Positions 1-64,000 of a stretch of DNA of 64,000 nt are shown here, piece by piece. The position numbers and the translations under genes are program-made. This stretch comes from Vicinamibacterales bacterium (GTDB lineage Bacteria > Acidobacteriota > Vicinamibacteria > Vicinamibacterales > UBA8438), in the NCBI GenBank assembly GCA_963663815.1, contig OY760734.1; one strand, given 5' to 3'. The notes under the pieces are model-generated. The model made no database searches. It saw only the letters and a list, made by a program, of their open reading frames with translations, and was not told the DNA's origin. Positions within the stretch are counted from its first letter, which is position 1, and each line of letters starts with the position of its first letter.

Positions 1-128
1 AGCGGCACGTCGCCGGCAACGTCGAGCGGCCTCCATGGTATAAGGGTTCGGTCGGACGGCCGGCGGTCACCGGTGGAGAACACCGGCCCGAGCGGCGCGG
101 AGGAACCCACACGGGCGGAGGATCGCAC

Positions 129-971
129 ATGCGTATCGCGCGGCGCCGTCTCCCGGCGGGAATCGCCCTGCTGCTCGCCGTCGGCCTGGTGGCCTCGCTC
201 GCGGCCGCGGCCGGCGCACAGCGGTTCTTCGGCGAGGGCAACATGCCCCCCCGCTATCCGCCCCCCTCGATGCCCGACCGCGACTTCGCGTTCTGCAAGC
301 TGATGTACCGCAGCGTCCGCTACGAGGCGCTCGGCATGGGCTGGATCACCGACTACCCGTACGCGGGCATCAACCTGATGTTCCGGTTCTCGGACCTGAC
401 GACGGCCCAGGTGAGCCTCGACCGCCGGGGCGAGCCCAACCACTGGGTGGTGTCGCTCACCGATCGCGAGCTGTTCAACTGCCCGTTCATCATGGCCGCC
501 GACGCCGGCACCATCGGCCTGAGCGGGTCGGAGATCACGCAGCTCCGCAACTATCTGCTGAAGGGCGGGTTCCTGTGGGTCGACGACTTCTGGGGCACCG
601 CCGCGTGGCAGCACTGGCAGTCGGAGATCAGCCGGGTTCTGCCGCCGGCCGAGTACCCCATCCGCGACCTGCCGCTCGACCACCCGGTGTTCCGGTCGCT
701 GATGTACATCGACGAGGTCCCGCAGATCACCGCCATCCAGTTCTGGTGGCGCAGCGGCGGCACGACGTCGGAACGCGGCCGGGACAGCGAAGAGGCCCAC
801 CTGCGGGCCATCACCGACGAGGACGGGCGCATTCTGGTCCTGATGTCGCACAACACCGACGTCGCCGACGCCTGGGAGCGGGAGGGCGAGGACCCGCGGT
901 TCTTCCAGCAGTTCTCGCCCAACGGCTACGCCCTCGGCATCAACGTCCTGCTCTACGCGATGAGCCATTAG
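129..971 (+). CDS. DUF4159 domain-containing protein, probably exported
   Basis: 280-aa ORF with a hydrophobic N-terminus (GIALLLAVGLVASLAAAAGA). Blocks FAFCKLMY, WITDYPYAGINLM, NCPFIMAADAG, LLKGGFLWVDDFWG and GINVLLYAMSH match my recollection of DUF4159. GGAGGA lies a few nt upstream of the ATG. Confidence 0.75.
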   Translation: MRIARRRLPAGIALLLAVGLVASLAAAAGAQRFFGEGNMPPRYPPPSMPDRDFAFCKLMYRSVRYEALGMGWITDYPYAGINLMFRFSDLTTAQVSLDRRGEPNHWVVSLTDRELFNCPFIMAADAGTIGLSGSEITQLRNYLLKGGFLWVDDFWGTAAWQHWQSEISRVLPPAEYPIRDLPLDHPVFRSLMYIDEVPQITAIQFWWRSGGTTSERGRDSEEAHLRAITDEDGRILVLMSHNTDVADAWEREGEDPRFFQQFSPNGYALGINVLLYAMSH

Positions 972-1077
972 CGGCTGTGTTGGAGAAACGTTGCGACGGC
1001 CTCGACAGTCTTCCGTGCATGTGGCGCCCGTTCAGCCGTTGGCCCGCCTCCAGGGCCGTCCACCAGGAGCAAGCACC

Positions 1078-2373
1078 GTGAAACGGAGCAACGCAGCCCC
1101 CCGCCGTCTCGCCGTCGTGATCGTCGCGCTCGGCATGCTGGCCGCCCTCGCGCCCGCGGCGGCGGCCCAGGACTCGGCCGGCGTCCGCATGGTCCCCCCG
1201 GAGGGCGACGGCGCCCGCTACTGGTCGCGCTGGCGTGGACCCTCGGGACAGGGCGTGGTCGAAGGCACGGGATACCCCGACCGGTGGTCGGACACCGAGA
1301 ACGTCCTCTGGAAGGTCCCGGTGCCCGGCCGGGGCCATTCCTCGCCCATCGTGTGGGGCGACCGCATCTTCCTGACCACCTCTCGCGACCGCGGGCGGCG
1401 GGTCTCGATTCTGAGCTACCGCCGGTCCGACGGCATGCTGCTGTGGCAGGCCGACGCCCCGAACGGCCCGGGCGAACGCACCCACGGCAAGAACAGCCCG
1501 GCGTCGGCGACGGTGACCACCGACGGCGAGCGGGTGTACGCCTCGTTCGGCAGCCGCGGGCTGCTCGCCGTCGACTTCGACGGCAACATCGTCTGGCACC
1601 ACGAGCTGAGCCGCATCGACAACTACCACGGCCCCGCCGGGTCGCCGCTGCTCTACCGCGACAGCATCATCATCTATCAGGACCAGAACCGGGGCGCGTT
1701 CGTCATCGCCCTCGACGCGCGCACCGGGGAGACGCGTTGGCGGACCCCACGGGCGGCGCGGGTCGGCTGGGGCACGCCGATCGCCATCAGCGTCGGCGAC
1801 CACGACGAGCTGATCGTCAGCAGCCAGCGGTACGTCCTGTCCTACAATCCCTCGACCGGCGAGGAGCTTTGGCGCTGCGAGGGCATGCTGCGCGAGGTCA
1901 TCCCCACCCCCGCGGTCGGGCACGGGCTCGTCTACTGCGCCTCGGGCCGGGCGGGGCCGACGCTGGCCATCCGGCCCGGCGGACGCGGCGACGTCACCCG
2001 CACCCACGTCGAGTGGAGCATCACCCGCGGCTCGCCGTTCGTGCCGTCGCCGACCGTCTACGGCGACTACCTGTACCAGATCAACGACATGTCGAGCATC
2101 CTCACCAACCTGAACGCGCGGACCGGCGAGACGGTGTGGCAGGAGCGCCTCGGTCGCCCGCGGCGCGAGGGCATCTCGGCGTCGCCGATCGTCGTCGACG
2201 ACAAGCTGTTCGTCACCAACGACGAGGGCCAGACCTTCGTGCTGAAGACGGGCCCGGATTTCGAGATCCTGCACGTCAACGACATCGGGGCCCCCACCCT
2301 CGCCTCGCCGGCCCTGGTCGACGGCATCTGGTACATCCGGACCGCGAACGAGCTGTTCGCCATCGGGTACTGA
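1078..2373 (+). CDS. PQQ-like (BamB-type) beta-propeller repeat protein, secreted
   Basis: Repeated W/G-rich propeller blades (VLWKVPVPGRGHSSPIVWGDRIFLTT, LWRCEG, TVWQERLG, SPALVDGIWYIRT). Start chosen at GTG 1078, downstream of AGGAG and giving a signal peptide (RRLAVVIVALGMLAALAPAAAAQ). The track ORF begins at TTG 991. Confidence 0.75.
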   Translation: MKRSNAAPRRLAVVIVALGMLAALAPAAAAQDSAGVRMVPPEGDGARYWSRWRGPSGQGVVEGTGYPDRWSDTENVLWKVPVPGRGHSSPIVWGDRIFLTTSRDRGRRVSILSYRRSDGMLLWQADAPNGPGERTHGKNSPASATVTTDGERVYASFGSRGLLAVDFDGNIVWHHELSRIDNYHGPAGSPLLYRDSIIIYQDQNRGAFVIALDARTGETRWRTPRAARVGWGTPIAISVGDHDELIVSSQRYVLSYNPSTGEELWRCEGMLREVIPTPAVGHGLVYCASGRAGPTLAIRPGGRGDVTRTHVEWSITRGSPFVPSPTVYGDYLYQINDMSSILTNLNARTGETVWQERLGRPRREGISASPIVVDDKLFVTNDEGQTFVLKTGPDFEILHVNDIGAPTLASPALVDGIWYIRTANELFAIGY

Positions 2374-2417
2374 TACAATCAAGACTGCGATGCGCCGATA
2401 GGCTGCTCTCGGGAACA

Positions 2418-2439
2418 GCTGCCGCTCTTGAGCGGCAGC
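2418..2439 (+). terminator. GC-rich hairpin downstream of the propeller gene (possible terminator)
   Basis: Perfect 10-bp stem GCTGCCGCTC / GAGCGGCAGC with a TT loop, 45 nt after the stop at 2373. No U-tract follows. Confidence 0.3.
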
Positions 2440-2633
2440 CCCGAGTCTCGCGGCGGTCCACCGGCGGGTCGCTTCGGCCCGTGAACGACTCGGCCACGGC
2501 TGTACCCCTCCTTCGGCACGCCTCTACAAGAACGTAGATTCAGGTCGCGGGGCAAGAACAGGGATGTGGATCGCATTGGTCCCGGCGGTCGGATACCGCC
2601 GTCTCTGCAGGCACGCCGCGACGCGTCCTCGCA

Positions 2634-2649
2634 TGGCATCAAATTTGCT
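2634..2649 (+). promoter_or_regulatory. sigma-54 (-24/-12) type promoter candidate
   Basis: TGGCATCAAATTTGCT has the GG and GC dinucleotides at the consensus spacing of TGGCAC-N5-TTGC. It sits in a locally AT-richer patch, about 80 nt upstream of the small ORF at 2729 and 400 nt upstream of the KAS III gene. Confidence 0.35.
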
Positions 2650-2728
2650 TAACGTAACTGCGGAAGCGAGCCGCACTCGCTCCGCCCCCGCGCCACCGGT
2701 TGACCCGACACCCTGGAGACACTCGACG

Positions 2729-2935
2729 ATGACAGCAGCGCGCAGCGACTTCCTCGTGGAAGAGCACGGCCCCCTGACGGCGCCGACGGCCGCCCCGCGG
2801 CTCGACGCCCCGGCTTCCGACGGCGCCTGGAGCGACTATCCGTGGGCCGGGCGGGACGCGGCCGCCACCGCCCAGCGGCTCCAGACCGCAGCCTGGATCG
2901 AGGAGATTCTCGCCGACCTCGACGATCGGCGCTGA
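2729..2935 (+). CDS. hypothetical small acidic protein (68 aa)
   Basis: ATG at 2729 preceded by GGAGA. Third codon positions are almost all G/C, as in neighbouring real genes. No family recognised (MTAARSDFLVEEHGPL...WIEEILADLDDRR). Confidence 0.4.
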   Translation: MTAARSDFLVEEHGPLTAPTAAPRLDAPASDGAWSDYPWAGRDAAATAQRLQTAAWIEEILADLDDRR

Positions 2936-3046
2936 TCGCGTCAAGCATGACCCGCCCGACGGCGCCGGCGTCGGGCTCACGCGGACCCCGCCGGGGGCCC
3001 GCTGCTCCGACGGGACTCCCGGATCGGGCATCGGAGACAGAACGAA

Positions 3047-5005
3047 ATGAAACCGTTTGTCGTCAACTCGCACCGCCGGCTCGTCTTCCCGTCCAACTTC
3101 TTTCCCGAACCGGACTTCTCGTCGATCGACACCGTCGACGACCTCGAGGCCATCGTGCGGCGCGACTTCGAGGTCAAGGCGCCGACCGGCTCGGAGATCG
3201 CGGCGCGGGCGGAATCGGGCGGGTACGCCAACCGTTACGAGCTGCTGCGCGATCTGGGGCTGCACCTGTTCTGGATGAACCGCTACGTCATCACGATGTA
3301 CGAGAAGCGGCCGACCCGGTGGCGCGACGTGCCGAGGCGCCGCGAGGATCTCTTCATCCCGGCCCTGACGCCCTGGGAGGACGGCGAACGCAAGGTCGCG
3401 GCCGTCGAGGCCTGCTACCGCCAGCTGCCCGCGGCGTGGTCGCCCGAGGTCGAGCACGAGCTGTACCGCATGCTGTTCGACGTGTTCCGCCACAAGCGGC
3501 ACCACGCGACCGACCTGCCGGCAATCAAGCCGACGGTCACCGAGGCCGTCGCCACCGGCTCCCAGCTGGTGTACCGGCTCGGATTGTTCGAGCCGGACTA
3601 TCCCCGGTTCAGCCTGGGAGACATCCTCGACTGCCACGAAAGCGTGCCGGAGCTCGAGGCCCTGCGGCGCTGGACGATGACCCTGCACAACCAGTATCCG
3701 TGGGACCGCTCGGACACCCGGCTGACCCCGGTGGGGGCCCTGAAGGGCGACGACGTCGTGATCGTCTACCAGCCCCGCACCACGGACGTGATGGACTTCA
3801 TCCGGCGCGTGAAGAACGGCGCGCCGCGCCGGCCGCGCGTTCCCCCGGCCCTGCCGCCGCGGCACCCGGTCACCCCCCTCGCACCCGTGCAGGTGCGGTC
3901 CCAGTTCGCGGTGCAGCCCCGCATCGAGGCCCTCGCCGTGCGGCGCGGCGAGCTCCTCTGCACCAACGACGACATCATCCGCAACTCGGCGTCCAACTGG
4001 TCGCCGATGAGCGCGGCGCAGATTGCCGCCAAGACCGGCATCGAGAGCCGCTGCTACACCGAGGGCGGCCTCGAGCACCTCGCCCTCGACGCGGCGCTGA
4101 GCGCGCTGGAGCGGGCCGGCCGGTCGCCCGAGGAGATGGGCGCGGTCCTCTTCTGCACCTGCACCAACACCCGGCTGCTGCCCTCGGCCGCCACCTGGCT
4201 GTCCGGACAGCTCGGCATGCTCCAGACCCACACCTCGGTCGACCTCGTCGCGGCGTGCGCCGGCTTTCCCTACGGCCTGGTGGACGCGGCCCGCATCCTG
4301 CAGGAGGTCCGGCGTCCGATCCTGCTGGTCTGCGCCGAGAAGTTCTCCGACAAGGTGGGCAGCGTGCGCACGTCGCGCATGATCTTCGGCGACGGCGCCG
4401 CCGCCCTCGTCGTGGCCCCGGCTGCGGACGGCGCCCCCGGCGACATCGACGTGCTGCAGACCTACGCCAGCGGCCCCGAGAGCCAGGTGAACTCGATCAT
4501 CTGGCCCAACGTCGAGTTCGGCTGCGACATCACCGTCTACGGGCCCGAGGTCAAGGCGCTCGTCAAGCGCTATCTGGAGCAGATGATCGGGGAGCTGCAG
4601 GCCCTGCCCCATCCCGACGGCAAGCCGGGGACCCTCATCGACGCGGTCGACCTGATCATCCCGCACCAGGCCAACAAGCGCATGGTGATCGATCTGGCCG
4701 AGCAGGCGGGCATCGGCCGCGACCGGATGTACTTCAACATCGCCCGGGTCGGCAACACCTCGGCCGCGAGCATTCCGCTGGCGATTCACGACGCGGTCCG
4801 CGAGGGCGTGCTCTCGACGCCGACCCGCGTGTTCACGCCCGGCTTCGGCGCCGGCGCCGTCGCCGGCTACGCGGTCCTGCGCGTCGACCCGGCCGTCGTC
4901 GCGCCGGAGCGGACGGGGCCGCCGGCGGCGGTTGACGCCGGCCCGCTGCCGGCACCTCCCCACACGTCGTCATCGGCCGACGTGGAGGCGGCCTTCGGGA
5001 GCTGA
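3047..5005 (+). CDS. KAS III (FabH/NphT7-like 3-oxoacyl synthase III) with a novel ~300-aa N-terminal domain
   Basis: The C-terminal ~320 aa carry the KAS III triad motifs: DLVAACAGFPYGL (Cys), IIPHQANKRM (His), RVGNTSAASIPLA (Asn). The N-terminal ~300 aa (MKPFVVNSHRRLVFPSNFFPEPDF...) are not recognisable. GGAGA lies 9 nt upstream of the ATG. Confidence 0.85.
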   Translation: MKPFVVNSHRRLVFPSNFFPEPDFSSIDTVDDLEAIVRRDFEVKAPTGSEIAARAESGGYANRYELLRDLGLHLFWMNRYVITMYEKRPTRWRDVPRRREDLFIPALTPWEDGERKVAAVEACYRQLPAAWSPEVEHELYRMLFDVFRHKRHHATDLPAIKPTVTEAVATGSQLVYRLGLFEPDYPRFSLGDILDCHESVPELEALRRWTMTLHNQYPWDRSDTRLTPVGALKGDDVVIVYQPRTTDVMDFIRRVKNGAPRRPRVPPALPPRHPVTPLAPVQVRSQFAVQPRIEALAVRRGELLCTNDDIIRNSASNWSPMSAAQIAAKTGIESRCYTEGGLEHLALDAALSALERAGRSPEEMGAVLFCTCTNTRLLPSAATWLSGQLGMLQTHTSVDLVAACAGFPYGLVDAARILQEVRRPILLVCAEKFSDKVGSVRTSRMIFGDGAAALVVAPAADGAPGDIDVLQTYASGPESQVNSIIWPNVEFGCDITVYGPEVKALVKRYLEQMIGELQALPHPDGKPGTLIDAVDLIIPHQANKRMVIDLAEQAGIGRDRMYFNIARVGNTSAASIPLAIHDAVREGVLSTPTRVFTPGFGAGAVAGYAVLRVDPAVVAPERTGPPAAVDAGPLPAPPHTSSSADVEAAFGS

Positions 5006-5251
5006 CTTCTCGACGTCGCGGCGGCGGACGCCGGCTGTCCCGGCGCCCGCGGGTCCGTGGGCGGCCGTGTTACGCTTCGGGCCGATTCGCCGGGTCGCCG
5101 CCGCAACCGGCGGCAGAGCCCCACGCGGCACCGGGCGTGGCGAGGGAGCGCATCGGGTCAGGCGACGGAGAGCGACGCAGCCCGGGCAAGATACATCGTT
5201 GGCGGAATGCGTCGGGGCCGTCTCACGGTCGGCAGACGTGGAGGAATCAGG

Positions 5252-5992
5252 ATGTTCACAGGGAAGGTCGCCGTCGTCACCGGGGGATGCCGCGGCATCG
5301 GCGCCGCCATCACGCAGTGCCTCGCCGAGGCCGGCGCCCACGTCGCGGCCGGCTACAACCGGGGGGCGGAGACCGCGGAGGCCCTCGCGGCCGGCCTGCG
5401 GGCCGAGGGCCGCTCGATCTCGCTGCACCAGGGCAACGTGGCCGAGCCCGACTCCTGCGCTCGGGTGATCCGGGAGGTGATCGACCAGCAGGGGCGCATC
5501 GACTTCCTGGTCAACAACGCAGGCATCAACGTCGACAAGACGGTGCGCAAGATGACCGTCGACGACTGGCACGCGGTCCTCCGGGTGAACCTCTCCGGCG
5601 CGTTCTACATGATCAAAGCGGTGCTCAACCACATGACCGAGCGCGGCAGCGGCCGCATCGTCAACATCAGCTCGGTCATCGGCCAGAGCGGCAACATCGG
5701 GCAGGCCAACTACGCGGCGTCGAAGTCAGGGCAGTTCGGGTTCACCAAGAGCCTCGCCCTCGAGGTGGCGCGCAAGGGCATCACCGTCAACTGCGTGGCC
5801 CCCGGGTTCATCGAGACCGAGATGGTCGCCTCGGTCCCCAAGCCGGTGATGGAGCAGATCGTCGACCGCATCCCGCTGGGCCGTCTCGGGCAGGCCTCGG
5901 AGGTCGCGCGCTGCGTGCGGTTCCTGCTCGAGGACGAGGCGGGGTACATCACCGGCGCGATCCTCACCGTCAACGGCGGTCTCGAGATGTAG
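5252..5992 (+). CDS. phaB: acetoacetyl-CoA reductase / 3-oxoacyl reductase (SDR family)
   Basis: Start at the internal ATG 5252, preceded by GGAGGA. Motifs: TGGCRGIGAAI, NNAGI, GRIVNISSVIGQSGNIGQANYAASK. Close resemblance to the remembered PhaB sequence (GRIVNISSVNGQKGQFGQTNY). Lies in a PHA gene context. A FabG assignment cannot be excluded. Confidence 0.8.
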   Translation: MFTGKVAVVTGGCRGIGAAITQCLAEAGAHVAAGYNRGAETAEALAAGLRAEGRSISLHQGNVAEPDSCARVIREVIDQQGRIDFLVNNAGINVDKTVRKMTVDDWHAVLRVNLSGAFYMIKAVLNHMTERGSGRIVNISSVIGQSGNIGQANYAASKSGQFGFTKSLALEVARKGITVNCVAPGFIETEMVASVPKPVMEQIVDRIPLGRLGQASEVARCVRFLLEDEAGYITGAILTVNGGLEM

Positions 5993-6009
5993 ACCCGCCG
6001 GCCAAGGGT

Positions 6010-6372
6010 ATGTCCGCCAAGCGATCCGGTCCCGACGTCGGCCTCGGCGAGTTCATCCGCCGCCAGCGCGAGCTGGGACACCTCTCGGTCCGCCAGCTCG
6101 CGGACGTGTGCGGCATCTCGAACGCCTATCTCAGCCAGATCGAGCGCGGCCTGCGGAACCCCAGCAGCTTCGTCCTCAAGGCCCTCGCCGACGGGCTGGA
6201 GATGTCCGCCGAGACGCTGTACGCCCAGGCCGGAATCCTCGACCCGTCGGAGGGCGAGGCGAGCGACGTCGTCGAGGCCATCCGCCGCGACCCCTACCTG
6301 TCGGCCCGCCAGCGCGAGATGCTCGTCGAGATGTACGAGTCGTTCCGCAAGGTGAACGACGCCGCCCGGTGA
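6010..6372 (+). CDS. XRE-family helix-turn-helix transcriptional regulator
   Basis: The HTH segment LSVRQLADVCGISNAYLSQIERGLRNPS is typical of XRE/Cro-like regulators. In-frame ATG at 6010, just after the phaB stop. Confidence 0.8.
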   Translation: MSAKRSGPDVGLGEFIRRQRELGHLSVRQLADVCGISNAYLSQIERGLRNPSSFVLKALADGLEMSAETLYAQAGILDPSEGEASDVVEAIRRDPYLSARQREMLVEMYESFRKVNDAAR

Positions 6373-6427
6373 TTCCCGGCGGATCGAGCTTCGGCGCAAC
6401 CCCCCGCCGACCCGTCGTGAGAAGTGC

Positions 6428-6456
6428 TTGCAAAAGTTACCAGTCCCTGTTACCAT
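6428..6456 (+). promoter_or_regulatory. sigma-70-like promoter candidate for the phasin-like gene and phaC
   Basis: TTGCAA (6428-6433), a 17-nt spacer, then TACCAT (6451-6456). The spacer and -10 region contain a direct repeat GTTACC-N7-GTTACC. Confidence 0.3.
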
Positions 6457-6555
6457 CCTCGGGTCGCTCGACGGGTCGGACCACGGCGGGCGGCGAGGGC
6501 GCCGCGCACGGACGCCGGCTCAGGCTCGCATTCTTCGTTCTCGAGGAGAATCCCC

Positions 6556-7095
6556 ATGATCAACTGGACCAAGCAGACCGACGACATGCTGCAGGCGTGG
6601 ACGGACACCCAGAAGAAGCTGTGGAGCAGCTGGGCCGAGGCGACCGAGCAGCAGGCCAGCCAGACCCAGCTCGCCGAGACCTGGCGGAAGGCCGTCGACA
6701 CCTGGGAGGAGGCGGTCAAGAACGGTCTCGACACGCAGAAGGCGGCCATCCGCAGCCTCGCCGACAGCGCGTCGGCCGTCCCCAGCATCCCCCAGGACCT
6801 GCTGGACTGGGCCGAGCAGACCCAGGCCCTGAGCACCCGCTGGACCGAGGCCCAGAGCGAGCTCTGGGAGAGCTACTTCGGCATGGTCCGCAAGGCGGTG
6901 CCGGTGAAGATGCTGGGCACCATCGACGACGAGAACCAGAAGCTGTTCGCGGCGTGGCAGGAGTCGGTCGAGAAAGTCAGCGCGGCCCAGTCGGCGTGGG
7001 CGCAGATGTGGACCGAGCGCGCGGCCAGCGCGGTGCCGAAGGGGGCTCCCCGCACCACCGCCAGGACGAGGCCCGCTGCGAAGTCCGCCGCGTAG
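6556..7095 (+). CDS. phasin-like / PHA granule-associated protein (Trp-rich helical)
   Basis: ATG at 6556, preceded by GAGGAG. Trp- and acid-rich helical sequence (WTDTQKKLWSSWAEATEQ, WRKAVDTWEEAV, LWESYF, AAWQESVEK) with a basic tail. Sits directly upstream of phaC. The assignment is by context and composition only. Confidence 0.5.
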   Translation: MINWTKQTDDMLQAWTDTQKKLWSSWAEATEQQASQTQLAETWRKAVDTWEEAVKNGLDTQKAAIRSLADSASAVPSIPQDLLDWAEQTQALSTRWTEAQSELWESYFGMVRKAVPVKMLGTIDDENQKLFAAWQESVEKVSAAQSAWAQMWTERAASAVPKGAPRTTARTRPAAKSAA

Positions 7096-7199
7096 CGACT
7101 CGCGGACTCGCTCCGGCGTGACGGCCCGGCGACCGGGCCGTCACGCCCGCTCTCGATGACGAATCCGGCCCGCGCCGGCGTTCGTCCCCGCGGAAGGAG

Positions 7200-8288
7200 A
7201 TGACCGGCATGTCGGTGCAGTCCACCGCCAGCGACGCGAACGCCTGGTCGGCCTGGCAGACCGAGTTCGAGCGCACCATCCAGCGCGTCCGCAACATCGG
7301 CGAGCTCGTGGCCGAGTCCAACGAGCCGGCGGTCGGCCAGAGCCCGCGGCGCGAGGTCTACCGCAAGCACAAGGCGCGCCTGTACCGCTACGAGGGCACG
7401 GCCCGCTACGACACGCCGGTGCTCTTCGTTCCGAACCTCGGCATCAGCCGCCCCACCGTCTTCGACCTCCTGCCCCAGGCCAGCTTCATCGGCTACATGG
7501 TGGAGCAGGGGTTTCCGTTCTACCTGCTCGACTGGGGGGTCTTCGGCCCCGAGGACGACCACCTGACCTTCGCCGACTGCGCCACCCGCATTCTGCCCCG
7601 GATGGGGCGGAAGCTGCTGGCCGACGCGGACGCCGAGGCCTGCTCGGTCGTGGGCTACTGCATGGGGTCGCCGCTCGCGGTCAGCTTTCTCGGCAGCCAC
7701 CCCGAGTTCCCGGTCAAGAACCTCGTCAACCTCGCCGGCCCCATCGACTTCGAGGACGCGGGGCTCTTCGGCTGCTGGCTCGACCCCCGGTACTTCGACG
7801 TCGACAAGCTGGTCGACACCCTGGGGCAGATGCCGGCCGAGATGGTGCAGCTCGGCTTCAAGCTGCTCCGCCCCACCATGGACATGAGCACCGGCCTGAA
7901 CCTGTGGTGGAACGCCTGGAACGACCGCTATCTCGAAGGCTACAAGGCGCTCCAGAAGTGGGCCTCCGAGTACGTGCCGTTTCCCGGCGAGTTCTTCCGG
8001 CAGTGGGTCACCGACTTCTACCAGGAGAATCGACTGGCCCGGGGCACCCTTCAGCTCAACGGCCGGGCGGTCGACGTGGAGAGCATCACCTGTCCCCTCC
8101 TCGTGGTCGGGGCCCGGGACGACAACATCGCCCCGCCGGCGGGCGTCAGGGCGCTCGTCGACCTCGTCGGGAGCCGAGACAAGGACTACATGGAGCTGCC
8201 CGGCGGCCACATCTCGCTGATCGCCGGCCGGAGCGCATCGCGCGACTGCTGGCCGCACGTGGCGAGCTGGCTCGCGGCGCGATCGTAG
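7200..8288 (+). CDS. phaC: poly(R)-hydroxyalkanoate synthase, class III, PhaC subunit
   Basis: ~360 aa with lipase box GYCMGS. FRQWVTDFYQEN, ITCPLLVV and PGGHISLIAG match the remembered Allochromatium class III PhaC (FRQFIKDFYQNN, ITCPVL, PGGHIG). The start may be ATG 7209, which has better spacing from AAGGAG. Confidence 0.9.
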   Translation: MTGMSVQSTASDANAWSAWQTEFERTIQRVRNIGELVAESNEPAVGQSPRREVYRKHKARLYRYEGTARYDTPVLFVPNLGISRPTVFDLLPQASFIGYMVEQGFPFYLLDWGVFGPEDDHLTFADCATRILPRMGRKLLADADAEACSVVGYCMGSPLAVSFLGSHPEFPVKNLVNLAGPIDFEDAGLFGCWLDPRYFDVDKLVDTLGQMPAEMVQLGFKLLRPTMDMSTGLNLWWNAWNDRYLEGYKALQKWASEYVPFPGEFFRQWVTDFYQENRLARGTLQLNGRAVDVESITCPLLVVGARDDNIAPPAGVRALVDLVGSRDKDYMELPGGHISLIAGRSASRDCWPHVASWLAARS

Positions 8289-8382
8289 GAACCCGCGCGG
8301 CGAACGGCGCGGTTTCGCGGCAGGCTCGGTCGGTTGGAGAGAGGAGCCCGGAGGCGACGGCCTTCCGGCCAGGGAGTTTCAG

Positions 8383-9342
8383 ATGGCAGACCCCACTTCG
8401 GACCGCGACGACCTGTTCGCGCAGTGGCGGAAGCAGGTGGAGGCGGGCACCGACGCGTGGATCAAGACGGTCCGGCAGATGGCCAGCCAGGGCCAGGTCC
8501 CTCCCCCGCCCGACCCGGCGCAGTTCTGGCGTCAGTTCTCGAACGCGGGTCCGTTCAACGCGTCCCCGTTCACGGGGGCGGGGCCCATCGATCCCGAGGT
8601 GCTGGCCCAGTGGAAGCGATTCCTCGACGACTGGATCGCCGCGTGGAGCCGGGCCCTCGAGCAGGCGATGGGAACCGAGGCGTTCGCGGAGGCCCTCGGC
8701 AAGACCCTCGACCAGTTCCTGACCGTCCAGGGCAAGGCCCGGCAGGCGGTGGAGCGCTCCGGCAAGGCCGCGATCGACGCCGTCGGCCTGCCCTCCCGCG
8801 AGCAGGTGGTCGGCCTGTCGCGGCAGATGATGGAGCTCGATGATCGGCTCGAGGCGATCGAGGACAGGCTCGAGGCGGACAAGCCCGAGGACAAGGCCGA
8901 GGCGGACAAGCTCGAGGCGATCGAGAACAGGCTCGGGGAGCTGGAGGCCAAGCTCGCGAGGCTCGACGGGCTCAAGAACAAGCTCGGGGGGCTCGACGAC
9001 AAGCTCGGGAGGCTCGAGGGGCTCGATGGCAAGCTCGGGGGGCTCGGCGACAGGCTCGAGGCGCTCGGCGACAAGCTCGAGGGGCTTGATGACAAGCTCG
9101 ACGCCCTCGGGGACCGCCCCCCGGACGCGGCGCCGGACGCGGGCGACCGGCCCCAGCCGCGCCGGGCGACCGGACGGAAGACCGCGGGCGGGAAGACCGG
9201 CGCCGGCGCCGTGAAAGCCGACGCCGGTGCGGCGAGGCCGGGCGGCAGCACCGCGAAGGCCCGCGGCAGCACCGCAAAAACCGGCGGCAGCGCCGCGAAG
9301 ACCGGACGCGGCGGCGCGCGAACGCCGAAGCGCCGAGCGTGA
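8383..9342 (+). CDS. phaE: PHA synthase subunit PhaE-like, with C-terminal repeat extension
   Basis: The core MGTEAFAEALGKTLD...GLPSREQVVGLSRQMMELDDRLEAIEDRLE parallels the remembered haloarchaeal/class III PhaE (MGTSAFAAANG...GFPTRNDMDEVGERLIELERR). It is followed by heptad LxxLxDK repeats and a Lys/Ala/Gly-rich tail. Confidence 0.7.
   Translation: MADPTSDRDDLFAQWRKQVEAGTDAWIKTVRQMASQGQVPPPPDPAQFWRQFSNAGPFNASPFTGAGPIDPEVLAQWKRFLDDWIAAWSRALEQAMGTEAFAEALGKTLDQFLTVQGKARQAVERSGKAAIDAVGLPSREQVVGLSRQMMELDDRLEAIEDRLEADKPEDKAEADKLEAIENRLGELEAKLARLDGLKNKLGGLDDKLGRLEGLDGKLGGLGDRLEALGDKLEGLDDKLDALGDRPPDAAPDAGDRPQPRRATGRKTAGGKTGAGAVKADAGAARPGGSTAKARGSTAKTGGSAAKTGRGGARTPKRRA
8848..9115. repeat. in-frame 21-bp (heptad) tandem repeats inside phaE
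   Basis: DNA units of the form GGGCTCGACGACAAGCTCGGG recur about 12 times. They encode LEAIEDR LEADKPE ... LGGLDDK LGRLEGLDGK LGGLGDR LEALGDK LEGLDDK LDALGDR. Confidence 0.7.
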
Positions 9343-9472
9343 CGGCGGCCGGACGCGACGACCATACTACCGGCGCTCCCGCCGCGAGACGCCGAGGCGT
9401 CGGGCGGGACGGCGGACGGACGAGTACGACCATTGCGCCGCGGCCGGGCATAGCCCGCGCGGACGGAGACGG

Positions 9473-10078
9473 ATGGGACGGATGCGAGGACGCCCCCTGC
9501 AGGACCTGACCGTCGGCGACACGGCGGAGCTGGCCCGCGTCGCCACCGCCGGAGACGTGGCGGAGTTCATCGACTCCATCGGCGACCACAACCCCATTCA
9601 CCAGGACTACGAGTACGCCGCCTCGACCCGGTTCGAGAAGCCGATCGTGCCCGGCATGTGGACGGCCGCCCTGATCTCCGCCGTGCTGGGCACGAAGCTC
9701 CCGGGCCCCGGCTGCATCTACGTCGGCCAGGAGATCGCGTTCACCCGGCCCGTCTACTTCGGCGATCGCATCACCGCGCGGGTCGAGGTGGTGGAGCGGC
9801 TGCCCGAGCGCAACCGGGTGCGGCTGAAGACCGTGTGCGTCAACCAAGAAGGCCGGGAGGTGCTGGTCGGCGAGGCCCTGCTGTCGCCCCCGAGGCAGGC
9901 CGTCGCGTACACGCGGCGGGAGACCGGCCCGGCCCGGGTCGCTCACTGGGCCCTGCAGCCGACCCTCTGGGCCGCCCACACGACCAGCGCGTGGGCGCGG
10001 CTGGGCACTGCGTGGGTCTCGGCGTGGCACGGGGCGCCGCATCGGCCCGGCGGCAACGGCGGCGCCGCCCGATCCTGA
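9473..10078 (+). CDS. phaJ: MaoC-like (R)-specific enoyl-CoA hydratase
   Basis: Hot-dog hydratase motif FIDSIGDHNPIHQD and GDRITARVEVVE. Start at ATG 9473 (or 9482) within the longer track ORF. Lies immediately downstream of phaE. Confidence 0.75.
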   Translation: MGRMRGRPLQDLTVGDTAELARVATAGDVAEFIDSIGDHNPIHQDYEYAASTRFEKPIVPGMWTAALISAVLGTKLPGPGCIYVGQEIAFTRPVYFGDRITARVEVVERLPERNRVRLKTVCVNQEGREVLVGEALLSPPRQAVAYTRRETGPARVAHWALQPTLWAAHTTSAWARLGTAWVSAWHGAPHRPGGNGGAARS

Positions 10079-10116
10079 CCGCGGGAGCGCCGGGCGGGCG
10101 TGTACACTGACGCCCG

Positions 10117-11556
10117 ATGCCTGATCGCGCTCCCGACGTGACCGGAGATCTGTGCGACCTGCCGGCGCGCCGCCTCGCCGAGCTGATCCGCGGCCGGGCG
10201 GTGTCGGCGCGCGAGGTGATGCGGGCCCATCTCGACCGCGTCGACCGGGTAAATCCTGACGTCAACGCCGTCGTCACCTGCGTGCCCGACGCCGCCCTCG
10301 ACGCGGCCGACGCCGCCGACGCGGCCCTCGCGGCCGGCCGCGAGGTCGGCCCTCTGCACGGCCTTCCCGTCGCCCACAAGGACCTCTTCGTCACCGCCGG
10401 CATCCGCACCACGTTCGGCAGCCGCGCCTTCGAGCACCACGTGCCCGACGAGACCGCCCTCATCGTCGAGCGCGAGCGCCGAGCCGGCGCGATTACCCTC
10501 GGCAAGACCAACACGCCCGAGCTGGGCGCCGGGTCGCAGACCTTCAACGAGGTGTTCGGGGCGACCCGCAACCCGTATGACCTGTCGAAGACGTGCGGCG
10601 GCAGCAGCGGGGGGGCCGCCGTCGCCCTCGCCACCGGCATGGTGCCGGTCGCCGACGGCAGCGACTTCGGGGGCTCGCTGCGGAACCCCGCCAGTTTCTG
10701 CAACGTCGTCGGGTTCCGCCCGTCGTCGGGCCGGGTGCCGCGCTGGCCCAGCGCCGCCCCGTGGTTCTCGTTCCACGTCCACGGCCCCATGGCCCGCACC
10801 GTGGCCGACGTAGCCCTGTTGTTCGACGCCATCGCCGGCCCCGACCCGCGGGCCCCGCTGTCGCTGACGGTGCCGCCTGTCGCCGCGAGCCGCGCCCTCG
10901 ATCGCGACCTCGCCGGCGTGCGCATCGGCTGGTCGCCCGATCTCGGCGTGCTGCCGGTGGAGCCGGAGGTGCGCGCCGTCCTCGAGGGCGGCCGGGCCGT
11001 ATTCGAGGACCTGGGATGCCTCACCGACGAGAGCGCCCCCGACCTCGACGGCGCCCACGAGGTTTTCACCACCTGGCGGGCCTGGTACTTCGACCTCGCG
11101 TTCGGCCCCATCCTCGACCGCCATCCCGGCGTTTTGAAGGACACCGTGGTCTGGAACATCGAGGCCGGCCGCGCCCTGCGGGGACCGCAGATCGCCGAGG
11201 CGGAACGCCGACGCGCCGCCCTCCACCGCCGGCTGCGGGCCTGGTTCGAGGAGCACGACTTCCTGGTGCTGACGGTGGCCCAGGTCGCGCCGTTCGACGT
11301 CGACCAGCCGTACGTGACTGAGATCGCCGGCGAGACCCTGCCCACCTACCTCGACTGGATGAAGTCGTGCTACCTCGTCAGCGCGACCGGCCATCCCGCG
11401 ATCTCGGTGCCCTGCGGGTTCACGCCCGCCGGCCTGCCGGTGGGGCTGCAGATCGTCGGGCGCCCCTATGACGACCTCGGCGTGCTGCAGCTCGCCCACG
11501 CCTTCGAGCAGGCGACCGACTGCCGGCGCCGCCGGCCGCCGATTCTGGCCGCCTGA
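10117..11556 (+). CDS. amidase (amidase-signature family)
   Basis: AS-family signature CGGSSGGAAVALATGMV plus GSDFGGSLRNPA, and HKDLF carrying the catalytic Lys. Confidence 0.85.
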   Translation: MPDRAPDVTGDLCDLPARRLAELIRGRAVSAREVMRAHLDRVDRVNPDVNAVVTCVPDAALDAADAADAALAAGREVGPLHGLPVAHKDLFVTAGIRTTFGSRAFEHHVPDETALIVERERRAGAITLGKTNTPELGAGSQTFNEVFGATRNPYDLSKTCGGSSGGAAVALATGMVPVADGSDFGGSLRNPASFCNVVGFRPSSGRVPRWPSAAPWFSFHVHGPMARTVADVALLFDAIAGPDPRAPLSLTVPPVAASRALDRDLAGVRIGWSPDLGVLPVEPEVRAVLEGGRAVFEDLGCLTDESAPDLDGAHEVFTTWRAWYFDLAFGPILDRHPGVLKDTVVWNIEAGRALRGPQIAEAERRRAALHRRLRAWFEEHDFLVLTVAQVAPFDVDQPYVTEIAGETLPTYLDWMKSCYLVSATGHPAISVPCGFTPAGLPVGLQIVGRPYDDLGVLQLAHAFEQATDCRRRRPPILAA

Positions 11557-11923
11557 CGGGCGGCGCGGCCGGCCTGCGCTCACCGGCCGACCGGGCCCAC
11601 CACGGCCGACCTCACCAGGCCGGACCGTCCGCCAGGCCGGGACCACTCCGACCTCGACATCACTCTTCCCGCGCGTGGAGGATGCCGATGGGGATGTGGC
11701 GGGATCTAAGTCCAGACGACTCTCCGCGCTTGGATGATGCGGTGGTCGCTCCGCAAACCGGACGACTCCAGGATTGACACGGCGACATTGGTGTTACAAC
11801 GTACGCGTTGAACACAGGGGGGGGCCTCGCCACGGGCTCCAGGAACGGACGACCGGTGCGGCGGCCCTCGGTGCCGATCGCGGCCGTCGCTGAAGTCGTC
11901 TGGGCGCAACGGGGGACGAGACG

Positions 11924-14113
11924 ATGCAAACGCGACTGATACGCGGTATCGGCGGCATGCCGGCGTTCATGGCCGCCCTGGTGATCGCGGCCATGACGGC
12001 GCTCTGGCTCGGTGTGGCGGCGACCGCCCAGGCGCCGCTCGACGCGGACGACATCGGCGGCGTCGTGCGGAGCCCGAGCGGCCCCGAGGCGGGAGTCTGG
12101 GTGATCGCCGAGACCGACGACTTCGACACCCGGTTCCGCAAGATCGTGGTGACCGACGACGACGGGCGCTACGTGCTGCCCGACCTGCCCGACGCCACCT
12201 ACGACATCTGGGTCCGCGGCTACGGCCTCCGGGACTCCGAGCCGGTCTCCGGCCGGCCCGGCGACTCGCTCAACCTCGACGCGGTCCTCGCCGCCGACGC
12301 GCGCGAGGCGGCGCAGGTCTACCCCGCCAACTACTGGTACTCGCTCGTGGAGGTGCCGGCCGAGGACGAGTTCCCCGGCACCGGCGACTCCGGCAACGGC
12401 ATCTCGCCGGGCATGCGGCACCAGGCGGCCTGGATCGACGGCCTGAAGCAGGGTTGCCAGCTCTGCCACCAGCTCGGGAACCAGGCGACCCGCGAGGTGC
12501 TGAACCCCGGCGACTTCGACTCGACCGAGGCGGCGTGGGCGCACCGCGTCCGCGTGGGCCAGCGCGGCGCCCTGATGGACGGCTACCTGCGCCGCTTCGG
12601 GGCCGAGCGCGCCGTCGCGATGTACGCCGACTGGACGGACCGGATCATGGCCGGCGAGGTGCCCCCGGCGCCGCCGCGCCCGCGGGGGCGCGAGCGCAAC
12701 GTGGTGCTGACCCTGTGGGAGTGGGGCGGCGAGGCGGGCTACATCCACGACGAGATCGCGACTGACAAGCGGAACCCGCGGGTGAACGCCGGCGGCCCCG
12801 TCTACGGGGTCGAGTTCGCCAACGACAAGCTGGTCTGGGTCGACCCGCGCACCAACGAGGCCCGCGAGGTGGTCCTGCCGGTGCGCGACACGCCCGGCGA
12901 AGGCGACTTCCGGTCCTACATCGACCGGGAGAACCTCGAGCCGTCGATCTACTGGGGCGACGAGCTCATCTGGAACAACCCCGGCAACCCGCACAACCCG
13001 ATGATGGACGGGCAGGGGCGGGTGTGGATGACGCACCAGATCCGCGGTCCCGGCAACCCCGCGTGGTGCCGGGAAGGATCGGAAAACCCCTATGCGCAGC
13101 ACTACCCGCTGAACCGGGCGGCGCGGCACGTCGCCTACTACGATCCGGCGACGGAGGACGTCGAGCTCATCGACACCTGCTTCAACACCCACCACCTGCA
13201 GTTCGGCTACGAGGACGGCGAGCGCCTGTACCTCAGCTCGGTCGGCCCCGTCATCGGCTGGCTCGACGTCGACGTGTACGAGGAGACGGGCGACGCGCAG
13301 GCCGCGCAGGGCTGGTGCCCGCTCATCGTCGACACCAACGGCGACGGCCGCATCACCGAGTGGGTGGGCCGCGCCGGCGACGCCGACCCGGCCCTCGACA
13401 AGGAGATGGGCGGCGGATGGTACGGCATCGTCCCCGACCCGACGGCGGACAGCGTGGTGTGGGCGGCCTCGGGCGGGGTGCCCGGGCAGATCGTGCGGCT
13501 GGCCCTCGGGGACAATCCCCCCGAGACGTGCATCGCCGAGTACTACCAGCCGCCGTTCGAGAACCCCGACGCGCCGATCCAGGGGTTCTCGCCGCGGGGC
13601 ATCGACATCGCCACCGACGGCGTCGTGTGGACCGCCCTGTCGGGCAGCGGGCACATGGCCAGCTTCGACCGCGGCCGGTGCGACGTGCTGAACGGCCCCA
13701 CCGCCACCGGGCAGCACTGCCCGCAGGGGTGGACCCTGCACGCGACCCCGGGACCGCAGATGAAGGGAGTCTCGACCCACGGCAGCGCCGACTTCCACTA
13801 CTACAACTGGGTCGACCAGCACGACACGCTGGGGCTCGGCCCCAACGTGCCCATCGCCACCGGCAGCACGTCCGACTCGCTGCTCGCGTTCCTCCCCGAC
13901 GAGGAGGAGTTCGTGATTCTGCGGGTGCCGTACCCGATGGGCTTCTACTCCCGCGGCATGGACGGCCGCATCGACGATCCCGACACGGGGTGGAAGGGCC
14001 GCGCGGTGTGGGCCGACTACGGCACCAACGCGGTCTGGCACTCGGAGGGCGGCAAGGGCACGCAGGGGAACCTCGTGAAGTTCCAGATTCGGCCCGATCC
14101 GCTGGCCCACTAG
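11924..14113 (+). CDS. secreted carboxypeptidase-regulatory-like domain protein with one CXXCH haem-binding motif
   Basis: Signal peptide (AALVIAAMTALWLGVAATAQA). CarboxypepD_reg-like N-terminus (GGVVRSPSGPEAGVWVIAE...DDDGRYVLPDLPDATYDIWV). CQLCH at GLKQGCQLCHQLGNQ. Confidence 0.7.
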   Translation: MQTRLIRGIGGMPAFMAALVIAAMTALWLGVAATAQAPLDADDIGGVVRSPSGPEAGVWVIAETDDFDTRFRKIVVTDDDGRYVLPDLPDATYDIWVRGYGLRDSEPVSGRPGDSLNLDAVLAADAREAAQVYPANYWYSLVEVPAEDEFPGTGDSGNGISPGMRHQAAWIDGLKQGCQLCHQLGNQATREVLNPGDFDSTEAAWAHRVRVGQRGALMDGYLRRFGAERAVAMYADWTDRIMAGEVPPAPPRPRGRERNVVLTLWEWGGEAGYIHDEIATDKRNPRVNAGGPVYGVEFANDKLVWVDPRTNEAREVVLPVRDTPGEGDFRSYIDRENLEPSIYWGDELIWNNPGNPHNPMMDGQGRVWMTHQIRGPGNPAWCREGSENPYAQHYPLNRAARHVAYYDPATEDVELIDTCFNTHHLQFGYEDGERLYLSSVGPVIGWLDVDVYEETGDAQAAQGWCPLIVDTNGDGRITEWVGRAGDADPALDKEMGGGWYGIVPDPTADSVVWAASGGVPGQIVRLALGDNPPETCIAEYYQPPFENPDAPIQGFSPRGIDIATDGVVWTALSGSGHMASFDRGRCDVLNGPTATGQHCPQGWTLHATPGPQMKGVSTHGSADFHYYNWVDQHDTLGLGPNVPIATGSTSDSLLAFLPDEEEFVILRVPYPMGFYSRGMDGRIDDPDTGWKGRAVWADYGTNAVWHSEGGKGTQGNLVKFQIRPDPLAH

Positions 14114-14119
14114 CAGCCC

Positions 14120-15334
14120 GTGGCGCCGTCCAGCTCCCCGGACACGCCCCCGCCCGCGCGGGACGACCTGGCCCTCGTCCTCGTCGGCGGGGGCGCCCGG
14201 GCCGCCTACCAGGTCGGCTTCCTCGGAGAGCTGATCCGGCGCCACCCCACGGCGCGGTTCCCCATCCTCGTGGGGACGTCGGCCGGCGCCATCAACGCCA
14301 CCTATCTGGCCGCCCGGGAGGGCTCGCTGGCCGAGGCCGTCCGCGACCTCGTCGAGCACTGGCGGGGCCAGCGGGTCGACCGGGTATTCCGGGTCGACAG
14401 CGGCTCGCTCGCCGGCCTCGTCGCGCGCTGGGGCATCCGGCTCCTGTCGGGCGGCGCCACGTTCGCGCCCCGGGTGCGGGGGCTGCTCGACACCGCGCCC
14501 CTCCGCGCCTCGCTGTACGAGCGGCTGAAGCCGAACCACAAGGGTGAGATCGCCGGCATCGCCCGCAACCTCGAGGCGGGCCGCCTGCGGTCGCTCGCCA
14601 TCTCCACGAGCAGCTACAGCACCGGGCAGTCGGTGATCTGGGTGCAGGGCGGAGACATCGAGGACTGGAACCGCCCCTACCGGCGCGGCCGCCGCGTCGC
14701 CATCACCGTCGAGCACGTCATGGCCTCGGCCGCCCTGCCGCTGTTCTTCCCCGCCGTGCGCCTCGACGACGGCTGGCACGGCGACGGCGGCATCCGGATG
14801 ATGGCCCCCTGCTCGGCCCCCATCCACCTCGGCGCCCGGCGCATCCTCGCCGTCTCGAACCGCCACCGCGGCATCACGCAGGAGGCCAGCCAACCCGTCA
14901 TCCACGACTACCCGCCGCCCGCCCAAATCGGCGGCCAGCTCCTCAACGCGATGTTCCTCGACGACCTCGACCACGACGGGCTGACCCTGCAGCGCCTGAA
15001 CTCGCTGATCCGGGACCTGCCTCCCCACCGCCGGCAGGGCCTGCATCCCGTCGAGCTCGTCGTCATCCGCCCGTCGGAGGACCTCGGCCGGCTGTCCCTC
15101 GAGTTCGAGCCGCAACTTCCGCGGGCGTTCCGCTACATGACCCGGGGCCTCGGGTCGCGCGAGACGACGAGCCCCGACCTGCTGAGCCTGCTGATGTTCC
15201 AGCCCGACTACATCCACCGGTTGCTGGAGATCGGCGCGGCGGACGCGGTGGCCGCGGGTCCGCGACTGGCGGCCCTGCTGACCCCGGAGTCCACGGTTAC
15301 CGAACCGACGACCGGAACGGGGAGGCGCGGCTAG
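14120..15334 (+). CDS. patatin-like phospholipase
   Basis: GGGARAAYQVG (oxyanion loop), GTSAGAINA (GxSxG) and HGDGGI (Asp of the catalytic dyad). GTG start 7 nt after the upstream stop. Confidence 0.85.
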   Translation: MAPSSSPDTPPPARDDLALVLVGGGARAAYQVGFLGELIRRHPTARFPILVGTSAGAINATYLAAREGSLAEAVRDLVEHWRGQRVDRVFRVDSGSLAGLVARWGIRLLSGGATFAPRVRGLLDTAPLRASLYERLKPNHKGEIAGIARNLEAGRLRSLAISTSSYSTGQSVIWVQGGDIEDWNRPYRRGRRVAITVEHVMASAALPLFFPAVRLDDGWHGDGGIRMMAPCSAPIHLGARRILAVSNRHRGITQEASQPVIHDYPPPAQIGGQLLNAMFLDDLDHDGLTLQRLNSLIRDLPPHRRQGLHPVELVVIRPSEDLGRLSLEFEPQLPRAFRYMTRGLGSRETTSPDLLSLLMFQPDYIHRLLEIGAADAVAAGPRLAALLTPESTVTEPTTGTGRRG

Positions 15335-15514
15335 AGCGTGACCGCGACTGCGCGCCCCGCCGTCGGACCGTCCCCCGGCCCGGATTTGCTCGATGGCTCC
15401 CCAACCCCGTCGGCTGCCGCCACGCACCCGACCCGGGAGGACCGACCGGCGTGAGACCCTGCCAGGCCGGGACCGAGGCACAGCCCGCAACCCGACGGCA
15501 TGCGTCGCGTGGGT

Positions 15515-15562
15515 TGTAGTCACGCTGTAGTCTTGTTTCTCCCCCCGAGCCGGCCGTATAGT
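15515..15562 (+). promoter_or_regulatory. promoter/operator candidate of the Phd-PIN operon
   Basis: Direct repeat TGTAGTC (15515-15521 and 15526-15532, 11-bp period). It is followed by TTGTTT, an 18-nt spacer and TATAGT (15557-15562), 35 nt upstream of ATG 15598. Confidence 0.3.
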
Positions 15563-15597
15563 GGATCGTTGTCGACCGGACGAGGAGACGGCCCCAC

Positions 15598-15873
15598 ATG
15601 GAACTCGCCGTACGTGAAGCCAAGGCGCGGCTGTCGGAGCTCATCGCCGCCGCCCAGAAGGGCGAGCGCGTCGTGATCACGAAGCACGGCGTCCCCGCCG
15701 CCGAGCTCGTGCGCTGCCGCCCGCGCGGGGCGATCGACTTCGAGAAGCTGGCGGAGACCCTCCGAGAGCTCGGCATCGAAGGCGACGCTTCGGAGGATGA
15801 GGTGGCGGAATGGAGGGCCGCCTTCAACGACCCCGCGTTCAGCCGCCGGGTGCTGGGCCTCGAGGACGAGTAG
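15598..15873 (+). CDS. type II antitoxin, Phd/YefM family
   Basis: The N-terminus MELAVREAKARLSELIAAAQKGERVVITKHGVPAAELV is typical of Phd/YefM. GAGGAG upstream. Followed by a PIN toxin gene. Confidence 0.8.
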   Translation: MELAVREAKARLSELIAAAQKGERVVITKHGVPAAELVRCRPRGAIDFEKLAETLRELGIEGDASEDEVAEWRAAFNDPAFSRRVLGLEDE

Positions 15874-15883
15874 GCGGCGAACC

Positions 15884-16279
15884 GTGCACATCCTCCTCGA
15901 CACCTTCTATCTCTACCGGTTCATGGCGGCGGGCGGCAGCTTCTCCGACGCCGAGCGCCGCTTCTTCGAAGCGCATGCGGCCCACCTCTACGTGAGCGCG
16001 GTGTCGATCTGGGAGATGCGACTGAAGTTCCACTCTCGACACGCATCCGGCGCCCGCAAGAGCCGCTTCGACCCCGAAGACGTCATCACCGCATTTGGAC
16101 GGCAGGACGTGACTTTCCTGCCCATGGCGGTGACGCACGCCGCCGCGAGGCTCGCGGTCCCCATCCCCCACCGCGACCCGTTCGACGAGCTTCTGCTGGT
16201 CCAGGCCCAGGAAGAGGACCTGAAGCTTCTCACGTCGGATCGGCGGCTCGTGGATCATACACTGACGGTGACGCCGTAG
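15884..16279 (+). CDS. type II toxin, PIN-domain (VapC-like) ribonuclease
   Basis: GTG start 11 nt after the antitoxin stop. Acidic PIN residues are at the expected positions (ILLDT, SIWEM, HRDPFDELL, LLTSD). Confidence 0.8.
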   Translation: MHILLDTFYLYRFMAAGGSFSDAERRFFEAHAAHLYVSAVSIWEMRLKFHSRHASGARKSRFDPEDVITAFGRQDVTFLPMAVTHAAARLAVPIPHRDPFDELLLVQAQEEDLKLLTSDRRLVDHTLTVTP

Positions 16280-16374
16280 CTTGCCGCTGCCCACGTGGCG
16301 CCGCTGACTGCTCCCCGCGCCTCGCACGCGCGTGGCGCGCATCCCCCCGCGCAACCGAGCCCGGATTATTCCAT

Positions 16375-16403
16375 TTGACATCCCAATAATGCACTGATAC
16401 GCT
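16375..16403 (+). promoter_or_regulatory. sigma-70-like promoter of padR (near-leaderless)
   Basis: TTGACA (16375-16380), a 17-nt spacer, then TACGCT (16398-16403), in an AT-richer patch. The ATG at 16412 is only about 9 nt after the -10 element. A CCAAT...ATTGG inverted motif overlaps the spacer. Confidence 0.35.
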
Positions 16404-16411
16404 TCATTGGA

Positions 16412-16780
16412 ATGCCAAATGCACAGCCCTCGAAGACGGAGGTCCTTCGCGGCACCCTCGACCTGATGGTGCTGCAGACGCTGGTCTCGCTCGGCCCGTC
16501 GCACGGCTACGCGATCGCGGCGAGGCTGGAGCAGGTCTCGGGCGGCGTCCTCGTCCTCAACATGGGCACGCTCTATCCCGCCCTGATGCGGCTCGAGCAG
16601 CGCGGCCTCGTGCGGGGGCGGTGGGGCACGACCGAGAAGAACCGGCGCGCCCGGTTCTACGGGATCACCCCGGCCGGGCGACGGCACGTCGCGGCCGGGA
16701 AGCGCGGCCTGGACCGGATGGTCTCCATCATCGATGCGCTCTTTCAGGAACCGGCGACGACGGCGGGCGGTCGTCACTGA
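16412..16780 (+). CDS. PadR-family transcriptional regulator
   Basis: LDLMVLQTLVSLGPSHGYAIAARLE and GTLYPALMRLEQRGLV are winged-helix PadR hallmarks. Confidence 0.9.
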   Translation: MPNAQPSKTEVLRGTLDLMVLQTLVSLGPSHGYAIAARLEQVSGGVLVLNMGTLYPALMRLEQRGLVRGRWGTTEKNRRARFYGITPAGRRHVAAGKRGLDRMVSIIDALFQEPATTAGGRH

Positions 16781-16812
16781 CGAGCCCGCGCGAGTCGCTG
16801 CGCCGGCGGGGC

Positions 16813-16923
16813 GGGAATGGCGACGACCGCCGGCGGGGCGGGAATGGCGACGACCGCCGGCCGCGACGGGAATGGCGACGACCGCCGGCCGCGACGGGAA
16901 TGGCGACGACCGCCGGCCGGCGA
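16813..16923. repeat. intergenic tandem repeat, 4 units of 27/28 bp
   Basis: GGGAATGGCGACGACCGCCGGC(C/G)G(C/G)GAC-type units start at 16813, 16840, 16868 and 16896. Units 2 and 3 are identical. Lies between the padR stop and the permease RBS. Confidence 0.9.
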
Positions 16924-16950
16924 GCGACCGGCCGACGGAGGAGAAACACG

Positions 16951-19599
16951 ATGGCCATGCTTCGCGAGTGGCTGCTTCGTCTGTGGGGCGCGCTCCGGCG
17001 CGACCCGACGGATCACGATCTCGAGCGCGAGCTGCGCTTCCACCTCGAGCACGCGGAGGAGGAGCTTCGCGCGAAGGGCCACCCGCCCACCGAGGCCGCG
17101 CGGCGGGCGCGCGCGCGCCTCGGCGGCCTTCCCCAGGCGATGGAGGCGCTGCGCGACCAGCGCGGTCTGCCGTGGCTCGACGACCTGCGGACCGACGTGC
17201 GCATCGGCGCGCGCGGCCTCGCGCGGCGTCCCGGGTTCACGGCGACGGCGGTGGCGGCGCTCGCGTGCGGCATCGCCGCAAGCGTGACGGCGTTCACGAT
17301 CGTGAACGCGGTGACCCGGGGGCTCCCCGTGGACGAGCCGGACCGCATCGTGCGGCTCGGCGTGCTCGACGCGTCGCAGCGCCCGGCACGCGTATCGCCC
17401 CGCGAGCTCGAGGCGTGGCGCTCCGCCTCGACGCTGACCGGCATCGCCGCTTTCCGCGAGACGATGGCGACCGTAAGCGAGGGAGGCCGGTCGCCCGAGC
17501 CGGTGGCCGGCGCCTACGTGTCCGCCGCCACGTTCGATCTCCTCGGCGAGCGCCCGACCCTGGGTCGCACGTTCCTGCCGGACGACGATCGTCCCGGCGC
17601 ACCGGCGGTGGCGCTGCTCGGAGACGGCGTGTGGCGCAGCCGCTTCGGCGGCGATCCATCGATTCTCGACCGCCCGATCACCGTCGACGACGTTCCGGTC
17701 ACCATCGTCGGCGTCATGGCCGCAGGCTTCCGGTTCCCGATGGTGGCCGATCTGTGGCTGCCACTTTCGGCGATGCCCGGATACGCGGAGGATCTCAACG
17801 CGCGGGTGATCGACGTGGTCGGTCGGCTCGGCCCCGACCGGTCGCCGACCCAGGCCGTCGCCGAGCTCGAGCCGATCGCCCTTCGGCTCGGCCGCGACCT
17901 GCCCGAGCCCAGCCGCGCCACCGCCGTCACGGTGTCGCCGTTCACGGGAGACAACCGTCCGATCCAACCGTTTCTCATCGCGCTGATGGCCACGGTCGGC
18001 CTCGTGCTCCTCATCGCCTGCGTCAACGTCGCCCACCTCCTGCTCCTGCGCGCGCTCGCTCGTACCCGGGAAGCCGCGGTTCGGCTGGCGCACGGGGCGA
18101 CGCGGTGGCTCGTCCTGCGCCAGTTGCTCGTCGAGAGCGCGCTGCTCGCCGCGATGGCCGGCGCGGCAGGCGTCGTGCTCGCCATGCTGGCGACGCGTCT
18201 GTTGAGCGAAACGCTCGCGAGCATCAACTTCCCGTACTGGCTGCGGTGGACGATGGACGGCCGCGTGTTCCTGTTCGTCGTGGTGGTCTGTGTGGTGAGC
18301 GTCGCCATCTCCGGTCTCTGGCCCGCCGTGCGTCTCGCACGGAGCGATGTCATGGACGGCCTGCGGGAGGGTGGGCGATCCGCCACGCTCGGAGCGCGGC
18401 CGAGACGGTTCGTCGCCGGCCTGCTCGCGGTGGAGCTTGCGTTCACGCTCGTGGTCCTGGCGGGGGCCGGGCTGATGACGCGCAGCTTCATGTCGCTGTA
18501 TCGCGCCGACCTCGTGATCGACCCGACCAACGTCCTGTCGACGCGGATTCGGCTCGCGCCCGAGCGATATCCGACGCCCGGAGCCCGGGCGGCGTTCTTT
18601 CGCCAACTGGAGGAGCAGCTCGGCGGCCTGTCGACGATTGGCGCGGCGGCCTTCGCCAACACGGTGCCCTTCATCGGCGCTCCGCGCCGCGAGCTGTCGG
18701 TCGAAGGCCGTGCGGACGCGCCCGATGCGCCGCGGCCGAGCGTCTCGATGGTGTCGATCAGCCCGGCGTACTTCGAGACCCTGGGAGTCGGTCTGATGCG
18801 CGGTCGCGCCTTCACCGGAGCGGACATGAGGGCCGAAAGCAGGAACGCGATCATCAACGAACGCTTCGCCGCGATGTTCTTCCCCGATCGGGAACCGATC
18901 GGAAGGCGCATTCGCCTGAGCGGGAGGCCACCCTCGCCGCAGGACACCGACACCTGGCTCACCGTGGTCGGCGTGGCGCCCTCGGTGCGACAGCAGCCCA
19001 CGCTGAACCTGCAGGACCTCGACCCGGTCGTATACGTGCCGCGCACGCCGGCCTCCGGACCGGTGGCCTGGTTGCTCGTGCGGGGCGCGTCGTCGGCGAA
19101 CTCGCCCGCCACGGCCGTCCGCGAACGCATCTGGACGCTCGACCCCGACGTCGCCCTGGCGCGGCTGGTGCCGCTCGACGAGACGATCTCGCAGTCGCGC
19201 TGGACGGTGCGCGTGTTCGCCGCGATGTTCGCCGCCTTCGCGTGGATTGCGGTGGTGCTGTCGGCGGTCGGTCTGTACGCCGTCACGGCCTACTCGGTGA
19301 CGCAGCGGCGGCAGGAAGTCGGCGTCCGCATGGCGCTCGGCGCCCGGCGCGGCGACATCGTCTGGCTGTTCACGAGACGCGCGTTCGCCTCGCTGGGCGT
19401 CGGTCTGGCGGCCGGCATCGCCGGCGCGCTCGCGATCGGGCCGCTCCTGCGGGTGTTTCTCGTGCAGACGAGCCCCGGCGACCCCGCGACGCTGGCCGCC
19501 GTCGCCGGCGTGCTGACCGTCGTCGCCGGCGTCGCGAGCGTCTGGCCCGCGCGACGCGCGACGCGAGTGAGTCCGGCGACTGCCCTGCGCGCCGAGTGA
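16951..19599 (+). CDS. ADOP-family duplicated FtsX/MacB-like ABC permease
   Basis: ATG at 16951, preceded by GGAGGAG. The N-terminal header MAMLREWLLRLWGALRRDPTDHDLERELRFHLE is typical of acidobacterial duplicated orphan permeases. Contains two FtsX-like TM modules. Lies downstream of PadR. Confidence 0.9.
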   Translation: MAMLREWLLRLWGALRRDPTDHDLERELRFHLEHAEEELRAKGHPPTEAARRARARLGGLPQAMEALRDQRGLPWLDDLRTDVRIGARGLARRPGFTATAVAALACGIAASVTAFTIVNAVTRGLPVDEPDRIVRLGVLDASQRPARVSPRELEAWRSASTLTGIAAFRETMATVSEGGRSPEPVAGAYVSAATFDLLGERPTLGRTFLPDDDRPGAPAVALLGDGVWRSRFGGDPSILDRPITVDDVPVTIVGVMAAGFRFPMVADLWLPLSAMPGYAEDLNARVIDVVGRLGPDRSPTQAVAELEPIALRLGRDLPEPSRATAVTVSPFTGDNRPIQPFLIALMATVGLVLLIACVNVAHLLLLRALARTREAAVRLAHGATRWLVLRQLLVESALLAAMAGAAGVVLAMLATRLLSETLASINFPYWLRWTMDGRVFLFVVVVCVVSVAISGLWPAVRLARSDVMDGLREGGRSATLGARPRRFVAGLLAVELAFTLVVLAGAGLMTRSFMSLYRADLVIDPTNVLSTRIRLAPERYPTPGARAAFFRQLEEQLGGLSTIGAAAFANTVPFIGAPRRELSVEGRADAPDAPRPSVSMVSISPAYFETLGVGLMRGRAFTGADMRAESRNAIINERFAAMFFPDREPIGRRIRLSGRPPSPQDTDTWLTVVGVAPSVRQQPTLNLQDLDPVVYVPRTPASGPVAWLLVRGASSANSPATAVRERIWTLDPDVALARLVPLDETISQSRWTVRVFAAMFAAFAWIAVVLSAVGLYAVTAYSVTQRRQEVGVRMALGARRGDIVWLFTRRAFASLGVGLAAGIAGALAIGPLLRVFLVQTSPGDPATLAAVAGVLTVVAGVASVWPARRATRVSPATALRAE

Positions 19600-19660
19600 G
19601 TTCGTCGGTAACTGTCTATCGGATCGACCGGCTGGCGGGAGCTGCCGGAGGAGAACCACG

Positions 19661-19760
19661 ATGAGTGTACTTCGCGAGTGCTGGCGTCGCCCGTGCGGCG
19701 CGTTCCGGCGCAACCCGGGCCGAATCCCGCGACGCCCCCTCGTTCCATCGCGAAGATTGA
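19661..19760 (+). pseudogene. truncated 5-prime end of a second ADOP permease gene
   Basis: CGGAGGAGAACCACGATG...CTTCGCGAGTG at 19645-19685 closely repeats the RBS and start of the upstream permease (CGGAGGAGAAACACGATG...CTTCGCGAGTGG). The encoded MSVLRECWRRPCGAFRRNP mimics the ADOP header, then similarity is lost. Confidence 0.5.
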
Positions 19761-19803
19761 GCGGATCGAGCGGTGTTCCTGTTCTCGAGTCCCTCCGCAT
19801 CAC

Positions 19804-20311
19804 TCAGGCGAGCTCGGTCTCGAACGCGACGATGTCGCGGGATTCGGCGCCGCGTAGAACACGCTCGCCCAGTAACCCTCGTAAACGGGCGATCTCGTTC
19901 CTGCGATGCCAGTCGTGCGGAATGCCCGCCAGCAGCGCCCGCAACGGCGCTTCCACCCCCGCGGCGTCGCCCGCCGCCAGCACGTCGTACAGCTGGGCGG
20001 CGTGGCGCTCCCGCCTCGGGTCGGGCGCCAACCGGTCCAGCAGGCTCTCGCTCAGCCCCTGCCGGACCTCCCGGTTCGGGTACCCCAGGCGGTACACGGT
20101 GCGTCCGCCGCGCCGATCCTCGCCACGGATGGTGAGGTAGCCCGTCTGGAACAGCAGCGCCTCGGGCGCGATGGCGTCCACGTCAGGAAGTAGTGCTTGC
20201 CGGCGTCGTCACCAGCCGTCGGGCATATGAGGTCTTGTCGACGTAGTAGCAGCCCTCCTCCCGGATCTCCCGGAACGTCTGGATGCCGACAGGGAGCCTG
20301 CGCCTGTCCAT
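19804..20311 (-). pseudogene. remnant of an AAA-ATPase_like / PD-(D/E)XK (PDDEXK_9) family gene
   Basis: The minus strand from ATG 20311 encodes MDRRRLPVGIQTFREIREEGCYYVDKT, and after a frameshift DDAGKHYFL. This is the typical N-terminus of the family. It joins directly to a C-terminal piece (EALLFQTGYLTIRG...YRLGYPNREV). The central ~350 aa are missing. Confidence 0.6.
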
Positions 20312-20378
20312 GGGGAGACTCACGCCCGGACTGTGCGGGGAACGTTCACCCGCAACGCCCGGGCCAGGTCAGCGCCAT

Positions 20379-21890
20379 CTACCGCGCGGCCTCCCCACTC
20401 GCCGACCCGAGAATCGGCCGGCCGGGGAACACCTCCTCCACGAGTTCCCCGTCCCTGACCACGAAGGTCCCGCCGACCAGCACGTGGCGAATCCCGTCCG
20501 AGTAGCGGTCGGGCGCGTCGTAGGTCGCCCGGTCGATGACCGTGTCCGGGTCGAACAGCGTGAGGTCGGCGTCGGCGCCGGCCTGGACGCGACCCTTGGC
20601 GGCCATCTGCGGGGTTACCGCCTCCAGCCGCTGCGCCGGGAGCAGGGTCATCTTGCGCAGGGCGTCCATCAGCGACAGGGCGCCGCGCTCGCGGACGTAG
20701 TGGCCGAGGATGCGGGCGAAGGTGCCGGCGCCCCGGGGATGGGACCGGCCCTGGCTGAACGGGATGCCGTCGCTCGCCGCGATGACGTCGGGCTGGGCGA
20801 CGATCCACTCGTTGGTGTCCTCGGACCGGCCATGGGTGATGACCCAGCCGCCCTCCTCCCGATACTGGCGAAAGGTCTCCGCGGTGAGCCGCTCGCCGGT
20901 CTCGACCCACTGCAGGCGGGCATAGTCGTCGGGGCTCCGGCCCAGCCACCCGTCGAACAGGGCCGACTCGATGAGGCTCGCGCTGGCCGTGTACGGATAG
21001 GCCTCGGTGGTCACGTCCACCCCGCGCGCCTGCGCCCCCCGGATGAGCTCGAGGGCGGCCGGGGCCGACTCGCCGGCGCTGCTGTTCATGTGGACGATGT
21101 GCAGGGCGGCACCGGTGGCGGCAGCGTTGGCGATGGCCTCCTGGAACGGCGCGATGGCCTCGCGGCTGGCGAACGCCCCGGCCGACCGGAGGTGGATGAA
21201 CACCGGCGCCCCGCGTTCCGCGGCGGCCGCGAACAGACGCCAGATCTCCTCGTGGCTCGCCCCCGGCGTGTAGGTGATGCCGAACCCGAAGCCGAGGGCG
21301 CCCTGGTCGAGCCCCGCCTGCATCAGCCGGGCGACCAGGCGCAGCTCCTCCTCGGAGGCCTCTTCGTAGAGGTAGGCGCCGCCCCGGCCCAGGGTGAAGG
21401 TCCCCTCGTCGTTGCGCTCGGTCTGGACCGCGCCGAACGCCTCGCGTCGGGCGCCCTGGTGGCTGACCGTCGCCCCGTAGTTGATGAGCGCCTGCCCCTC
21501 GCGGTCGGCGTACCACGCATCGACGGGATAGACGCCAATCTCCAGCTCCATCGCGGTGGTGACCCCGTCCCGGGCCTGGTAGCGCTGGCTCACCGGATCC
21601 TGGCCGTGGGCGTGGAGGTCGACGAACCCCGGCGCGACGACGAGACCCGACGCGTCGAGCACCTCGCGCGCCTCTGGCCGCTCGTCGCCGACGGCGACGA
21701 TGGACCCGTCGCGCACGGCGACGTTGGCGACCGCGTCGAGCCCGGTCTCGGGGTCCATGACCCGGCCCCCGGTCACGAGCAGGTCCACCGGCCCGGCCTG
21801 GCCGCCACCGCCGCACGCCACCGCGAGCCACCACGCCGCGACCAGCGCCGCCCGCCGGCCGGCACGCCGCCATGCTGTGCATCCGGTCAT
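20379..21890 (-). CDS. D-aminoacylase-type amidohydrolase, probable lipoprotein
   Basis: DLLVTGGRVMDPETG...VAPGFVDLHAHGQD metal-binding motif. Start at ATG 21890 gives a signal peptide with a lipobox-like WWLAVAC. Confidence 0.8.
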   Translation of the reverse strand: MTGCTAWRRAGRRAALVAAWWLAVACGGGGQAGPVDLLVTGGRVMDPETGLDAVANVAVRDGSIVAVGDERPEAREVLDASGLVVAPGFVDLHAHGQDPVSQRYQARDGVTTAMELEIGVYPVDAWYADREGQALINYGATVSHQGARREAFGAVQTERNDEGTFTLGRGGAYLYEEASEEELRLVARLMQAGLDQGALGFGFGITYTPGASHEEIWRLFAAAAERGAPVFIHLRSAGAFASREAIAPFQEAIANAAATGAALHIVHMNSSAGESAPAALELIRGAQARGVDVTTEAYPYTASASLIESALFDGWLGRSPDDYARLQWVETGERLTAETFRQYREEGGWVITHGRSEDTNEWIVAQPDVIAASDGIPFSQGRSHPRGAGTFARILGHYVRERGALSLMDALRKMTLLPAQRLEAVTPQMAAKGRVQAGADADLTLFDPDTVIDRATYDAPDRYSDGIRHVLVGGTFVVRDGELVEEVFPGRPILGSASGEAAR

Positions 21891-21999
21891 GATTCCCTCT
21901 GCTTGCTTTCTTGCGCGCCGGACGCGCTCACCCGATGGACTCCCCGACGACCACGGACCCGATGCGGCACCTGCCCGCCGGCACGCTCGCCTCACCGCC

Positions 22000-23442
22000 T
22001 CACCACAACCCGAGGATCTTCCACCAGAGCAGCCCCACCGGAATCCAGATCGCGAGGTTGGCCACCGAGGCGTAGAAGCCGACCCGCCACCAGTCCTTCA
22101 GGCTGACGTAGCCCTCGACGAAGATGATCGGCGAGGTAGTCGTCCCGTAGTGGGTGAGCCCGGCCGTCAGGTTGTTGATGAACACCAGGCTGTACACCAC
22201 CACCGGGGCCGGCGCCCCGAGGCTGACCAGCAGGGCCAGGAACGGCGGGTACATGGCGAGGGCGTGGACGGTGGTGCTCGCGAAGAAGTAGTGCGCGTAG
22301 AAGTAGATGACGAGGGTCGCGACGAAGACCACGGCCCAGGGGACCCCGATGAACCACGACCCGAACCACTCCGCGAACAGCGTCGCCACCCCGGTGTCGT
22401 TCAGCACCCCGCCCATCATCAGGAGGCCGCCGTACCACACGAAGATGTCCCACGCCGACCGCTCGCTCAGGGCGCTGTCCCAGGTCAGGGCCTGGGTCGT
22501 GAACAGCACCGCGATGCCGAGCAGGGCGACGAGGGTCGGCGAGAGCCAGGCGACGTAGGACGACGCGACCCAGAAGCCGATCAGCCCGACGAACACGCTG
22601 CCCACCACCGCCTCGCGCCCCCGGATGGGGCCGAGCGCGGCCAGCTGCTCGCCGGCGAACTTCGAGGCGGCCGGCGTCTCCTTCAGCGTGGGCGGAATCA
22701 CCCGGTAGACCAGCCACGGCACGAAGACGCTGGACACGAGCCCCGGCAGGAGGCCGGCCGTGAACCAGCTCGCCCACGTGATGGTGACCCCCGCGTACTC
22801 CGCCGCCAGCTCGCCGAGCAGCAGGTTGGCGGCGCTGCTGTAGTAGAACATCGCCGACGAGATGACGCTGCCCTGGTACAGGCAGGTCATCAGGAACGTC
22901 CCCAGAATGGCGGACGACGCGCCGGGACTCGACTTGTAGAGGCTGCTGATGCTGCGGGCGATGGGAAAGACGATGCTCGCCGAGCGCGCGGTGATCGACG
23001 GCACCCCGGTGGCCAGGGTGAGGTCGGTCAGGTGCATCGCGTAGCCGAGGCCGAGCGACGTGCGGCCGATGGCCCGGATGAACCACAGGGCGATGCGGCG
23101 GGCGAGCCCCGAGTCGCGCAGGGCGCGCGACATGAGCATCGCCATCAGCACCATCCACACCGACGCGGAGGAGTAGCCGCTCAACGCCCGGTCCATCGGC
23201 AACCCGCCGACGACGACCAGGGCGGTGATGCCCACCAGCACCACCTGGGACCCGGGCATCGGCTGCAGCATCAGCCCCGCGATGGTGGCGAAGAACACGC
23301 CGACCCGGCGCCACTCCTCGGCGGCGATGCCCTCGGGCGCGGGCAGCACGTGGGCGATGGCGACGTAGATCCCGGCCAGCGCCAGCAACCGCCAGGGCCG
23401 GACGGGAGAGGAGGGGGGTGCGGCGGTCGCTTCGTCAGCCAT
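22000..23442 (-). CDS. DASS-family anion:sodium symporter (dicarboxylate/sulfate-type permease)
   Basis: 480-aa polytopic membrane protein. Segments SGYSSASVWMVLMAML, GVPSITARSASIVFPIARS and NNLTAGLTHYGTT resemble DASS (SLC13-like) transporters. Confidence 0.8.
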   Translation of the reverse strand: MADEATAAPPSSPVRPWRLLALAGIYVAIAHVLPAPEGIAAEEWRRVGVFFATIAGLMLQPMPGSQVVLVGITALVVVGGLPMDRALSGYSSASVWMVLMAMLMSRALRDSGLARRIALWFIRAIGRTSLGLGYAMHLTDLTLATGVPSITARSASIVFPIARSISSLYKSSPGASSAILGTFLMTCLYQGSVISSAMFYYSSAANLLLGELAAEYAGVTITWASWFTAGLLPGLVSSVFVPWLVYRVIPPTLKETPAASKFAGEQLAALGPIRGREAVVGSVFVGLIGFWVASSYVAWLSPTLVALLGIAVLFTTQALTWDSALSERSAWDIFVWYGGLLMMGGVLNDTGVATLFAEWFGSWFIGVPWAVVFVATLVIYFYAHYFFASTTVHALAMYPPFLALLVSLGAPAPVVVYSLVFINNLTAGLTHYGTTTSPIIFVEGYVSLKDWWRVGFYASVANLAIWIPVGLLWWKILGLW

Positions 23443-23457
23443 GGCTGGGCGTCCCGG

Positions 23458-24675
23458 TCAGGACACCCGCTCCAGCACGGCCGCGAGGCCCTGGCCGACG
23501 CCGATGCACAGGGTCACGAGGGCGTAGCGCCCCTGGCACCGCTGGAGCTGCCGGGTCGCGGTCAGCGTCAGCCGAGCGCCGGACGCGCCCAGGGGATGGC
23601 CGACCGCGATCGCGCCGCCGTTCGGGTTGACCCGGCTGTCGTCCTGGTCGATCTCGAGCAGCTTCAGGCACCCCAGCACCTGGGTGGCGAACGCCTCGTT
23701 GATCTCGATGACGTCGATGTCGGCCAGCGTCAGCCCCGCCCGCGCCAGCGCCTTCCGGCTCGCGGGCACCGGCCCCAGGCCCATGACCCGCGGCTCGACC
23801 CCCGCCGCCGCGGCCGAGACCACCCGCGCGAGGGGCGCCGCCCCCGCCTTCTCTCCGGCGGCGCGGCTGCCGACGACGAGCGCCGCCGCGCCGTCGTTGA
23901 TGCCCGAGGCGTTGCCGGCGGTCACCACCCCGCCCTCGAACAGCGGCCGTAGCGTCGCCAGCTTCTCGAGCGAGGTCCCCGGCCGGGGATGCTCGTCGTC
24001 GGCCACCTCCGTCTGCTCTCCCCGCTTCCGCCCCGGCACCGTCACCGGGTCGAGCTCGTCCTTGTAGAAGCAGGCGGACTTGGCGCGGGCGAACCGCTGC
24101 TGCGACGCGACGGCGTACCGGTCGCTGTCGGCGCGGGTGATGGCCAGGTCGGCGGCGACGTTGTCGGCGGTCACCGGCATCGCGTGGTCGCCGTACTGGG
24201 CGGTGGTCCTGGGGTTGGAGAACCGCGACCCCAGGGTGCTGTCGTGCACCGTGAGCTGGCGCCCGAAGGCCCGCTCCGACTTGGCCATCACGAAGGGGGC
24301 CCGGCTCATGCTCTCGACCCCACCCGCGATGAACAGGTCGCCCTGCCCGCAGGCGACCGCCCGCGAGGCGTCCACGACCGCGGCGAGCCCGCTCGCGCAC
24401 AGCCGGTTGACGGTCATGCCGGCCACCTCCACCGGCAGTCCGGCGAGCAGCCCGGCCCGCCGCGCGACGTTGCGGCAGTCCTCGCCGGCCTGGTTGGTGC
24501 AGCCGGCGATGACGTCCTCGACGTCCTCGGCCCTGAACGGGCTGCGCGCCATCAGGGTGGCGATGGGGCCGGCCAGCAGGTCGTCCGGGCGCACGGGGGC
24601 GAGGGCCCCGGCGTGGCGGCCGAAGGGGGTGCGTACTCCGTCGTAGATGAAGGCGTCTGTCATGGTCGAGGGCAC
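23458..24675 (-). CDS. acetyl-CoA C-acyl/acetyltransferase (thiolase; PcaF/PaaJ-like N-terminus)
   Basis: VNRLCASGL (acyl-Cys), NGGAIAVGHPLGASGARL and LCIGVGQG (C-terminal Cys). The start may be ATG 24663 (MTDAFIYDG). Confidence 0.9.
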   Translation of the reverse strand: MPSTMTDAFIYDGVRTPFGRHAGALAPVRPDDLLAGPIATLMARSPFRAEDVEDVIAGCTNQAGEDCRNVARRAGLLAGLPVEVAGMTVNRLCASGLAAVVDASRAVACGQGDLFIAGGVESMSRAPFVMAKSERAFGRQLTVHDSTLGSRFSNPRTTAQYGDHAMPVTADNVAADLAITRADSDRYAVASQQRFARAKSACFYKDELDPVTVPGRKRGEQTEVADDEHPRPGTSLEKLATLRPLFEGGVVTAGNASGINDGAAALVVGSRAAGEKAGAAPLARVVSAAAAGVEPRVMGLGPVPASRKALARAGLTLADIDVIEINEAFATQVLGCLKLLEIDQDDSRVNPNGGAIAVGHPLGASGARLTLTATRQLQRCQGRYALVTLCIGVGQGLAAVLERVS

Positions 24676-24912
24676 CGTTCCAAGGGCGAAAGGCCCTCAT
24701 TATACGTGGGCGGCCGGATGCGTGGGCGGCCCGGCAACGGGGCGAGCCCGCCAATCGTCGCCGCAGGAGTCTCGCGCCCGCGAAACTCCCAGCGCGACCG
24801 CAAGGTCGCGTCGCGGCCTCCGCTCGGCGCCCGACCAACCCGCCAGGGCAGCCCGCACGTTCTCCGAAGGCGGCGCCGTTCCACGGCGCAGCATCCGCTA
24901 TCATCACGCGTC

Positions 24913-26454
24913 ATGCACGGGCGACGCGGGGTCGTGGCGGCGGGGCACGCGCTGACGGCGGAGGCGGCGGGCGAGGTGCTGCGCGCCGGCGGCAACGCCT
25001 TCGACGCGGCGCTGGCCGCCCTCTGCGCCGCCTGCGCCTGCGAGCCGGCCCTGGCGTCCTTCGGCGGGGGCGGGTTCCTCCTCGCCGTGCCCGCCGCGGG
25101 GCGCCCGCGGCTCTACGACTTCTTCGTGCAGACGCCGAGGCGGCGCCTGCCGGCGGACGAGGTCGAGTTCGAGCCGGTCGTCGTCGACTTCGGCCCCGCG
25201 CGGCAGGAGTTCCACATCGGCCGCGGCACCGTCGCGGTGCCGGGCGTCGTTCGCGGGCTCTTCGACGTCCACCGCGACCTGTGCACCCTGCCGGCGGCCG
25301 ACCTCGTCGCCCCCGCCTGCGCCCTGCTGCGCGACGGCGTCGAGATGACCGCGCTGCAGGCCCACTTCCTGCACCTGTTGCGGCCCATTCTCTGCGCCAC
25401 CCCCGAGGTCCTCGCGCTCTACTCGAGCCCGGGCGGCGCCCTGATCGCGGAAGGCGAACGCCTGCGCAATCCCGCTCTCGCCGGCCTCCTGGAGCTGATG
25501 GCCGTCGAGGGGGACGACGTCTTCTACCGCGGCGCGGTCGCGCGGGCGCTGGTCGACGACCTGCGGGCCGGCGGCCTCGTCGGCCTCGACGACCTCGCCG
25601 GGTACCGCACCGAGGTCCGGGCGCCCCTCGCCCTCGACTACCGCGGCGTCGAGGTGCTGACCAACCCGCCGCCCTCGGCGGGGGGCGCGCTCATCGGGTT
25701 CGGCCTGGGCCTGCTGGACGCCCTGCCGGTGGCGGCGGCGCCCCCCGGGAGCGGCCCGGCCGTCGCGATGCTCGCCGACGTGATGCGCGCCACCCGGTCC
25801 GCCCGCGCCGAGGCGCATGACGGAGAGTCCGCAGGCTCGAACGAGCGCATGCTCGACCCGGCGCTCCTGGCGCGGTGGCGGAACGAGGTGCGGGGACGGG
25901 CGCACGCCGCCCGGGGGACGACCCATCTTGGCGTGATCGACGTCCGGGGCAACCTCGCGAGCCTCACGCTGTCGAACGGGGAGGGCTCGGGGCGGGTCGT
26001 CCCCGGCACCGGCGTCATGCTGAACAACATGCTGGGCGAGGAAGACCTCAACCCCGGCGGCTTCCACCGCTGGCAGCCCGGCCACCGCATGACGTCGATG
26101 ATGGCCCCGAGCGCGCTGCGGTGGCCCGACGGCCGGCTCGTCGCGACCGGCTCCGGCGGCTCGAACCGCATCCGCAGCGCCGTGTTGCAGGTGATCGTCA
26201 ACCTCGTCGACCACGCGATGGACGTGGGCGCGGCGGTGCGAGCGCCCCGCATCCACGTCGAGGGCCCGCTGCTCAGCGTCGAGGGGGGTCACGACCGGGA
26301 CGCCATCGCCGAGGCCCTGCACGAGTGGCCCTCGCACCAGGTGTGGGACGATCGCAGCGTGTTCTTCGGCGGCGCGCACACCGCCGAGCGCCGTGGCGAC
26401 GTGCTCGGCGGGGCGGGCGACCCGCGGCGGGACGGCTTCTGCGTCGGCGTCTGA
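24913..26454 (+). CDS. ggt: gamma-glutamyltransferase family protein
   Basis: Start at the in-frame ATG 24913. GHALTAEAAGEVLRAGGNAFDAA N-terminus, autoprocessing Thr in ARGTTHLGVID, and TGSGGSNRIRSA. Confidence 0.85.
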   Translation: MHGRRGVVAAGHALTAEAAGEVLRAGGNAFDAALAALCAACACEPALASFGGGGFLLAVPAAGRPRLYDFFVQTPRRRLPADEVEFEPVVVDFGPARQEFHIGRGTVAVPGVVRGLFDVHRDLCTLPAADLVAPACALLRDGVEMTALQAHFLHLLRPILCATPEVLALYSSPGGALIAEGERLRNPALAGLLELMAVEGDDVFYRGAVARALVDDLRAGGLVGLDDLAGYRTEVRAPLALDYRGVEVLTNPPPSAGGALIGFGLGLLDALPVAAAPPGSGPAVAMLADVMRATRSARAEAHDGESAGSNERMLDPALLARWRNEVRGRAHAARGTTHLGVIDVRGNLASLTLSNGEGSGRVVPGTGVMLNNMLGEEDLNPGGFHRWQPGHRMTSMMAPSALRWPDGRLVATGSGGSNRIRSAVLQVIVNLVDHAMDVGAAVRAPRIHVEGPLLSVEGGHDRDAIAEALHEWPSHQVWDDRSVFFGGAHTAERRGDVLGGAGDPRRDGFCVGV

Positions 26455-26734
26455 CCAACTGCGCCGGGGACCCCGCTCGACGAAGCGCTGTTCGAGGCGT
26501 CCGGGGATCGCCCGTCAGGGAGGTCCCCATCGGCGATCCGGTCGGGCGTGCGGATGAATCGATGAGCGAAGATTCCGGGGCGGACGGCGCGGCCGCCCCG
26601 ATGCTCTTTGCTCCGGTCGAAGGCAGACGGGAGTCGACGGTGGGCGCGACGGCCGGATGCTCGGGGGCGTGGAGCTCGGCGAGGTGCACCGGGGTACAAG
26701 CCGATCCGGCTCAGCGAGCTACTGACCACCGACC

Positions 26735-27466
26735 TCAGGGAACCTCTATCCACCTCTCCATGTCGTCGAGGAAGGACGGGCAGTAGTCCTCATCGACGTG
26801 CTTGCTGTTCCAGAGGCCGGAGCGGCGGACGCGGCAGTCGTCGCTGGAACGGCCGAGCCAGCTGGGCGACGGCGGATCCAGCGCCTTGCGATAGCCGCTC
26901 AGAAGCGCAATGGCGTTGCGCTCGATCTTTCCGCGGTCGCTTCCCGGGCCGCGTTCGTCTCCGACGTTCAGCCACAGAAACGGCATGGCACGGATATGGC
27001 AGCTGACTCGCGCTTCGAGTTCCGTCTCCGTCAGCCCGCGGGGCGACCGCCCCCTGACACCGACCCGGTCGAGCCCACGCCGCTTCGCCGCCTTGCCTGG
27101 ACGTTTCCAGGATGGCGGCAGATCGATGCCGTCCTCCTGCGCCAGCGCCCTGCCGACGAGCCCGCGGAATATCGAGCCCTGATGGTTCCCGTTGCAGGAG
27201 CTCGCCGAGCCGCGATGCTGCCTCAGCCGTTTCCATAGCGTGCTTCGGCTCCCGGCCGTCAGCCCATGGGTTCCGACCCGCACGATGCGCAACCCTTTGC
27301 CCGATCTGGAGCGCTCTTCCCCGTCTTCGCAGAAGAAGTAGACCCCGCGTTCCGGCCACTTCCTGCGGCCGTTGCAGTCGGCAAGCTTGCGTTTCCCGCA
27401 GATGCGGGCTTCGAGTCGGGCGAGCAGGTCGTAGAAACGCTGCGTGTCGGCGAGGCGGTCAGCCAT
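26735..27466 (-). CDS. GIY-YIG (T5orf172-like) nuclease-family protein
   Basis: ERGVYFF (GIY) ... LRIVRVGTHG (YIG-like) ... LWKRLRQHRG (Arg/His) ... GKIERNAIALL (Glu/Asn), in the order expected for the GIY-YIG fold. Third-position GC is visibly lower than in flanking core genes. Confidence 0.6.
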   Translation of the reverse strand: MADRLADTQRFYDLLARLEARICGKRKLADCNGRRKWPERGVYFFCEDGEERSRSGKGLRIVRVGTHGLTAGSRSTLWKRLRQHRGSASSCNGNHQGSIFRGLVGRALAQEDGIDLPPSWKRPGKAAKRRGLDRVGVRGRSPRGLTETELEARVSCHIRAMPFLWLNVGDERGPGSDRGKIERNAIALLSGYRKALDPPSPSWLGRSSDDCRVRRSGLWNSKHVDEDYCPSFLDDMERWIEVP

Positions 27467-27721
27467 GAAGACACATTCTCCCTCGGATCCCTCGGTGTGG
27501 ACGTCGTGCGCCGAGGCGTTCAGTCGCGCCCTTGAGGAGCTCGGCGGTCCTGGAGTCGGCGAGGGACTCGGGCAGCTGGTCGCGCCAAGCCCCGTATTTG
27601 GCCTGCCAGGGCGCGGAGCTCGGCCAGGGGGCCGCGGCCCACCGTGCCGGCCGCGGCTTCGCCCGGGGCGGGCCCGCCGCTCCTGGGACGGGGAAAAGTG
27701 AGGCGGTCAGCCATGAAGACA
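27452..27721. repeat. perfect 22-bp direct repeat pair bracketing a 226-bp spacer
   Basis: GAGGCGGTCAGCCATGAAGACA occurs at 27452-27473 and 27700-27721. On the minus strand each copy encodes ...CLHG-stop overlapping ATG-GCT-GAC-CGC (MADRL...). Confidence 0.95.
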
Positions 27722-28147
27722 GGCGTTGAGCCACGCCAGTTGCTGGCCCTGCCGCAAGCCGCTCATCGGGACGCGCACCGCAAGACCCCGCTCGTGCAAT
27801 TGCGGTTCGAGAAACTGTCGATACTGTTGGCCCGCAAGAAAGACGACCGTATCAACGCCGTCGAGGCACGGCACGAGCGCGGCAAGCACGCGGCCGGCCC
27901 AAGCGCGCCGTTCCTCGACACGCATCGTGTTCAGGGTCTTTTCGTAGGGCTCGATTTCTTCTTCCGGATGAATCAAACCGTACTGCGCCGACAAGATGCG
28001 CCACGGGCATCCCGTCGTCTCCACACAGGCCCTCGCCTTTCGGAACCAGTTGGAGGTGTAGAGGTCCATCGCCGCCGCCGGCATCGCCCCTTTGGTCTTC
28101 ACGCAGGAGATCAGAAACAGCCGGCTGCCGTTACCGCCTTCCAGCAC
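27707..28147 (-). CDS. DUF6884-like small protein
   Basis: GTG start. The pattern RLFLISCVKTK...AMDLYTSNWFRKAR...WRILSAQYGLIHPEEEIEPYEKTL matches my recollection of DUF6884. Many A/T-ending codons (ttt, ctt, gaa, caa, tat), unlike neighbouring genes. Confidence 0.55.
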   Translation of the reverse strand: MLEGGNGSRLFLISCVKTKGAMPAAAMDLYTSNWFRKARACVETTGCPWRILSAQYGLIHPEEEIEPYEKTLNTMRVEERRAWAGRVLAALVPCLDGVDTVVFLAGQQYRQFLEPQLHERGLAVRVPMSGLRQGQQLAWLNACLHG

Positions 28148-28233
28148 AGTCTCATCGCTCCTGGCCGCCCCGCCGCGCCAGGCGCGGCCTGGGGCTCACC
28201 ACGGCCCCAGAGTCGCGGCAGCGCATCGGGCGA

Positions 28234-28782
28234 TTGAAGACGAAGCATTCCCGCGTCGCCTCGCACTACCAGATCGGGGTCACCGCCGACGAGACCGGCG
28301 AGAAGGCCGTCGCCCTCACCTGGACCCGCCGTCCCCGGGACGGCTCGATGGCCACCCATCCCGGGGTCTACTGCCTGCGCAGCAGCGAGACCGCGTGGGA
28401 CGAAGACGCCCTGTGGCGCACCTACACCACCCTCACCGACGTCGAGGCCGTCTTCCGCTCGCTCAAGTCCGAGCTCGGCCTGCGCCCCATCTACCATCAC
28501 AAGCCGCGGCGGGCCGACGGCCACCTGTTCATCACCGTCATCGCCTACCAGCTCGTCCAGGTCATCCGCACCCGACTGCGCGCACACGGCAACGCCGCCA
28601 GTTGGACCACGTTGCGCCGCATCCTCGACGGCCAGCAACGCGTCACCGCCACCTTCCGACGCCCCGACGGGCGCACGCTGCACGTGCGCACGGCCACGCA
28701 AGCCGAACCCGGGCAGCGGGACATCTACGACGCGCTCGGCGTCGACCCGCACCCCGGGGGCGTCCGCAAGACCGTCGTCTGA
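28234..28782 (+). mobile_element. C-terminal fragment of an IS1634/IS4-family transposase (5-prime truncated)
   Basis: YTTLTDVEAVFRSLKSELGLRPIYHHKPRRADGHLFITVIAYQL has the Y-x2-x-x3-E-x6-K spacing typical of the IS4/IS1634 C-terminal region. The catalytic N-terminal two thirds are missing. An AT-richer terminal segment follows (28800-28900). Confidence 0.7.
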
Positions 28783-29036
28783 CCGCCCCCCCTCACCGGT
28801 TTCGTGCACGTTTGTAGTGCCACTCGGGAATTATTGTCGCCGTAAGCCCTTTACCTACAATAGGTTGGGTTTTGGGTTGGTAAACTTGGGCTAGTTCTTC
28901 AGGAAGCTGACGGCGGCTGGATCACCGCCTACACTGGCCCCCAATCCCACTGCCCCGACTGCGGGGGCAGTCCGTGAGTCCGCCCCGCGGTGGCAGCTCT
29001 TGGTGTCCCTGTGCTGGGGCTCATCGAGCAGGACCT

Positions 29037-29414
29037 TCAGATGACGACCAGCGATGGACGTGCCGCCCGGCGCACCGCTGCCACGAGAATGGACGTGTCG
29101 AACGTCACGAGGCGACAGCCGTGCTCAACAGCCAGGGCCAGAAGATAGACATCCGTCAACTGCCGGGGGCGCGAGACGACCGGTGGTACGGTCCCGAAAT
29201 CGCAGTTCGCATCCGCATCACGGCGTCGGCAACGCTCAGCGTGTTCGGATACGCAGGTTGCGACAGAATGCGCACGCAGCCGTTCTGCGTCAGCGGGCAG
29301 GACGCCCAACCGTGGTGGATATTGCCCGCGAGCCAAGTCTCGGCCGCCGAGTTGTGCGTGTGGTTCTCGTCGAGCAACGCGACGAGTAAAGTTCACGTCC
29401 AGCAACGCCCTCAA
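29037..29414 (-). pseudogene. vapC: vapC (PIN toxin) disrupted by frameshifts and a probable internal deletion
   Basis: The PIN sequence is split over two frames. LLDVN is in the frame starting at 29414. LLVALLDENHTHNSAAETWLAGNIHHGWASCPLTQNGCVRILSQPAYPN is in the frame of ORF 29156-29377. RQLTDVYLLALAVEHGCRLVTFD is back in the first frame. The first shift is at the A-run 29388-29390. The segment between PYH and RQLTD is shorter than expected. Confidence 0.7.
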
Positions 29415-29417
29415 CGT

Positions 29418-29660
29418 TCAAACGCCCAGATCATCGCGAATCTTGTTGACGACTTCGTTGGTCACCACCGACCCGCCGGCCGGGATCGGCCTGAACCCGT
29501 ACCGCTCGCGCGCCCGCATGGCGCTCGTCCCGCCGCCTCTAGCTGGCAACGCCTCCCGCAGGAGCTCGGAGACGAACTGTCCGACGGGCTTGCATTCCTG
29601 CGCCGCAAGCACCTTCGCTGCATTCAGGATGTCCTCGTCGAGATCGAGGGTGGTACGCAT
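29418..29660 (-). CDS. vapB: VapB-type antitoxin
   Basis: MRTTLDLDEDILNAAKVLAAQECKPVGQFVSELLREAL is typical of VapB partners of this PIN class. Its stop is 3 nt upstream of the vapC start. Confidence 0.75.
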   Translation of the reverse strand: MRTTLDLDEDILNAAKVLAAQECKPVGQFVSELLREALPARGGGTSAMRARERYGFRPIPAGGSVVTNEVVNKIRDDLGV

Positions 29661-29985
29661 GGCTCTTCCTCTCCACTACACCGCGACGCCCCCACACGCA
29701 CCAAAGCGCTGGGAGACCCTGCGCCTGTGGCGACGCCGACGGCTCCTGCGACTCCTGCTATCACCCCAGGGCGGGGGCGCTGAACGCCGTCTCACGCCTC
29801 CCCGACTAGCGCGCGGCGCTGCCGGAAGGTCTCGGCGATGTCCGCCGCCCTTCGCAGGGGGCGGCCGCCGCGTCCGCCAACAGTCGATCTGAGCACGCCC
29901 AGTAGATGCTCGCGTTCCGGGCCCTTGCCCCGGCCGCGGCGAGAGCGGACGGCGTCGGCCACCCAGCAGTCCCCGTCCGTCCGGG

Positions 29986-32214
<2,229 letters not shown>

Positions 32215-32354
32215 GGTGTCCCCGATTGCGGCGTCGAACGATAGTGGACCGGCCCCGGACGGGCACGGATCCGACGATCGTACCCGATCCGTGACGCCGG
32301 GACACGCGCGCGACGCCGGAACACGGGAGCCCGCGCCGGTGACGATATAATCCC

Positions 32355-33677
32355 GTGCCTGCGATGCCTCCACTGCACGGGCTGCGTGTAATCGACCTGA
32401 CCCGGGTGCTTGCCGGGCCCTACTGCGCCATGATGCTGGGCGACATGGGGGCCGACGTCATCAAGGTCGAGGAGCCCTCGCACGGCGACGACACCCGGGC
32501 CTGGGCGCCGTTCGCCGACGGGGTCAGCACCTTCTTCCTGGGGCTGAACCGCAGCAAGCGGAGCGTCGGCCTCGACCTCAAGACCCCGGCCGGGGCCGGC
32601 GCGCTGCGGGCCCTGCTCGCCGACGCCGACGTCATGATCGAGAACTTCAGGCCGGGCAGCCTGAAGAAGCTGGGGTTCGACTACGAGTCGATCCGCCGCG
32701 ACCATCCCCAGCTCGTCTACTGCTCCATCACCGGCTACGGCCAGCAGGGCCCCCGGCGCAACCTGCCCGGCTACGACGCGGTCATCCAGGGCGAGTCGGG
32801 GGTCATGCACGTCACCGGCGCCCGGGACGGCCCCCCGACGCGGGTCGGGGTCGCGATGACCGACTTCCTGGCCGGGCTGTACGCGATGAACGGCATCCTC
32901 CTCGCGCTGCGCGACCGCGACGAGACGGGGCTGGGGCAGCACGTCGACATCGCCCTCCTCGACTCGATGACCTCGACGCTGGCCCTCCCCGCCAACGTCC
33001 TCTTCGCGACCGGCGAAGAGCTGGGCCGCGAGGGCAACGACCATCATTCGCTCACGCCGTACGAAGCGCTGGAGGTCAGCGACGGGCTGGTCATGATCGC
33101 GGTCGGCAACCAGCGGCTCTGGCGCCAGTTCTGCCGGGCCATCGACGAGCCGGAGCTGGAGACGGATCCGCGCTTCGTGACCAACACCGAGCGCATGCGG
33201 CACCGGGGCGAGCTCAAGGCCCGGCTCGGGTCGCTGCTCGGCGGCTGGACCCGCGACGCCGTCATCGAGCGCCTGCGGGCGCACGCGGTCCCCTGCGGGC
33301 AGGTGCGCTCGCTGGCCGAGGCCCTCGCCGACCCGCAGCTCGCGGCGCGCGACATGGTGGTGGAGCTCGACCACCCGCGGCTCGGGACGATTCAGGCACT
33401 GGGAAACCCCATCAAGCTGTCGCGCACGCCGGCCGTCGTCGACCGGCCTCCGCCGGCCCTCGGCGAGCACAACGAGGAAGTTCTGGCCGACCTGCCGGCC
33501 GCCGACCTGCCGGCCACCTCGAGGACCGACCGCGACTCGGGTTCCCCCGCCGCGGCCAGTGACCCGCCGGCCACGGACCCGCCGGCCACGGACCCACTGG
33601 CGGCGGAGGGGCCGGCGACGGAAGCACCGGAGGAAACGGCGCGGGCGGCCGCGGTGACCGCCGACGTCGGGGAGTGA
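32355..33677 (+). CDS. family III CoA-transferase (CaiB/BaiF-type) with a low-complexity C-terminal tail
   Basis: [35 protein letters not shown] and the DDTRAW motif. The tail [25 protein letters not shown] is encoded by a short 15-bp tandem duplication. Confidence 0.85.
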
Positions 33678-33680
33678 CGG

Positions 33681-34514
33681 ATGGACCATCGCAGGACGAC
33701 GCCGGAGACGCCCGGACGGGAACGGTGCGGCACTTGCGGCGCGGCGGGGCTCGCGGTCCGTCTCGCCTGCATCGGCGCGATGCTGGGGGCCGCATCGGCC
33801 GCGGATGCACAGGACGGCGCCCGCTTCGGCGGCCGCCTCTCGGTCGTGCCGGTCGACTTCGCGACGCGCCCCGACGTGTCGGGCTCGGGCGAGGCCGAAG
33901 CGGTGCTCGATGGCCGCGCCCTCACGATCGCCGGCACCTTCGAGGGGCTGAGCTCGCCCGCCACCGCGGCCCGTCTCCACCGGGCGCCGCCGGCCCGGCG
34001 CGGCCCCGCCGTGTTCGCCCTCGACGTCACCACCGCCGCGTCCGGCCGCGTCGAGGGCGAGATCGAGCTCGACGACACGCAGGTCGAGGCGCTGCGCCGA
34101 GGCGAGTACTACGTGCAGATAGCGACCCGGAACAACCCCGACGGCGAGATCCGGGGGTGGCTGCTGCCCCGTGCGGAAGCGACAGCCGCCGCCCCGACGC
34201 CGGCCGGCTACCTGGCCAGCCAGGCGCGGACCGGCGCCGTCGCCTACCGCAACGTGTGCGCCTCGTGCCACCAGCCCGACCTGAGCGGCGGCCTCGACAC
34301 CCCCGAGCTCGCGGGACCGGCGTTTCGCAGCATGTGGGGCGGCCGCCCGGTGCGCGAGCTGCTGGGCTACGTCAAGGCGGCGATGCCGCCCGCGGGCCGC
34401 CAACCCGACGAGGGCACCCTCGCCGCCATCGTCGCCTACATCCTGCAGCAGAACGGCGCCGGCACGGGCGGATCGGCGCTCTCGGCCGCATCCGAAGGCA
34501 CCATCGGTCCCTGA
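33681..34514 (+). CDS. CHRD domain - cytochrome c fusion protein, exported
   Basis: Signal peptide. CHRD-like block (GSGEAEAVLDGRALTIAGTFEGLSSPATAARLH...GEYYVQIATRNNPDGEIRGWL). C-terminal CASCH haem motif with downstream Met (AAMPP). Confidence 0.7.
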   Translation: MDHRRTTPETPGRERCGTCGAAGLAVRLACIGAMLGAASAADAQDGARFGGRLSVVPVDFATRPDVSGSGEAEAVLDGRALTIAGTFEGLSSPATAARLHRAPPARRGPAVFALDVTTAASGRVEGEIELDDTQVEALRRGEYYVQIATRNNPDGEIRGWLLPRAEATAAAPTPAGYLASQARTGAVAYRNVCASCHQPDLSGGLDTPELAGPAFRSMWGGRPVRELLGYVKAAMPPAGRQPDEGTLAAIVAYILQQNGAGTGGSALSAASEGTIGP

Positions 34515-34686
34515 AGGCTGGCCTTGCGCGGGCGTCTGTCCTATGATGGACTAGGAGTCTGCGCCGTGGAATGGTGCAGACTCCTGGCAGGGTTGGTTGG
34601 GCGGCAATCGGAGCCGCAGGCGGCGATTTCCGGGCCAGGTGACGCAAGCGTCGTAACGGCAGTCTTTGCGGATCGGGGTCTCGTGT

Positions 34687-35493
34687 ATGGCGGTACGTCC
34701 GAGCCGGCCCACCGGACCGTTCGTGGGCGTCGTCGCGCTGGCGATCGTCGCCGGGGTCGCCTCGTACGACTTCTTCGTCGCCGACCCGCCCATCGAGGAG
34801 CCGGCCCCCGTCGCGGAAGCGCCGGCATCGTCGCCGACAGAGCGGGATGACGTCGTCCGGCCCGCGCCCGGCCCGCCCGTACCCCTCGACCGGAGCGACG
34901 GCATGGTGCGCGACCTCGTCACCGCGCTCTCGTCGCACCCCGGCCTGTCGGCCTGGCTGATTCCCGACGATCTGGTCCGCATCTTCGTCGTGGTGGTGGA
35001 CAACGTCGCCGACGGCCACACGCCCGACAAGCACCTGCCCCCGTGGCGGCCGACCCGGCGCTTCCAGGCCGTGGGCGCCTCCCCCGAGCTCCGCGTCGAT
35101 CCGCTCAGCCACGCCCGCTACGACACCCACGCGGAGATCGTGGCGGCCATCGACCCGACGGTGGCGGCCGAGCTCTTTCACACCTTGCAGCCGCTGCTCG
35201 CGAGCGCTTACACCGAGCTGGGACGCGCCGGGGAAGAGTTCGACGAGACGGTGCTGCGCGCCCTGAGGAACCTCCTCGAGACGCCGGTCCTGGAGCGCGA
35301 CGTCCGGCTGATTCACCGGGCCCCGTTCTTCGAGTTCGCAGACCCCGCCCTCGAGGACCTCCTGCCCGTCCAGAAGCAGTTCCTCGGCATGGGCCCCCGC
35401 AACGTGCGGGCGGTGCAGGCCAGCCTGCTGGAGATCGCCGAGGCGATCGGGTTCGACACCGCCGGCCTGCCCGCGCCCCAGGTCACGCGCTGA
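34687..35493 (+). CDS. DUF3014 domain-containing protein (single N-terminal TM)
   Basis: TM segment GPFVGVVALAIVAGVASY. Blocks LDRSDGMVRDLV, DDLVRIFVVVVDNVADGHTP, YTELG and LPVQKQFLGMGPRN fit my recollection of DUF3014. Start ATG 34687 preferred over TTG 34666. Confidence 0.65.
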   Translation: MAVRPSRPTGPFVGVVALAIVAGVASYDFFVADPPIEEPAPVAEAPASSPTERDDVVRPAPGPPVPLDRSDGMVRDLVTALSSHPGLSAWLIPDDLVRIFVVVVDNVADGHTPDKHLPPWRPTRRFQAVGASPELRVDPLSHARYDTHAEIVAAIDPTVAAELFHTLQPLLASAYTELGRAGEEFDETVLRALRNLLETPVLERDVRLIHRAPFFEFADPALEDLLPVQKQFLGMGPRNVRAVQASLLEIAEAIGFDTAGLPAPQVTR

Positions 35494-35519
35494 CGCGGGC
35501 CGGACACGACCTCCCGCTC

Positions 35520-35948
35520 ATGCGGCTCACCGTCAAGCGTCTCGATACGGCTGGCGCCCGGCTGCCCGAGCGCGCGCATCCCGGCGACGCCGGCCTCGAT
35601 CTGTTCGCGGCCGCCGGCGTCGATATTCCGGCCGGCGAGACCCGGCTCGTCGGCACCGGCCTCGCCATCGAGCTGCCCCCCGGCACCGAGGGCCAGGTAC
35701 GACCGCGCAGCGGCCTCGCCCTGCGCCACGGCGTCACCGTGCTGAACGCGCCCGGCACCATCGATGCCGGCTATCGCGGCGAGGTCGGCATCCTCCTGAT
35801 CAATCACGGCCGGCGGACCTTCCGCGTGCGGGGGGGCATGAAGGTGGCGCAGCTCGTGGTGACGCCGGTGGTCGAGGTCGAGGTGGTCGAGGCGGCCGAC
35901 CTCTCCGAGACCTCGCGGTCGGGGGACGGCTTCGGGTCGACGGGGTGA
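35520..35948 (+). CDS. dut: dUTP diphosphatase
   Basis: AGLDLFAA, VRPRSGLALRHG, GTIDAGYRGEVGILLIN and the C-terminal SGDGFGSTG motif. Confidence 0.9.
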   Translation: MRLTVKRLDTAGARLPERAHPGDAGLDLFAAAGVDIPAGETRLVGTGLAIELPPGTEGQVRPRSGLALRHGVTVLNAPGTIDAGYRGEVGILLINHGRRTFRVRGGMKVAQLVVTPVVEVEVVEAADLSETSRSGDGFGSTG

Positions 35949-35968
35949 TATCGTGAAGCGGCGACGCC

Positions 35969-37876
35969 ATGCCGACCGATCCGAAGCCGACGTCCGCCGC
36001 CGGCGCCACCCTGCGGGTGGCCCTGTGCCAGTGCAATCTGCCGGTCGGGGATCTGGAAGGCAACCTCGCCCGCATCGGCGACCTCGTCGCCCGGGCCTCG
36101 GCCCGCGGCGCCGACCTGACCGTGTTCCCGGAGCTGTCGGTCACCGGGTATCCGCCTGAAGACCTGCTCCTGAATCCCCGTTTCACCGAGGCCGCGGCGG
36201 CCGGCCTCGAGCGTCTCGCGGCGTCGGTCACCGATACCGTCGCGGTGGTCGGGGTGCCGGCCCTGGACGGCGATCTGCACAACGCCGCCGCGGTGCTCGC
36301 GGGCGGCGAGGTCGCCGCCACCTACCGGAAGCACTTCCTGCCGAACTACGCGGTCTTCGACGAGCAGCGTTACTTCGCGCGAGGCGACGCCGCGCTGGTC
36401 CTCGACCTCGGGGGCGTCCGGGTCGGCGTGACCATCTGCGAGGACCTGTGGTACCCGGGGGGACCGGGCCGGTGGGCGGCCATCAACGGCGGCGCGGTGG
36501 TCCTCGTCAACCTGTCCGGCTCGCCCTATCACCGGGGCAAGGGCATCGAGCGCGAGCGGATGCTGGCCCAGCGGGCGGCCGACTACGGCTGCTTCGTCGC
36601 CTTCTGCAACGCGGTCGGGGGCCAGGACGAGCTCGTCTTCGACGGCCACAGCCTCGTCATCGACCCCGCGGGGCGGGTCGTCGCGCGCGGCGCCCAGTTC
36701 GAGGAGGACATGCTGGTGTTCGACCTCGACACCGTCTCGGCCACGCGGCGGCGCCTCCACGACCCGCGCTGGCGGCAGGCCGGCGCGGATCGCGACCGCG
36801 TGAGATCGGTCGCGGTCGGGACCGAGGCGACGTCGCGCGCGTCCGAGCCACCGCTCGGCAAACGGCGATTGCGAACGGCCGAGGCCGCCGCGATGACCCG
36901 TCCGCCCTCGACCAGGGGCGAGCCGCTCGGCAAACGGCGATTGCCTGTGGCCGAGACCGGCGGACCGTCGTACCCGGCGAAGCCGGCCCCTCGGGTCGCG
37001 CCGCTGCTGGACCCCGAGGCCGAGGCCTACCGCGCGCTGACCCTGGGCACCGCCGACTACTTCCGGAAGAACCGGTTCCGGCACGGCGTGCTCGGCCTCT
37101 CCGGCGGCATCGATTCCGCCCTCGCCCTGACCGTCGCAGCCGACGCCCTCGGCCCCGGCGCGGTCACCGCCGTCTCGATGCCGTCGCGGTTCACCGCCGC
37201 CGCGAACCGCGACGACGCGCGGGAGCTGGCGGACCGCCTGGGAGTCGAGCTCATGGAGCTGCCCATCGCCGACCTCGCCGGCGCCTACGATCGCGCCCTC
37301 GCCGAGCCGTTCGCCGGCGCCGCCCCGAACGTGGCCGAGGAGAACCTGCAGGCGCGCATCCGCGGCAACCTGCTGATGGCCCTCTCCAACAAGTTCGGGT
37401 GGCTGGTGCTGACGACCGGGAACAAGAGCGAGATGAGCGTCGGCTACGCCACCCTCTACGGCGACATGGCCGGCGGCTTCGCGGTGCTGAAGGACGTGCT
37501 GAAGACCTGGGTGTACCGGCTCTCGCGCTGGCGGAACCGCGACGGCGAGGTGATTCCGGCCAACATCATCGAGAAGCCGCCGACGGCCGAGCTGCGCGAG
37601 GACCAGCTCGACACCGACAGCCTGCCCCCCTACGACACCCTCGACGCGGTGCTCGAGGCGTACGTGGAGGAGGACCGCAGTCCCGAGGACATCGCCGCGA
37701 CCGGCCACGACCCGGCCCTCGTCGACCGCATCGTCGCGATGGTCGACCTCGCCGAGTACAAGCGCCGCCAGGCCCCCCCGGGGGTGCGCATCTCCGTCCG
37801 CGCGTTCGGAAGGGACCGTCGGCTTCCCATCACCAACCGCTACACGCCGCGTTCGAGCTCCGGCGGACTACCCTGA
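35969..37876 (+). CDS. nadE: glutamine-dependent NAD+ synthetase (CN-hydrolase + NAD synthetase domains)
   Basis: N-terminal nitrilase-like domain (LRVALCQ, FPELSVTGYPPEDL, ICEDLWYP). C-terminal ATP-PPase P-loop GLSGGIDSAL and TTGNKSEMSVGYATLYGD. Confidence 0.9.
   Translation: MPTDPKPTSAAGATLRVALCQCNLPVGDLEGNLARIGDLVARASARGADLTVFPELSVTGYPPEDLLLNPRFTEAAAAGLERLAASVTDTVAVVGVPALDGDLHNAAAVLAGGEVAATYRKHFLPNYAVFDEQRYFARGDAALVLDLGGVRVGVTICEDLWYPGGPGRWAAINGGAVVLVNLSGSPYHRGKGIERERMLAQRAADYGCFVAFCNAVGGQDELVFDGHSLVIDPAGRVVARGAQFEEDMLVFDLDTVSATRRRLHDPRWRQAGADRDRVRSVAVGTEATSRASEPPLGKRRLRTAEAAAMTRPPSTRGEPLGKRRLPVAETGGPSYPAKPAPRVAPLLDPEAEAYRALTLGTADYFRKNRFRHGVLGLSGGIDSALALTVAADALGPGAVTAVSMPSRFTAAANRDDARELADRLGVELMELPIADLAGAYDRALAEPFAGAAPNVAEENLQARIRGNLLMALSNKFGWLVLTTGNKSEMSVGYATLYGDMAGGFAVLKDVLKTWVYRLSRWRNRDGEVIPANIIEKPPTAELREDQLDTDSLPPYDTLDAVLEAYVEEDRSPEDIAATGHDPALVDRIVAMVDLAEYKRRQAPPGVRISVRAFGRDRRLPITNRYTPRSSSGGLP
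36851..36944. repeat. in-frame 72-bp-period direct repeat in the nadE interdomain linker
   Basis: CCGCTCGGCAAACGGCGATTGC occurs at 36851-36872 and 36923-36944 (22 bp, identical). It encodes PLGKRRL twice (EPPLGKRRLRTAE / GEPLGKRRLPVAE). Confidence 0.85.
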
Positions 37877-38151
37877 AGGTTCGAGCTGGCCTGTTGGCCC
37901 CGGTTGATGTGCGCCAACGCTGCCATCTCATTGGGTAAATGCTACACATCCGGCTGCGCAGGCCAACCGGGTCCGGCCGTCGGTCTGAGGTCGCCCAACC
38001 TGACGGGCTTCACGCTGAACGTCGACGACGTGTTCCGAACCCCCGGCGCGTGACGCCTCCAGCCCGAAACCATCGCCCTGCGACCACTGCCGGAGCGGGA
38101 GCTGCCGCCCGGTCGCTCCGGACACGCCTTCCTGCGGGAACGCCGGCTCGG

Positions 38152-38487
38152 TCACTGGGATCCGTCAGGCTCCTCCACCGCGATCATCCGCCCCTTCAGC
38201 ATCCGGCGCACGAACCGCCCCAGCCGCTCGTCGGCCGGCTCGACCCGCTTCCCGAACGCTGACCGCATCGCCTGGGCGATCTCGGCCAGCGAGGTGCGGC
38301 CGTCGCACGCCTTCCAGATCAGCGTCCCCACCTCGTCGAGCCGGATCCGGTAGTGCGGGTCGCCCGCCAGCCCGGCCAGCCAGCGCCCCGGACGGCTCGG
38401 GCCGAAGCGCGGGCGCAGGAGCACGCAGCGGCCGTCCTCCTCGCGCCAGTCGAGCAGCCGCCGCGGCCGCGCCTCGAAGGAGATCAC
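38152..38487 (-). CDS. PqqD-family (RRE-type) peptide-binding protein
   Basis: IRLDEVGTLIWKACDGRTSLAEIAQAMRSAFG...RLGRFVRRMLKGRMI matches the PqqD winged-helix pattern. GTG start at 38487 overlaps the upstream transporter stop (GTGA). Confidence 0.65.
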   Translation of the reverse strand: MISFEARPRRLLDWREEDGRCVLLRPRFGPSRPGRWLAGLAGDPHYRIRLDEVGTLIWKACDGRTSLAEIAQAMRSAFGKRVEPADERLGRFVRRMLKGRMIAVEEPDGSQ

Positions 38488-40475
38488 GACGACGGCGCGC
38501 CCGGACCCGGCTCGTCCTCGCTCGCGGCCAGCGGCAACCGGACCAGCAGGTAGTACAGCAGGACGAACACCAGGGCCCCGAGCAGGGCGCTCTGGGAGAT
38601 GGACGGCAGGACCCGGTCGACCCCGGCCGCGGTCCCTCCCGCGACCACGAACGCCAGCAGCACCGCCATCAGCGCCTCCCCGGCGATGAACCCCGACGAC
38701 AGCAGCACGCCGGTGTTGCTCGCCTTCGTGACGGCCGCCTCGCCGGCGTTGCGGGCCGCGAGCGCGCGCGACAGCATCCAGGCGATGAGCCCGCCGACGA
38801 AGATGGCGGCGGTGGCCGAGAACGGCAGGTACATGCCGACCGCGATCAGCATCGGCGAGGGCGAGTTGATGAGAATGAGCCCGAGGGCGAGGAACATCCC
38901 GGTGATGACGAGGGGCCAGGCCATCTCCCCGCCGACGATGCCCTCCGCCATCAGCGCCATCAGCCCCGCCTGGGGGGCGGGCAGCAGGTCGCTGCCGATG
39001 GTGTAGACCTCGTGCATCACCATCATCGGCAGAATGAGGACGAGCGCGGCGACGACCACGCCGATGATCTCGCCGACCTCCATCTTCCACGGGGTCCCGC
39101 CGAGGATGTGGCCGACCTTCAGGTCCTGCAGCATGTCGCCGGCGACGCCCGCCGCGCAGCAGACCACCCCCGCCACCCCCAGCACACCGAGGATGCCGGC
39201 GGGGCCGGTGACCCCGATGCCGACCATCAGGATCGCCGCGATCAGCAGGGTGCTGAGGGTGAGGCCGCTGATGGGGTTGTTCGAGCTGCCGAGCAGCCCC
39301 ACCAGATAGCCCGCCACCGCCGCAAAGAGGAACCCGAGGACGATCATGACCACGGTGAGCACGATGGCGCCGGGAATGCTGCCGCTGAAGAACCAGTAGA
39401 GCCCGAGCAGGGGCACCGCCATCACGGCGATGGCGACGCCGATCTTGTTGAAGTCCAGATCGAGGTTCTGTCGGGTGACCGCCTCCGCGCCGGTCCGCGC
39501 CCTCCGAATGTCCGTGAACGCCCGGCCGATGCCCTCGATGAGCGCCGTCCGCAGATTGAACAGCGTGTAGAACGCGGCCACGATCATCGTGCCCACCGCG
39601 AGCGGCCGAATCTGCTTCAGCCACACCTCTTCGCCGAGGGTCAGCAGCGCCGCCGCGTCGACCGTATCCGCCGCCGCCTGCGGATTCAGGAAGAGCCCCA
39701 GCGGCACCAGCAGCAGCCAGCCCAGCACCGCCCCCGCGAACAGGGTCGAGGCGATGGACGGGCCGACGATGAACCCCACCCCGACGAGGGCCGGCGAGGC
39801 GTCCGGCGACTGCAGGACGAACCCGCCGGCATGGCGCACCTGCTGGCCGAGCATCTCGATGGTCGAGCGCCCCAGGTCGACGAACGTGGTGGCCGAGCTC
39901 GACACGATCTGGACGCCGTTGGAGTTCTTGACGAGCTCCCAGGCACCGGCGATGCCCATGGCCTGGAACACGTACTTGGCGCCGGTCTGACCGCCCTGCC
40001 CCGCTTTCACCAGCTCCGCCGCGGCCACGCTCTCGGGGAACGGCAGGTCCGCCTCGACGACCATGGTGCGCCGCAGGACGATGATGAAGAGGACCCCGAG
40101 CAGCCCGCCCGTCAGCATGATGGCGGTGCTCTCCCAGTAGCGCAGCTCGTCCCACACCCCGCTGATGACGAAGGCCGGTATCGTGAAGATCGCCCCCGCC
40201 ACGAGGGCCTCGCCGACCGAGGCGGTGGTGCGCGAGATGTTCTCCTCGAGCACCGATCCCCCGAGCCCCCGCAGGGCCGCCATCGCCACCACCGCGGCCG
40301 GGAACGTCGCCGCGACGGTGAGGCCGGCCCGCATGCCCAGGTACGCGTTGGCGGCCCCGAGCACGATGGCCATCGCGACGCCGATGAGCACCGCCCTGAC
40401 GGTCAGCTCCGGCAGGTCGGTCTCCTCGGGCACGAACGGCGTGAAGCGCGACGACGAGGGGTCGTTTGTGCTCAT
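38484..40475 (-). CDS. OPT-family oligopeptide transporter
   Basis: 663-aa polytopic protein from ATG 40475. TVRAVLIGVAMAIVLGAANAYLGMRAGLTVAATFPAAVVAMA and SNNPISGLTLSTLL are typical of bacterial OPT transporters. Confidence 0.85.
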   Translation of the reverse strand: MSTNDPSSSRFTPFVPEETDLPELTVRAVLIGVAMAIVLGAANAYLGMRAGLTVAATFPAAVVAMAALRGLGGSVLEENISRTTASVGEALVAGAIFTIPAFVISGVWDELRYWESTAIMLTGGLLGVLFIIVLRRTMVVEADLPFPESVAAAELVKAGQGGQTGAKYVFQAMGIAGAWELVKNSNGVQIVSSSATTFVDLGRSTIEMLGQQVRHAGGFVLQSPDASPALVGVGFIVGPSIASTLFAGAVLGWLLLVPLGLFLNPQAAADTVDAAALLTLGEEVWLKQIRPLAVGTMIVAAFYTLFNLRTALIEGIGRAFTDIRRARTGAEAVTRQNLDLDFNKIGVAIAVMAVPLLGLYWFFSGSIPGAIVLTVVMIVLGFLFAAVAGYLVGLLGSSNNPISGLTLSTLLIAAILMVGIGVTGPAGILGVLGVAGVVCCAAGVAGDMLQDLKVGHILGGTPWKMEVGEIIGVVVAALVLILPMMVMHEVYTIGSDLLPAPQAGLMALMAEGIVGGEMAWPLVITGMFLALGLILINSPSPMLIAVGMYLPFSATAAIFVGGLIAWMLSRALAARNAGEAAVTKASNTGVLLSSGFIAGEALMAVLLAFVVAGGTAAGVDRVLPSISQSALLGALVFVLLYYLLVRLPLAASEDEPGPGAPSS

Positions 40476-40722
40476 GGCTGCCTGTTCTCCCTGTCCAGTG
40501 CCCGGCAGGAGTCGCCCGGGCGCGCCGCCCCGGGCCGCGCGGTCCCGGTCGAGCCGACACCGCCCGCGGTCGACGCCGTCGACGCCGGGATAGCGGCCCG
40601 GAATCGTCCCGTGGCCGCCTTTATACGGGCAACCGGCGCGGGACGCAACCGCCGGCGCGCTTGTCAGGCCGCGAAGCCGGGTGGTACTGTCCCCCGGTGC
40701 GACAACCCTTCGAGTGGTTCGT

Positions 40723-41682
40723 ATGACGTCAGCGACGGACCGGGTCTCCGGCCGCGCGCCGGCGGGCGCGGGCGCCACCCTTCCCGCCGCCGAGCTCGTG
40801 CGCGACATCTACGCGGGCGGGCGGCGGGCGGGCCGGCCGGTCATCTCGTTCGAGCTCTTCCCGCCGCGGACCCCCGCGGGGATGACCACGCTGTTCGAGC
40901 GGACCCTGCCGACCATGCAGGCGCTCCGGCCGCACTTCTACTCGGTCACCTACGGCGCCGGCGGCAGCACCCGGGACAAGACCCTCGACATCGCGGACCG
41001 CATCCAGCGGGAACACGGGGCCACCGCCATGGCGCATCTGACGTGCATCAGCACGCCGCGCCCCGAGATCGAGCGGTATCTGCTGGAGGCCCGGGCGCGC
41101 GGCATCCGGAACATCCTGGCCCTGCGCGGCGACCCGCCGCAGAACGTGGACGAGCTCGCCGAGCTGGAGAGCGGGTTCGAGTACTCGTACCAGCTCGTCA
41201 CGTTCATCCGGGAGCTCGGCGGCTTCTCCATCGGGACCGCCGGCTTCCCCGAGAGCCACATCGCGTGCACCGAGGGCAAGCACGTCGACTGGCAGCGGCT
41301 CAAGGCCAAGATCGACGCTGGCGCCGACCTCGTGCTCACGCAGCTGTTCTTCGACAACGACGACTACTTCGCCTTCAGGGACCACCTGGTGGACACCCTC
41401 GGGGTGCGGGTTCCGCTGACGCCGGGGGTGCTGCCGATTCTGGGCACGCAGCAGATCAAGCGGTTCACCGCCATCTGCGGGGCGACGCTGCCGGCCCCGC
41501 TGCTCGAGAAGCTGGAGCGGTTCGGCGACGACGCCGAGGCGGTCGCCGACTTCGGCGTCGAGTTCGCGACCCGCCAGTGCGAGGCCCTGCTGGCCGGGGG
41601 GGCCCCCGGCCTCCACGTCTACTCCCTGAACCGCGCGCGGGCCGTCACGAGCATCGTCGACAATCTGGGGCTGCGCGGCTGA
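40723..41682 (+). CDS. metF: methylenetetrahydrofolate reductase
   Basis: ISFELFPPRT, SVTYGAGGSTRDKTL, MAHLTC, NILALRGDPP and LTQLFFD motifs. ATG 40723 chosen inside the longer ORF. Confidence 0.9.
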   Translation: MTSATDRVSGRAPAGAGATLPAAELVRDIYAGGRRAGRPVISFELFPPRTPAGMTTLFERTLPTMQALRPHFYSVTYGAGGSTRDKTLDIADRIQREHGATAMAHLTCISTPRPEIERYLLEARARGIRNILALRGDPPQNVDELAELESGFEYSYQLVTFIRELGGFSIGTAGFPESHIACTEGKHVDWQRLKAKIDAGADLVLTQLFFDNDDYFAFRDHLVDTLGVRVPLTPGVLPILGTQQIKRFTAICGATLPAPLLEKLERFGDDAEAVADFGVEFATRQCEALLAGGAPGLHVYSLNRARAVTSIVDNLGLRG

Positions 41683-41903
41683 GCCCAGGCGGGGCCACCC
41701 TGGCGCGCCGGTGGTCTGTCGCAGCAACGACGCTACGGTGGAGCGTCCGCGGGCTCGACACCGCGACCCTCGACCGGTGCCCGGAAACAGCCGGTCTCGC
41801 GGACTTGTCGGGCGCGGGCAGGTCTGTCAGGCCAATGCGCCGAGAAGCCGGCCCGCGGTCGACGACCGGCTCCCCCCGGAGGCCGGCGGCCCCCCGTCGC
41901 GCG

Positions 41904-42098
41904 TCACGACCGCTCGATCCACTCGACGAACTTCGAGCCGTCGACGGACGCGTCGACGATCATGACCCGGGTCACCCGGGCGTTCTCGTGGATCAACGCC
42001 TTGGTGGCGTCGCGCGCCTCCTCGACGCTGGCGTAGCGGTTGAACAGGAGCGGCGAGTTGGCGGCGCCGCCGCGCACGGTGGGAATCAGCTTGAACAT
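41904..42098 (-). CDS. hypothetical small protein (64 aa)
   Basis: ORF with host-like high third-position GC and a non-degenerate composition (MFKLIPTVRGGAANSPLLFNRYASVEEARDATKALIHENARV...). No family recognised. Confidence 0.4.
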   Translation of the reverse strand: MFKLIPTVRGGAANSPLLFNRYASVEEARDATKALIHENARVTRVMIVDASVDGSKFVEWIERS

Positions 42099-42164
42099 GG
42101 CGGGGAGATCATACCCCGCGCCGGAGGCCGCGGCGACCGCGGACGGACGGCCGGCGAGCCTGCG

Positions 42165-43289
42165 TCACTCCGCCCCGGACCGCGGCCCGGGCTCGGGCGC
42201 GGGCCACCGCCGGCGCCCGAGGTCGGTGCCCACCGCCAGCTGCAGGACCTCGCCGTAGCTCTGCACGCCGCCGGCCACCCGGTTGGCCCTGAGATAGCTG
42301 TCGTTCAGCCGACGCGCGTTCTCACGGATTATCGGCACCGCCCGGCTGGTCCGCGCGCGCACCGCGGCGTAGTCGGCGCGGGGGCCCGGACCGAGCTCGG
42401 CCCCGAGGGCCGCTCGCGACGCTTCCGGGACCGCGCCGAGCAGGCGCCCCACCAGGTTCAGCCATCCGCTGTACTGCATGCGCTCGTCCCCCTCCAGGCA
42501 CGTCAGCCACGCCACGAAGTTGGCCTCCGCCTCGTGGGCGAAGCCGGCCAGGTGCGCCCACTCGTGCGCGGTGACGAACGGACGTTCGAACGGCAGCACG
42601 GTGTCGTTCACGAGCACCTGGAGCGAGAACGGGTCGAACATCCCGTCGATGCCGGCGCGCCGGAAGTACGGCGTCAGCAGCGAACGCCGGGGCACGACGG
42701 CGGGGGCGGGGCGCAACAGGCCCAGCTCGCGCTGCGCGCGCTCGAACGCGGGGCCGAGCTCGTCCGGCAGCTCCTCGAGCTGCGGCCACGACCGCGCCTC
42801 TATCGCCTCGAACAACCGATTGAGATGCGTCACGCCGGCCGCCGCCAGCTCGTCGAGGGCCGCCGCGGTCACCCGATCCGCGCGGTAGCCGAGCTTCGCG
42901 GTGAGGGTCTCGCGGCGGTAGTTCAGACCCCAGGTGACGAGAAACACCAGGTAGACGACGGCGGCGACGACCGTGAGCCGGGCCGCGACGGCGCCGAGCA
43001 CGCCGAGCCGACGCCGTCGCCCGGGACGCGCCAGGCGCCAGGCGGCCCACCCGAGGATGGCCGACCCGCCGGCGAGCAGCAGCCAGTCGAACAGCACGAG
43101 CGGTATCCGGCTCGTCGCCGCCGTCACGAGCTGCCGCACGATCGGATACACGCCGCCCGAGTACGCGGACTCGACGGCGGCACGCGAGAGCGGCGCTACC
43201 GCCATCACCATCGCCGCCCCGACGAGCGCCGCGTGCGGCCAGCCCGGCCCGCGGCGGACCGGTTCGGGCCGGGATCGCTTCCGCGCCAT
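42165..43289 (-). CDS. DUF3810 domain-containing membrane metalloprotein
   Basis: N-terminal TM segments and VTAHEWAHLAGFAHEAEANFVAWL (HExxH...E..EANF), as I recall for DUF3810. Confidence 0.7.
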   Translation of the reverse strand: MARKRSRPEPVRRGPGWPHAALVGAAMVMAVAPLSRAAVESAYSGGVYPIVRQLVTAATSRIPLVLFDWLLLAGGSAILGWAAWRLARPGRRRRLGVLGAVAARLTVVAAVVYLVFLVTWGLNYRRETLTAKLGYRADRVTAAALDELAAAGVTHLNRLFEAIEARSWPQLEELPDELGPAFERAQRELGLLRPAPAVVPRRSLLTPYFRRAGIDGMFDPFSLQVLVNDTVLPFERPFVTAHEWAHLAGFAHEAEANFVAWLTCLEGDERMQYSGWLNLVGRLLGAVPEASRAALGAELGPGPRADYAAVRARTSRAVPIIRENARRLNDSYLRANRVAGGVQSYGEVLQLAVGTDLGRRRWPAPEPGPRSGAE

Positions 43290-43419
43290 GTCGGTACCCT
43301 ACACCAGCCGCAGCCGCCAACGGCGAGCCGCGCGGGCGTCAGCCTCGACTCCGGCGGCCGCCGACCTGACCGCCATGGCGCCCCCGCGCACCCGCCGAGC
43401 CCGGTGATAAACTGGCCCG

Positions 43420-45519
43420 ATGTCCAAGGCCGACGACGAGCTGACCTGGGGCCGCTCGACGGTCCACACCGTGTGTCCCCTCGACTGCCCCGACACCTGC
43501 AGCCTCGAGGTCGCGGTCGAGCGGGGCGCAATCGTCTCCATCGACGGGTCCCGCAGGAACCCGGTCACCGACGGCTACATCTGCGGGAAGGTCCGCCGGT
43601 TCGGCGAGCGCGTGTACGGCGACGCCCGCCTGACCCAGCCCCTCGTCCGCCAGGGCCGGCGCGGCGACGGCGAGTTCGGGCAGGCCAGCTGGGAAGAGGC
43701 CCTGGCGATGATCGCGAGCCGGATGGTCGACGTTCGCGACACGTGGGGGGGCGAGGCGGTCCTGCCCTTCTCGTACGGAGGCTCGAACGGCCTGCTGACC
43801 CAGGACACCGTCGACGCCCGGCTGTTCCGGGAGTTCGGCGCGTCGCGGCTCGCCCGAACCGTGTGCGCCCTGCCCACGAGCACCGCCAACCAGGCCCTCT
43901 ACGGCAAGATGCCGGGCGTGACGTACGCCGATTACCGCCACGCGCGGCTCATCGTGGTGTGGGGCGCCAACCCGTCGAGCTCGGGCATCCACCTGGTGCC
44001 GCACATCAAGGCGGCGCAGGAGGCCGGGGCGGCGCTGGTGGTCATCGATCCCCGCCGCACCAACCTGGCCCGCCGCGCCGACATTCACCTCGCTCCGAGG
44101 CCGGGGACCGACGTCGCCGTCGCGCTGGCCCTGCACCGGTACCTGTTCGAGAACGACCGGGCCGACGACGAGTTCATCGCCGCCCACGCGGAGGGCGCGG
44201 ACCGGTTGCGCGAGCGCTGCGCGGAATGGACCTTCGACCGGGCGGCCGAGGTCGCCGGGCTCGACCCCGGGCTGATCGAGAGCTTCGCGGAGATGTACGC
44301 CGACATCTCTCCCGCCGTCATCCGCTGCGGGTGGGGGCTCGAGCGCAACCGCAACGGCGGCAACGCCGCCCTCGCGGTGCTCGCCCTGCCCGCCGTCGCC
44401 GGCAAGTTCGGGGTCCGGGGAGGCGGCTACTCGATGAGCAACTCCGGCGCCTGGAACCTCTCGGCCGAGTCGTGGATCGGCAGCCCCGAGCCGGACACCC
44501 GGGTCGTCAACATGAACCGTCTGGGCCACGCCCTGCTCGAGCTGCAGGATCCGCCGATCAAGATGCTCTTCGTCTACAACTGCAACCCGGCGGTGACGAT
44601 GCCCAACCAGAACCGGGTGCTGGAAGGACTCGCCCGGGAGGACCTCTTCACGGTGGTGCTCGACCAGGTGATGACCGACACCGCGAAGCTCGCCGACGTC
44701 GTGCTGCCCGCCACCACGTTCCTCGAGTCCTACGACATCGCCCGGAGCTACGGGTCGACCAACCTGCAGCTCGCCCGGCCCGTGATCGAGCCGGTGGGCG
44801 CCTCCCGGCCCAACGTGGAAGTGTTCGCGGAGCTGGCGGGCCGCCTGGGCGTGGACGTGGGGGCCGGGTACGAGAGCGACGTCGAGGCCCTGCTCCAGCT
44901 CACCGCCGCCCTCCCCGAGGAGGCGCGCGGCCCGCTCCTGGAGACGGGCATCGCGGCCGGGGTGGCGGATGGCGCGCCGGTCCAGTTCGTCGACGTCCAT
45001 CCCCGGACTCCGAACCGGAAGGTTCGGCTGTTCCCCGACGAGCTCGAGCGCGAGAGCCCCGAGGGCATCTACCGCTACCGGCCCGACCCCGCGACGGCCG
45101 ACTATCCCCTCGCCCTCATCTCCCCGTCCACCGGCAAGACCGTCAACTCCACCCTCGGCGAGCTGCGCCAGCGCGTGGCCAGCCTGCAGATGCACCCCGG
45201 CGACGCCGAGCCCCGCGGCCTCACCGACGGCGACACCGCCCGTGTCTTCAACGCCCTCGGCGAGGTCCACTGCCCCGTGGCGCTCGACGCGGGCATCCGC
45301 CGCGGCTCCGTCGCCCTCCCCAAGGGCCTGTGGCGCATGAGCACCCTGAACGGGGCCACCGCCAACGCCCTCGTCCCCGACGACCTGACGGATATCGGCG
45401 GCGGCGCCGTCTTCAACGACGCCCGCGTGCAGGTGGCCCGCGTCGTCACCGCCACCCTGCAGCGCGACGGACAGGAGCCGGCGGACTCCGCAGCCGGCGG
45501 GGATGCGTCCGTCCATTGA
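43420..45519 (+). CDS. molybdopterin-dependent oxidoreductase (bis-MGD family, cytoplasmic)
   Basis: N-terminal Fe-S motif CPLDCPDTCSLEV. Typical MopB blocks (ISWEEAL, VVWGANP, IDPRRT) and a C-terminal molybdopterin dinucleotide-binding domain (MHPGDAEPRGLTDGDTARVFN). Confidence 0.85.
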   Translation: MSKADDELTWGRSTVHTVCPLDCPDTCSLEVAVERGAIVSIDGSRRNPVTDGYICGKVRRFGERVYGDARLTQPLVRQGRRGDGEFGQASWEEALAMIASRMVDVRDTWGGEAVLPFSYGGSNGLLTQDTVDARLFREFGASRLARTVCALPTSTANQALYGKMPGVTYADYRHARLIVVWGANPSSSGIHLVPHIKAAQEAGAALVVIDPRRTNLARRADIHLAPRPGTDVAVALALHRYLFENDRADDEFIAAHAEGADRLRERCAEWTFDRAAEVAGLDPGLIESFAEMYADISPAVIRCGWGLERNRNGGNAALAVLALPAVAGKFGVRGGGYSMSNSGAWNLSAESWIGSPEPDTRVVNMNRLGHALLELQDPPIKMLFVYNCNPAVTMPNQNRVLEGLAREDLFTVVLDQVMTDTAKLADVVLPATTFLESYDIARSYGSTNLQLARPVIEPVGASRPNVEVFAELAGRLGVDVGAGYESDVEALLQLTAALPEEARGPLLETGIAAGVADGAPVQFVDVHPRTPNRKVRLFPDELERESPEGIYRYRPDPATADYPLALISPSTGKTVNSTLGELRQRVASLQMHPGDAEPRGLTDGDTARVFNALGEVHCPVALDAGIRRGSVALPKGLWRMSTLNGATANALVPDDLTDIGGGAVFNDARVQVARVVTATLQRDGQEPADSAAGGDASVH

Positions 45520-45558
45520 GAGGCAGGCACGCCTTGTCACGCCTCGACTCGCGGATGG

Positions 45559-46998
45559 TCACGCCTCCCGCGGCGCCGCCGGGACGGGCGCGTGGTCGGG
45601 GTGGACGAGGTCGGAGACGCGGCCGCCGGGCATGCGCACGGCCGCGAGCACCGCGAGCAAGGTGACGGCGGCGGTGAGGCCGAAGACCCGGTGGATCGCC
45701 TCGAGCATGCGGGCCGGCGAGGGGTCGCCGCTCGACGCGACGGCAGCCGCGATGACCGCGCCGAACAGGGCGACGCCGACCGCCCCGCCGATGCTGCGGG
45801 TGAACTGCCCGAACGACGTCGCGACCCCGAGGTGCCGCCGCGCGACGGCGCTCTGCATGGCCAGCACCAGCGACAGCATGGCCATCCCCATCCCCATGCC
45901 CATCAGGGCGAGCTCGGCCCGAAGCAGCCAGCCGGGCGCATCGGCGGTGATGGAGGCCAGCCCGGCGAAGGCGACGGTGACGATGCTCAGGCCGCCGACG
46001 ACCATCGGCCGGTAGCCGGTGCGGTGCACGAGCCGGCCCGCGATCACCGACACGACCACCCACCCCAGGACCAGCGGCGTAAGCGCCCGGCCCGCCTCGA
46101 CCGCGGTGCCCCCCAGCCCCTCCTGCACCAGGAGCGGCACGTACGAGATGGCGCTGAACATGGCCGCGCCGACGAGCAGCCCGATGCCCCCGATGGACGC
46201 CACCATCCGGTCGCCGAGCAGATCGACGGGCACCATCGGCTCGGCCGCCCGGCGCTCGACCCGCACCAGCCACCAGCCGAACCCGGCCGCGGCCCCACCG
46301 GCGAGCGCAACCCACGCCCCGCGGCCGGCCACCCCGGTCTGGCCGACGGCGAGCATCAGCAGGGTGACCGAGGTCGCGAGCAGGGCCGCCCCCGCGTAGT
46401 CGACGGTGCGCCGAACGCCCCGCGGCGGGTCGCGCAGGGCGGCGCCCACCGCCACCGCGGCGAGGATGCCGAACGGGATGTTGAGGTAGAACACCCAGCG
46501 CCACGAGAGCAGGGCCGTGATGTAGCCGCCGGCGAGCGGCCCGGCGACCGAGGCGACACCCCACACCGCGCTCAGCAGCCCCTGCGTGCGGCCCCGCTCG
46601 CGCAGCGTGTAGTGGTCGCCGATGATGCTCATCCCCAGGGGCATGAGGCCGCCGGCCCCGAGGCCCTGCAGGGTCCTGAACAGGATGAGCTCGGGCATCG
46701 AGCGGGCCGCGCCGGAGAGGGCCGAGCCCACCAGGAAGATGCCGATGCACCACAGATAGAAGCGCCGGCGCCCGTACAGGTCGGAGAGCTTGCCCCACAG
46801 GGGAATCGAGACCGTCGACGCCAGCAGGTAGGCGGAGAAGACCCAGCTGTACCAGGCGAGCCCCCCGAGCTGGCCGGCGACCGTCGGCATGGCCGCGGCC
46901 ACGACGGTCATCTCGATGGCCGCGAGGAAGGTCCCCCCCAGCACCCCGGCCAGCGCCACCGCCCGGCGGGCGCCGCGGATGGGTTCGTGATGGGTCAT
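45559..46998 (-). CDS. MFS transporter, DHA2 (EmrB/QacA-like, 14-TM type)
   Basis: GKLSDLYGRRRF (motif A-like), LFRTLQGLGAGGLMP, and about 14 hydrophobic segments. Confidence 0.85.
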   Translation of the reverse strand: MTHHEPIRGARRAVALAGVLGGTFLAAIEMTVVAAAMPTVAGQLGGLAWYSWVFSAYLLASTVSIPLWGKLSDLYGRRRFYLWCIGIFLVGSALSGAARSMPELILFRTLQGLGAGGLMPLGMSIIGDHYTLRERGRTQGLLSAVWGVASVAGPLAGGYITALLSWRWVFYLNIPFGILAAVAVGAALRDPPRGVRRTVDYAGAALLATSVTLLMLAVGQTGVAGRGAWVALAGGAAAGFGWWLVRVERRAAEPMVPVDLLGDRMVASIGGIGLLVGAAMFSAISYVPLLVQEGLGGTAVEAGRALTPLVLGWVVVSVIAGRLVHRTGYRPMVVGGLSIVTVAFAGLASITADAPGWLLRAELALMGMGMGMAMLSLVLAMQSAVARRHLGVATSFGQFTRSIGGAVGVALFGAVIAAAVASSGDPSPARMLEAIHRVFGLTAAVTLLAVLAAVRMPGGRVSDLVHPDHAPVPAAPREA

Positions 46999-47135
46999 TG
47001 CCTGTCGGCGCGTCCTCGAGCGACTCTACACCCGCCGCCCGCGGCGCGCCGTGGAATTGCGGGACGGCGACCTCACCCATCCAACCTTCCCATGTTACGA
47101 TCCCGGCGACCGGCGCCGCCAGCGGAACGATCCCC

Positions 47136-47429
47136 ATGCCTGATTCCGACACCCCCGTCCGAACCGTGAAGTGCGTGAAGCTCCAGCGCGAGCTGCCCGG
47201 GCTCGACGAGCCTCCCTGGCCCGGCGAGCTGGGCCGGCGCATCTACGAGCAGGTCTCCGCCGACGCCTGGAAGCAGTGGGAAGAACGGATGACGATGATC
47301 CTCAACGAGTACCGTCTCATGCCCTGGCAGAAGGAGGCCCAGGACCTCGTGGCGAAGTACATGGAGGAGTTCTTCTTCGGCGAAGAGTCGGCCCCGCCCC
47401 CGGACTTCGTGCCCCAGCAGCAGAAGTGA
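47136..47429 (+). CDS. yggX: Fe(2+)-trafficking / oxidative damage protection protein
   Basis: VKCVKLQRELPGLDEPPWPGELGRRIYEQVSADAWKQWEERMTMILNEYRL parallels E. coli YggX ([37 protein letters not shown]). Confidence 0.85.
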   Translation: MPDSDTPVRTVKCVKLQRELPGLDEPPWPGELGRRIYEQVSADAWKQWEERMTMILNEYRLMPWQKEAQDLVAKYMEEFFFGEESAPPPDFVPQQQK

Positions 47430-47479
47430 CGCCCCGGCGGTCTGCCCGCCGACGCTCGTAGCGGGCGCGCACGGCCGCC

Positions 47480-48928
47480 TCAAGACGCAGCCGCGCCGTC
47501 GAGGGCCGCCGGCCTGGCGACCGGAGGCGTCGCCAGGCTCACCACGACGAGGGTCCCGATGGACAGCGCCAGGGCCGGGTACGCGGTCTCCAGGCCCAGG
47601 GGATAGGCGGGCGTCCCCTCGACGCTGCGGGCGAGCCCGACGATCTCCCACCCGAGCGTCGTGACCATCCCCACGAGGATCGACGCCACGCCCCCGGCCG
47701 GGGTCGCGCGGCGCCAGAGCAGGGCGCCGAGAAGCGCGGGGGTGATGCCCGCGCCGTACATCGTGTACGCCCACAGGGCCATTGCGAGGATGGTCGGGAA
47801 GAACCTCCCCGCCACGTAGCCGAACAGGCCGAGAATCAGGACGATGACCCGGGTGTAGACGATGACCTGCGCCCCGGTCATCGACGGGTCGACGAAGCGC
47901 TGATACACGTCCCGGATGAGGTTCGTGGCGGGGGTCAGCAGGAAGCTGTTCGCGGTCGAGACGATGATCGCGGCCGCCCCGCACACCAGGACCACGCCCA
48001 GGAACGGGGGCAGCACGTCGGTCGCGACCCGGATGACGATCTCCTCCGACTGCGCGTCGGTCAGCCCCGGCGTGACGGTGCTCGCGAACACGCCGGTCGA
48101 GTCGATCAGCGTCTCGACCACCATCGTGCCCACGATCCACCCGCCGACCGCGAGCCGGGCCGCCCGCTCGTCGCGGGCCGAGAAGAACTTCTGGTACATG
48201 TTGGCTTCGCCGAGCAGCAGGAACATCGTCGGCAGGAACAGCGCCAGCGACGCCTGCGGCCCCAGGGTGCCGAACAGCGACACCTGGTCGGGCCGGAGCG
48301 CTCCCACCGCGGCGCCGAGCCCGCCCGCGTCGCCGACCATGAAAGTCACCGCCAGCACCACCCCGATGGTCATGAGCAGGCCGTTGCCGACGTCGAGGTA
48401 GGCGATGGACAGCATGCCCGCGAGCGCCGTGAACACGACGCAGAACGCCATCGTGATGAACGCCCCCGTGTCCGGATCGACGCCCGCTACCGACGACAGG
48501 AGGCGGCCGCCGCCCCGGAACTGGTAGGCTGCGATGGTCGAGTAGGCGAGCACCGTGGTCACCGTGCCCAGCACCCGCGCGGCCGGCCCGTAGCGCAGCT
48601 CGAGGATGTCGGGCACCGTGTACTGGGCGATGCGGCGCACCCGGGGCGCGATGAAGTAGACGAGGGCGATGCCCACCCACGCGCCCGCCGACTGCCACAG
48701 GGCCGGGAAGCCGGCCCGGTAGCCGAGCCCGGCCCCCGCGAACAGGCTGCCCGACCCGATCCAGGTCGCGAGCAGCGTGAACACCAGCACCCGCGCCGGC
48801 AGGGCCCGGCCCGCCACGAGGAAGTCGTCGCCGGTCCGCACCCGGCGGCTGCGGTACGCGCCCACGAGGACGAGCACGGAGAGATAGAGCAAGACGGCCG
48901 TCAGCATGGGGTGTGTCTCCGCGTGCAT
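47480..48928 (-). CDS. sodium:solute symporter (SSS) family transporter
   Basis: 482-aa polytopic protein. DDFLVAGRALP, WIGSGSLFAGAGLGY and GMLSIAYLDV resemble SSS-family motifs. Confidence 0.8.
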   Translation of the reverse strand: MHAETHPMLTAVLLYLSVLVLVGAYRSRRVRTGDDFLVAGRALPARVLVFTLLATWIGSGSLFAGAGLGYRAGFPALWQSAGAWVGIALVYFIAPRVRRIAQYTVPDILELRYGPAARVLGTVTTVLAYSTIAAYQFRGGGRLLSSVAGVDPDTGAFITMAFCVVFTALAGMLSIAYLDVGNGLLMTIGVVLAVTFMVGDAGGLGAAVGALRPDQVSLFGTLGPQASLALFLPTMFLLLGEANMYQKFFSARDERAARLAVGGWIVGTMVVETLIDSTGVFASTVTPGLTDAQSEEIVIRVATDVLPPFLGVVLVCGAAAIIVSTANSFLLTPATNLIRDVYQRFVDPSMTGAQVIVYTRVIVLILGLFGYVAGRFFPTILAMALWAYTMYGAGITPALLGALLWRRATPAGGVASILVGMVTTLGWEIVGLARSVEGTPAYPLGLETAYPALALSIGTLVVVSLATPPVARPAALDGAAAS

Positions 48929-48931
48929 TAT

Positions 48932-48968
48932 GTGCCGAAGCCGCGTCGACGCGTGCCGAAGCCGCGTC
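48932..48968. repeat. 16-bp direct repeat (21-bp period) in the divergent SSS / RHH intergenic region
   Basis: GTGCCGAAGCCGCGTC occurs at 48932-48947 and 48953-48968. The first copy starts 4 nt upstream of the SSS start codon (minus strand). Confidence 0.9.
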
Positions 48969-49135
48969 CGACGTTCCGCGCGCCTTCTGCATCAGCACCC
49001 ATGACACGCGTCGCCGACTGCTTCCCGCTGGAGCTCCGGCACGCGAAGATCCTTGACGGTCAGGGCTTCCGTGTAGCACACTGCTGCAGGTTGCAGCAGA
49101 CGCACCGCCGACGGTCAGACCGACTGGTGAACCCG

Positions 49136-49330
49136 ATGCCGGCAAAACACCGTGTGACCGTCAATCTGGACGAGCGCGAATACCGGGAGCTGTCGGCGTT
49201 GGCCGAGAAGTACCGAGTCTCCCTCGCGTGGTTGGGCCGTCAGGCGACCGTCGAGTTTCTCGATCGGCATGCGCAAGACGAGATGCAGCTCCCTCTCGGT
49301 CTCTCTCCCGAGCGCCGGGCGGGTCGCTGA
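49136..49330 (+). CDS. ribbon-helix-helix (CopG-like) DNA-binding protein
   Basis: HRVTVNLDEREYRELSALAEKYRVSLAWLGRQATVEFL has the beta-strand, helix, helix pattern of RHH regulators. It lies 30 nt upstream of the methyltransferase gene. Confidence 0.65.
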   Translation: MPAKHRVTVNLDEREYRELSALAEKYRVSLAWLGRQATVEFLDRHAQDEMQLPLGLSPERRAGR

Positions 49331-49360
49331 GGCGCCCGTGCGCATTCCGGCACAGGGGCG

Positions 49361-51157
49361 TTGAAGATGGCGGCAGCCGCGAGGACCGTTCTGCCAACGC
49401 CCCTCCCGTCCGCGGTGCGAGAAGCCCTGCTTCGCGTCCGCCGGCTCGCCGTGTCGGCAAAGCGTGAACACCGCCTCGCCCTCGCGCGAGCGGTCGTCCT
49501 GCAGGTCGTCTCCGCCTATTGGCGCGGGCTACCGCCCGGCCCCGGCGTCCCTCGGCCCCTGCGCAAGCCCCCGTCCGACGTCGAGCTGTCCTCCATCACG
49601 GAAGAAGCTGCCAACCTCATCGGCACCATCGGGAACGCTGCGGCTGCGCTCCCCGTGGTGGATGCCGGCTACCTGATTGGGGTCCTCTACACGGGGATGA
49701 TGCCGGATCGGTTCCGGGCGGACCGCGGTGCGTACTACACGCCGCCCGCGCTGTGCGAGCGTCTGCTGGATCTCGCCACCGAGGCGGGCGTCGACTGGCG
49801 GACCGCACGGGTGCTCGATCCGGCCTGCGGCGGAGGCGCGTTCCTCGCGCCGGTAGCGCGCCGGATGGCGGAGAGCCTGGCCGGCTGCCGGCCCGACGCC
49901 GTCCTCGCGAGCATCCACGGCCGTCTGGCGGGGTTCGAGCTCGACCCCTTCGCCGCCTGGATGACGCAGGTCTTTCTGGATGTGACCCTGCGCCGTTTCC
50001 GTAGCGACGCAACCCTCCCCCTCCGCCCCGTGGTGCGGGTCTGCGACAGCCTCGAACAGCCCCCACCATCGGAGCCGTTCGATCTCGTCGTCGGCAATCC
50101 CCCGTACGGGCGCCTGAAGCTCTCGCCTCGGTTGCGCGCGAGATTCAAGCGCGGCCTCTTCGGTCATGCGAACCTGTACGGCGTGTTCACCGATCTGGCC
50201 TTGCGGTTCACCAGGCCGGGCGGCGTCGTCGGCTATGTCACGCCAACGAGCTTCCTCGCCGGCGAGTACTTCAAGGCCCTTCGCGCCCTGCTTGGCCGTG
50301 AAGCGCCGCCGGTCAGCATCGACTTTGTCGAGACGCGCTCAGGGGTCTTTGCCGATGTCTTGCAGGAAACCCTGCTCGCGGTATATCGCAGCCGGGGCGC
50401 GCCTGGCCTCGGGCGGGTACACTTCATCTCTCCGCGGCCCGACGGCTCCATTGCGACGACCGCCGCCGGCTCTTTCCGGCTTCCCGCGCAGCCGGCGAAT
50501 CCCTGGCTCGTGCCGCGCACGCCGACGCAGACGGTGCTGTTGCGTCGGGCTCGGCGACTTCCCTGCCGCCTCAAGGATTACGGCTATACCGTCAGCACCG
50601 GGCCTCTGGTCTGGAACCGGCACAAGGATGGTCTGCGGGACCGGCCCGGCCGGGGGCGCTACCCGCTCGTGTGGGCCGAATCCGTGCGCCCCGACGGCAT
50701 CTTCGAGTTCCGGGCGAAGAAGCGCAACCACAAGCCGTACTTTCAGCCGACGGCGGAAGAGTCCTGGGTCGTGACCGACTTCCCGTGCGCACTCGTGCAG
50801 AGGACGACAGCCAAGGAGCAGTGCCGGCGACTGATCGCAGCGGAGCTGCCCGCCTCGTTCATCGACGAGCACGGCGCGGTGGTCGTCGAGAACCACCTCA
50901 ACATGATCAGGCCCCTGGACGGCGCGCCCGGCGTGTCCCCGGCCGCGTTGACGGCGCTGCTCAACAGCAACGTGGTCGATCAAGTGTTCCGTTGCATCAA
51001 TGGCAGTGTCGCGGTCTCCGCCTACGAGCTCCAGGCGTTGCCGCTCCCGCCGCCGGAAGACGTGCGGGAGATAGAAAGCCTGCTTGAATCTCGCGCGAGT
51101 CGTCAGACGCTGCACAGGGCGGCGGAACACCTGTACGCCACTCGGGTTCAGGGCTGA
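49361..51157 (+). CDS. N6-adenine DNA methyltransferase (gamma class, Eco57I/PstI-like)
   Basis: RGAYYTPPAL, motif I VLDPACGGGAFL, motif IV LVVGNPPYGRL. Confidence 0.85.
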   Translation: MKMAAAARTVLPTPLPSAVREALLRVRRLAVSAKREHRLALARAVVLQVVSAYWRGLPPGPGVPRPLRKPPSDVELSSITEEAANLIGTIGNAAAALPVVDAGYLIGVLYTGMMPDRFRADRGAYYTPPALCERLLDLATEAGVDWRTARVLDPACGGGAFLAPVARRMAESLAGCRPDAVLASIHGRLAGFELDPFAAWMTQVFLDVTLRRFRSDATLPLRPVVRVCDSLEQPPPSEPFDLVVGNPPYGRLKLSPRLRARFKRGLFGHANLYGVFTDLALRFTRPGGVVGYVTPTSFLAGEYFKALRALLGREAPPVSIDFVETRSGVFADVLQETLLAVYRSRGAPGLGRVHFISPRPDGSIATTAAGSFRLPAQPANPWLVPRTPTQTVLLRRARRLPCRLKDYGYTVSTGPLVWNRHKDGLRDRPGRGRYPLVWAESVRPDGIFEFRAKKRNHKPYFQPTAEESWVVTDFPCALVQRTTAKEQCRRLIAAELPASFIDEHGAVVVENHLNMIRPLDGAPGVSPAALTALLNSNVVDQVFRCINGSVAVSAYELQALPLPPPEDVREIESLLESRASRQTLHRAAEHLYATRVQG

Positions 51158-52257
51158 TGCCTCTGCCACCGCTGTTGCCGCCGCCCGCAATCCATGAGCG
51201 CCTGGGGCTGGTTTTCCCGGAAGGAACGGCGAACCGCAACTATGTGACCCGCGAGATCGCCGCCAAGACTGTCTTCGTGATGCTCTACGCGGGCGCGGTG
51301 GAAGGCAACGACACCTGGCTTCGCCCCGACCAGGTGACGCGCATGACCGACGCCCAGGCTGCCTTGATCGCGGACGCGGCCCGAGCGGCTTGGGCGAGAC
51401 AGTCCACGCGCCCTGCGACAGACCAAATCGCCGGCCGATGGTACGCCGCCAACACCCGGGAGCCCATTCGGGACGAGACCCTGCGCGATGGACTTGTGCG
51501 CCTCGGGGCCGTGGTAGAGCGGGGGGGACTATCGACGACATCACCCAAGGGGCGGTATGCGCTGACGGAGGCCTTTGCGGCCCTGTTCGATCCCGCGGTG
51601 ACGGGGAGTGCGTTGGGAACTGCCATGAAAGCCTGGCAGGAAGCGAATCTGGCGCCCGGCGCGCTTGCCCGTATCGCCATCGTGCGCCAGGGCGCCGTCG
51701 CGGGCAAGGAGCGAGTGCTCGTTACCTTTCCGAATGGCGAAACCCGGCGCATGGAGCCGGGTCCCAGCTCCGTGATCTCGAAGGCGGTGGTCGAGGATTT
51801 CGCCCGCCGCTTTCTCGACAAGCCCGGCGTCATCTGGTTGAGCGAGAGCCGACACCAGGTCGTGGCGCAGGACGACGAGCTGGCCCGGAAGATCGGCTTG
51901 GTGATCCAGCCGGATCGCAACCTGCCGGACGTGATCCTGGTCGATCTTGGTCCCTATGCCCCCCTGCTCGTGTTCGTCGAGGTGGTCGCGACGGACGGTC
52001 CCGTGAGCGAGGCCCGCCAGACAGCGTTGATGACGATAGCAGCGGACGCCGGCTTCCACGAAGAACAGTTGGCGTTCGTGACCGCCTATGCCGACCGTGA
52101 CGCCGGTGCGTTCAGGCGCTCGATGGGCAAGTTGGCGTGGCGGTCGTTTGCCTGGTTCATGTCGGAACCGGACCACATCATGGCACTGCATCGCGGATCC
52201 GGGGCACGGCGGGTTCTGCTGTCGGAATTGATGCGCGATGCCGGCGACGTCGACTGA
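51157..52257 (+). CDS. BsuBI/PstI-family type II restriction endonuclease
   Basis: IHERLGLVFPEGTANRNYVTREIAAKTVFVMLY (N-terminal) and PDVILVDLGPYAPLLVFVEVVATDGPVSEARQ (C-terminal catalytic region) fit my recollection of the BsuBI_PstI_RE family. The start overlaps the methylase stop (TGATG). Confidence 0.75.
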   Translation: MPLPPLLPPPAIHERLGLVFPEGTANRNYVTREIAAKTVFVMLYAGAVEGNDTWLRPDQVTRMTDAQAALIADAARAAWARQSTRPATDQIAGRWYAANTREPIRDETLRDGLVRLGAVVERGGLSTTSPKGRYALTEAFAALFDPAVTGSALGTAMKAWQEANLAPGALARIAIVRQGAVAGKERVLVTFPNGETRRMEPGPSSVISKAVVEDFARRFLDKPGVIWLSESRHQVVAQDDELARKIGLVIQPDRNLPDVILVDLGPYAPLLVFVEVVATDGPVSEARQTALMTIAADAGFHEEQLAFVTAYADRDAGAFRRSMGKLAWRSFAWFMSEPDHIMALHRGSGARRVLLSELMRDAGDVD

Positions 52258-52306
52258 CACGCGGGCCCGGGGCCCCGGGTGATGCCTCTCTGCTATTCTC
52301 CCGGCC

Positions 52307-53014
52307 ATGCCTCTGGACGAGTACCGTCGCAAGCGCGACTTCTCGAAGACGCCGGAGCCGCCGGGGGACCCCGAGCCGCGCGGGCGCCGGAGCGCCAAGC
52401 CGAAGCCGCTGTACTTCTGCGTGCAGAAGCACCTCGCAAGCCGGCTGCACTACGACCTCCGGCTCGAGCACGGGGGAGTCCTGCTGTCGTGGGCGGTGCC
52501 GAAGGGCCCGTCGCTCGACCACCGCGACCGGCACCTCGCGGTGCAGACCGAGGACCATCCCCGCGACTACGGCGACTTCGAGGGGGTCATACCGGAGGGC
52601 TACGGCCAGGGCATCGTCATGTTGTGGGACTACGGGACCTGGAGCCCGGAGGTCGACGACGTCGGCGAGGCGCTCGGCAAGGGCGACCTGAAGTTCACCC
52701 TCGACGGCTACAAGCTAAAGGGCTCGTGGGCCCTCGTCCGGACCCGCGACCGGCCCGACACCTCCCCGTCGCAACGCGGCAGGAGCTGGCTGCTCATCAA
52801 GCACCGCGACTTCTGGTCAGGCCCTCTCGACATCACCACCTTCGCGCCCCTCAGCGTGAAGAGCGAGGGAGACTTCGACGACATCCTCGCCGCCGACCTG
52901 CCGGACGTGTGGGTGACGGGGCGCGCCGCCGCCCGGGGGGGCGCCACCGGAAAGGCCTTGCGGGAGATCATCGAAAAGGCTGCGGCCAAGAAGCTGGCCC
53001 GTGACGAGAGGTAG
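52307..53014 (+). CDS. stand-alone LigD-type 3-prime-phosphoesterase domain protein
   Basis: LDEYRRKRDFSKTPEP, FCVQKHLASRLHYDLRLE, LLSWAVPKGPSLD, VQTEDHPRDYGDFEGVIPEGYG and LKFTLDGYKLKG are hallmark LigD PE blocks. Confidence 0.85.
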   Translation: MPLDEYRRKRDFSKTPEPPGDPEPRGRRSAKPKPLYFCVQKHLASRLHYDLRLEHGGVLLSWAVPKGPSLDHRDRHLAVQTEDHPRDYGDFEGVIPEGYGQGIVMLWDYGTWSPEVDDVGEALGKGDLKFTLDGYKLKGSWALVRTRDRPDTSPSQRGRSWLLIKHRDFWSGPLDITTFAPLSVKSEGDFDDILAADLPDVWVTGRAAARGGATGKALREIIEKAAAKKLARDER

Positions 53015-53172
53015 CGGCCGGCCGCCGACCCAGGCTGCCCGAAGCCGGTGACGGGACGTCCTGCTGCGTGGGAGACGGCGACTGGTGCACCGCCGAGACG
53101 GGCGCGCGGCCTTGGCCCGCGCCCAAACGAGCGGATTCACGGGTACAATCGCCGCGCGCGTCCGCCACCGTC

Positions 53173-53688
53173 ATGCCTCTCATCGACATTCTCCTGCCCC
53201 AGTTCGACCGGGAGATCGGCACCACCAAGCGCCTCCTTGAGGTCGTGCCGCAGGCGGACCTCGCGTGGTGCCCCGGCGGGAAGGCCCGGACCGTGGCCGA
53301 GCTGACGGGCCACCTGGCGGAGATTCCGGCCTGGACCTGCGGCATCATGGACGAGGAGAGCGGCGACCTGGCCGAGGTCCCCGAGCCGGCCGCCGCCACG
53401 TCGGTCGCCTCGGCATTGGACCGGTTCGACGTCGGGTCGGCGGCGGGCCGCCGCGCCCTCGTTGAACGCCGCGACGACGAGCTCGTCGCCGACTGGACCC
53501 TGCGGTGCGACGGTCGAGTGCTCTTCTCGCTGCCCCGGATAGCGATGGTGCAGGTGCTGGTGCTGAACCACCTCATCCACCACCGCGGCCAGCTCAGCGT
53601 CTACCTTCGCTTGCGGGGATGCCGGATACCCCCGATCTACGGCCCCACCGCTGACGACCGGGAGCCCGCGGCGAGGCCCCGACGATGA
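53173..53688 (+). CDS. DinB-family protein
   Basis: A four-helix DinB pattern with the His triad context (ELTGHLAEIP ... LNHLIHHRGQLSVYLR). ATG 53173 chosen inside the longer ORF. Confidence 0.8.
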   Translation: MPLIDILLPQFDREIGTTKRLLEVVPQADLAWCPGGKARTVAELTGHLAEIPAWTCGIMDEESGDLAEVPEPAAATSVASALDRFDVGSAAGRRALVERRDDELVADWTLRCDGRVLFSLPRIAMVQVLVLNHLIHHRGQLSVYLRLRGCRIPPIYGPTADDREPAARPRR

Positions 53689-54785
53689 CGGAAGCCATCT
53701 CCCGCGGCGGCCCCGCCGACCGCTACGCCGCGCATCCGCGCCTCCGGGGCGGACACCGGATGACCCTGTTCACCTGGGGCCGCACCCGGCGCTTCCCGCG
53801 CCTGCCGCCGCCCGAGCCCCGCTACTTCGACGTCGCCCCCGACGCGCGCGTGCTCGCCCACTGCCACTGGCAGCCCGAGCCGCGCCGGCACGCGACGCTC
53901 ATCGCCCTGCACGGCCTCGAGGGCTCGAGCCGGGCCCACTACATGCGCGGCCTCGCCGACAAGGCCTTCGCCGCGGGCATGAACGCGGTGCTCCTGAACC
54001 AGCGCAACTGCGGGGGCACCGAGGCCCTGTCCGCCGGCCTCTACCACTCGGGGCTCTCGGCCGACCCGCGGGCGGTCATCGACGAGCTGATAGCGCTCGA
54101 CCGGCTGCCGGCCATCGCGGTCGCCGGCTACTCGCTCGGGGGCAACGTCGCCGTGCGCCTCGCCGGCGACTACGGGCCCGACGCGCCGCCCGAGCTCCGG
54201 GCGATCGTCGCGGTCTCGCCCACCCTGCACCTGGCGATGTGCGTCGAGGCCCTCGAACGCCGGTCGAACCGCGTCTATCAGTGGAACTTCGTGCGCAACC
54301 TGAAGCGCCGGATGAGACGGAAGGCGAGGGCGTGGCCGGACCGCTTCGACCTGAGCCGGCTCGGGGGGGTGCGGACGGTGCGGGAGTTCGACGAGCGCTT
54401 CACGGCCCCCCACCACGGATTCCGGGACGCCGCCGACTACTACCACCGGGCGAGCAGCCTGCGGGTCGTCGAGAGCGTGCGGGTGCCGACCCTCGTGGTC
54501 AGCGCCGCCGACGATCCGTTCGTCCCTCCGGAACAGTTCGGCGACCCGGGCATCGCCTCGAACCCGCACGTCACGGTGCAGGTCACGCCCCACGGAGGTC
54601 ACTGCGGGTTCTACGCGCGCGCCGCGCCGGGCTTCGACGGCTACTGGGCCGAACGGCGGGCCGTGGAGGTCGTGCGGGTACAGATGGCGGGTCAGGACGT
54701 CGCCGCATCGGTAGACGGCGCCTCCTCCGAGGCGCGCCTTTCTACGGCGCAGTCCCCCGGCCCGCCGCGGGCAGCGCGTCGATGA
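53685..54785 (+). CDS. alpha/beta hydrolase (YheT-like)
   Basis: LIALHGLEGSS, nucleophile elbow AGYSLGGN, and the late motifs DDPFVP and HGGHCGF. The ATG overlaps the DinB stop (ATGA). Confidence 0.8.
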   Translation: MTEAISRGGPADRYAAHPRLRGGHRMTLFTWGRTRRFPRLPPPEPRYFDVAPDARVLAHCHWQPEPRRHATLIALHGLEGSSRAHYMRGLADKAFAAGMNAVLLNQRNCGGTEALSAGLYHSGLSADPRAVIDELIALDRLPAIAVAGYSLGGNVAVRLAGDYGPDAPPELRAIVAVSPTLHLAMCVEALERRSNRVYQWNFVRNLKRRMRRKARAWPDRFDLSRLGGVRTVREFDERFTAPHHGFRDAADYYHRASSLRVVESVRVPTLVVSAADDPFVPPEQFGDPGIASNPHVTVQVTPHGGHCGFYARAAPGFDGYWAERRAVEVVRVQMAGQDVAASVDGASSEARLSTAQSPGPPRAARR

Positions 54786-55527
54786 GCCGGCGGGCGAACT
54801 CGGGGCCCTTCCCCTTGTCCTCGTGCTTGAAGTAGACGAACACCTCCCCGCAACCGCGGGTGCTCGCGCCGATCGTCTCCGCCCACCGGGCGATGTCGTC
54901 CGGCCCATAGCCCTCGTCCCGCAGCCGGAAGTAGGCGTAGTCGGCGGTCACCTCCAGCGGCGTCGTCATCCGCTCGCTGTCGGCGATGCACAGGGCCAGG
55001 CCGCGCGACCGCAACCGTTCGAACACCGCCGGGTCGTGCCACGACGCATGACGGAACTCGAACGCGGCCCGGACGCCGGCGGGGAGCACGGCGAGGAACT
55101 CGTCGAAGACCTCCAGGCTCTTCCTGAAGTACGGCGGGAGCTGGAACAGCAGGACGCCGAGCTTCGGCCCCAGCGTTCGCGCGGCCCCGCAGAACGCGGC
55201 GGTGGGGTCCCCGGCGTCGCGCAACCGGGCCTCGTGGGTGATGCGCCGCGGCGCCTTGAGGGTGAAGCGGAAGTGGTCGGGGGTCAGGTCGGACCACCCG
55301 GCCAGCAGCCGCTCGGTCGGCATGCGGTAGAAGGTGTAGTTGATCTCGACGGTCGGCAGCTGCTCGGCGTAGAAGGGCAGCATCTTCTTGGGGGACAACT
55401 TCTCGGGGTAGAAGCTACCCCTCCATTCCGTGTAGTTGTACCCGGAGGTGCCGACGAAGACTCTCGGCGGCGAGGCCGAGCCGCCGGTCGGCCCGGCGCC
55501 GCCGGTTGCTGAAGCGGGGGTCTGCAT
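54742..55527 (-). CDS. DUF72 (YecE-like) domain-containing protein
   Basis: VFVGTSGYNYTEWRGSFYPEKL, VEINYTFYRMP, LLFQLPPYF and FEFRHASW. ATG 55527 chosen. The 3-prime end overlaps the convergent hydrolase gene by 44 nt. Confidence 0.85.
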   Translation of the reverse strand: MQTPASATGGAGPTGGSASPPRVFVGTSGYNYTEWRGSFYPEKLSPKKMLPFYAEQLPTVEINYTFYRMPTERLLAGWSDLTPDHFRFTLKAPRRITHEARLRDAGDPTAAFCGAARTLGPKLGVLLFQLPPYFRKSLEVFDEFLAVLPAGVRAAFEFRHASWHDPAVFERLRSRGLALCIADSERMTTPLEVTADYAYFRLRDEGYGPDDIARWAETIGASTRGCGEVFVYFKHEDKGKGPEFARRLIDALPAAGRGTAP

Positions 55528-55608
55528 CGGCGGAAGTCTACCCGATGCTTCGGTCTGCGCTCGCCCTCCGCCTTGTCCAACCAGAAGTGAGCCTGAAGGG
55601 AGGATTGA

Positions 55609-58008
55609 TTCCAACGTGAAATGAGCCTGAAGGGGCCGGGTCCCGGATCATCGGAGGATGATCGTGAGACTCGACACCCAGCGCCTGCAGACCCTGGACC
55701 AGATTCGGGAGTTCCTGGCCGACAGCCGACCGCTCGACCTGCGGCCGCAGACCCGGGCCGAGGCCTACGCGTTCGTGGCCGAGACCCTGGAACGGTTCGA
55801 CTACCCCGGCCGGGGGAAGGCCGACAAGGGCCTGCTCCGCCGGTTCCTGGTCAGGGTGGCCGGCCTCTCGCGAGCGCAGGTCACCCGCCTGCTGCGCCAG
55901 CACCGGGCCACGGGCGCCATCGCCGACCGCCGCGGCCCCCGGCGCCCCTTCCCCCGCCGCTACACCAAGGCCGACATCGGGCTGCTCGCCGAAGTCGACG
56001 CCCTCCACGGCACCCTCTCCGGGCCCGCCACCCGCCAGCTCTGCATCCGGGCCCTGCACGTGTTCGGGGACCACCGCTTCGAGCGCCTCGCCGCCATCTC
56101 CAACGGACATCTCTACAACCTGCGCCACTCGACCAGCTATCAGCGCCGCCGCGGGACGATGCCCGCGCCGACCCGCGCCGTGCACATCGCCATCGGCGAG
56201 CGCCGCCGGCCCCGGCCCGACGGGCAACCCGGCTACCTGCGGGTCGATACCGTCCACCAAGGCGACCTCGACGGCATCAAGGGCCTCTACCACCTCAACC
56301 TCGTCGACGAGGTCAGCCAGTTCCAGTTCGTCGGCTCCCTCGAGCGCATCGAGACGCCCTGCCTCGCCCCCGTCCTCGAAGCGCTGCTCCGGGCGTTCCC
56401 CTTCATCGTCCGCGGATTCCACGCCGACAACGGTACCGAGTTCATCAACCGCAAGGTCGCCGCCCTGCTGCAGGCCCTCCACGTCGACGAGTTCACCAAA
56501 TCCCGCCCCCGACGCAGCAACGACAACGCCCTCGTCGAGAGCAAGAACGGCTCGGTCATCCGCAAGCACCTCGGATACGGCCACATCCCCAGCCGCTACG
56601 CGGAACGCGTCAACGCCTTCACCCAGCGGGTCCTCTCCCCCTACCTGAACTTCCACCGCCCCTGTCTCTTCCCCGTCGAAGTCGTCGACGCCAAGGGCCG
56701 CGTCCGCAAGCGCTACCCCCACGCCAACGTCATGACCCCCTACGAGAAGCTCAAGTCGTTGCCCGACGCCGCCGACTGCCTCAAGCCGGGGACCTCCTTC
56801 GACGAGCTCGACGCCGTCGCCGCCGCCATGAGCGACAACGACGCGGCACGCGCCCTCAACCAGGCCCGCGACCGCCTGTTCGCCGCCATCGACCCCGCCG
56901 CCTGAAATACCCGCGGCGACGGGCGGCGTCGACCCGCAGCTCGGTGTCGCCGACGCCCGGCCCATGAGTCGCCGCACCGGCGGACGGGGGGGGGAGGGGA
57001 TGGAGGCAGCGCCGGGTGGCTGGCGTGTCGCCGGCTGCCCGCACCGGTCGCCGGCAAGAGGCAGCCCCGGATGCCGCCGCCGGGTTTGTGCTCCCCGTTC
57101 GAACCGCGTAGCTGCGGGCCGGCCAGCGTGTCAACGCGCTCCGCGCGTCCTCCGCTGCGCTACGGCCCTGCGGGTGACACACCGGCCGTCCCGCAACTCG
57201 GATTGCAGATATGGGCCTTGCGGCCCGGCCTGGACGGGACGTCCCGGCCGTCCACGAGACGCCGTGGCAGGACACGCGCCCCCCCCCGGCGCCGCGGGAG
57301 ACCCGTTCGGAGGCCCCGTGCTCCCGGTCCGCTGTTGCCCCGAGTCCGCCGTCGCTCGACAGCCGTGACGTCCGGGCGCCGAGCCGCCTGTCACCGGTCC
57401 GTTACGTAACGGTGTGGAGTTGGTCGTGGCGTTGACGAACGCGGAGCGGCAGGCGCGTTACCGGAAAGCGGCGGAAGGCCTGGAGGCTGTCGAATCTACC
57501 CAGGGCTTCGGGCTCCCCGGTTCGGACCCGCTCCGTTTTGGACCCGCCCCGCTCCGAACGCCGCGCCGGACCGGAACCGCCGCTCTCGCTGCCGCAGCAC
57601 GCCGCCCTTCGGTCGGCGTGCCGACCTGGAGGTCGGGCTGGTCAGGCGGGGCGGCCGCCGGAACCACGGCACCGGTGACCGACCACGGGCCACAGACGCA
57701 TCAAGGCCGGCCACGGGACGAGCCGACCGCCGGTCGCCGACCCGAACCGCCGCCTCGGGGTGGAGTCGGCGGTGGCGGACGACGGCGGACCCCCGGCGGG
57801 CACCCCGGGCGCCTAACCCCTCCGCCCAAGCAGGATTGACGTGCTGGCCAGGAACCGGAGGACCTCGGCCCCGCCCATGACGGATAATGTCGGTCAGTGT
57901 GCGCCGGCTCACCGCAGCCCGCGCCAGGACCCCTGTTTCGGTCCGCTGATTCGGCCGCCGTCACCTCGGTTCACGTGCCGCCGCTTCAGGCTCATTTCAG
58001 GATTGGAA
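55609..58008 (+). mobile_element. insertion sequence (~2.4 kb) with an rve/DDE transposase and imperfect terminal inverted repeats
   Basis: A 16-bp perfect inverted repeat: TGAAATGAGCCTGAAG at 55617-55632 and its reverse complement at 57984-57999. It is extended outward by TTCCAA / TTGGAA. A second subterminal copy of TGAGCCTGAAGGG lies at 55588-55600. Confidence 0.65.
55658..56905 (+). CDS. DDE-type integrase/transposase (rve core domain)
   Basis: Catalytic triad context RVDTVHQGD, GFHADNGTEFIN and SNDNALVESKNGSV. N-terminal HTH-like region (GLSRAQVTRLLRQHRATG). Confidence 0.85.
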   Translation: MIVRLDTQRLQTLDQIREFLADSRPLDLRPQTRAEAYAFVAETLERFDYPGRGKADKGLLRRFLVRVAGLSRAQVTRLLRQHRATGAIADRRGPRRPFPRRYTKADIGLLAEVDALHGTLSGPATRQLCIRALHVFGDHRFERLAAISNGHLYNLRHSTSYQRRRGTMPAPTRAVHIAIGERRRPRPDGQPGYLRVDTVHQGDLDGIKGLYHLNLVDEVSQFQFVGSLERIETPCLAPVLEALLRAFPFIVRGFHADNGTEFINRKVAALLQALHVDEFTKSRPRRSNDNALVESKNGSVIRKHLGYGHIPSRYAERVNAFTQRVLSPYLNFHRPCLFPVEVVDAKGRVRKRYPHANVMTPYEKLKSLPDAADCLKPGTSFDELDAVAAAMSDNDAARALNQARDRLFAAIDPAA

Positions 58009-58047
58009 AGCACGCCCTCCGAATGCGGGAGGCGCGGCTGGTGCCCC

Positions 58048-58353
58048 TCAGTCGAGATCGAAGTCGCGGGCAGGTCGGGTGACGGGCTCGTGGCGGGCGC
58101 GCTCGAGGGCCTCGTCGAAGCGCTTCGACAGGACGTCGCCGCGGCTCCGCTCGTCGTTCACGGACTGCTCGAACAGGGCCTCGCGGCGGGCCGCCTCGTC
58201 GGCGAGGATCCGTTGGGCCTGGTCGAGCTCGGGCTTGTCCTCGGACTCGGGCTCCTGGTGGGAGACGACGCGCTTCAGCCGCGAATCGACGGTCTGCACG
58301 GCGCCGCAGCAGGGGCAGACGACGTCGAACTCCGACGGCAGAAGGTTGGTCAT
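58048..58353 (-). CDS. hypothetical zinc-ribbon-like protein
   Basis: N-terminal FDVVCPCCGAVQTVD followed by an acidic helical region. Host-like codon bias. No family recognised. Confidence 0.5.
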   Translation of the reverse strand: MTNLLPSEFDVVCPCCGAVQTVDSRLKRVVSHQEPESEDKPELDQAQRILADEAARREALFEQSVNDERSRGDVLSKRFDEALERARHEPVTRPARDFDLD

Positions 58354-58371
58354 GGGACGATGCCCCGGCCG

Positions 58372-58596
58372 TCACCCTTCCTCTTCGTAGCCCTCTTCCT
58401 CCATCGGGCTGATGCGGGTCGACGGCCTGAGCGCTTCGCGATAGTCGTAGACGGGGAACCCCCGCACGTGGAGTGAAAGGACGCAGCCGGGCGCCTTCCG
58501 GTCGACGACGACGGTGACCGGGCTACCCTCTACCCCCTCGCGGAACGCGAGTCGACAGCCACAGGACAGCTCGGCGTGGACGAACCCTTTCAGCAT
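58372..58596 (-). CDS. hypothetical small protein (74 aa)
   Basis: ORF 18 nt upstream of the zinc-ribbon gene on the same strand. Contains Cys residues (SCGC, PGC) and an acidic tail EEEGYEEEG. No family recognised. Confidence 0.4.
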   Translation of the reverse strand: MLKGFVHAELSCGCRLAFREGVEGSPVTVVVDRKAPGCVLSLHVRGFPVYDYREALRPSTRISPMEEEGYEEEG

Positions 58597-58695
58597 CTAC
58601 AACCCTCATGCGGATCATACACCAGTCGCGCGCCCGCGTCCCGCCCCGAGTACGCCGACGCCGGCCGCTTCCCGCGCGGCCGGGCCACCCGTCCG

Positions 58696-59283
58696 CTACA
58701 GCAGGTCCACGATGTCCTGCTCGAACTCGTCCCGGGGCGCGATGCCAGCGTGGGTGCGGCACACCGTGCCTTCGCGGTCGATGAAGAACGTCATCGGCAC
58801 GCCCCAGATCGGTCCGTAGGCCTCCTGGAAGTCTTCGCGCCCCAGCCCCACGAGCATCGGGTAGTTCACGTCGAAGTCGTCGGCGAAATCCCGGATCTTG
58901 TCGACCGTGTCGTCCACCGACAGGCCGAGCACCACGAGCCCGTCGTCGGCGTACTGCTCGGCGAACTCGACGAACCAGGGCACCTCGATCTTGCAGGGGC
59001 CGCACCACGTCGCCCAGAAGTTCAGCAGCACGACCTTGCCGCGCAGCGACTGGAAGTCGACGTCCTCCCCGTTGTGGTCCTGCAGCACGAAATCGTAGTC
59101 GGCCGGCTTGGCCCCCGCATCGCACGCCGCGGCCTCGGGCGCGGCGCCGCCGCCGAAGACCGAGCCGCCGACGGCCGCGACGCGCCCGTGGGGGTGGGCA
59201 TGGGATGACACGAGGCCGGCCGGCAAGGTGGACATCGCCAACGCCAGCGCGGCCGCGCCCGCGACCATCCAACGCAACGTCAT
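58696..59283 (-). CDS. TlpA/ResA-like thiol:disulfide oxidoreductase (thioredoxin fold), exported
   Basis: Signal peptide MTLRWMVAGAAALALAMS. Active site VVLLNFWATWCGPCKIEVP. Confidence 0.85.
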   Translation of the reverse strand: MTLRWMVAGAAALALAMSTLPAGLVSSHAHPHGRVAAVGGSVFGGGAAPEAAACDAGAKPADYDFVLQDHNGEDVDFQSLRGKVVLLNFWATWCGPCKIEVPWFVEFAEQYADDGLVVLGLSVDDTVDKIRDFADDFDVNYPMLVGLGREDFQEAYGPIWGVPMTFFIDREGTVCRTHAGIAPRDEFEQDIVDLL

Positions 59284-59822
59284 GATGACTGGCTCCTCTC
59301 GTCAGGCCGGCGCCGGACCCGTGCCCACGCGCGTCGCCTTCGCCCAATAGCGTCGCACACCGCGAGCGGGCTTGTCCATGTCCTCTCTCGTGGTCGGTCC
59401 TTCGCCTGCGGGAGACACCCGCCGGGCATGCGAGGCTTCGCTGCGCGCGGCTCGGGCAGGCAGATCGGGGCCGGAGGCTCGGACACGCCGCGGCGGAGCT
59501 CCGCGTTGCACGGAGAGCGGCGAAGACGCCGACCGACCGTGGCGCGCCCGCCCCGCAACGCGCGAGGGCGGAGCACATCGGGCTCGACCCGACCGCAGAC
59601 CGCACGCGGCGCGACCGCAGCGGAGACTCCTGTCGTCGGCGGCCGCGCAACGGGCCCGCGGCGAGCGGGAGCAGCGACCGGGCGCGGTTCTTGCTAGGAT
59701 CGATCTCGGGAAGGATCGGGCAACGGTCGCGACGTTGCGACCACCCTGTCGCTACAGTTAAGATGAGACGACTTCTTCGCCAGCTCCCGCCGCACGCCGC
59801 TGGCCCCTCACGAGGTGAAAAC

Positions 59823-62800
59823 ATGAGCCGCACCACCTGCGGGCGCGCCATCCGGTGCCGCGTGGTCCGCGCCGTACTGATCGGCGCCCTGGCCCTCGGC
59901 TGGTCCGTCGACGCGATGGCCCAGGCCGCGACCCAGTTCTTCCCCTACTACGGCAAGAACCGGGTCAAGTACGACGACTTCCAGTGGCACATCTACACCA
60001 CCGACCACTTCGAGATCTTCTACTACCCCGACGTCGAAGAGCACCTCGAGCGCATCGCCAGCTACGCCGAGAGCGCATACGCCCAGATCAGCGCCGACCT
60101 GACCCACGACCTCGCGAACCTCGTTCCCCTCGTCATCTTCAAGACGCACAGCGAGTTCGAGCAGCAGAACATCATTCCGGGCGTGGTGTCCGACGGCGTC
60201 GGCGCCTTCGCAGAGCCGTTCCGGCAGCGCATCGTGCTGCCCATCGACGAGCCGCCCGACCAGCTCTACCGGCTGATCGCCCACGAGCTGACCCACCAGT
60301 TCGCGTTCGACATCATCCCGCGCTCGGTCATCCGGCGCGGCATTCCCCTGTGGGTGGACGAGGGGCTGGCCGACTACATGGGCGGCGTGTGGCGCCCCCT
60401 CGACCTGATGACGGTCCGCGACGCCGCCCTCTCGGACACCCTGCCCGAGATGAGCGACTTCCAGGGCGGAGGCATCAACGCGAGCCCGCGGCTCGTCTAC
60501 AACCTCGGGCACGCCGCCTTCGAGTTCATCGAAGAGCGCTGGGGCATGGCCGGGGTCCGGGAGTTCCTGTTCTCGCTGCGCAAGTCGGTGATCGGCGGCG
60601 AGAGCGACATCTACGAGGACGCGTTCAACATCCCCGCCGAGGAGTTCGACATCGAGTTCGAGTCGTACATCCGGCGCCGGTTCCAGGCTTTCCGCGACAA
60701 GGAGCGGCCCGACGACTACGGCCGCGACCTCGCCCCCGACCCCTTCGAGACGCGGTACCTGGCCGTCTACTCGATCGAGCCGTCGCCGTCGGGCGACCTC
60801 CTCGCCGCCTACGCCATCAACCGCAAGGACAGGGAGATCGACATCATCCTGCTGTCGACCGAGGACGGCGAGGTCGTGGGCAACCTGACCGAGGGCTTCA
60901 ACCAGGATCTCGGGTACGAGTCGATTCAGCTTCCCGGCGCCCGGTGGAACGCGGTGCCGTGGATGTCGTGGTCGGGAGTCGACGACCGCCTCGCCTACTT
61001 CGTCCGCAAAGGCAAGTACCGGTCGCTGATGCTGCAGAACGTGGTGACCCGGGAGACCGAGCAGATGGTCGACCTGCCGACGGTCGACGCGCCCGAGTCG
61101 CCCGACTTCTCGCCCGACGGCCGCCACGTCGTCTTCTCGGCCCTGCAGAACGCGGTGGGCGACATCTACCTGCTGGACCTCGAGACCGAGGAGATCACGA
61201 ACCTGACCGAGGACGAGTTCGCCGACTATGCCCCGACGTTCTCTCCCGACGGCTCCTATGTCGTCTACGTCGCCCGCATCAGCGGCAACAACAAGCTGTT
61301 CAAGCTCGACCTCGCCACCCGCGAGAAGACGCAGCTGACGTTCGGCACGTTCAGCGAGGCGGGGGCCCAGTTCCTCGACGAGAACACCGTGGTCTTCTCA
61401 TCGACCGCCGTCGACCCGCTCGCCCCGGTCGACCCGGACGTGGCCGCGAACGGAGACATCTTCAACGTCTGGACGCTCGACCTGAACAACGGCGAGCTGC
61501 GCCAGTACACCGACACCGCGACCGGCAACGTCTCGACGGTCGTGCTGCCCGGCGCCCCCCGGGCGCGGATCGCCTTCGTCACCTATTTCAAGGGCGAGTA
61601 CGGCATCCACACCGTCGAACGGGACGAACCGCTGTACACCGCGTTCACGTCGGACTTCGGCGCTCCGGGCCCCAACATCGACTTCCAGGCGCCGCTGACC
61701 CACACCCTCGTGACCGCCAACAACCGGCGCAAGGGTCGGTTCGAGAAGATGTTCCTCGACGGCGCGCCGCCCATCAACTTCGGGTTCACCAATAGCGGCG
61801 ACGTCCTCGGCGGCACCGCCGTCTCGTTCTCCGACGTCCTCGGCGATCAGAGCTTCAGCCTCTTCGCCTACTCCATAGCCCAGTACCGGACGTTCTCGGG
61901 CTCGTACTTCAATCAGAGCGGCCGCTTCCAGTACGCCCTGCAGGGATTCTCGCAGGAGATGTTCTTCTACGGCGCGGCCGGCTTCTACGCCCCGTCGCTC
62001 GCCTTCCTCAGCCGCGACGACGCGCTCGCGGTGCAGACGATACGGGGCGGAAGCGCCTTCGGCATCTATCCGCTCGACCGCTACCGGCGCATCGAGCTGA
62101 CCGGCGGCATGTTCCACTTCAACGAGCGGTTCAACGACCCGTTCCTCCAGCAGCAGTCGGATCAGTACCAGCAGCAGCAGTTCGGCACCCGGCTGTTCCG
62201 CAGCGGCTCGCAGATGCCGGTGGGGGTCTCGTTCATCCAGGAGACCACCGTCTTCCGCGAGTTCGGGCCGGTGTCCGGCAACACGATGCGATTCGCCTTC
62301 CAGTACGCCCCGACGGTGGGCAGCACGTTTCTCGGCAAGAAGACCCTCGACGCCGACGCCCGCTACTACCTGCGCATCGGCGAGACCGGCGTGTTCGCCC
62401 TGCGCGGCCGCGCCCTCAAGAGCTTCGGGGACTTCCCGGACTTCCTCTACTTCGGCGGCAACTCGGAGATGCGCGGCTACGAGTTTCTGGAGTTCATCGG
62501 ACACAACGCCGCGTTCCTCAACGCCGAGCTGCGCTTCCCCCTCATCGAGGCGATGCTGACGCCGATCGGCCTGATGGGGGGCATCCGGGGGGCCTTCTTC
62601 TTCAACCTCGGTGGAGCCAGCCTGAATGACCAGCCGTTCCGGTGGCTCGCCACCGGCGGCGAGACGATCACCCCGACCATCGGCTTCGGCCAGAACCCCC
62701 TGACCGGCCAGTACTACGAGGTGTTCGGCGACGCGACCCAGGTCTCGGGGTTCAGGCTCGTGGACAGCCGGGCGTCCTACGGCATCGGTCTGACGACGTC

Positions 62801-62945
62801 GGTCATCGGCATCCCCATGCACTTCGACTGGTCGTGGCGGACGCTGTTCAACGAGCAGTGGGAGGACATCCTCTTCGCGTCCCGCGGCGGAAGCAGCGTC
62901 TTCCGCAATCCGCGCTTCGACTTCTGGATCGGGTTCGACTTCTGA
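59823..62945 (+). CDS. outer-membrane multidomain protein: HExxH peptidase-like + PD40/TolB-like propeller + Omp85 (surface antigen D15) barrel
   Basis: Signal peptide (VRAVLIGALALGWSVDAMAQA). RLIAHELTHQFAF with downstream WVDEGLADY. PD40-like repeats (PSPSGDLLAY, FSPDGRHVVFSA, FSPDGSYVVYVA). C-terminal beta-barrel region ending in aromatic WIGFDF. Confidence 0.75.
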   Translation: MSRTTCGRAIRCRVVRAVLIGALALGWSVDAMAQAATQFFPYYGKNRVKYDDFQWHIYTTDHFEIFYYPDVEEHLERIASYAESAYAQISADLTHDLANLVPLVIFKTHSEFEQQNIIPGVVSDGVGAFAEPFRQRIVLPIDEPPDQLYRLIAHELTHQFAFDIIPRSVIRRGIPLWVDEGLADYMGGVWRPLDLMTVRDAALSDTLPEMSDFQGGGINASPRLVYNLGHAAFEFIEERWGMAGVREFLFSLRKSVIGGESDIYEDAFNIPAEEFDIEFESYIRRRFQAFRDKERPDDYGRDLAPDPFETRYLAVYSIEPSPSGDLLAAYAINRKDREIDIILLSTEDGEVVGNLTEGFNQDLGYESIQLPGARWNAVPWMSWSGVDDRLAYFVRKGKYRSLMLQNVVTRETEQMVDLPTVDAPESPDFSPDGRHVVFSALQNAVGDIYLLDLETEEITNLTEDEFADYAPTFSPDGSYVVYVARISGNNKLFKLDLATREKTQLTFGTFSEAGAQFLDENTVVFSSTAVDPLAPVDPDVAANGDIFNVWTLDLNNGELRQYTDTATGNVSTVVLPGAPRARIAFVTYFKGEYGIHTVERDEPLYTAFTSDFGAPGPNIDFQAPLTHTLVTANNRRKGRFEKMFLDGAPPINFGFTNSGDVLGGTAVSFSDVLGDQSFSLFAYSIAQYRTFSGSYFNQSGRFQYALQGFSQEMFFYGAAGFYAPSLAFLSRDDALAVQTIRGGSAFGIYPLDRYRRIELTGGMFHFNERFNDPFLQQQSDQYQQQQFGTRLFRSGSQMPVGVSFIQETTVFREFGPVSGNTMRFAFQYAPTVGSTFLGKKTLDADARYYLRIGETGVFALRGRALKSFGDFPDFLYFGGNSEMRGYEFLEFIGHNAAFLNAELRFPLIEAMLTPIGLMGGIRGAFFFNLGGASLNDQPFRWLATGGETITPTIGFGQNPLTGQYYEVFGDATQVSGFRLVDSRASYGIGLTTSVIGIPMHFDWSWRTLFNEQWEDILFASRGGSSVFRNPRFDFWIGFDF

Positions 62946-63017
62946 CGTCGGCGGGCCCGCGCCAGCGCCACCCGCCGGACCGGGGCGAGGGGGCGGGGCC
63001 GCCGACGAGGCGTGACG

Positions 63018-63061
63018 AGCGACAGGCCCGCCCGGTCGAACGCCGGGGCGGGCCTGTCGCT
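63018..63061. terminator. strong hairpin between convergent genes (bidirectional terminator candidate)
   Basis: AGCGACAGGCCCGCCCGG - 7-nt loop - CCGGGGCGGGCCTGTCGCT, about 17 paired bases. Lies between the stop at 62945 (+) and the stop at 63103 (-). Confidence 0.5.
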
Positions 63062-63102
63062 GTCTGCCGGAATCGATGAGGACGGGAAACGAGCCGGGCC
63101 GG

Positions 63103-64000
63103 TCAGAGGCGCGTCAGCCGCATCTCGCTACGGGCCAGGTCGAGGACGACCCGGTAGTCGCTGAGGAAGTGGTGGCCGACGGTGCCTCCGATGTGGAACC
63201 CCAGCAGGGCGCTGGGACGGTGCAGGTTCAACACCACCACGGAGTAGTTGGGATACAGCAGCTGGTCGAAGGCGAGCGACGTGCCCGGGCGCAGGTACGC
63301 CTGCTCGTCCCAACCCGACGTCCCGTACACGTTGACCGGCACCTGCCGCACTTCCAGCGGCGGCAGAAGGTTCGCGGTGCCGCGGCTGATGGAGATGACC
63401 TCGCCGCCGGTGTCGACCACGAAGCTCCGGGGAATCTGGTCGTTCACGACCCCGCGCACCACCGCGAGCCGGTGCTGCCTGAGCGGCATCGAGACATCGA
63501 ACGGCTCGTCCGGAAGCTCCTCGCCGATGACGACCTCGCGGCGCGCGTAGTCGACGATCATCGACAGCCCGACCGCGAGCGGCGAGAACGCCTCGGCCTC
63601 GGGGGTCGGCAGGCCCCCGAGCGGGGGGCTCTTGATCAACGCGGGCAGATTCCGGATGCCGAGGGAGCCGAACTCGAGCGACTCGATCCGGCCGGCCTGC
63701 AGGCCCCGGAAACCGACCTCGCCGACGCCGGCGGACAGGGTGGTGCTGACCGGACGCACGCCGAGCTGCTGGGCGGCGCGCTGGGACAGCACCGTCTGCT
63801 CGGCCCCGGTGTCCATCACGAAGTCGATGATGTCGCCGCCGTTGACCCGTCCCTGGACGATGACCTTGTCGCCGACCAGCCTGAACGGAATGGTGTGGAG
63901 CTGCCCCGGGGCCAGCATCTCGAGGGCCGGTCGGTCGCCGAACGACCGCAGGAACTGCACTTCCGCGCGCGCCCAGTCCACCTTCTCGGCATCGAGCCAA
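63103..64000 (-). CDS. retropepsin-like aspartic protease (two DTG-type lobes), 5-prime end outside the window
   Basis: VMDTGAEQTVLS and VVDTGGEVISIS motifs. The frame remains open upstream of the GTG at 63981 to the window edge. Confidence 0.7.
   Translation of the reverse strand, partial: WLDAEKVDWARAEVQFLRSFGDRPALEMLAPGQLHTIPFRLVGDKVIVQGRVNGGDIIDFVMDTGAEQTVLSQRAAQQLGVRPVSTTLSAGVGEVGFRGLQAGRIESLEFGSLGIRNLPALIKSPPLGGLPTPEAEAFSPLAVGLSMIVDYARREVVIGEELPDEPFDVSMPLRQHRLAVVRGVVNDQIPRSFVVDTGGEVISISRGTANLLPPLEVRQVPVNVYGTSGWDEQAYLRPGTSLAFDQLLYPNYSVVVLNLHRPSALLGFHIGGTVGHHFLSDYRVVLDLARSEMRLTRL

Follow-up and report, generated by a model that had tools for sequence, protein, structure and literature searches.

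A widespread two-domain KAS III fusion protein in the thiolase position of PHA gene clusters

The textbook start of PHB synthesis is the thiolase reaction, which is reversible and thermodynamically unfavourable, and in canonical phaCAB operons the thiolase gene (phaA or bktB) sits directly upstream of phaB. A described enzyme that can replace it at the pathway head is NphT7 of Streptomyces sp. CL190 (EC 2.3.1.194), a 329-residue protein with the KAS III fold and a Cys-His-Asn triad that condenses acetyl-CoA and malonyl-CoA to acetoacetyl-CoA and CO2, is inactive with malonyl-ACP, and occurs in mevalonate clusters, mainly of Streptomyces. Metabolic engineers swap the thiolase for NphT7 to pull carbon into PHB, and published accounts covering cyanobacteria, Pseudomonas putida and yeast describe PHB formation by NphT7, PhaB and PhaC together, a proof of principle for a malonyl-CoA route. 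These pathways are synthetic; the locus described here has a natural arrangement of the same outline, in which malonyl-CoA-driven acetoacetyl-CoA would pass to PhaB and PhaC, built around an enzyme unrelated to NphT7 at the clade level.

The gene lies in a 64-kb window (the whole stretch of 64,000 nucleotides analysed, from a Vicinamibacterales bacterium) at 3047..5005 on the plus strand, with an ATG start, a GC3 of 0.95 and a GGAG 12 nt 5′ of the start. It encodes 652 residues arranged as an orphan N-terminal domain, a linker, a KAS III domain and a C-terminal tail. As the first-pass annotation stated, it is directly upstream of phaB and on the same strand as a phasin-like gene, phaC, phaE and phaJ. 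The phaB-like gene (5252..5992) codes for an NADPH-type SDR that, judged by model score, could be read almost equally as acetoacetyl-CoA reductase (TIGR01829 AcAcCoA_reduct, 295.9 bits; cutoff 302.1) and as FabG (TIGR01830, 290.5 bits; cutoff 297.75). It is followed, all on the plus strand, by an XRE-family HTH regulator (6010..6372; Pfam HTH_3), a phasin-like gene resembling the PhaE N-terminus (6556..7095; PF09712 profile positions 2–55, 25.9 bits), a 362-residue PHA synthase catalytic subunit PhaC of class III/IV type (7200..8288; TIGR01836, 2e-78), a coiled-coil PhaE/PhaR-like synthase partner (8383..9342; TIGR02132 PhaR_Bmeg, 5.5e-8; PhaE C-terminal region, 0.005) and a MaoC-type, PhaJ-like (R)-specific enoyl-CoA hydratase (9473..10078; PF01575, 6e-18). 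A terminator scan of 1–12 kb found no plus-strand terminator-like site inside the cluster, and Rfam and promoter/terminator scans of that interval returned nothing informative. The sole thiolase found in the window (23458..24675, minus strand; Thiolase_N and Thiolase_C) lies 13.4 kb beyond the cluster end, as had been noted; no ACC was found in the window, and a scan of its remainder found no fab or carboxylase genes.

The KAS III domain had been placed at residues ~310–620. Pfam and Foldseek bear out the domain itself, but its fold begins at ~290 (residues 290–620; 3914..4906), so that the extra domain is ~260 residues long and is followed by a linker of ~30 residues. Both Pfam halves, ACP_syn_III (residues 399–461, 43.9 bits) and ACP_syn_III_C (residues 531–612, 79.4 bits; PF08545 and PF08541, respectively), score above their gathering scores, and a PDB sequence search finds FabH at E 4e-36. 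E. coli FabH (PDB 1HN9) is the best structural match, with Foldseek TM values of 0.88–0.91, 28–32% identity and the same triad. All three KAS III motifs are where the first-pass annotation put them: ACAGFPYG (residues 403–410; 4253..4276) with catalytic Cys404, equivalent to C112 of E. coli FabH in the alignment to that enzyme and NphT7; IPHQANKRM (538–546; 4658..4684) with His540, aligned with H244; and GNTSAASIP (569–577; 4751..4777) with Asn570, aligned with N274. Across 129 family members the Cys is kept in 127, the His in 129 and the Asn in 124; one member lacks the catalytic Cys. The protein shares with PhaA and BktB its place before phaB and presumably its product, yet it belongs to another branch of the thiolase superfamily, lacks Cys-His-Cys chemistry and has no Pfam match to Thiolase_N or Thiolase_C; its proposed reaction, unlike theirs, is decarboxylative, irreversible and malonyl-CoA-requiring.

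The N-terminal domain (residues 1–260; 3047..3826) is mixed alpha/beta and, in keeping with the earlier description of this region as unrecognised, has no family match in Foldseek or profile searches. Residues 1–295 match nothing in Pfam even at E≤10, and the domain has no match in NCBIfam and nothing significant among PDB sequences, either by single-sequence phmmer or with a profile. Its model taken alone is confident (pLDDT 86.6, pTM 0.82; 87.8 and 0.85 for the full-length AlphaFold model), and Foldseek against the PDB returns a best E of 5.4 with TM≤0.12, and nothing from BFVD. A cryptic or degenerate thiolase-fold (KAS) repeat was considered and rejected, hhalign against a KAS profile giving only a trivial 12-residue overlap. 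Mean identity to cross-phylum homologues is 59% for this domain and 69% for the KAS domain, and R39, L66, W76, R79, W92, D94, L127, R208, V238 and P243 are invariant down to members only 26–35% identical. The domain is found solely fused to the family's KAS domain. An apparent stand-alone copy (P0130, 291 aa) is interrupted by an in-frame stop, with the KAS domain following in the same frame, and most other short matches are shorter than the domain and resemble gene fragments. The N-terminal domain packs rigidly and belongs integrally to the enzyme. Nothing favours the suggestion that it targets the protein to granules; in conservation the domain falls only a little short of the catalytic one, and it is kept where pha neighbours are absent. 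As a weak guess, it might remodel the KAS substrate entrance and CoA-binding face together with a family-specific insertion (WSPMSAAQ, below), or mediate assembly with a partner.

The linker between the domains (residues 261–289; 3827..3913) is Pro/Arg-rich, variable in sequence and modelled at pLDDT 64–73. At the other end of the protein a second linker (residues 625–642) is predicted by AlphaFold to be disordered (pLDDT <50) and leads to a conserved C-terminal peptide, SSSADVEAAFGS (4967..5002), which looks like a docking motif. Most phyla share its consensus, [ST]S.(D/E)(D/N)V..AFG, which is missing from a 618-residue Rokubacteria clade.

The first-pass annotation drew on NphT7-type enzymes as precedent, but by descent the KAS domain is not of that type: identity to NphT7 is 29%, and on an HMM of the NphT7 clade the domain reaches 101 bits and NphT7 itself 636. 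It falls outside that clade, since even E. coli FabH scores 244 bits on the same model. If the domain is an acetoacetyl-CoA synthase, it would therefore have become one by convergence. The AGGSR motif of NphT7, whose proposed role is recognition of the CoA moiety of malonyl-CoA (PMC5432608), is missing; the corresponding region is shorter and carries instead a nearly invariant, family-specific SIIWPN (4493..4510), of which I484, W486 and N488 are kept in 125–126 of the 129 members. The two enzymes also differ in size and setting, the fusion having 652 residues, with its orphan domain and tail, and occurring in PHA and ACC clusters of several phyla. Matches to OleA, PqsD, BioZ and HMG-CoA synthase are far weaker than those to FabH, the ole, pqs and bio contexts are absent, and these readings were set aside.

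On the NCBIfam FabH models the window protein is below both cutoffs (NF006829, 172.6 bits, cutoff 249; TIGR00747, 144.7 bits, cutoff 292.1), with E. coli FabH at 476 and 503 and NphT7 at 321 and 289 as controls. By these scores the KAS domain is further diverged from FabH than NphT7 is, and FabH-likeness is uninformative on ACP use because NphT7, which does not use ACP, outscores the window protein on FabH models. CoA-contact positions of FabH are kept in the fusion, W32 as W318 and the R36/R151-type positions as K329 and R441/R444, with the seven-residue insertion WSPMSAAQ following the W32 equivalent. The basic ACP-docking patch, which we take to be K214, R249, K256 and K257 in E. coli FabH, is not conserved: the K214 equivalent is Ala or Ser in 117 of 129 members, the K256 and K257 equivalents vary, and position 545, aligned with R249, is Thr in 81 and Arg in 28. 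An ACP-docking Arg of FabH is mentioned in PMC5432608, and its loss from most fusion-family members is a further likeness to NphT7. The window protein does have R545, and next to the lost docking positions there are conserved Lys/Arg residues (503 and 544), so the enzyme might use ACP and the case for ACP-independence is circumstantial.

At least 513 species genomes, from several phyla, encode the combination of N-terminal and KAS domains, and among the 120 matches listed more than 100 are full-length homologues with 61–94% identity and 93–100% coverage. Literature searches found no description of the family, and those for natural KAS III/PHA or ACC/KAS/PhaB associations gave engineered NphT7 work only; within the searchable literature this two-domain condensing enzyme family is widespread yet undescribed.

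Neighbourhoods were counted at 80 loci of the family, with neighbours taken within 8 kb. At 57 of them the neighbours include a reductase of PhaB type, a PHA synthase or a ~1840-residue single-chain ACC. The PhaB-like SDR homologue occurs at 38 loci and adjoins the fusion at 23, PhaC (31/80) is the commonest partner besides the reductase and ACC, genes for PhaC, PhaJ, PhaR and phasins recur, and the XRE regulator is kept at 26. Linkage to pha genes, which the first-pass annotation had proposed checking in related genomes, extends far beyond close relatives, in Acidobacteriota, Actinomycetota and Myxococcota: phaB is adjacent and phaC present at 10 of 12 Vicinamibacterales loci each, 27 of 50 actinobacterial loci have phaB and 20 a class I phaC, and Myxococcota loci likewise have phaB or phaC. 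At one member of 43% identity the string kas-phaC-SDR has overlapping stop and start codons. Reinforcing the linkage, an 881-residue protein (P0131) of one lineage joins the N-terminal domain, the KAS domain and a PhaB-type SDR in a single chain; it is found on three independent contigs with PhaC, PHB_acc_N PhaR and a phasin-like gene as neighbours. No pha or ACC neighbour is found at the eight Rokubacteria and four Gammaproteobacteria loci.

The acetyl-CoA carboxylase (BC-BCCP-ACC_central-CT, ~1840 aa) is within 8 kb at 34 of the 80 loci and immediately adjacent at 29, including 28 of the 50 actinobacterial loci, in orders such as phaB-acc-kas in Geodermatophilus obscurus and kas-acc-phaB in Pseudonocardia. 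It has the architecture and size (~200 kDa) of the SACE_4237-type single-chain ACC, for which acetyl- and propionyl-CoA carboxylase activities have been measured and which S. erythraea needs as its essential housekeeping ACC in making fatty acids (PMC6491548); that paper is silent on a KAS gene neighbouring the ACC. This enzyme is a partner of the fusion, not a homologue, and is missing from our window. Given the housekeeping role of this ACC type in S. erythraea, the linkage could mirror lipid rather than PHA metabolism. A tblastn search (E≤1) of the 80 loci and of the whole 64-kb window detected no ACP gene, and no fab-type gene (e.g. fabD, fabF) is among the recurrent neighbour clusters, a difference from FabH that accompanies the extra 290-residue N-terminal region and the unconserved docking patch.

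Thiolase genes are within 8 kb at only three of the 80 loci, which favours the first-pass proposal of a thiolase-independent entry into PHA synthesis. With a thiolase 13 kb away, the organism itself need not be thiolase-independent. With a probability of roughly 0.55, we interpret the fusion as an enzyme dedicated to the PHA pathway, in which it would form acetoacetyl-CoA from an acyl-CoA and malonyl-CoA, like NphT7 in function and independently evolved. A KAS III-type decarboxylating Claisen condensase would then fill the usual place of the PhaA thiolase. Acetyl-CoA or another short acyl-CoA would acylate Cys404, His540 and Asn570 would drive decarboxylation of malonyl-CoA, and the resulting carbanion would attack the acyl-enzyme to give acetoacetyl-CoA (a 3-ketoacyl-CoA). 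The adjoining PhaB-like reductase would convert this to the (R)-3-hydroxyacyl-CoA, which PhaC with its PhaE/R-like partner would polymerise. Malonyl-CoA would be supplied by acetyl-CoA carboxylase, encoded in the same gene string in many Actinomycetota. PHA entry would then cost ATP, and the release of CO2 would render it irreversible. The presence of the fusion in the thiolase slot together with a neighbouring ACC in many bacteria suggests such a natural ATP-driven route, and the adjacent actinobacterial ACC genes lend the malonyl-CoA idea an added argument.

Among other readings, there is a small but appreciable chance that the protein is a malonyl-CoA-dependent condensing enzyme specific neither for PHA nor for C4 products, making 3-ketoacyl-CoAs for copolymers by extension of C3–C6 acyl-CoA primers or providing acetoacetyl-CoA, 3-hydroxybutyryl-CoA or crotonyl-CoA for other sinks (butyryl starter units, the ethylmalonyl-CoA pathway). 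The equivalent of FabH F87 is Ile or Leu in the family, the ACC type also carboxylates propionyl-CoA, and enoyl-CoA hydratases, acyl-CoA ligases, acyl-CoA dehydrogenases and an MDR-type dehydrogenase adjoin some members; together with the Rokubacteria and Gammaproteobacteria members that have no pha neighbours, these features fit a broader role, whereas the prominence of PhaC among the partners and the placement of the triple fusion P0131 in a full PHA locus argue for PHA. An ACP-dependent FabH paralogue, to which we give a nearly equal, small chance, would open a pathway to fatty acids or specialised lipids by condensing acyl-CoA with malonyl-ACP, with the SDR acting as FabG, the ACC as a housekeeping supplier and the pha linkage arising through shared pools. 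That every one of the nearest matches, by sequence or by structure, is a FabH, that the SDR scores almost as well as FabG as it does as PhaB, that the ACC type feeds fatty-acid synthesis in S. erythraea and that the window protein has R545 are in line with this paralogue; it is harder to square with a FabH-model score well below that of the ACP-independent NphT7, with unconserved docking residues, and with loci in which PhaC, PhaJ, PhaR and phasin genes recur and ACP and fab-type genes do not.

It is very improbable that the KAS domain is no condensase at all and acts as an acyltransferase or transacylase (e.g. in the transfer of 3-hydroxyacyl or acetoacetyl groups from ACP to CoA or back) or serves the PHA machinery as a non-catalytic scaffold. 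KAS III-like acyltransferases exist, the N-terminal domain and the docking-like peptide hint at protein-protein interactions, and one family member has lost the Cys, but the decarboxylation-competent triad is conserved (124–129 of 129 members for each residue), and without decarboxylative condensation it is difficult to account for linkage to an ACC that produces malonyl-CoA.

The reading of the fusion as a malonyl-CoA-dependent acetoacetyl-CoA synthase can be extended tentatively, at somewhat less than even odds. Many soil Actinomycetota and Acidobacteriota might start PHA synthesis without thiolase, by an ATP-driven, irreversible sequence of ACC, KAS III and PhaB, with malonyl-CoA use having evolved apart from NphT7 and with the previously unseen N-terminal fold and the C-terminal docking peptide binding CoA substrates or channelling malonyl-CoA from the carboxylase. 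If true, acetoacetyl-CoA synthase would have been invented a second time, independently, in a family with a far wider distribution than NphT7; pha clusters “lacking phaA” in abundant soil phyla would be complete, changing genome readings of PHA potential; and bioplastic and butanol-type pathways could draw on a natural ACC-KAS-reductase module as well as on new enzymes. The N-terminal domain, with its cross-phylum conservation and confident model but no Pfam or PDB match, is a defined target for structural and functional discovery.

Three other gene calls were set aside. An apparent KAS-PhaB fusion from Acidobacteria (P0417, 907 aa) is an artefact of read-through across a frameshift, and two calls are themselves frameshifted, P0159 running from an ACC carboxyltransferase region into the KAS N-terminal domain and P0214 carrying unrelated upstream sequence.

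The gene at 3047–5005 (plus strand) starts with ATG, has GGAG located 12 nt upstream of its start, and encodes a 652-aa protein; its third-position GC of 0.95 is typical of real genes in ~71% GC sequence. The C-terminal part is a KAS III domain, with Pfam matches above threshold to ACP_syn_III (residues 399–461) and ACP_syn_III_C (531–612), and with FabH proteins matched over residues ~297–616 in a search of PDB sequences (best E-value 4e-36). The active-site motifs quoted in the first-pass annotation lie where it placed them (residues 403–410, 538–546, and 569–577), and alignment with E. coli FabH (identical to PDB 1HN9) and the ACP-independent acetoacetyl-CoA synthase NphT7 (identical to its UniRef entry) identifies Cys404, His540, and Asn570 as the catalytic Cys-His-Asn triad. 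The N-terminal extra region described there is also present, although the KAS fold starts near residue 290 rather than ~310, and the extra part consists of a ~260-aa domain (N-domain) and a ~30-aa Pro/Arg-rich linker.

As that annotation had supposed, the N-domain is unrecognised: residues 1–295 have no match in Pfam (E≤10), NCBIfam, or PDB sequences, and a profile of 24 N-domain sequences likewise finds no match. An AlphaFold2 model built from the 24-sequence alignment is confident (pLDDT 86.6, pTM 0.82) and of mixed alpha/beta structure; the structure search that had been proposed for this region, made with Foldseek, matches no known fold in either the PDB (best E 5.4, TM≤0.12) or BFVD. That the N-domain might be a degenerate KAS repeat was rejected with hhalign. 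In the full-length AlphaFold model (pLDDT 87.8, pTM 0.85) the C-terminal half alone matches known structures (FabH, TM 0.88–0.91 relative to target), and such a pTM for a two-domain chain suggests that the domains are fixed relative to each other.

The N-domain alone, run exhaustively with HMMER against 1.84 billion representative proteins, yields just 372 clusters; among the 150 of these listed, all full-length hits are N-domain plus KAS proteins of ~620–680 aa, and most other hits are shorter than the N-domain and look like gene fragments. The architecture is unchanged in three full-length homologues (P0161, P0211, and P0259) with N-domains just 26–35% identical. The one stand-alone N-domain candidate was rejected, its KAS domain resuming after an in-frame stop. 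The window protein and its cross-phylum homologues are 59% identical in the N-domain and 69% in the catalytic domain, and the invariant N-domain positions include many Arg, Trp, and Asp residues. Conservation this strong is easier to reconcile with ligand binding or support of catalysis than with a loosely attached targeting module, and nothing supports the earlier idea of granule targeting; we weakly favour a domain that helps to form the substrate entrance or to bind CoA, or that has a part in assembly.

At least 513 species encode the fusion (scan with one genome per species), and over 100 of the 120 top homologues listed are 640–665 aa long, with 93–100% query coverage and 61–94% identity. 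The closest relatives are in the Vicinamibacterales (87–95% identical). Many carriers are Actinomycetota, including the cultured Geodermatophilus obscurus DSM 43161, G. saharensis, G. sabuli, and Pseudonocardia terrae, and others are found in Rokubacteria/Methylomirabilota, Myxococcales, Steroidobacteraceae, and Dormibacterota. One metagenomic homologue (P0136, 622 aa) has Ala in place of the catalytic Cys (GGAAGFVYG) together with other active-site changes, and may, judging by these substitutions, be a pseudoenzyme or regulatory paralogue.

Downstream of the fusion gene and on the same strand are genes for a PhaB-like reductase (SDR), an XRE regulator, a phasin/PhaE-N-like protein, a class III-type PhaC, a PhaE/PhaR-like coiled-coil protein, and a MaoC (PhaJ-like) hydratase; a terminator scan found no plus-strand terminator-like sites inside this cluster. 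The phasin-like gene 5′ of phaC (6556–7095) matches positions 2–55 only of the PhaE profile, and the coiled-coil gene 3′ of phaC (8383–9342) matches positions 230–304, with a better match to Bacillus megaterium PhaR (5.5e-8). These matches suggest a PhaE divided into two genes that flank phaC, and a synthase that may stand between classes III and IV.

Conservation of this arrangement was evaluated in 80 homologue loci (L001–L080) by calling genes, clustering neighbours, and annotating recurrent clusters, with a recount by tblastn; the loci were picked by similarity, several are from closely related MAGs, and taxonomic labels are as in the records. The proposed linkage to pha genes is borne out, with an acetyl-CoA carboxylase (ACC) gene, phaB, or phaC within 8 kb in 57 of the loci, many of whose contigs are short. 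A PhaB-like SDR at least 45% identical to that in the window is present in 38 loci (adjacent in 23), PhaC in 31 (either class I, ~575 aa with PhaC_N, or class III, ~340–360 aa), and PhaJ in 15. The operon had been described as lacking a thiolase; the sole one found in the 64 kb is at 23458–24675 on the minus strand, and thiolases are rare near the fusion generally (within 8 kb in 3/80 loci only).

The ACC is a eukaryote-like single chain of ~1840 aa with biotin carboxylase, BCCP, ACC_central, and carboxyltransferase domains. It lies within 8 kb of the fusion in 34/80 loci (e.g. L013:2405–7957 and L026:2454–7967), many of them in Actinomycetota and one in Dormibacterota, and is immediately adjacent in 29; for Actinomycetota loci the numbers are 33/50 and 28. 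It was looked for in the window and is absent. The gene order is phaB-acc-kas on one strand in G. obscurus and kas-acc-phaB in Pseudonocardia, and that the trio stays together while its order varies argues for functional coupling. The single characterised ACC of this type that was found is SACE_4237 of Saccharopolyspora erythraea, an acetyl- and propionyl-CoA carboxylase that is essential in that organism; a KAS neighbour goes unmentioned in that paper (PMC6491548).

Two further members tie the enzyme functionally to reductase and synthase independently of the Vicinamibacterales arrangement. P0131 (881 aa; L081:10001–12646), recovered from three independent metagenome contigs, is an in-frame triple fusion of N-domain, KAS III, and PhaB-type SDR, in a locus also encoding a class III PhaC, a PhaE-like protein, a phasin-like protein, and a PhaR (PHB_acc_N) regulator. 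P0161 (43% identical overall) heads a kas-phaC-SDR string in which stop and start codons overlap. P0417, a candidate second fusion, was discarded as a frameshift artefact.

The best-supported reading, to which we assign a probability of about 0.55, is that the fusion is a dedicated PHA-pathway condensing enzyme that uses malonyl-CoA. Its link to PHA metabolism is in itself highly probable, the triad and the ACC make decarboxylative condensation likely, and the case for malonyl-CoA rather than malonyl-ACP as extender is circumstantial. An acyl-CoA primer would be loaded onto Cys404, His540 and Asn570 would assist malonyl-CoA decarboxylation, and the 3-ketoacyl-CoA product (most simply acetoacetyl-CoA) would go on to the PhaB-like reductase and from there to PhaC; with a co-encoded ACC, two acetyl-CoA and ATP would be converted irreversibly to acetoacetyl-CoA. 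Such a module of ACC and fusion would follow the logic that engineers impose through NphT7 in engineered PHB pathways. KAS III condensing enzymes are a known kind, and what is new is the added orphan domain and the natural pathway context, earlier known solely from synthetic biology within the literature searched. That full-text search, with most subscription journals outside its coverage, found no description of the fusion family, the N-domain, or an ACC-KAS-PhaB module, the related literature being engineered NphT7-to-PHB pathways and the ACC paper only.

The fusion could instead be an ACP-dependent FabH paralogue. Its homologues, where annotated at source, are called "3-oxoacyl-ACP synthase III". 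Firm clustering with FabH is not seen, with the KAS domain scoring 172.6 bits against the NCBI curated FabH model NF006829 (cutoff 249; E. coli FabH 476, NphT7 321), and an ACP-like gene is not detectable in any of the 80 loci or in the window. NphT7-type identity, as first suggested, does not hold either: an HMM of 120 NphT7-clade proteins gives the KAS domain 101 bits and FabH 244. Sequence identity of the domain is 31% with E. coli FabH and 29% with NphT7, against 37% between those two, and by these comparisons it is a more diverged branch; because the ACP-independent NphT7 is the more FabH-like, similarity to FabH is not decisive for ACP use. An Arg required to bind ACP is missing from NphT7, whose AGGSR motif is proposed to bind the CoA of malonyl-CoA (PMC5432608). 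The fusion family instead has fewer residues in the AGGSR region, among them an invariant SIIWPN. The equivalent of FabH R249 is Thr in 81/129 members and Arg in the window protein and close relatives; K214 is replaced by Ala or Ser, K256/K257 are not conserved, and positions 503 and 544 close by keep a conserved Lys or Arg. Together these residues give a mixed signal, tilted against ACP use. The family also differs from FabH by a 7-residue insertion of its own (WSPMSAAQ) after the equivalent of W32, the residue stacking on the CoA adenine, and this suggests a remodelled CoA site.

Two other alternatives concern the pathway and the chemistry. A broader or non-PHA supplier of 3-ketoacyl-CoA would accord with the exceptions among the loci, since all eight from Rokubacteria and all four from Gammaproteobacteria have unrelated neighbours; the frequency of PhaC among the neighbours elsewhere, and the triple fusion within a PHA locus, favour the dedicated PHA enzyme. 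An acyltransferase or scaffold has to be set against the complete triad.

Residues 621–652 (window 4907–5002) form a disordered, variable, low-confidence linker and a conserved terminal peptide, [ST]S.(D/E)(D/N)V..AFG, which looks like a docking motif. Within L001–L080 it is found in Acidobacteriota, Actinomycetota, Myxococcota, Gammaproteobacteria, and Dormibacterota, and is missing in a 618-aa Rokubacteria clade that likewise lacks pha and ACC neighbours.

The XRE-family HTH regulator (120 aa; 6010–6372), located between phaB and the phasin-like gene, has homologues accompanying the fusion and pha genes in 26/80 loci, in Acidobacteriota and Actinomycetota alike, frequently with an unannotated ~100-aa protein alongside; as a candidate PHA regulator it differs from PhaR and PhaQ. 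The region at 29986–33677 encodes a monomeric isocitrate dehydrogenase (minus strand) and a family III CoA-transferase, which are ordinary central/acyl-CoA metabolism with no link drawn to the fusion. A patatin-like phospholipase gene (14120–15334, plus strand) is ~4 kb 3′ of the pha cluster. A small 68-aa ORF (MTAARSDFLVEE...WIEEILADLDDRR; 2729–2935, plus strand) ends 111 nt 5′ of the fusion gene and matches no known family; its protein sequence, start and C-terminus included, is conserved in seven Vicinamibacterales loci (L001–L006 and L008), and it could be an extra cluster component.

Follow-up and report, generated by a model that had tools for sequence, protein, structure and literature searches.

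A rearranged copy of the candidate defence system PDC-M57 in a mobile-element scar of a Vicinamibacterales genome

The window considered here is a 64,000-nucleotide stretch of DNA from a Vicinamibacterales bacterium (GCA_963663815.1 OY760734.1). Between the core genes ggt and icd, it carries two genes of the same orientation, hereafter A and B, which lie in the following setting (positions counted from the first nucleotide of the window).

27707..28147, minus strand: gene A, 146 aa, GTG start; DUF6884 protein, PDC-M57A, putative base-recognising, DNA-binding partner
26735..27466, minus strand: gene B, 243 aa; divergent GIY-YIG-type nuclease candidate, PDC-M57B; Pfam PF26468 GIY_YIG_3 in homologues
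27467..27706, minus strand: spacer between A and B, 240 bp; frameshifted remnant of an unrelated small gene, X
27700..27721: copy 1 of a 22-nt exact direct repeat, GAGGCGGTCAGCCATGAAGACA (plus strand), holding the ATGGCTGA octamer at the A stop
27452..27473: copy 2 of the 22-nt direct repeat, holding the true B start
26455..29985: low-GC3 islet between ggt and icd, made up of the cassette and mobile-element debris
28234..28782, plus strand: C-terminal fragment of an IS1634-family transposase (NF033559, 1.8e-30, model positions 357-482 of 483)
29037-29414, minus strand: frameshifted vapC remnant (TIGR00028, 8e-8, model positions 98-128 only; PIN, 5e-4)
29156-29377: N-terminal part of VapC, in a different frame from the rest of the remnant
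29418-29660, minus strand: candidate vapB (weak Pfam VapB_antitoxin match, E=0.057)
ending at 26454, plus strand: ggt (TIGR00066, 2e-96, under its curated cutoff)
29986-32373, minus strand: monomeric icd (TIGR00178, E=0)

A preliminary description, made from the sequence alone, had singled out the two open reading frames, and their coordinates, lengths and motifs are as it gave them. It had also placed them between ggt and icd, in agreement with the profile matches of both flanking genes, and had observed that their codons end more often in A or T than those of the neighbours. The latter is borne out by GC3, which is 0.94-0.98 in ggt, icd and the thiolase, DASS transporter and CoA-transferase genes and falls to 0.76 in A and 0.82 in B. 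Over 26.5-29.7 kb, GC content goes down to 0.63-0.69. Of the mobile-element flanks that had been proposed, the IS1634 fragment and a split vapC are indeed present, while the match for vapB is weak. The IS1634 fragment lies 86 bp upstream of the A start and, like the vapBC remnants, belongs to the context, outside the cassette. Apart from A, B and the X remnant, the islet contains only this fragment and the vapBC remnants, and no tRNA gene was found in 20-36 kb. An inverted repeat (26579-26599 and 29858-29878) flanks the islet; its simplest reading is a pair of GC-rich palindromes resembling terminators, with a common GCGGCCGC core. Altogether, the locus is a copy of the PDC-M57 cassette in a 3.5-kb mobile-element scar that occupies the ggt-icd interval.

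Gene A had been assigned to DUF6884, and this assignment is correct: a Pfam profile search gave a match to PF21818 over model positions 2-134 of 135 (E=1e-48, 165.4 bits for a cutoff of 30). The protein also matches the PADLOC model PDC-M57A (PDLC04712, E=1.1e-37, residues 9-142 corresponding to model positions 3-134 of 138) and phrog_5935 (2e-25). Across 57 relatives, 42 positions reach at least 90% conservation, and A keeps every one of them. The conserved DUF6884 motifs CxxxK and LSAxxG (PMC11701544) are present as C15-V-K-T-K19 and L52-S-A-Q-Y-G57, with 96-100% conservation in the same relatives.

More distant similarities of A were found by sequence and by structure. The match to YaaA (PF03883) reached 2.7e-4 and 21 bits, below the cutoff of 29.6, and those to the PADLOC models of DpdC were partial, covering residues 23-101 with E-values from 1e-6 to 4e-3. 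When the AF2 model of A (pLDDT 92.7) was compared with the PDB using Foldseek, the best fold match was 2q07 (E=1.9e-3, probability 1.0, TM 0.53, 146 columns); generic Rossmann-like folds were only about tenfold worse, and UDG/SMUG1 folds were present among the weaker matches. As for the YaaA fold itself, 5caj was outside the top 50 Foldseek hits and its profile match to A had an E-value of 0.93. The ArcS2 protein of phage nt-1 is homologous to 2q07 (3.3e-8). Direct comparisons of A with AF0587/ArcS2 by hhalign, hmmsearch and shuffled Smith-Waterman were all non-significant, and of the ArcS motif PC-x3-KPY-x2-S-x2-H only the C-x3-K part is found in A. Judged by sequence, kinship of A with YaaA, DpdC and ArcS is weak. 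A is a small alpha/beta protein and a distant relative of YaaA and DpdC.

What has been reported on these relatives points to nucleic acids. The Pfam authors describe for DUF6884 a YaaA-like fold with a positively charged cleft; a pull-down with abasic and RNA-base lesions recovered YfjM, a DUF6884 protein, which flips a nucleotide in an AF3 model (PMC11701544). DpdC hydrolyses dPreQ0 in DNA, ArcS2 of phage nt-1 converts dPreQ0 into dG+ in DNA, and YaaA relatives have been associated with oxidative and DNA-damage responses. Homologues of A are also present in phages, including Caulobacter and Bradyrhizobium phages, whose contexts provided no functional clue, all being annotated as "hypothetical".

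Gene B matches PADLOC PDC-M57B (PDLC04714) with an E-value of 4.7e-79, residues 3-241 corresponding to model positions 2-232 of 238, and a second PADLOC model, PDLC04713, with 4e-18. Searches of the local Pfam, NCBIfam, PHROG and PDB libraries gave no match for it. Its homologues, more than 7,000 in number, belong to a newer Pfam family, PF26468 "GIY_YIG_3", the annotation being precomputed in all 120 of those listed; it comes from the homologues and not from the window protein. The preliminary description had seen GIY-YIG-like motifs in B, and their order, GVYFF, RIVRVGTH, RLRQH, IERN, is correct. The first one, G41-V-Y43-F-F, lies on a predicted strand (41-51); in 84 relatives its G41, Y43 and F45 never vary. 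The second one reads V-R63-V-G65-T-H67, with an invariant arginine where UvrC has the tyrosine of "YIG". R80 (in LWxRL) falls in a predicted helix at 77-85 and E182 and N184 (in IERN) in another at 177-189, all being invariant or nearly so. We propose Y43, R63, H67, R80, H84, E182 and N184 as candidate catalytic residues. Y43, R63, H67, R80 and E182 are, with other B residues, invariant in the 84 relatives.

The fold of B was less readily supported. Its AF2 model (pLDDT 84) displays the element order beta-beta-alpha-alpha...beta-alpha, but the best Foldseek match in the PDB had an E-value of 2.4, nothing was found in the PDB or BFVD at E<=1e-3, and GIY-YIG entries of BFVD appeared only at E=4-8. 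Neither phmmer nor a profile search against PDB sequences returned anything, and PF01541 was matched by none of 54 B-family members in the local Pfam scan. With hhalign, B aligned to the N-terminal domains of UvrC and I-TevI with non-significant E-values of 0.26 and 0.77, although in the UvrC alignment the GVY, VG and RL of B fall in register. It is through such a non-significant alignment that R80, E182 and N184 may be matched to catalytic residues. The GIY-YIG fold of B is thus unconfirmed; what suggests it is the name that Pfam gives to the family (GIY_YIG_3), together with the order of the motifs and the topology of the model. In short, the motifs that had been noticed stand by their order, and neither Foldseek, the PDB, local Pfam nor hhalign bore out the fold.

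In the window, A precedes B on the minus strand with no intact gene between them, as in PDC-M57, and the pair is almost certainly a member of that system. PDC-M57 (CAS_00183, "assign as candidate") is one of 145 phage defence candidates in PADLOC-DB v2 that were picked because they lie inside BREX, DISARM or type I RM systems (Payne et al. 2024, bioRxiv 10.1101/2024.01.29.577857). Our literature search found no paper naming PDC-M57. The earlier idea of an uncharacterised defence module is supported as to a linked accessory nuclease pair, both PDC-M57 models being matched, but the module had already been catalogued by Payne et al. 2024. The pairing as a defence candidate is therefore not new, since PADLOC lists it already.

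The association between the two families was analysed in other genomes, where the preliminary description had suggested looking for co-occurrence. By tblastn, A lies directly upstream of B at 59 of 80 genome loci, or 57 of the 79 that could be evaluated, and these A-B loci come from several bacterial phyla. The link is far beyond chance. In the 57 loci, the two genes overlap by 8 nt in 35 cases, following the stop/start pattern ATGnnTGA, by 4 nt in seven, and are fused in frame in six. P0077 and P0118 are fusion proteins, and A-B fusions make up 29 of the 150 best cluster-50 representatives of the B family. Fusions in the reversed order also exist, B being followed by a weak DpdC/PDC-M57A-like domain, and P0501 joins a 5'-3' flap exonuclease to A-B; the additional domains carried by B in P0076 and P0001 had no match in local Pfam or the PDB. 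In their normal form, the two genes are thus either translationally coupled by their overlap or expressed as a single polypeptide. Such adjacency, together with the conserved 8-nt overlap and the natural fusions, indicates that the two families work together, and we consider it very probable that A and B act jointly. On the other hand, at least 20 evaluable loci, about one quarter, contain B without A, with all candidate catalytic residues intact, and some of these A-less genes stand in conserved chromosomal contexts found in several genomes. A without B is common as well. The intact A-less loci imply that A is not obligatory for B. They weaken the proposal that A could be an immunity partner, and for the same reason a strict toxin/antidote or restriction-modification relation was downgraded.

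The A-B pair is widespread and horizontally transferred. Clustering of the B family gives 2,806 representatives at 50% identity and, at 90%, over 7,000 clusters. Across Acidobacteriota, Chloroflexota, Proteobacteria and Nitrospirota, identity is 53-71%, and with haloarchaeal and Deinococcus plasmid copies it is 37-48%; close relatives adjoin integrases, a relaxase and ParA. B had no match in 50,697 phage genomes. As to enrichment in defence islands, which the preliminary description had proposed to look for, the immediate neighbours around 48 A-B loci are mostly housekeeping genes, with sparse, scattered defence hits and three integrases, and there is no strong defence-island signal. NucS-type genes adjoin two of the A-B loci.

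The copy in the window departs from this regular organisation. The octamer ATGGCTGA occurs twice, at 27707-27714 on the A stop and at 27459-27466 on the B start, 248 nt apart. It had been taken for an overlap linking the two genes; the repetition is real, but A and B are separated by 240 bp and do not overlap. The repeated octamer is explained by the exact 22-nt duplication of the junction, for which, as an exact 22-mer repeat in 3.5 kb, we estimate a chance rate far below 1e-4. In the relatives L004 and L005, which share the A-spacer-B layout, the duplication is longer, some 40 nt, and takes in the first ~12 codons of B. The spacer is conserved in L003-L005 (82.6% nucleotide identity). The possibility that it encodes a third small protein, from an ORF of 64 or 91 aa, was rejected: neither ORF had a family match, GC was flat over codon positions, and the region is a frameshifted copy of X in the window as in the relatives. 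X is intact in L002, and the reconstructed X peptide aligns by tblastn with 27605-27534 of the window (87.5% over 24 aa). The X family, with 351 homologues and no Pfam domain, has the C-terminal pattern ...AWRxxLPESLxxSxTAELL...LPRGFGRD. A few bases before the B start, on the minus strand, lies the Shine-Dalgarno-like GGGAGAA, and an identical upstream sequence precedes the A-less B genes of L001 and L014, the latter being the closest homologue. The window and its relatives are homologous precisely from the A start to the B stop, the homology of the cassette stopping at 28149.

Several observations suggest that selection on this copy has slackened. Compared with the closest relatives, both genes have a dN/dS of about 1. 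B deviates at six sites that are at least 85% conserved, among them a unique R96Q: position 96 is an arginine in 83 of 84 relatives, the sole exception being an alignment gap. The minus strand showed no promoter-like site. In sister copies, A is rearranged in L003 and B is broken by 135 bp in L014. Loss or decay of the cassette is also seen in L012, L013 and L075. The copy is probably under relaxed constraint and, most likely, is inactive or being lost. Being rearranged as well, it has little to recommend it as an active system.

One could nevertheless imagine that this copy still works, the spacer giving B a ribosome-binding site and perhaps a promoter of its own. Both reading frames are intact, A keeps every conserved residue, the GGGAGAA before B is that of the A-less B genes, and two relatives have kept the same layout; a dN/dS of about 1 could then reflect diversifying selection instead of decay. 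However, the changes in B at R96 and five other conserved sites, a spacer that amounts, here as in the relatives, to a frameshifted pseudogene, the loss of the native upstream region of A with an IS fragment 86 bp away and no promoter-like site, and the damage in the sister copies make a working copy rather doubtful.

Taken as a whole, the explanation that we favour is that of a PDC-M57 cassette encoding a DNA-targeting pair, of which the window holds a decaying copy; we give it a probability of about 0.5. In this scheme, A would bind DNA and recognise a specific flipped-out, modified or damaged base and, once bound, would direct or license B to nick or cut that DNA. The pair would thus form a small nucleic-acid-targeting module, whose most likely use would be to restrict phages or other invading DNA. 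The division of labour in which A senses and B cuts is a tentative part of the proposal, possible though less than probable, and for the family a biological role in defence falls slightly short of an even chance. As to the window, its copy is derived: recombination with an X-then-B cassette left a second copy of the A/B junction and placed 240 bp of X sequence, now frameshifted, between the two genes, and this spacer breaks the ancestral overlap between the A stop and the B start. Next to the IS1634 fragment the cassette has lost its native upstream region, and both genes have since evolved at a dN/dS of about 1, B carrying R96Q.

The strongest competitor for the role of the family is DNA repair. 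A would find damaged sites in the DNA of its own cell (abasic sites, misincorporated ribonucleotides or oxidised bases, for instance), and B would incise beside the lesion as does the GIY-YIG domain of UvrC/Cho, the pair being an alternative excision-repair module that spreads horizontally. The recovery of YfjM on abasic and RNA-base lesions and its modelled nucleotide flipping (PMC11701544) are consistent with this idea, and so are the ties of YaaA relatives to oxidative and DNA-damage responses and the UDG/SMUG1 folds among the weaker structural matches of A. The genomic contexts also lend it some weight, with the flap exonuclease fusion P0501, mostly housekeeping neighbours, NucS-type genes at two loci, A-less B genes in conserved chromosomal contexts and the absence of B from the 50,697 phage genomes. 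However, the patchy distribution of the cassette, across phyla and domains at high identity and in the company of integrases, a relaxase and plasmids, is atypical of core repair; the cassette was first picked up inside BREX, DISARM or type I RM loci, and it is readily lost or decayed, as in the window and in L003, L012, L013 and L075. We thus hold a repair role to be unlikely, while taking it seriously.

A narrower form of the defence reading is that the cassette would be a modification-dependent, type IV-like restriction system against phage DNA carrying 7-deazaguanine-type or other hypermodified bases. A, as a DpdC/ArcS-like domain with its invariant Cys-x3-Lys, would flip and recognise, or covalently engage, dPreQ0, dADG, dG+ or a similar base, by which phages evade restriction, and the coupled B would cut that DNA. 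This is allowed by the matches of A to DpdC models, by an ArcS-core protein as its top fold match, by fusions of A-like domains and B in both orders and by the tolerance of B alone. We know of no earlier restriction system aimed at 7-deazaguanine-modified DNA, and consider the idea quite improbable as it stands.

Another hypothesis is that A and B form a pair akin to restriction-modification, in which A would mark a base of the host DNA as self and B would cut unmarked DNA. A parallel can be drawn with DpdC and ArcS2, the distant relatives of A, which alter bases already in DNA; the invariant Cys-x3-Lys of A is possibly catalytic, and the gene order and tight coupling resemble those of small restriction-modification operons. 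On the other hand, a nuclease of this kind should kill if its modifier were lost, and B is intact without A in at least 20 loci. Single-polypeptide A-B fusions would be unusual for an antagonistic modifier and nuclease, and the cassette is devoid of a cofactor-binding or transferase domain as well as of a dpdA-type base-insertion gene, so that we give this hypothesis very little credit.

Least probable of all is a selfish element of no benefit to its host, be it a toxin-antitoxin or addiction pair persisting by post-segregational killing or a homing nuclease that, aided by a helper protein, copies itself to unoccupied sites: GIY-YIG nucleases do include homing endonucleases, the homology stops exactly at the A start and B stop of an isolated two-gene insert among housekeeping genes, and a vapBC remnant shares the islet, but B is unmatched in the 50,697 phage genomes and was not seen within an intron or intein, each of the two genes is too often found without the other for an obligate toxin/antidote dependence, an A+B fusion is incompatible with a labile-antitoxin mechanism, and no conserved target site or flanking repeat was found save the internal junction duplication.

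Returning to the DNA-targeting pair, its interest lies in the family, which is large, spans bacterial phyla and haloarchaea and is mostly tied to a DUF6884/DpdC-like domain through the 8-nt overlap or a fusion, and not in the window copy, which as a decaying remnant would be an unsuitable choice for functional tests. If a defence role is true, the base-flipping YaaA/DpdC-like domain would be a new type of sensor in the immune repertoire; if repair is true, the family would represent a new pathway of lesion recognition and incision. To the existing catalogue entry our analysis adds the coupling geometry, the fusions in both orders, the candidate catalytic residues of B, the finding that B is tolerated on its own, the occurrence in phages of A and not of B, and the DpdC and ArcS leads.

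A comparison with known systems helps to situate the pair. The conserved elements of B appear to follow the order seen in UvrC (N-terminal domain), I-TevI and Eco29kI (PF01541), with a GVY on predicted strand beta-1, an xVG on beta-2, an arginine helix and a later Glu/Asn helix. It differs from canonical GIY-YIG nucleases in matching neither PF01541 nor solved structures, in the replacement of the second tyrosine by an invariant arginine, and in an insertion of ~60 residues followed by a conserved C-terminal extension of ~55 residues (WLG...SGLWN.xHVD). As for A, its best PDB fold match, a borderline one, is 2q07 (AF0587), which stands for the ArcS core/ArcS2 (DUF5591), both proteins having a Cys-x3-Lys/Arg just past the first beta-strand, but sequence and profile similarity is non-significant and the full PC-x3-KPY-x2-S-x2-H motif is missing in A. 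With DpdC (DUF328/YaaA) of the Dpd system, which acts on a base within DNA, the similarity of A is weak but repeated (residues 23-101, 1e-6 at best), and the C-terminal extensions of some B fusions match DpdC. A is however half the size of DpdC, with a partial match and PF03883 below threshold, and unlike a Dpd system, the cassette and the islet (26455-29985) contain neither dpdA, dpdB nor preQ0-synthesis genes. A resembles the DUF6884 family of YfjM from Bacillus subtilis by a full-length PF21818 match, above the gathering score, and by conserved CxxxK and LSAxxG motifs; YfjM stands alone and has been proposed to act in DNA repair, whereas the domain of A is tied to a nuclease candidate by coupling or fusion. 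The closest system is PDC-M57, itself a prediction. The window differs from its usual form by genes 240 bp apart in place of the 8-nt overlap, by the pseudogene remnant between them and by R96Q in B, but it shares with it both component HMMs (A 1.1e-37, B 4.7e-79), the A-then-B order and a single coding strand.

The two co-oriented minus-strand ORFs of the preliminary description were recovered with the same coordinates and lengths. Below, A is the DUF6884 gene and its protein, B the candidate GIY-YIG-type nuclease gene and its protein, and X a small gene family of which a remnant separates them. As had been described, they lie between the genes for gamma-glutamyltransferase (ggt; TIGR00066, 2e-96) and monomeric NADP-isocitrate dehydrogenase (icd; TIGR00178, E=0).

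Features of the islet (window coordinates)
26455-29985: islet of 3.5 kb between the ggt and icd genes
26735-27466, minus strand: gene B, 243 aa, ATG start
27452-27473 and 27700-27721: 22-nt exact direct repeat, each copy enclosing one octamer ATGGCTGA
27467-27706: remnant of X; intact copies at L002:7749-8042 and L002:9806-9970 in a related locus, other copies in loci L086-L093
27707-28147, minus strand: gene A, 146 aa, GTG start
28234-28782: IS1634-family transposase remnant (NF033559, 1.8e-30; model positions 357-482 of 483, the last ~125)
29037-29660: vapB candidate (intact ORF, weak Pfam match, E=0.057) and vapC remnant split over two frames

The third-position GC of A (0.76) and B (0.82), against 0.94-0.98 in five surrounding core genes, bears out the reported excess of A/T-ending codons, and GC is lowered across the whole islet (26455-29985). 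The IS1634 flank was also correctly recognized. In the vapBC flank, the decay of vapC is evident, its N-terminal and middle part lying in ORF 29156-29377 and its C-terminal part in the frame of ORF 29037-29414, while vapB is a candidate by its weak match. We regard this as a decayed toxin-antitoxin pair adjoining the cassette, and the islet outside A-B as debris. No tRNA gene was found near the islet. A 21-nt inverted repeat (90% complementary; 26579-26599 and 29858-29878) brackets the islet; its arms belong to two GC-rich palindromes, one 3' of ggt and the other 3' of icd, that have the core GCGGCCGC in common, and they are more likely to be terminators than ends of an element.

A is a DUF6884 protein, as had been supposed (PF21818, 165 bits, E=1e-48). 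It retains 42 of the 42 positions conserved at >=90% in 57 relatives, including CxxxK and LSAxxG, the motifs highlighted by the Pfam curators, who also ascribe to DUF6884 a YaaA-like fold with a basic cleft (PMC11701544). According to the same curators, the member YfjM was pulled down on lesions (abasic and RNA-base), and in an AF3 model a nucleotide is flipped into the conserved pocket (PMC11701544). A also matches models of DpdC (best 1e-6), an enzyme of the DUF328/YaaA family by which dPreQ0 in DNA is hydrolysed to dADG. The AF2 model of A is confident (pLDDT 92.7) and its best PDB fold match is 2q07 (AF0587; E=1.9e-3, probability 1.0, TM 0.53), itself homologous to ArcS2 of Vibrio phage nt-1 (3.3e-8, PC-x3-KPY-x2-S-x2-H motif included), which turns dPreQ0 into dG+ in DNA. 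Since generic Rossmann-like folds match only about tenfold worse than 2q07, YaaA is absent from the top 50 structural matches and every sequence-level test of A against AF0587/ArcS2 was non-significant, a possible kinship of A with the ArcS core is only a lead.

Searches of the local Pfam, NCBIfam, PHROG and PDB sequence libraries gave no match to B. Its homologues give at least 7,078 scored matches, and those listed all carry the newer Pfam family PF26468, GIY_YIG_3. The conserved blocks are, in order, RGVYFF, RVVRVGTH, LWxRLxQHRG, GNHRGSIFR, MPFLWL, IERNAIALLS and SGLWNxxHVD, and the predicted elements, beta(41-51) beta(59-67) alpha(77-85) alpha(99-111) ... beta(162-167) alpha(177-189), fit a GIY-YIG core that holds a large insertion and is followed by a C-terminal extension. 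By hhalign, GVY, VG and RL come into register with the UvrC N-terminal domain, but at E=0.26. Foldseek gave no meaningful match to a GIY-YIG structure, whether solved or viral, and an invariant Arg replaces the second Tyr of the canonical motif. We therefore consider the nuclease assignment, made by Pfam curation and matched by no significant hit in our fold searches, plausible.

To what extent A and B belong together was judged from 80 genomic loci retrieved with B, one of them at a contig edge, in which A was sought by tblastn. A stands immediately upstream of B on the same strand in 59 loci, and 20 are without it; among the 57 loci scored for geometry, an 8-nt ATGnnTGA overlap (35), a 4-nt overlap (7) or an in-frame fusion (6) was found. 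P0077 and P0118 are natural A-B fusion proteins. An exhaustive HMM search gave 2,806 B cluster-50 representatives (757 at E<=1e-30), and 29 of the 150 best are such fusions. Four proteins of 565-588 aa (P0372, P0375, P0394 and P0413) have B at their N-terminus and a C-terminal extension with weak matches to DpdC and to PDC-M57A, a PADLOC defence-candidate model; they are reversed-order fusions with a divergent YaaA-like domain, so that the two domain types are joined in both orders. Altogether, A and B are functionally linked, well beyond chance, and the proposed pairing of the two families is upheld in other genomes.

Elsewhere B is joined to an unknown domain at its N-terminus, to DUF7662 or, once, to a 5'-3' flap exonuclease. 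P0001 (L001:4031-5185), the B homologue closest to the window (93% identical), carries a C-terminal fusion (residues ~300-370) of ~70 aa with the pattern Y.YFVEL.G..FP.K.VL.L.....FG...A..IL..LGF.I, and a similar domain (residues ~30-85; precomputed PF26345) is N-terminal to B in P0076. These domains had no local Pfam or PDB match, and may be an alternative DNA-binding partner in place of A.

The B loci belong to Acidobacteriota, Chloroflexota, Alpha- and Gammaproteobacteria, Nitrospirota and unclassified bacteria, and most are 53-71% identical, the closest (L014) 89%; for the copies on haloarchaeal and Deinococcus plasmids the figure is 37-48%. Such spread across phyla at this identity is a signature of horizontal transfer. 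On Haloarcula hispanica pHH126 (NC_023011.1 98024-112698), a B copy annotated 'hypothetical' (42% identity) has an ArdC-like gene on one side and a gene for an HNH endonuclease on the other, ~7 kb from cas1/cas2, with a separate DUF6884 gene 6.7 kb away; the B family thus crosses the boundary between bacteria and archaea.

In the window, A and B do not overlap and are 240 bp apart, an arrangement shared only with three metagenomic relatives (L003-L005). Because the usual geometry is an overlap or a fusion, this is a derived state. The octamer ATGGCTGA said to link the two genes is indeed present at the A stop (27707-27714) and the B start (27459-27466), but it does not make them overlap. The duplicated junction measures ~40 nt in L003-L005 and takes in the first ~12 codons of B. 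The intervening DNA (27467-27706) is a frameshifted remnant of X, an unrelated small gene, whose protein of ~97 aa ends in ...AWRxxLPESLxxSxTAELL..DLDALDVELPRGFGRD; the two ORFs that can be drawn through this spacer have no family matches and no codon periodicity. Intact X lies directly 5' of an A-less B gene in L002, and recombination of an A-B with an X-B cassette would be the simplest history of the junction. The X family (about 93-100 aa, AERQRRYRARL-type N-terminus, C-terminus ...LPESLxxSxTAELL...DLDALDVELPRGFGRD) has 351 homologues, all annotated 'hypothetical' and without Pfam domain. Identical copies occur at several sites of one metagenome, in regions rich in IS21, group II introns and transposases, and the small genes headed by each copy vary (a 124-aa gene, a 194-aa gene, DNA methylase, Uma2, AlkZ-like, or B). 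X resembles a leader or recombination module, present in many copies, of some mobile element.

Several independent observations suggest that constraint on the window copy is relaxed. The X remnant breaks A-B translational coupling, 86 bp separate A from the IS1634 fragment on its upstream side, and the coding strand of the cassette showed no promoter-like site. Homology to the nearest relatives spans 28149 to 26738 only, from A start to B stop. Against L001-L005, dN/dS is 1.0-1.5 for B (e.g. 7.5 synonymous and 23.5 non-synonymous differences) and 1.1-1.2 for A; with L006, L007 and L019, which are more distant, the values are 0.26-0.69. B departs at six sites conserved at >=85%, and its Gln for Arg at position 96 (GNHRGSIF block) is found in the window only (1 of 85 sequences). 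Among sister copies, A is rearranged in L003. In L014 (Vicinamibacterales MAG OZ253457.1), which has the closest B homologue of the genome collection (96% nucleotide identity), B contains a 135-bp insertion (L014:10650-10786) and no A lies upstream, a further sign of a degenerating sub-lineage. Both window ORFs are still open and A is unblemished, as residual activity or diversifying selection would have it, an explanation to which we give about one chance in four. Relaxed constraint being preferred, the window copy is a poor representative of the A-B cassette.

B without A was found in 20 evaluable genome loci, besides L001 and L002, which are close relatives, and no candidate catalytic residue is lost. 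In several MAGs such genes recur in one chromosomal context with all conserved residues intact: five (L050, L055, L059, L067, L083) follow a gene for PduO-type cob(I)alamin adenosyltransferase and three, in Dehalococcoidia/Chloroflexota loci (L064, L069, L079), follow a NIPSNAP-like gene. This recurrence suggests vertically kept, A-independent genes. B is thus tolerated alone, which speaks against strict dependence of the toxin/antidote or restriction/modification type. Homologues of A were found in 22 phage genomes; the lack of any B match among 50,697 phage genomes argues against B as a phage homing endonuclease. A strong defence-island signal was not seen: most genes next to the cassette in 48 A-B loci are housekeeping genes, and the others include three integrases and scattered defence or candidate-defence matches (PDC-S11, PDC-S18, PDC-S02, PDC-S23, PDC-S05, a DRT, an HKD+Snf2 protein, MzaE, AIPR). 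The cassette usually inserts alone and not in large defence islands, as Payne et al. (bioRxiv 10.1101/2024.01.29.577857) say of candidates generally. Close relatives of the window copy adjoin integrases, resolvase, relaxase and ParA.

We propose a two-part DNA-targeting module in which A would recognize a base or lesion and B would cut the DNA there. Defence against foreign DNA is our leading reading of its role, held tentatively (probability about 0.45). Excision repair is an unlikelier role, at roughly half that weight. The protein P0501 (749 aa), a 5'-3' exonuclease (PF02739 + PF01367) followed by DUF6884 and B, hints at a flap-processing or repair connection, or else at gene-call run-through. 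Restriction of 7-deazaguanine-type modified DNA, suggested by the coupling, the fusions in both orders, the tolerated lone B, A in phages and the DpdC and ArcS-core leads, is a long shot.

The suggestion that this may be a defence or selfish nuclease module was a reasonable one and finds partial support, but the pair is already in a public catalogue: A matches PDC-M57A (1.1e-37) and B PDC-M57B (4.7e-79), the two models of one PADLOC entry. PDC-M57 is among 145 'phage defence candidates' drawn from gene cassettes that lie inside BREX, DISARM or type I RM loci, predictions untested according to the authors, and appears in the supplementary table as CAS_00183, 'assign as candidate PDC-M57' (Payne et al. 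2024, bioRxiv 10.1101/2024.01.29.577857). The searchable literature does not mention PDC-M57, and DUF6884 is named in only four papers; nor does it report the conserved 8-nt coupling, how often A and B are fused in either order, that B is tolerated without A, how A is distributed among phages, or the DpdC and ArcS-core leads. The window locus adds to PDC-M57, a catalogued candidate kind, a new member that is atypical and probably degenerate.
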